In this document: positions 1-22,858 of the stretch, piece after piece | How the letters are laid out: each line of letters starts with the position of its first letter | How positions within the stretch are numbered: position 1 is the stretch's first letter | From: Allocoleopsis sp. | GTDB taxonomy: Bacteria > Cyanobacteriota > Cyanobacteriia > Cyanobacteriales > Coleofasciculaceae | DNA: 22,858 nt | Assembly (NCBI RefSeq): GCF_036703385.1 | Contig: NZ_DATNPA010000225.1 | Coordinates: forward strand, 1 to 22,858 | Direction of reading: 5' to 3' | Notes under the pieces: model-generated | The model's input: the letters and a program-made list of their open reading frames with translations, nothing else | What the model was told of the DNA's origin: nothing | Database searches by the model: none | Made by a program: the position numbers and the translations under genes

Positions 1-302
1 GCGATCGCATCCAATCAGAACTCGATACTTTAATCACTCCCACCGTTGTTTTAGTCATACCGTTATTATTTGAAGCCGAGATGACTGACTTAGTCACTGA
101 AATCTGGGTGGTTAGCTGTTCCCCTGAACAACAGTTACAACGGATGATGGAACGCGATCAACTTTCCCTCGAACAAGCTCAAGCCCGCATCAATAACCAA
201 CTTCCCCTAGAAGAAAAAATTGCTCGTGCGGATGTTGTACTCAATAATTCCTCTACCCTAGAAGATCTGCTTAAACAGGTCGATAAACTAGGATTCGTAT
301 GA
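1..302 (+). CDS. coaE: dephospho-CoA kinase, 3' portion (5'-truncated by the window edge). The frame is open from position 3, with upstream residues DRIQSELDTLITPTVVLVIPLLFEAE before the listed Met.
   Basis: The in-frame extension to the window start contains the VxIPLLFE motif typical of CoaE. The C-terminal tail (SPEQQLQRMMERDQLSLEQAQARINNQLPLEEKIARADVVLNNSSTLEDL) matches the CoaE C-terminus pattern. Confidence 0.65.
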   Translation, partial: DRIQSELDTLITPTVVLVIPLLFEAEMTDLVTEIWVVSCSPEQQLQRMMERDQLSLEQAQARINNQLPLEEKIARADVVLNNSSTLEDLLKQVDKLGFV

Positions 303-336
303 CTAGAGGCACAATAGTTCTGACATTTTAAACGTT

Positions 337-909
337 TTACAAGTCTATATTTTCGTAAAGTTCTGCAATTTGAATTTGCAACTCAAAGGTACTGAAAGAA
401 AGGGTGACAGTTGGGTCGTCGTATTCTGAAAATAGCCACTGATGAACGGCTGTTTTGACATGATGCTCAACGTGTATGCGGTATTGATCAATCAGCAGAT
501 ATTCTTGGAAGGTAGGAATTTTACGATAGGCAACAAACTTCTCGCCACGGTCATAATTTTGGGTAGATTTTGATAGCACTTCAGCGATAAAGCAGGGGTT
601 CACCACGGTATCTTTGCGTCCAGTTTGAAGTTCTAAGGGTTTGGGCAGAACCATCACATCGGGGTAAGTATAGAGATTTGCACCGGGAATCCAGAGTCGC
701 TGATCCAGGATAAATACACGGTAGGACTTTCCCCGTAATGCTCCTTTAAGGATAGCCACAAGGTTGCTGGCAATATCATTATGGTCTGGGGTTCCACCCG
801 TCATAGGGACAATTTCTCTATCGCGGTATTCGTTGCGGATTTCGGAGGCGACTTCAAGTTCCAGGTACTCTTCAACGGTGTAGTGTTTTGTCTCAGGTTG
901 AGCAATCAT
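337..909 (-). CDS. Uma2 family endonuclease (DUF820, putative restriction endonuclease-like)
   Basis: 190 aa with the characteristic EYLELE...EIxPMTGGTPxHNxI...DQRLWIP...YTYPDVMV...TFQEYLLID pattern of the cyanobacterial Uma2/DUF820 family. Confidence 0.85.
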   Translation of the reverse strand: MIAQPETKHYTVEEYLELEVASEIRNEYRDREIVPMTGGTPDHNDIASNLVAILKGALRGKSYRVFILDQRLWIPGANLYTYPDVMVLPKPLELQTGRKDTVVNPCFIAEVLSKSTQNYDRGEKFVAYRKIPTFQEYLLIDQYRIHVEHHVKTAVHQWLFSEYDDPTVTLSFSTFELQIQIAELYENIDL

Positions 910-1012
910 TTCAGTTGTACCTCCAAGGCTTCAAGTTGTTGGTTTATTCAAGTTATGGCTGTCGCGTCATCAGTCTCAATCGCCTGTTTTACTACTGGTT
1001 TAGCCATTTCCA

Positions 1013-1594
1013 CTATGACTCAAATTCAACACTTTCATAGATATCTGCTAAACGAATTTCAAAGGGTATCGATGAGAGTGAAATATACGATTCTGTATCG
1101 TCATATTCAGTAAAGAGCCATTTGTGGGAGTCTGTTCTGGAGTATTGCTCAACATGAGCAGTATATTGATCGATCAATAAATATTCTTGAAATGTAGGAA
1201 TGGTACGATATGCTGAAAAATTTTCATCCCTATCGTAGCTTTTGGTTGATTTTGAAAGCACTTCGGCGATCATTACCGGGTTAGTAATCGTATCAGTTCG
1301 TCCCTGTTGTCGTTCAAGTGGGCGGGGGACAACCATGACATCCGGGTAGGTGTAAAGCGTGCGCTCGGGAATCCAAAGCCGTTGATCAGCTACAAAAATA
1401 CTGTACGGTTTCCCTTTCAAACTGACTCTTAAAGCAGCATTGAGAATACTGGCAATTTCATTATGTTCGGGAGTGCCGCCAGTCATAGGGATGATTTCTG
1501 CATTGATATACTCATGCCGAATATCTGAATTTACCTCAAAATCGAGATACTCTTCAGGTGTACAGATTTTCTTTGCTTCAGCCTGCATAATCAT
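1013..1594 (-). CDS. Uma2 family endonuclease, tandem paralog of 337..909
   Basis: 193 aa with the same motif set (PMTGGTPEHNEI, DQRLWIPE, YTYPDVMVVP, IPTFQEYLLIDQY). About 60-65% identical to the neighbour by eye. Confidence 0.85.
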   Translation of the reverse strand: MIMQAEAKKICTPEEYLDFEVNSDIRHEYINAEIIPMTGGTPEHNEIASILNAALRVSLKGKPYSIFVADQRLWIPERTLYTYPDVMVVPRPLERQQGRTDTITNPVMIAEVLSKSTKSYDRDENFSAYRTIPTFQEYLLIDQYTAHVEQYSRTDSHKWLFTEYDDTESYISLSSIPFEIRLADIYESVEFES

Positions 1595-1944
1595 GTTAGT
1601 TTTACCCCCAAGGCTTCAAGTTGCTGGTTTATCCAAGTGGTCGCTTTCTCTTCATCCGTCTCGATCGCCCGTTTCACCTCCCGCCCAAAATTCACCCCAT
1701 ACTCAACCTGAATGCGACTCAGGGGATAGTGCAAGCGATCGCTCAAAACCCGTAAATATAGTTGCCGGATTGCCTCCTCTGGCGTTAGCTTAATCGCTTT
1801 TTGACGCACCAAACAAACCGTATAAGGAACCTCACCGTTTTTGGTCACCTTGAGAGTAATCGTCTGCTCTAACTGCTCAATTTCAGCGATCGTAAACGGC
1901 GACAGCTTGTAATTTGAGTCCTTGAGGATATCGGCTAATTTCAT
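1591..1944 (-). CDS. Small HsdR-N-like protein (type I restriction enzyme R N-terminal-domain family), probably truncated. Its stop overlaps the start of Uma2 by 4 bp.
   Basis: The N-terminal LKDSNYKLSPFTIAEIEQLE...CLVRQKAIKLTPEEAIRQLYL...YPLSRIQVEYGVNFGRE resembles my recollection of the HsdR_N-type small proteins common in cyanobacteria, which are usually longer. Start and stop codons overlap (ATGA) with the downstream gene. Confidence 0.45.
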   Translation of the reverse strand: MKLADILKDSNYKLSPFTIAEIEQLEQTITLKVTKNGEVPYTVCLVRQKAIKLTPEEAIRQLYLRVLSDRLHYPLSRIQVEYGVNFGREVKRAIETDEEKATTWINQQLEALGVKLT

Positions 1945-1973
1945 CAGGGGCTATCAGGTTAGACTCTATTAGT

Positions 1974-3191
1974 CTAAAGTCCAAAATCTTGAATCACTTC
2001 AACTAACTGGTCAATCTCTTCCCGTAGCGTGAAGTAGTGAATACAGGCGCGGACGCAGTCTGGGTCGAGGATGGTTCGGAGCATGAACCCCTTTTGTTCG
2101 AGAAACTGAACTAATTGCTTGTGAGAACGTCCATTCGTCAAGACAAACGAAACCAAACCCGCTTGTGGTGGTGAGGTACATAAGCAACGGACAGACTCTA
2201 ACTGAGATAAACGTTGCCAAAGATATTCACTACCTTGACAAATTTGCTTGTAGCGTTCTTCAGCTGTACCCCATTGCTGATGAGTGGCGATCGCAGCACG
2301 CAATCCTGCATACAAGGGGTAAGCTGATGTTGCTACCTCAAACCGCTGTCCATTCGGTTTCCAACCTAGGGGTTTACCGGTTTCATCACTGACGATTCCC
2401 CGCCAACCGATGAAGGTCGGGTTAATACTGTCTAAGGCATCGGGTCGGATGTAAAGACCACCTAGACCTTCTGGCCCACACCACCACTTGTGACCTGTAA
2501 ACGCATAAAAGTCTGCCCCCAATTCAGTCAAATTCAACGGCAGACAACCCACAGACTGCGCCGCATCGACCAAAACTCGGATGATATGAGAACCTGTAGA
2601 ATAATTTCGGCAGGCATCAACGATGTCTCTAAGGGGTAACACTTGACCCGTATTCCACAGCAGATGACTCAGCACCACCAATCGAGTCCGGGGTCGTAGG
2701 TGCTGTGCAATAACGGCTGTTGGGTCTCCCTGATTGAGGGTTTCCAGGATGGGACAGGTGGAGATTTCGATATTAAACCGACGAGCGAGTTCTCGTGCGA
2801 TCGCGATAACACCTGGATGTTCACAATCTGTCAGAAGTAAGTGGTCGCCCGCTTGCCAATCAATCCCCCACATAGGGATATTGCAACCGACTGTCACATC
2901 TTCCGTGAGTGTGATCGATTCTACAGGTGCACCTAATTCTGATGCGATCGCCACTCTCGTTTTCTTGCTTTCTTCCATAATCCAGCTATTCACGCCAGCA
3001 CAAAATGGGCCATGCAACTGGATATATTCATAAGCTTTTTGGATAGTGTCCAGCGAAGCTTGAGGCAGAGTGCCTTGGCCCCCAAAGTTGAAATACGCTT
3101 TATTGGCTAAAGCGGGAAACTGCTGTCGATGGTGTTCAAGCTGCGTTGGTGCAGGGTAGATGCCAGTCATAGAACGAGTCACAAAGAACAA
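1974..3191 (-). CDS. aminotransferase class V-fold PLP-dependent enzyme (cysteine-desulfurase-like fold, apparently lacking the catalytic Cys loop)
   Basis: A PLP-lysine motif (FTGHKWWCGPEGLGGLYIR) and a C-terminal CVRACIHYFTLREEIDQLV resembling the SufS/CsdA C-terminus. No GHHCA-type active-site cysteine segment is seen. The true start may instead be the internal Met at 3170. Confidence 0.8.
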   Translation of the reverse strand: MFFVTRSMTGIYPAPTQLEHHRQQFPALANKAYFNFGGQGTLPQASLDTIQKAYEYIQLHGPFCAGVNSWIMEESKKTRVAIASELGAPVESITLTEDVTVGCNIPMWGIDWQAGDHLLLTDCEHPGVIAIARELARRFNIEISTCPILETLNQGDPTAVIAQHLRPRTRLVVLSHLLWNTGQVLPLRDIVDACRNYSTGSHIIRVLVDAAQSVGCLPLNLTELGADFYAFTGHKWWCGPEGLGGLYIRPDALDSINPTFIGWRGIVSDETGKPLGWKPNGQRFEVATSAYPLYAGLRAAIATHQQWGTAEERYKQICQGSEYLWQRLSQLESVRCLCTSPPQAGLVSFVLTNGRSHKQLVQFLEQKGFMLRTILDPDCVRACIHYFTLREEIDQLVEVIQDFGL

Positions 3192-3892
3192 GACATTCCA
3201 TTTTATCGCTCTGGTCAGTGGTCAGTACTTTCTCCTACACCTGAATGTAACGAGGTATCTAATGATTCAGTGAATAGGCTGAGCTGACACTGAGAGGAGA
3301 TTCGGTTATGGTAGAAGTTACGTAACGAACTAGACCAGGCTGGCAGCAATTAGTGACCAGATAACAAGGGAGCCAAAATTAGAAAGTATAAGCCTTTCTT
3401 CATCAGAGCTTTCTGCCCTGGAGCCTCCTGCCTTCTTGTACTAGTTTGTAAAAAGTGTGCAATAGCGGTCTCTACCAACAACATAACCTAAACGACAGCT
3501 TCTGCCTGGATTCAGTCGCGATAGACGAAAAAGGTAAAGTCTTGTCCTGTAGATAATTTGCCAATACTGTTAACCTATCGGCAAATATTCTTGCTGTCGG
3601 TACTAACCTTTGCTGGGATCTGGGGAAGACCTTTGCTCAGGTTTCATACTTCTCTGAATGCTGCCGTGCGCCTGCCACTTCTGAGTCTCCGTCTGGCATC
3701 GCGCTGGGAATTACTAAAGCCTTACTAATTTATTTAAGGTAATGACCTGATGACCTATTCACCTAATCCAGCTTTTAAATTGGTCAAACAATACTCATCC
3801 GCTTAAATGAAGCCATCAGCTCTCCAATAGTGCTGCTCCTGAGCAGCCTACCAAACTTTTATTATGCAGGAATTGTGTGAGGATAACCAGAC

Positions 3893-4255
3893 ATGAGTAA
3901 AGTATTGCTAGTTGAAGATAATCCCTCTCAGTCGGAGCTGATGAAGGGCTATTTGCGAGAGGGGGGACACACAGTTATTCATATTAACAATGCTAAAGAG
4001 GCTTTGAATAAGGCGCTTGAACATAAACCCGATGTAATTGTTACCGATGTAGTAATGCCTGGAATGAGTGGCTTTGAATTATGTCGCCGCATCAAAAATA
4101 ACCCATCTACCGCTAAAATTCCTATTATAATTTGTTCTTCAAAAGACCAGGAAATTGACCGTTTGTGGGGAATGAAACAAGGGGCTGATACCTACTTGAC
4201 AAAGCCTTTTTCTAGAGAGCAGCTTGTTCGTGCTGTCAACTTAGCTGTGGTTTGA
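3893..4255 (+). CDS. single-domain response regulator (CheY-like receiver)
   Basis: 120 aa with LLVEDN, a phospho-acceptor context (VIVTDVVMPGMSGFEL) and a conserved Lys (YLTKPF). No output domain. Confidence 0.9.
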   Translation: MSKVLLVEDNPSQSELMKGYLREGGHTVIHINNAKEALNKALEHKPDVIVTDVVMPGMSGFELCRRIKNNPSTAKIPIIICSSKDQEIDRLWGMKQGADTYLTKPFSREQLVRAVNLAVV

Positions 4256-4506
4256 TACCGAAGATGGGGCTTCTGCTAAAAGAGAGCTCAATCCCATTGA
4301 GTCACTTCGTTTATTTGTATAGCAGTCGTCAAGGGGATTAGGACAAAGAAAAATACTGAAGCCAAGACCTATCAATCTGTTCTCTTCTGCCTTCTGTCCT
4401 CACTAAATCTCCGGTCTGCCTTTTGCTATATGTAGCAGTTCTCGTATCAGTGATTACGCTGACGAATAGCTGCTTAGGATACTTGACCTAACCAGCTATT
4501 CTCATC

Positions 4507-6273
4507 TTATCGAGGCCACCACGTCGGATTGTTTTTCATAAAGTCAATCAAAGCATTGTACCTGGGTGAACCTTTCTCATTGAGAGAGTGCAATGCTCCC
4601 CAACTGCCCCATTTGCTTGGCTGTCCCACATCCACAAAGTGGTTAAACAGAGTGCCACCATTTTTCTTCCAGCCATTTAAGAGCATGGTGTAGATGTTGT
4701 ACATCTCTGGGTGCTTATTAATGGCAATCAGAAATTCGGTTAGTTTCTCATTATCCTGTCCTCCTCCCATCCCGACAATATGACTTCCTCCTTCATAAGC
4801 AACGAGTTGTAATCCTTTTTCTTTAGCCACCTTAGAGTGGTATTCAAACAAACTGATCGTATCGGGTATTGTATCGCCGCCTTGGAGTAAGGTACCCTCC
4901 CTAAGCTGTTTAAAGGCTTTACCAAACCCGCCATCGGGGTCAGAACGCCAGTTAAGTACGGTATCTAGATTCTCAGGTTGCCCCAAGCTTCCTGAGAAGT
5001 AACCAGTAATTGCTAATCCATCAATACCGTGTTTGTAAGGAGGTTCATTACCTTCAGCAACCCACTTCGGTGCATTCAAAACCGACTCTTCTAATCCTTT
5101 CCATGCGACCTGAGTACCAATCACACAAAATACGCGATTGGAAGCTTCCTTAAACACCTCTTTCTTCCAGATATCGCACACTTGTGCGGCTCTCATGCCA
5201 TTGTATTGCATCCAAGCATCCCCAAGATCTTGTCCCCATCTGGCTTTACCCTGCTCACTGGCATAATGAGATTGTTGAAATTGCCAGTTCCACACTTCGT
5301 TGGAATACTCTACATAAGCCTTCAATCCTGGATCGAGATGCTTTTTCACATACTCTGCAAAATTTTTGATGTAATCATCCGTTGCCATGTGGGGCATATT
5401 AAACCAGGCATCAGCTTTGATTCGATTGGCTAAAGCCACCATGACTTCTATGGGAGCACCGTTGCTTTGCCAGGTGTAATCCGTTAGCTTAGGTCGATCT
5501 TCCCAGTTCTTCTGAGTCGAGTTATTCGTTCCCATCCAATCCATGAAGCGCACAGCTTGAAAACCTTTTATTTTTTCAAGCCAGACAGGATTGAAGATTT
5601 GGGTAGCAAAAGTTTTCTCGTATTGCTCCGGTACAACTCGGATGTTCCGAATATAATTACCTGTTTTATTGGGGTCTGTTTCAGTAATATGAATAGAAAT
5701 TCCTGCGCCTCCTCCGGCCACGTTAATGACATCTCTACCCGGCTTGGATTCCTCTTCAATCTTCTTAGATTCAAACTCGTAGATCAGCTTTCCTTCTCCG
5801 TCGTACAGAACGACATACCGACCTGTAGGAAATGCTCCTGGAATGTCTCTGTAGAGTAAGGTACCAACGCGAGTGTAGCTGGCTCCGCTTCCAGGCTGCG
5901 GCAAAGACTTCACCCAACCCTGCTCATCTAAATCAAGTTTGACTTCAGCATTGCTGTCTCCTTTACCCTCACAAGATGGGTCTCCATAAGCACAGCTTGT
6001 GTACCAAGGTCTTGCTGTTCGGAAAGCGTCTAAAAAAGGGAGTTGGGTTGAATAGTCAGCCAACCCATTTAGCCCCATGCCTAATGAGCGATTAGTCATC
6101 AGGTTCTTGGGTAGGGTAGCAGCTTGAGTGGATGTTACAGAGGGAGGGGGATTGAGTGCATTGGATTCAGGCTTGACTTGTGCCAGCTTACTCCAGATGG
6201 GAGGACCTGCCAGTGCTAGAAACAGGGCAATACCAAACAACACCAAAAGTTTGGAAACCTTTTTGTAAGTCAT
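4507..6273 (-). CDS. secreted protein, putative TIM-barrel glycoside hydrolase (clan GH-A-like; family unassigned)
   Basis: An N-terminal hydrophobic signal/anchor (LLVLFGIALFLALAGPPIWS), a Pro/Ser/Thr linker, and candidate acid/base (YSNEVWNW) and nucleophile (VAYEGGSH) motifs in the order and spacing typical of clan GH-A enzymes. Confidence 0.6.
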   Translation of the reverse strand: MTYKKVSKLLVLFGIALFLALAGPPIWSKLAQVKPESNALNPPPSVTSTQAATLPKNLMTNRSLGMGLNGLADYSTQLPFLDAFRTARPWYTSCAYGDPSCEGKGDSNAEVKLDLDEQGWVKSLPQPGSGASYTRVGTLLYRDIPGAFPTGRYVVLYDGEGKLIYEFESKKIEEESKPGRDVINVAGGGAGISIHITETDPNKTGNYIRNIRVVPEQYEKTFATQIFNPVWLEKIKGFQAVRFMDWMGTNNSTQKNWEDRPKLTDYTWQSNGAPIEVMVALANRIKADAWFNMPHMATDDYIKNFAEYVKKHLDPGLKAYVEYSNEVWNWQFQQSHYASEQGKARWGQDLGDAWMQYNGMRAAQVCDIWKKEVFKEASNRVFCVIGTQVAWKGLEESVLNAPKWVAEGNEPPYKHGIDGLAITGYFSGSLGQPENLDTVLNWRSDPDGGFGKAFKQLREGTLLQGGDTIPDTISLFEYHSKVAKEKGLQLVAYEGGSHIVGMGGGQDNEKLTEFLIAINKHPEMYNIYTMLLNGWKKNGGTLFNHFVDVGQPSKWGSWGALHSLNEKGSPRYNALIDFMKNNPTWWPR

Positions 6274-6289
6274 AAGAAAACTGTCAATG

Positions 6290-6560
6290 AGCTCCTACAA
6301 TACTAAGAATTGGGGACTAGAGACTGGGAACTGGAAACGATAGATATTTATCCTTGTGTGGTGTTTCCAGTTCATAGCCGTCTAACGGGTCAAGCGGCAG
6401 ACCTCTCCTCTATTGTGTCCTTAGCTTTCTGGCAACCGCCAGAGGCTCCTTTTGGAGAAGTATAGGAGATGAACTACCTCGGACTCCGTAAGAACTACGT
6501 CCGAGGTTTCTGTCGCTTCAGCGAGGAAATTTGCTTCCCCAATCCCGTATGACGAGGGAT
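6290..6560 (-). ncRNA. putative omega-RNA (reRNA) scaffold derived from the right end of the tnpB element, overlapping the tnpB 3' end
   Basis: A hairpin-rich region: CTGGAAAC(24 nt)GTTTCCAG at 6332..6371 and CCTCGGAC(14 nt)GTCCGAGG at 6476..6505 spanning the tnpB stop. This matches the known organisation in which the TnpB guide RNA is encoded at the 3' end of tnpB plus the right end of the element. Confidence 0.35.
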
Positions 6561-7748
6561 GGAAGTAGGGATTTCCTCTCCACGATTGAGGACGTTAGTC
6601 CCTAACGCCCATGACAGCATAACCATTGCTGCGGCGATATCCCTGTCATAAGTTGCACCGCATTCTGAGCAATGATGAACACGCTCAGATAGGTCTTTTT
6701 TCCGTTGATGACCACAGTCAGGACAGGTTTGAGAAGGCTTTACCTTTTTGGTAGGAACGAGAACCATAAATCCACCCGCTTCTTGCAGTTTGTACTCAAT
6801 AGCCTTGGTCAGATTTCCAATCCCTACATCCAGCATTGAACGGTTCAATCCCGTTTTCTGAGCCTTCCTTTTACTACCCTTTTTCGCCTTCTTGGTCATT
6901 CCTTTTAGATTCAGCTCTTCAGTTGCTATCAGGCTATTACCGCTTACTAACTGGCTCGCAACCTTATGCGTCCAATCTTGTCTTTGATTGGTCACTTTGC
7001 GCTGAAGTCTAGAGACTTTCTTAGACGCTTTCTTCCATCGTTTTGATGCCTTAATCTTCCTCTTGAAATTAGGCGCTTTTTTGCGGCGCTTTTGTTTAGA
7101 TGCAATCTTTATTTTTTCGGCTGATTGGCGCTGAAACCGAGGGTTATCTATCACCGTGCCGTCACTCATAGCGGCGGCGTGGTATGTACCAAAATCAATG
7201 CCAATTGCTCCATCACCCGTTTCTCTAACTGGAGTGCATTCCACTGTAATGGACGCATACCAACAACCGTTGCGATAGACAATCGTGCAAGTTGTAGGCT
7301 TCCCCCAAGTTCTAGCTTTTCCTCTCATCCGGATACTGACTTTGAGGTCGGTCAATTCAAGGCAGCCATTATCGCCAGTTGTATGCACTTTCCATCCTGA
7401 CGTAGCAGGATAAGTCCATCCTGAATAATGCCTGATTGACTTGAATTTAGGTTTTCCTCTCAGTCCTTTGAAGAAGGATTGGTAAGCTAGGTCAACTCGC
7501 TTGAGAGTAGCTTGTAATGTCTGTGAGCCTAGGTGTTTATACTCCGTCCATACTTCTTTGAACGCTGGCAACGAATTTTGTTGTTCATAGTACGAAACAC
7601 TATGACCATATCGCTCATATTGAACTCTACGATTAGCTATTGCTGCATTGTAAAGCTCTTTATGCATCCGACGCGCCCAACTCAATTTATGAGCCGCTTT
7701 CGGTTTAGGATATAAGCGAAATGTTACTCGCCTCGTTACCAACTTCAA
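6495..7748 (-). CDS. tnpB: TnpB (IS200/IS605-family OrfB RNA-guided endonuclease), catalytic residues intact
   Basis: 417 aa with RuvC-I (IGIDFG), RuvC-II (ATEELNLKGM), a zinc finger (CPDCG...CSECG) and RuvC-III (YDRDIAAAMV), plus lysine-rich inserts. A strong SD (AAGGAGG) lies upstream of the ATG on the minus strand. Confidence 0.9.
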   Translation of the reverse strand: MKLVTRRVTFRLYPKPKAAHKLSWARRMHKELYNAAIANRRVQYERYGHSVSYYEQQNSLPAFKEVWTEYKHLGSQTLQATLKRVDLAYQSFFKGLRGKPKFKSIRHYSGWTYPATSGWKVHTTGDNGCLELTDLKVSIRMRGKARTWGKPTTCTIVYRNGCWYASITVECTPVRETGDGAIGIDFGTYHAAAMSDGTVIDNPRFQRQSAEKIKIASKQKRRKKAPNFKRKIKASKRWKKASKKVSRLQRKVTNQRQDWTHKVASQLVSGNSLIATEELNLKGMTKKAKKGSKRKAQKTGLNRSMLDVGIGNLTKAIEYKLQEAGGFMVLVPTKKVKPSQTCPDCGHQRKKDLSERVHHCSECGATYDRDIAAAMVMLSWALGTNVLNRGEEIPTSIPRHTGLGKQISSLKRQKPRT

Positions 7749-7845
7749 TCACCTCCTTTTCTAATACTAAATAATGATAATTTTATCAGGATTTCGCACT
7801 TTTAATCTACAGGGCTGACCGCGCTTTCATCCCCACACGGAAGAG

Positions 7846-16025: not shown

Positions 16026-17099
16026 TTGCTTAAGTCCACTCCACTGCTTCAAAACACCTCAGCCGCTGGCATGGTCAAGCTTTGGGCACAGCGCTATGTC
16101 CCCGACTTATCAATTCTGTCTGCAAATCAAGGTCAATTCAATGTCTCTGAGGTGATTCAAGCAGCATCCCTAGAGGGGCGAACTCAAACCGTTGGCAAGC
16201 TTCAGCGTCTACTCCAAACCAGTTGCGAATTAGCGGGTATCAAAACGAATATTCTCTTTTCTTACATTCCCAATGTCGTCAATCTATCGGAGGCTGGAAA
16301 CATTGCCCGGTCAGCCGTGCGAGTTTATGAGAAGGTACTGGACATTTATCAGCAGCAGTCGTCTCCCATCGTTGCACAAGAGGCCCAACTCCAGGCTGGG
16401 GAAGCCCTGCCTCAATGGGTGAGACAAGCGATCGAGCTACCCGATATTCAACAGTTGGCTCTTAAGCTTGAACCTGAATTACTCCAACTTCAGGAACAAC
16501 ATCTATTGACTCAGGATCAGCGCAGTCGTGGCTTTCTCTCCACCCACTTTCATTTGAGTACGAAACAAATTCTCAATCGACTCACACTACCTGAGCAAGT
16601 CTTGCTTAGCCCCTACTTCAAGTTTATCGAAGAGCAAGTTTGCATCCCCTGGCAGCGAGTATGCGCCGCTGCGGCGCAGCATCCAGGGGACTCCCCGACT
16701 CTGGCACTCGTGGAGCAACTACTACCACAAGCAGAAGAAATCGCGTTAGCCGTCTACCACCGCTGTGTGGAACAGTATCCCCATTATCAAAGCTATCGGG
16801 GAAACCTCAGCGAATCGGGGGTTGCTGCCTCTACCCTCCGAGACTTGAATATGTTCCAAGGCTATCTCTGGCTGTGTGTACTGGAAAAGAGCCTGGATGC
16901 AGTGGAGCAGGAATTGCTGCCTTTGTGCCAGATGGTTTTTCCTAGTGTGGAAGTCAAAGGAGAATTCGTCGAATCGATATTACAGTTGTTATTCGAGACG
17001 ATTTTAACCCGTGTGGATTCTGAACAAAAATTTTGGGTAAAGTCTTATACTTTGGCGATACAGCAGATCTTTACTAATTTTGAGGCCAACCTGAAATAG
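16026..17099 (+). CDS. Hypothetical protein (357 aa). The start is uncertain: TTG at 16026, or ATG at about 16071.
   Basis: A long ORF on the same strand as its neighbours. There is weak, unverified resemblance to phycobiliprotein/globin-like helices (for example TLRDLNMFQGYLWLCV versus the CxRDxxYYLRxxxYC region) without the bilin-binding Cys. Confidence 0.6.
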   Translation: MLKSTPLLQNTSAAGMVKLWAQRYVPDLSILSANQGQFNVSEVIQAASLEGRTQTVGKLQRLLQTSCELAGIKTNILFSYIPNVVNLSEAGNIARSAVRVYEKVLDIYQQQSSPIVAQEAQLQAGEALPQWVRQAIELPDIQQLALKLEPELLQLQEQHLLTQDQRSRGFLSTHFHLSTKQILNRLTLPEQVLLSPYFKFIEEQVCIPWQRVCAAAAQHPGDSPTLALVEQLLPQAEEIALAVYHRCVEQYPHYQSYRGNLSESGVAASTLRDLNMFQGYLWLCVLEKSLDAVEQELLPLCQMVFPSVEVKGEFVESILQLLFETILTRVDSEQKFWVKSYTLAIQQIFTNFEANLK

Positions 17100-17104
17100 A
17101 CCTT

Positions 17105-17159
17105 TCCGGAAATTAGGGCGAAACTCTTGCTCGGTCTGCATTGAATCTTAATTTCCGGA
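17105..17159. terminator. long-loop stem-loop (TCCGGAAATTA / TAATTTCCGGA, 11-bp stem) directly after the stop of the 16026..17099 gene
   Basis: An inverted repeat seen in the sequence, located in the 203-bp gap before the HypX-like gene. Confidence 0.35.
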
Positions 17160-17302
17160 TAAGTCTATTGTGTTTTTTTGCGGAGGCTTACTGATGAGTC
17201 TTTGTCTGTCAGTAAAAATTTTATGACCACTTTGCAAGTCAATAGAGTGAGAAAAAATTGCTTTTATAGTTAACCAAAGTACCTAACAGAAGGAGGATAA
17301 AG

Positions 17303-19084
17303 ATGCGAATCTTATTGCTATCGAACGCTTACAATAGTTTGACGCAACGCATCCATGTAGAGCTTGCTTATCAGGGTCACAACGTTTCTGTTGAACTCAC
17401 TTTGAATACTCAAGTTATGGCTGAAGCGGTTGAGCTATACCAGCCCAATTTGATTATTGCCTCTTTCGTAAAAATGGCAATCCCTGAAGTAATTTGGCGT
17501 CGCTATATCTGTATCATTATCCATCCTGGAATTAAAGGCGATCGAGGCCCATCTTCTCTAGATTGGGCTATCCTGACTGATGCAGAAGAGTGGGGTGTAA
17601 CGGCATTACAAGCAACGGGAGAAATGGATGCGGGTGATATCTGGTCATCCGTTAATTTCAAGATGCCATCCCGGAGTAAAAGTTCTGTGTATAGAACTGA
17701 AGTGGCTGAGGCCGCAATCCAGGCTATTTTAGAAACAATTGAACGTTTTGAAAGCGGACATTTTATTCCTGAGCCGTTGGATTATAGCCGAGAGGATGTT
17801 AAGGGTTGTCTACGTCCATACATGAAACAAGAGGTGAGAGGCATTGATTGGGCTTCAGACTCAGCCTCTACAATTGTTAAAAAAATTCGTGCTGCTGATA
17901 GTCAACCCGGTGTACTCGATACAATCGACGGAGAAGCTTATTACCTATATGGCGCACATCAAGAAGATACGTTGAAAGGAACTCCCGGTGAAATTATTGC
18001 TCAACAACATGGTGCGATTTGTCGGGCAACAGTCGATGGTGCTGTTTGGATATCCCATCTTAAACAGAAAAAACGAGGAGAGCAATCGTTTTTCAAATTG
18101 CCCGCAGCGATGGTGTTAAGTGAGTCTTTAAAAGATATTCCCGAATTAACTCGGTCTCTAAAACTTTCTTCCACTTGCAAAACTTATAAGGAAATATGGT
18201 ACGAAGAGAAGAACGATGTAGGATATCTACATTTTGACTTCTATAATGGTGCCATGAGTGCTGACCAGTGTAATCGCTTGAAGACAGCTTTTCTTAATGT
18301 CTGCACTCATCCAACCAAAGTGATTGTTTTAATGGGAGGACAAGATTTTTGGTCAAATGGAATTCATTTGAATATGATTGAAGCGTCAGAAAATCCTGCT
18401 GATGAATCTTGGCGTAATATCAATGCTATGAATGACCTTGTTCTGTCAATTTTGACTGCAACAACCCATTTAGTCCTTGCTGCAATGCAAGGAAATGCAG
18501 CAGCCGGGGGCGTTATGTTAGCTTTAGCGGCGGATCAAGTTTATGCCCGCCGTGGTATTGTTTTGAATCCCCACTACAAACGGATGGGATTGTACGGTTC
18601 GGAGTATTGGACTTATTCACTCCCTAAGCGTGTCGGTCATAAAAAAGCGCTGGAACTGACCAATAATTGCCTACCGATGAGTACAAAAGTTGCTCAAGAA
18701 ATAGGACTCATTGATGATTGCTTTGGTCAGAGTATCGTTAGTTTTCGGCAGCAGATTGAGGCGATCGCCCAAGGTATGGCTCAAAGTCCAGATTACGAGC
18801 ATAGATTGGCTTTGAAGAGAGAGATGCGACTCACAGATGAGCGCTGTAAACCTCTCGAAGATTATAGAAAAGAAGAATTGGAGCAAATGAAACTAAATTT
18901 CTATAGCTCCGAGCAAAGTTATCATGTTGCTCGTCGTAATTTTGTTTATAAAATTACTCCTTCAGAGACTCCCCTACACTTAGCAAAGCATCGCCAATTT
19001 AGTCACCCATCAGAAAAGTGCGCGGTCGTTTTGCCGAATGCAAAAACTTCGCAGAAGAGTACACTAGGCTTTCTTCATAGGTGA
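17303..19084 (+). CDS. hypX: HypX/HoxX-like protein: N-terminal N10-formyl-THF formyltransferase-like domain fused to a C-terminal enoyl-CoA hydratase (crotonase)-like domain
   Basis: 593 aa. The N-terminus MRILLLSNAYNSLTQRIHVELAYQGHNVSVE...IIIHPGIKGDRGPSSLDWAIL matches the formyltransferase fold (HPG...DRG). The C-terminus VIVLMGGQDFWSNGIHLNMI...AAMQGNAAAGGVMLALAADQVYA...LNPHYKRMGLYGSEYWTYSLP matches the crotonase fold. Length and domain order are those of HypX. A strong SD (AAGGAGG) lies 8 nt upstream. Confidence 0.75.
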   Translation: MRILLLSNAYNSLTQRIHVELAYQGHNVSVELTLNTQVMAEAVELYQPNLIIASFVKMAIPEVIWRRYICIIIHPGIKGDRGPSSLDWAILTDAEEWGVTALQATGEMDAGDIWSSVNFKMPSRSKSSVYRTEVAEAAIQAILETIERFESGHFIPEPLDYSREDVKGCLRPYMKQEVRGIDWASDSASTIVKKIRAADSQPGVLDTIDGEAYYLYGAHQEDTLKGTPGEIIAQQHGAICRATVDGAVWISHLKQKKRGEQSFFKLPAAMVLSESLKDIPELTRSLKLSSTCKTYKEIWYEEKNDVGYLHFDFYNGAMSADQCNRLKTAFLNVCTHPTKVIVLMGGQDFWSNGIHLNMIEASENPADESWRNINAMNDLVLSILTATTHLVLAAMQGNAAAGGVMLALAADQVYARRGIVLNPHYKRMGLYGSEYWTYSLPKRVGHKKALELTNNCLPMSTKVAQEIGLIDDCFGQSIVSFRQQIEAIAQGMAQSPDYEHRLALKREMRLTDERCKPLEDYRKEELEQMKLNFYSSEQSYHVARRNFVYKITPSETPLHLAKHRQFSHPSEKCAVVLPNAKTSQKSTLGFLHR

Positions 19085-19149
19085 GCATAAATATCAGATT
19101 TTGTTGCTTGGAATCGGGTCAGTTTTTTCTGCTCAATCCCTAGCAATTT

Positions 19150-21528
19150 TTATTGCACCCGTTGTAATGTTGCTCGAGTTGGGTCGAGAATTTTCTGACC
19201 GAGACCAGGGAATTTAACAGCAATACTGATTTTATTCCCCGAACCAAAAATGTGGGTGACTTCGCCTGTCCCAAAGGTATCGTGAATTAGCAACTCCCCA
19301 ACTCTCCAATCCTGGGACTGTTTGGTTGAGCGTTTGGTTTGGGTTGAAGGTTGCTCTTGAGCCGGTTGAAGGTTGTTTTCTGAACCTTCAACCTTCAACT
19401 TTCCAACTTTCAACTCCTTAACCTTCAATTTATGGGTGCTGCTGACTAAGTCTTTAGGTAATTCCTCAAGAAACTGCGATCGCACAGCGGGTTCTCGATT
19501 CCCATACAGGCGTCTCTCACGCGCATGGGAGAGAAATAGCTGTTCCTGAGCACGGGTAATTCCTACATAACAAAGACGGCGTTCTTCTTCCAAAGAAGCC
19601 GGGTCATCCATTGAGCGATAGTTGGGAAATAGCCCCTGTTCTAACCCGACCAAAAAGACAACCGGAAACTCCAATCCTTTTGCCGAGTGCAGCGTCATCA
19701 AAGATACAGTTTTTTGTCCATCTTTTAAGTCATCCAAGTCAGAAGCAAGGGAAGCATTCGCCAAGAAACCTTCTAAACTTGTGTCTTCGTTTTCTTCCTG
19801 AAATTGGAGGACAGCGTTATAAAGTTCAGAGATGTTTTCCAACCGATTTTCGGCTTCATCAGTCCCTTGTTTGGTCAAGTCTTCAATATAACCCGACTCT
19901 TCCATAATTCCCTTGACAATTTCAGCCGCTGTAAGATTCTCGATTTGCTGCTGCCACCGCTGAATAATTTCGGCAAAGCTGTTGACTCCCTTGGCTGAAC
20001 GTCCTGCGAGAGTACTCACTGAAGTTTGGTCGCTGAGAATTTCCCACAGCGATATATTTAATTCTTGAGCAGCCCCCAGCAGTCGGTCAATAGTGGCTTG
20101 ACCGATGCCGCGTCGAGGGGTGTTAATGATGCGTAGGAGGCTGACGGTATCATCTGGATTTGCGATCGCTCTTAAATAAGCCAGAGAATCTTTAATTTCT
20201 TTGCGATCGTAGAACTTCAGCCCACCCACAATAACATAAGGAACTTTACCCCGCAGGGCATCCTCAAACGGGCGAGATTGGGCATTCGTGCGGTAAAGGA
20301 TCGCAAAACTTCCCCAGTCGAGTTCTGGGTACTGTTGCTCCATTCGCCGGATTTGATTGATTACAAAGTGCGCTTCTTCTACCTCATCATCTGCTTTGTG
20401 AACATAAATCTGTTCCCCTAACCCGCGTGTAGGTCTTAGTACTTTATCGATACGCTGGGTATTATTTTCAATCAGGTAATTAGCCGCTTGGAGAATGTTT
20501 TCCCTAGAGCGATAATTTTCCTCCAATTTCACCATCGTGCGGGTATCTTCATCGGGTAATCCATCTCCAAAATCTTGCTGAAATTCCAATAATATGGTAA
20601 AATCAGCCATCCTAAATGAATAGATGGATTGGTCGGCGTCACCCACTACAAAAATTGAGCGATCTTTCCAATTCCATTCACTTTTCTGTGTCTCTCCATT
20701 CGTGCTTAATAGGCGAATTAAGTCATATTGAATCCGGTTCGTGTCCTGGTATTCATCCACCAAAATATGACGGAATTGCTGATGCCAATAGCCCAAGACG
20801 GTTTCATTCTGTTGAAATAGTTTAACTGGGACTAAAATCAAGTCATCAAAGTCGAGGGCGTTGTTGCTAGCTAGCTGGTTTTGGTAATGGCTATAGACTT
20901 CGGCAATCACTCGCCCCTTATAACCAGTTTGCTCTTTCTCAACATCTTGGGGAGATAAGCCCTGATTTTTGGCATTACTGATGGCGTAGCGGACTTTCCG
21001 GGGGTCAAATTTTTTGTCATCCAAGTTTAATTGTTTGGTGACGATGTTTTTGACGAGACTTTGGGCATCGGATTCATCAAAGATGGAAAAGTTCCGGTTC
21101 CACTGATGTTTTTGTTCGTCTTGATATTTATTGACATCGAGGCGGAGAATCCGAGCAAAGAGGCTGTGGAAGGTACCAATCCACAACGGTTTGATATATT
21201 TTTTGTAAACGCGCGATCGCAACTGGGTTTGTTCTTCCTCTGACAGTAATTCCAGTCGTTGCCCGTGTTTTGAAAGCGCCATCTGCTGAGCAAATATCGT
21301 CTCAATGCGGGTTTTCATCTCCCGTGCCGCTTTGTTGGTAAAAGTTACCGCCAGGATGTTTTCGGGATTGACCTTGTGAGTGAGAATGAGATTGGCGATT
21401 CGATAGGTTAGTGCCCTCGTCTTGCCGGAACCTGCGCCAGCAACCACCAGCAAGGGGCCACAGAAATGTTCGACGGCACGACGTTGAGAGGGGTTGAGGT
21501 GGCTGAGGAAGTCAGTGGTTTGAGTCAT
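19150..21528 (-). CDS. pcrA: ATP-dependent DNA helicase PcrA/UvrD family (SF1), with a C-terminal Tudor-like domain
   Basis: Walker A (VVAGAGSGKTRALTYRIA), the TFTNKAAREM motif, DEYQDTN and other SF1 motifs. A C-terminal WRVGELLIHDTFGTGEV region is typical of the PcrA C-terminal domain. Confidence 0.9.
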   Translation of the reverse strand: MTQTTDFLSHLNPSQRRAVEHFCGPLLVVAGAGSGKTRALTYRIANLILTHKVNPENILAVTFTNKAAREMKTRIETIFAQQMALSKHGQRLELLSEEEQTQLRSRVYKKYIKPLWIGTFHSLFARILRLDVNKYQDEQKHQWNRNFSIFDESDAQSLVKNIVTKQLNLDDKKFDPRKVRYAISNAKNQGLSPQDVEKEQTGYKGRVIAEVYSHYQNQLASNNALDFDDLILVPVKLFQQNETVLGYWHQQFRHILVDEYQDTNRIQYDLIRLLSTNGETQKSEWNWKDRSIFVVGDADQSIYSFRMADFTILLEFQQDFGDGLPDEDTRTMVKLEENYRSRENILQAANYLIENNTQRIDKVLRPTRGLGEQIYVHKADDEVEEAHFVINQIRRMEQQYPELDWGSFAILYRTNAQSRPFEDALRGKVPYVIVGGLKFYDRKEIKDSLAYLRAIANPDDTVSLLRIINTPRRGIGQATIDRLLGAAQELNISLWEILSDQTSVSTLAGRSAKGVNSFAEIIQRWQQQIENLTAAEIVKGIMEESGYIEDLTKQGTDEAENRLENISELYNAVLQFQEENEDTSLEGFLANASLASDLDDLKDGQKTVSLMTLHSAKGLEFPVVFLVGLEQGLFPNYRSMDDPASLEEERRLCYVGITRAQEQLFLSHARERRLYGNREPAVRSQFLEELPKDLVSSTHKLKVKELKVGKLKVEGSENNLQPAQEQPSTQTKRSTKQSQDWRVGELLIHDTFGTGEVTHIFGSGNKISIAVKFPGLGQKILDPTRATLQRVQ
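19341..19432. repeat. GTTGAAGGTTG motif copies (19341, 19365), an 11-bp-stem hairpin (19365..19393), and about 6 degenerate tandem CCTTCAA heptamers (19384..19430), all inside the pcrA linker coding region
   Basis: Read directly: GGTTGAAGGTT-GTTTTCTG-AACCTTCAACC, then ccttcaa ccttcaa ctttccaa ctttcaa ctcctta accttcaa. Encodes LKVKELKVGKLKVEGSENNLQPAQEQPSTQ on the minus strand. Confidence 0.7.
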
Positions 21529-21676
21529 GACGGCGTGAGGGGACAGGGCGAGGTCTTAGCAAGAGAGTCTATTCTAGTCAAGGGTATCGTATCTTGGTAG
21601 CAGACTGTAGGGGTAAGATGCGATTAGCTGAAGCTACTGTTGTGAGGGGGCGATCGCAGAATTTGTAGAGTTGTAG

Positions 21677-21744
21677 GGTGGGTTACGGCTACGCCTAACC
21701 CACCAAAGTTTAGAGATGGTACGTTACGCTGTCGCTAACGTACC
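21677..21744. promoter_or_regulatory. two adjacent similar stem-loops (GGTGGGTTA-cggctacgcc-TAACCCACC and GGTACGTTA-cgctgtcgc-TAACGTACC) in the divergent pcrA / deoxyribosyltransferase promoter region
   Basis: Two 9-bp perfect stems with GC-rich 9-10 nt loops, 13 nt apart. They lie about 150-215 nt upstream of the pcrA start. Confidence 0.45.
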
Positions 21745-21863
21745 CTACGAACTGCAAATTCCAGTCTGTTGGCAATTGGTTAGCATTTAGTCTTGCTGCG
21801 TCTCCTCCGGAATAGCCTGCAATCCTTTTGAATTGAGATTTAGGAAAGTATATAAGTCCACTG

Positions 21864-22346
21864 ATGCTCATTTACTTTGCAGCACCCCTATTTTCACAAG
21901 CCGAATGCCGCTTTAACCAGTGCCTCACTGAGAAACTGGAGGTGCTTGGTTATCAAGTGTTCTTGCCACAGCGCGATGGTGTAGAGCGTGATAAGCCACC
22001 TTATGACAAGATGACAAAAGAAGAACGCAGATCGGCAATGTTTCAGCTTGATACAACAAAAATCATGGAATCTGATGTGTTTTTGTTTGTACTAGATGGT
22101 CGTGTACCTGATGAGGGAGCCTGTGTAGAACTTGGGGTAGCCTATACCCACAAGAAATTTCAGCATCCCAACAAATTTCTCATTGGTTTGCATACTGATG
22201 CTCGCTCTGCATTTATAGGCTCAAAACTCAATCCGATGATACGTGTCCCTTTGGAGTACATTGCACCAACTGAAAGACAATTATTGCAAGTATTAAAGCA
22301 TTATCGGAATTTCCAAACCCTAGCTGATTTTGTAGAGGAGGGTTAG
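21864..22346 (+). CDS. nucleoside 2-deoxyribosyltransferase-like protein
   Basis: 160 aa with an N-terminal IYFAAPLFSQAE motif (the IYxAxPxF signature) and a catalytic-Glu context (PDEGACVELGVAYTHKK) typical of PF05014-like proteins. Confidence 0.75.
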   Translation: MLIYFAAPLFSQAECRFNQCLTEKLEVLGYQVFLPQRDGVERDKPPYDKMTKEERRSAMFQLDTTKIMESDVFLFVLDGRVPDEGACVELGVAYTHKKFQHPNKFLIGLHTDARSAFIGSKLNPMIRVPLEYIAPTERQLLQVLKHYRNFQTLADFVEEG

Positions 22347-22440
22347 CAAATGTTAACATCGCTGCATAACCAGCGCAAGGCTTATACTTTCTACTTTTGG
22401 CTCCGTTGTTAACTGGTTACTTATTTCTGCCGCGCTGCAC

Positions 22441-22858
22441 TTAGTCATTCTTGTTACTCTTAAATCCAAGGGAACTTAGCAACTCATTCCACCGCTCAAC
22501 AGGCAAGCTACCTCCCGATGCACTATCATGTCCATGACCGTAGCTTCCTTCTCCTGGCGACAAGTCCACGTTTTGTAAAAAGTCCAGCACATTGATTCCC
22601 GATGCAGTTCTTACACTGAAGTTGACTCGCTCTAAGGTATATCCCTCATTCGCCACCATGACGATATACTTGGGCAATCGAGTGCGCCAGCTTTGGGCAA
22701 TCAGTGGGTGGATTTGACACGCTGAGTTGATACGCACCAAGGCGACATTGCCAGAAAAGACGGGTGCGGCTTTCTTGGCTTGTTCCATCGCCGCCTGCAC
22801 TTCCTTCCGCGCTTCCCTTAATTGTTCGACTTCCTGTGTGTTGGAGTTAACTAGAGAA
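22441..22858 (-). CDS. C-terminal fragment of a DHHA1-domain protein (RecJ/NrnA-like DHH phosphoesterase or AlaRS C-Ala-like); 5'-truncated, frame open to the window edge
   Basis: The reading frame continues upstream past the listed start to position 22858. The GSYGHGHDSASGG segment resembles the DHHA1 GGGHxxAAG motif near the C-terminus. Confidence 0.4.
   Translation of the reverse strand, partial: SLVNSNTQEVEQLREARKEVQAAMEQAKKAAPVFSGNVALVRINSACQIHPLIAQSWRTRLPKYIVMVANEGYTLERVNFSVRTASGINVLDFLQNVDLSPGEGSYGHGHDSASGGSLPVERWNELLSSLGFKSNKND

Follow-up and report, generated by a model that had tools for sequence, protein, structure and literature searches.

A HypX homologue of Allocoleopsis sp. 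encoded outside a hydrogenase context, in a subfamily repeatedly placed beside MHYT sensors

HypX (HoxX) produces CO for [NiFe]-hydrogenases in air. As an aerobic CO synthase it has been characterised by genetics and biochemistry in Ralstonia eutropha and Rhizobium leguminosarum (PMC12134894), and the catalytic residues of the family were defined on the structure of the Aquifex aeolicus enzyme (PMC6802093). A HypX tree from 2010 already included a cyanobacterial member. Copper-dependent sensing of CO, with O2 as antagonist, was described in 2024 for the MHYT domain of CoxC (PMC11347149). In this study, a HypX homologue and its surroundings were analysed in a 22,858-nucleotide contig of Allocoleopsis sp., referred to below as the window (Table 1).

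Table 1. Positions of the hypX gene, its domains and the neighbouring features in the window
Feature	Position	Strand	Basis
hypX ORF, 593 aa	17303..19084	+	ORF list; ATG start
Predicted N10-formyl-THF:CoA formyltransferase domain, then formyl-CoA decarbonylase (crotonase-like) domain	hypX 17303..19084	+	6J0P match, residues
Formyltransferase-like N-terminal domain, with H74-D80-D109 triad	17405..18073	+	Pfam
Crotonase/ECH_1-like C-terminal domain, residues 316-526, with Y425 and E434	18248..18880	+	Pfam
dCache_3-HAMP-GAF-MCPsignal chemoreceptor, 984 aa	12143..15097	+	Pfam; pairs with MHYT gene
MHYT-only membrane protein of 247 aa, encoded two genes 5' of hypX	15193..15936	+	Pfam, TM scan, motif alignment
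Phycobiliprotein-fold protein, 357 aa, directly 5' of hypX; left border of indel	16026..17099	+	Pfam, AF2
uvrD/pcrA helicase gene, convergent with hypX; right border of indel	19150..21528	-	
Indel segment carrying hypX	17086..19155	.	Collinearity with L167; L174, L175; GC
Conserved 5' leader of hypX (putative promoter or operator)	17267..17296	+	Blocks aligned upstream of hypX in five loci

The window protein had one full-length match among PDB sequences, A. aeolicus HypX ('HoxX', 6J0P; phmmer E 1.1e-169). The alignment was continuous between residues 1-566 of the window protein and residues 21-578 of the 6J0P chain, with 48% identity over 557 columns and four gaps of 1-3 residues each. As a sequence match, this is far beyond chance. 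Pfam and NCBIfam hold no HypX-specific model, and the protein was assigned to the family by its match to the PDB sequence and by its residues. The domain order in Pfam was Formyl_trans_N (residues 35-145; weak, 24.5 bits), Formyl_trans_C (174-257) and ECH_1. An earlier sequence-only reading of the window had recognised the order and length of the two HypX domains, with which the Pfam order, the 593 residues and the 6J0P alignment agreed. The motifs it had named, IIHPGIKGDRGPSSLDWAIL and MGGQDFWSNGIHL...GNAAAGGVMLALAADQVY, were both present in the translation. The strand opposite hypX contained stops throughout. The top matches were cyanobacterial, in line with the cyanobacterial origin given by the source name, and the protein already carries the NCBI name "hydrogenase maturation protein [Allocoleopsis sp.]". 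This is an intact, ordinary HypX, labelled so in databases, and no new gene.

Methionyl-tRNA formyltransferase (Fmt), the FDH hydrolase domain and the enoyl-CoA hydratases each share the fold of one half of HypX. The score for Fmt (TIGR00460) was 54 bits against a curated cut-off of 201.5, and the best NCBIfam enoyl-CoA hydratase/isomerase match was PaaG, with 58.6 bits against a cut-off of 345 (family cut-offs 250-350). Since these scores were far under the cut-offs, and since those proteins, unlike window HypX, are single-domain proteins, the window protein falls outside the Fmt, FDH and enoyl-CoA hydratase families.

The five proposed catalytic residues of 6J0P were all kept in window HypX: H74, D80, D109, Y425 and E434. 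The last two correspond to Y416 and E426 in A. aeolicus and to Y439 and E449 in Ralstonia. In A. aeolicus numbering, H74, D80, D109, Y416 and E426 were invariant in 150 of 150 homologues. The cavity residue A392 was kept in window HypX and was invariant across both clades of the family described below. Six of the seven CoA contacts were identical (S12, Q15, R131, S194, Q195 and N306). The seventh, R542, was replaced by K550, and the two differences from Aquifex in the cavity and contacts, I419M and R542K, were shared by nearly all homologues. The identity as HypX, for which the sequence-only reading had proposed an alignment to the Aquifex enzyme, was thus borne out: the catalytic residues were kept, most CoA contacts were identical, and no other fusion family was found to fit the protein.

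The chemistry of HypX has been demonstrated with the enzymes of Aquifex and Ralstonia; for the window protein it is predicted from sequence. The N-terminal domain would use H74-D80-D109 to pass a formyl group from N10-formyl-tetrahydrofolate onto a tightly bound CoA. The formyl-CoA would then swing over to the C-terminal crotonase-like domain and be decarbonylated there by Y425 and E434, with release of CO. HypX-FolD fusions were found in Chloroflexia, which indicates that the N10-formyl-THF substrate is the same in the clade of the window protein. The same is indicated by an HPPK-PabB fusion gene that adjoins HypX at one locus (L171) and by GcvH/GcvP near HypX at another (L001). A different chemistry, that of a formyl-CoA or acyl-CoA enzyme without CO release or of a CO donor for a non-hydrogenase metal centre, is very improbable. 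The support for it consists of the lack of hydrogenase neighbours and the CoA 3'-phosphate contacts (positions 194 and 195), which vary somewhat between the clades. The invariance of the five catalytic residues and A392 in both clades, the end-to-end identity to the crystallised enzyme with only short gaps, and the FolD fusions argue against it. An earlier suggestion that a formyl-CoA enzyme had been recruited to a new role was likewise unsupported, given the catalytic residues invariant in 150 homologues.

Three genes lie 5' of hypX in the same direction and encode a chemoreceptor, a stand-alone MHYT protein and a phycobiliprotein-like protein. Of the neighbouring ORFs on the 22.8-kb contig, the 15 larger ones scanned gave no match to hydrogenase or Hyp families, and the location outside a hydrogenase context and beside sensory genes, pointed out before, was confirmed; that one of these sensory genes encodes an MHYT protein had not been noted then. 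The 247-aa MHYT protein matched PF03707 with three repeats (E 4e-48, 161.6 bits). It has about six TM helices or hydrophobic segments and three intact MH(F/Y) motifs (WSMHFIAM, LMHYTGMAAM and SMHYTGMAAA). The 357-aa protein gave a weak Pfam Phycobilisome match; its AF2 model (pLDDT 81) had allophycocyanin and smURFP as best fold matches. No Rfam match was found in the whole window, and counts in the promoter/terminator scan of 10500-19400 were not above those of shuffles.

The MCP-MHYT pair was conserved without hypX in L167, L168 and L169. In one assembly, HypX (L171) and MCP-MHYT (L169) were on different contigs. A conserved operon of MCP, MHYT, phycobiliprotein-like gene and HypX was considered and rejected: the closest MHYT relatives (L167-L169) keep the MCP-MHYT pair only, the phycobiliprotein-like gene abuts uvrD in L174, and HypX and MCP-MHYT are unlinked in the assembly above. 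The 357-aa protein was also rejected as a HypX partner, being present without HypX in L167 and L174. No homologue of it was found in the other HypX loci searched; L175 alone, fetched later, repeats the window arrangement. The MCP-MHYT pair forms a conserved module of its own, and its nearness to hypX in the window is recent; a functional link of the 247-aa MHYT protein to hypX in the window is uncertain.

Collinearity of the window with L167 extended to 17085 and resumed at 19156; in L167, the stretch between the collinear parts consists of 915 unrelated bases and includes a minus-strand ORF of 209 aa. In L174, uvrD follows the phycobiliprotein-like gene after 26 bp, without hypX. The gene is thus absent from two syntenic relatives (L167 and L174), and its arrangement is common to the window and L175. 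The GC content was 0.41-0.44 in the indel segment, versus 0.46-0.51 in the upstream sensory genes. hypX was recently gained or lost between the phycobiliprotein-like gene and uvrD.

A gap of 203 bp lies directly 5' of hypX. It holds a conserved leader, which includes TAGTTAAC and is made up of the blocks TAGTTAACCA (17267-17276), ACCTAACAG (17281-17289) and AGGAGG (17291-17296). The last block is a Shine-Dalgarno sequence 6 nt 5' of the hypX ATG. The blocks were kept upstream of hypX in L087, L170, L008, L007 and L003, where the neighbouring genes differ. The leader may act as a promoter or operator. From the indel relative to L167 and L174, the leader kept across different neighbourhoods and the 203-bp gap, hypX can be regarded as an accessory gene with its own transcription unit.

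The family context was investigated with 149 related HypX loci, 69 in clade A and 80 in clade B. In a tree from which the Ralstonia and Rhizobium HypX sequences were left out, the family split into these two clades (bootstrap 100/100), with the window protein in clade B, separated from the clade of the characterised enzyme at 100% bootstrap. Clade A genes were in hypCDE operons at 55 of the 69 loci. Clade B comprises members from Cyanobacteria, Methylococcales, Bacillota and Chloroflexia, and any hydrogenase signal was found at one of its 80 loci and at none of the cyanobacterial ones. Among its hosts are Peribacillus huizhouensis, Bacillus aerolatus, Brevibacillus sp. SYSU BS000544, Paenibacillus alkalitolerans, Scytonema tolypothrichoides, Stigonema ocellatum, A. 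marina and Methylomicrobium species. That sole signal (L153) was weak, a 147-aa ORF with similarity to the C-terminal ~80 residues of a large subunit. Among clade B loci with enough flank, 26 of 42 had HypX beside MHYT sensors or chemoreceptors. The placement of the window gene had been called unusual by the sequence-only reading; this holds against proteobacterial hyp operons, but within the subfamily it is the rule. Half of the sampled HypX family stands outside the hyp operon and repeatedly beside MHYT sensors. The literature search returned nothing on MHYT with HypX or on HypX in a sensory context.

The window ORF is probably a catalytically competent HypX in an accessory unit with its own leader that would supply CO for a hydrogenase encoded elsewhere. 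The CO would become the ligand of the NiFe(CN)2CO cofactor of a Hox or Hup [NiFe]-hydrogenase maturing under O2, and such a hydrogenase encoded elsewhere in the cyanobacterium is its most likely destination. Supply to a distant hydrogenase is the best reading because relatives of the source organism have Hox hydrogenases. Hox is listed for Microcoleus sp. PCC 7113 and for PCC 7420, HoxH and HypX are both present in A. marina, and the hyp genes of cyanobacteria are often scattered (PMC5186783). The hydrogenase target is assumed, not seen, since no hydrogenase or hyp genes were found on the contig or within 10 kb of HypX at any cyanobacterial locus examined. Synechocystis has no HypX, and the need for it is not obvious, since most cyanobacteria mature Hox and Hup without it. 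Clade B also stands apart from the clade of the characterised enzyme, amid signalling genes with behavioural, not transcriptional, outputs (c-di-GMP, chemotaxis, single-domain receivers), which a pure maturation role leaves unexplained.

The repeated placement beside MHYT-type gas sensors suggests that HypX output is coupled functionally to CO/O2 sensing. HypX might, as a tentative alternative, be a dedicated CO synthase for copper-MHYT receptors and membrane chemoreceptors, with or without a hydrogenase role. The MHYT receptors would be stand-alone, kinase-coupled or GGDEF-EAL-coupled, with motility, c-di-GMP level or phosphorelay state as outputs; in the window, the MCP-MHYT pair two genes upstream would be the receiver. 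The distribution of MHYT genes favours this proposal. They were within four genes of HypX, making up 22 of 515 genes at ranks 1-2 versus 0 of 759 at ranks 5-12 (p ~2e-9), and MHYT ranked fourth among the Pfam domains of HypX neighbours. At least five architectures were found in three phyla: divergent MHYT-only, upstream MHYT-PAS-GAF-kinase, MCP-MHYT-x-HypX, HypX-RR-MHYT-PAS-kinase-RR and HypX-MHYT-PAS-GGDEF-EAL. HypX is tightly paired with an MHYT kinase in Methylomicrobium and with an MHYT-GGDEF-EAL protein in Peribacillus. No MHYT match was found in the GGDEF-EAL-like protein of L051 or in the 865-aa protein of L003, an ETR1_N-PAS-GGDEF-EAL protein. The divergent MHYT-HypX pair stays while the outer flanks change, and the three Met-His-Tyr motifs were intact in all HypX-linked MHYT domains. 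In Bacillota, an MCP gene abuts HypX (the N-terminal domain of these MCPs had no Pfam match at E<=1), and in L048 HypX is the last gene of a CheA/CheW/MCP operon. hypCDE and MHYT were never found together at any locus. The sensing of CO by the copper-dependent MHYT domain of CoxC, with O2 as antagonist, points the same way (PMC11347149).

Other observations speak against CO signalling. The link is weak in the window itself, where the MCP-MHYT pair has HypX-free counterparts and an unlinked one (L169/L171), and where hypX is a recent indel with its own leader. An MHYT neighbour is missing at about half of the HypX loci in cyanobacteria. Stand-alone MHYT proteins are widespread among cyanobacteria and occur in species that gave no HypX match. 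The Methylococcales loci may represent a single evolutionary event. Classical hypX borders hoxA/hoxJ (L076, L059), and the sensor adjacency may be inherited hydrogenase regulation. That the sensor-linked HypX subfamily as a whole (Cyanobacteria, Methylococcales, Bacillota and possibly Chloroflexia) provides the synthase of an endogenous CO signalling system in bacteria is doubtful. In such a system, CO from folate one-carbon units would act through copper-MHYT proteins and chemoreceptors on motility, c-di-GMP and phosphorelays, partly or wholly independently of hydrogenase.

The sensors could also be coupled to HypX by regulation only. MHYT would then measure O2, or CO as feedback, and switch on hypX and hydrogenase maturation when oxygen makes the HypX route necessary, in place of HoxJ/HoxA/HoxBC, the regulators next to hypX in proteobacteria, and HypX would serve the hydrogenase alone. 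The canonical order HypE-HypX-response regulator-PAS kinase-regulatory hydrogenase in L059 and L076, the kinase-type MHYT proteins directly up- or downstream of HypX, the responsiveness of MHYT to both CO and O2, and the requirement for HypX under oxic conditions only (PMC12134894) are consistent with this. It is nevertheless quite unlikely. A search of the linked modules for a DNA-binding output domain found none; the modules instead contained single-domain receivers, GGDEF-EAL proteins, MCPs and a receiver-like protein of 285 aa. The stand-alone MHYT proteins have no output domain of any kind, and the MHYT partner in the window is a chemoreceptor, not a transcription factor.

A HypX-bearing oxygenic phototroph may be able to assemble [NiFe]-hydrogenase in air. 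This is relevant to O2-tolerant hydrogenases in cyanobacteria, where HypX at present must be imported. Through the adjacency, the only known folate-dependent bacterial CO synthase is also brought together with the only membrane domain for which CO sensing has been demonstrated. A functional link would offer a testable handle on self-made CO as a bacterial signal and on the physiological ligand of MHYT.

Among known systems, a close counterpart is A. aeolicus HypX (6J0P; Muraki et al. 2019, PMC6802093), which has the same two-domain architecture, length and catalytic residues. It falls in the other well-supported clade, and window HypX is longer by 9 residues in the inter-domain loops and carries a ~27-residue tail. 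The window hypX also differs in lying outside a hyp operon. HypX (HoxX) of R. eutropha and R. leguminosarum belongs to the same family, with the same predicted reaction as the window protein. Their hypX is the last gene of a hypA-F operon and borders hoxA, a pattern also present at L059 and L076, whereas the window gene is solitary with its own leader. HypX of Acaryochloris marina MBIC11017 (YP_001520946) is 61% identical to window HypX and is in the same cyanobacterial clade (bootstrap 100). Its locus was found on plasmid pREB1, likewise far from hydrogenase genes, in a host with Hox hydrogenase. The genes next to it encode a WD40 protein and a Mo-nitro_C protein, with no MHYT or MCP nearby, unlike in the window. 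For the neighbour rather than for HypX, the 247-aa protein was compared with the published description of CoxC of Afipia carboxidovorans, an MHYT-LytTR CO-responsive repressor with the same type of MHYT TM domain and the only protein for which the copper-dependent CO/O2 response of MHYT has been shown (PMC11347149). CoxC has a fused DNA-binding domain and controls CO oxidation genes, whereas the 247-aa MHYT protein lacks an output domain and has a chemoreceptor as its gene partner.

The hypX reading frame ran from an ATG start through 593 codons without interruption, with the ribosome-binding site AGGAGG 6 nt 5' of the ATG. The opposite strand was closed by many stops. Pfam domains from the N- to the C-terminus of HypX were a weak formyltransferase N-domain, a formyltransferase C-domain and an enoyl-CoA hydratase/crotonase domain. 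No HypX-specific model was present in Pfam or NCBIfam. The top NCBIfam matches, PaaG and Fmt, reached 54–59 bits against cut-offs of 200–345, and membership of either family was ruled out. In a PDB sequence search, residues 1–566 fell in a single alignment with Aquifex aeolicus HypX (6J0P, entry title 'hydrogenase regulation HoxX'; E = 1.1e-169), with 48% identity over 557 columns. This match settled the identity, and the ORF is securely HypX by every available sequence criterion. The sequence-only reading had proposed HypX from domain order and length (593 aa). The Pfam order and the 6J0P alignment agreed with it, and both motifs that it quoted were present in the translation.

In A. aeolicus HypX, the His74-Asp80-Asp109 triad transfers formyl from N10-formyl-THF to bound CoA, and Tyr416 and Glu426 are required for formyl-CoA decarbonylation; mutation of the residues equivalent to the latter two in Ralstonia gave a HypX-minus phenotype (Muraki et al. 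2019, PMC6802093). The window HypX has H74, D80, D109, Y425 and E434 at these five positions, which were invariant across 150 aligned homologues. The CoA contacts S12, Q15, R131, S200, Q201 and N315 were the same as in Aquifex, and R542 was replaced by lysine; R542K and I419M were the usual state among the 150 homologues. Since the five catalytic residues are present and invariant, the refutation foreseen earlier (lost residues or a different fusion family) fails. From the sequence, we infer that the window HypX produces CO.

The features of the window are listed below. An AlphaFold (AF2) model of the 357-aa protein (pLDDT 81) gave allophycocyanin-type phycobiliproteins and smURFP as best fold matches. 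The protein is all-helical with a phycobiliprotein-like (globin) fold. It is one of a large unannotated family of filamentous cyanobacteria, whose genomes carry several copies; His176 and Cys213 are invariant in the family, and the protein could bind bilin or haem. The GAF domain of the chemoreceptor has HH, by eye, in place of the CH of the canonical motif in bilin-binding cyanobacteriochromes. The chemoreceptor and the stand-alone MHYT protein, which carries no output domain, may form a gas-responsive taxis receptor pair. Consensus scans for promoters and terminators gave counts no better than shuffles, and an Rfam scan gave no match.

Features of the window
Feature	Position	Strand	Remarks
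Two tandem Uma2-family endonuclease genes	337-909 and 1013-1594	-	
HSDR_N-like fragment	1591-1944	-	
Class-V aminotransferase	1974-3191	-	
588-aa protein	4507-6273	-	N-terminal hydrophobic segment; no Pfam match; 72% conserved in L168
TnpB-like protein	6495-7748	-	OrfB_IS605 and Cas12f-like TNB domain; no adjacent TnpA gene
Major vault protein homologue, 892 aa	7846-10524	-	Several Vault repeat families and MVP shoulder, very strong Pfam scores
Region without long ORF, 1.6 kb	10525-12142		
100-aa ORF	10973-11275	-	Overlaps 11063-11253
dCache_3-HAMP-GAF-MCP chemoreceptor, 984 aa	12143-15097	+	Upstream of hypX
Stand-alone MHYT membrane protein, 247 aa	15193-15936	+	Upstream of hypX
Phycobiliprotein-like protein, 357 aa	16026-17099	+	Directly upstream of hypX
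hypX	17303-19084	+	
uvrD/pcrA			Downstream of, and convergent with, hypX

The comparison locus L167 encodes an MHYT protein 88% identical to that of the window. It was collinear with the window at 77–84% nucleotide identity through the vault-protein, MCP, MHYT and phycobiliprotein-like genes to 17085, and again from 19156, inside uvrD. In place of the intervening hypX-bearing 2.07 kb, L167 has 915 unrelated bases. Locus L174, from the isolate Microcoleus sp. FACHB-53, had a 90% identical phycobiliprotein-like gene followed by 26 bp and then uvrD, with no hypX at the site and no MCP-MHYT pair upstream. Another locus, L175, had the gene order of the window and an 89% identical HypX. The two-gene MCP-MHYT module was kept in L167, L168 and L169, all without HypX; in assembly GCA_037025365.1, the pair (L169) and HypX (L171) were on separate contigs. 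The hypX segment was slightly AT-richer than the upstream sensory genes. About 45 nt before the hypX ATG (TAGTTAACCA ... ACCTAACAG ... AGGAGG) aligned with the hypX leaders of L087, L170, L008, L007 and L003, where the hypX neighbours differ. The hypX gene is an accessory insertion or deletion here, and, since its leader is kept across differing neighbourhoods, it appears to move and to be expressed as a separate unit. A conserved MCP-MHYT-x-HypX operon was rejected, because the module is found without HypX and, in one assembly, on a different contig from it.

Vault proteins are unusual in bacteria, and that of the window was 88% conserved in L167. The region without a long ORF lacks some 2.9 kb that in L167 carry a PIN-domain gene, a TPM_phosphatase gene and small ORFs; the piece overlapped by the 100-aa ORF aligns to the start of the L167 TPM_phosphatase gene. 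In Scytonema L005, HSDR_N and aminotransferase-V genes lie directly 3' of HypX, and the aminotransferases are only 28% identical to that of the window.

For the family survey, 166 loci were drawn from species-genome and metagenome collections, in each case the 80 best matches found via exact peptide seeds, and further loci were retrieved through exact look-up of proteins. ORFs were called mechanically, and neighbours were labelled by BLAST and Pfam. A neighbour-joining tree with midpoint root was built from 150 distinct sequences, among them no Ralstonia or Rhizobium HypX. The tree showed two clades, and the split had 100/100 bootstrap in a 69-taxon subset, as did the cyanobacterial clade. Clade A comprised the Aquifex enzyme, Nitrosomonas and other Betaproteobacteria, and Chromatiales. 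Hyp/hydrogenase genes lay within four genes of HypX in 55 of its 69 loci, usually in the order hypC-hypD-hypE-hypX, and MHYT/MCP genes in none. Clade B, which includes the window HypX, comprised Cyanobacteria, Methylococcales, Bacillota and Chloroflexia. The corresponding counts were 1/80 and 26/80; with 38 loci too short to judge, an MHYT/MCP neighbour was found in 26 of 42 informative loci. The only hydrogenase signal in clade B was a 147-aa ORF (L153, 3035-3478), similar only to the C-terminal ~80 residues of a [NiFe] large subunit; the ORF may be a remnant or a small accessory protein. The sequence-only reading had placed hypX outside a hydrogenase context and called this unusual. A scan of the 15 larger ORFs of the contig gave no match to a hydrogenase or Hyp family, but this absence is typical of the subfamily.

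The main role of the enzyme is probably hydrogenase maturation, possibly with sensor coupling. In this conservative reading, the window HypX would supply CO to a Hox or Hup hydrogenase whose genes lie elsewhere. Such supply is plausible because Hox is present in the related strains PCC 7113 and PCC 7420, HoxH occurs together with HypX in A. marina, cyanobacteria often have their hyp genes scattered, and an O2-compatible CO route has an obvious use in an oxygenic phototroph. In Chloroflexia, HypX is C-terminally fused to FolD (L023 10001-12706; L034 1691-4228; protein P0100), the methylene-THF dehydrogenase/cyclohydrolase that makes its substrate N10-formyl-THF. Cyanobacterial HypX without MHYT also had one-carbon neighbours: an HPPK-PabB folate gene fusion directly upstream (L171 3907-5937) and GcvH/GcvP nearby (L001 4178-7722). 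These fusions and neighbours point to the same chemistry in clade B, and a different chemistry is most improbable. The identity of the enzyme is secure, the destination of its CO is not.

MHYT genes made up 22 of 515 genes at ranks 1–2 from HypX and 0 of 759 at ranks 5–12; the Fisher tests ignore phylogenetic non-independence. They were confined to ranks 1–4, and no sampled locus held both hypCDE and MHYT. The arrangement varied by lineage. A divergent stand-alone MHYT gene lay beside HypX in L003/L172, L007/L173, L087 and L170, where the outer flanks vary and the pair stays. MHYT-PAS-GAF-kinase genes were directly upstream of HypX in L011, L088 and L009 (cut by the contig end). The order HypX-receiver-MHYT-PAS-kinase-receiver-hybrid kinase was found in eleven genome-collection loci annotated Methylococcales and in similar metagenome loci, while two Bacillaceae had HypX-MHYT-PAS-GGDEF-EAL. 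The gene abutting HypX encoded a multi-pass membrane MCP in three Bacillota and in one locus from a metagenome, and in L048 HypX was the last gene of a CheA/CheW/MCP operon. Pfam domains were tallied for 140 neighbours lying at most two genes from a clade-B HypX, after de-duplication at 60% identity. The leading domains were Response_reg, HATPase_c, TPR_12, MHYT, GerE, HisKA, PAS and MCPsignal; hydrogenase families were absent from the top 25. The three Met-His-Tyr motifs were intact in every HypX-linked MHYT domain.

In the Bacillota MCPs that abut HypX (L018 367-1890; L020 8445-9977; L025 8450-9973), the N-terminal ~180 aa form an unannotated domain in which 4–5 membrane-spanning segments are predicted and His/Met/Tyr motifs (GDGMVEYHFSIFMV, FAIHHI, MVLIHA) are conserved. 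This domain may be a new one for sensing gas or metal within the membrane. An ETR1_N-PAS-GGDEF-EAL protein (L003 3310-5871; L172 1-1869) is encoded at a distance of four to five genes from the divergent MHYT-HypX pair; ETR1_N is a copper-dependent ethylene-binding domain, making this a second copper-based small-molecule sensor there.

Three readings of the sensor link were considered: inherited regulation, O2/CO control of hypX expression, and CO signalling in which HypX synthesises the ligand. Inherited regulation agrees with the position of hypX next to hoxA/hoxJ in classical clusters, of which L059 and L076 are examples. The linked sensors carry no recognisable DNA-binding domain; their outputs comprise turnover of c-di-GMP, signalling of the chemotaxis type and single-domain receivers. 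These outputs fit CO signalling better than the first two readings, and a purely regulatory coupling is distinctly unlikely. CO signalling itself is possible but rather doubtful: the Methylococcales loci may represent one evolutionary event, and roughly one in two cyanobacterial HypX loci has no MHYT neighbour. Moreover, the proximity of hypX and MHYT in the window is recent, and this MHYT gene belongs to a separate conserved module, MCP-MHYT.

The window hypX is real and was correctly identified; it belongs to a known family, had been annotated before and is not new. Public databases contain the identical protein under the name 'hydrogenase maturation protein [Allocoleopsis sp.]', JGI labels its relatives HypX/HoxX, and Acaryochloris marina MBIC11017 HypX was placed in a HypX tree in 2010 (PMC2974642). 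HypX is uncommon in cyanobacteria: about nine cyanobacterial species genomes were among the best 80 matches of the species-genome scan (exact peptide seeds, not exhaustive), and Synechocystis (PMC10073562) and Lyngbya aestuarii BL J (PMC3858816) are without it. HypX is known as an aerobic CO synthase that draws on the folate one-carbon pool and releases CO free (PMC12134894). MHYT was predicted in 2001 to mediate copper-based sensing of O2, CO or NO, and a copper-dependent CO response of the CoxC MHYT, with O2 as antagonist, was demonstrated in 2024 (PMC11347149). The literature searched gave no joint mention of MHYT and HypX and no description of HypX in a sensory context. The cross-phylum, subfamily-wide association of HypX with the MHYT gas sensor is apparently undescribed so far; it is the added value of this analysis and merits a targeted test.
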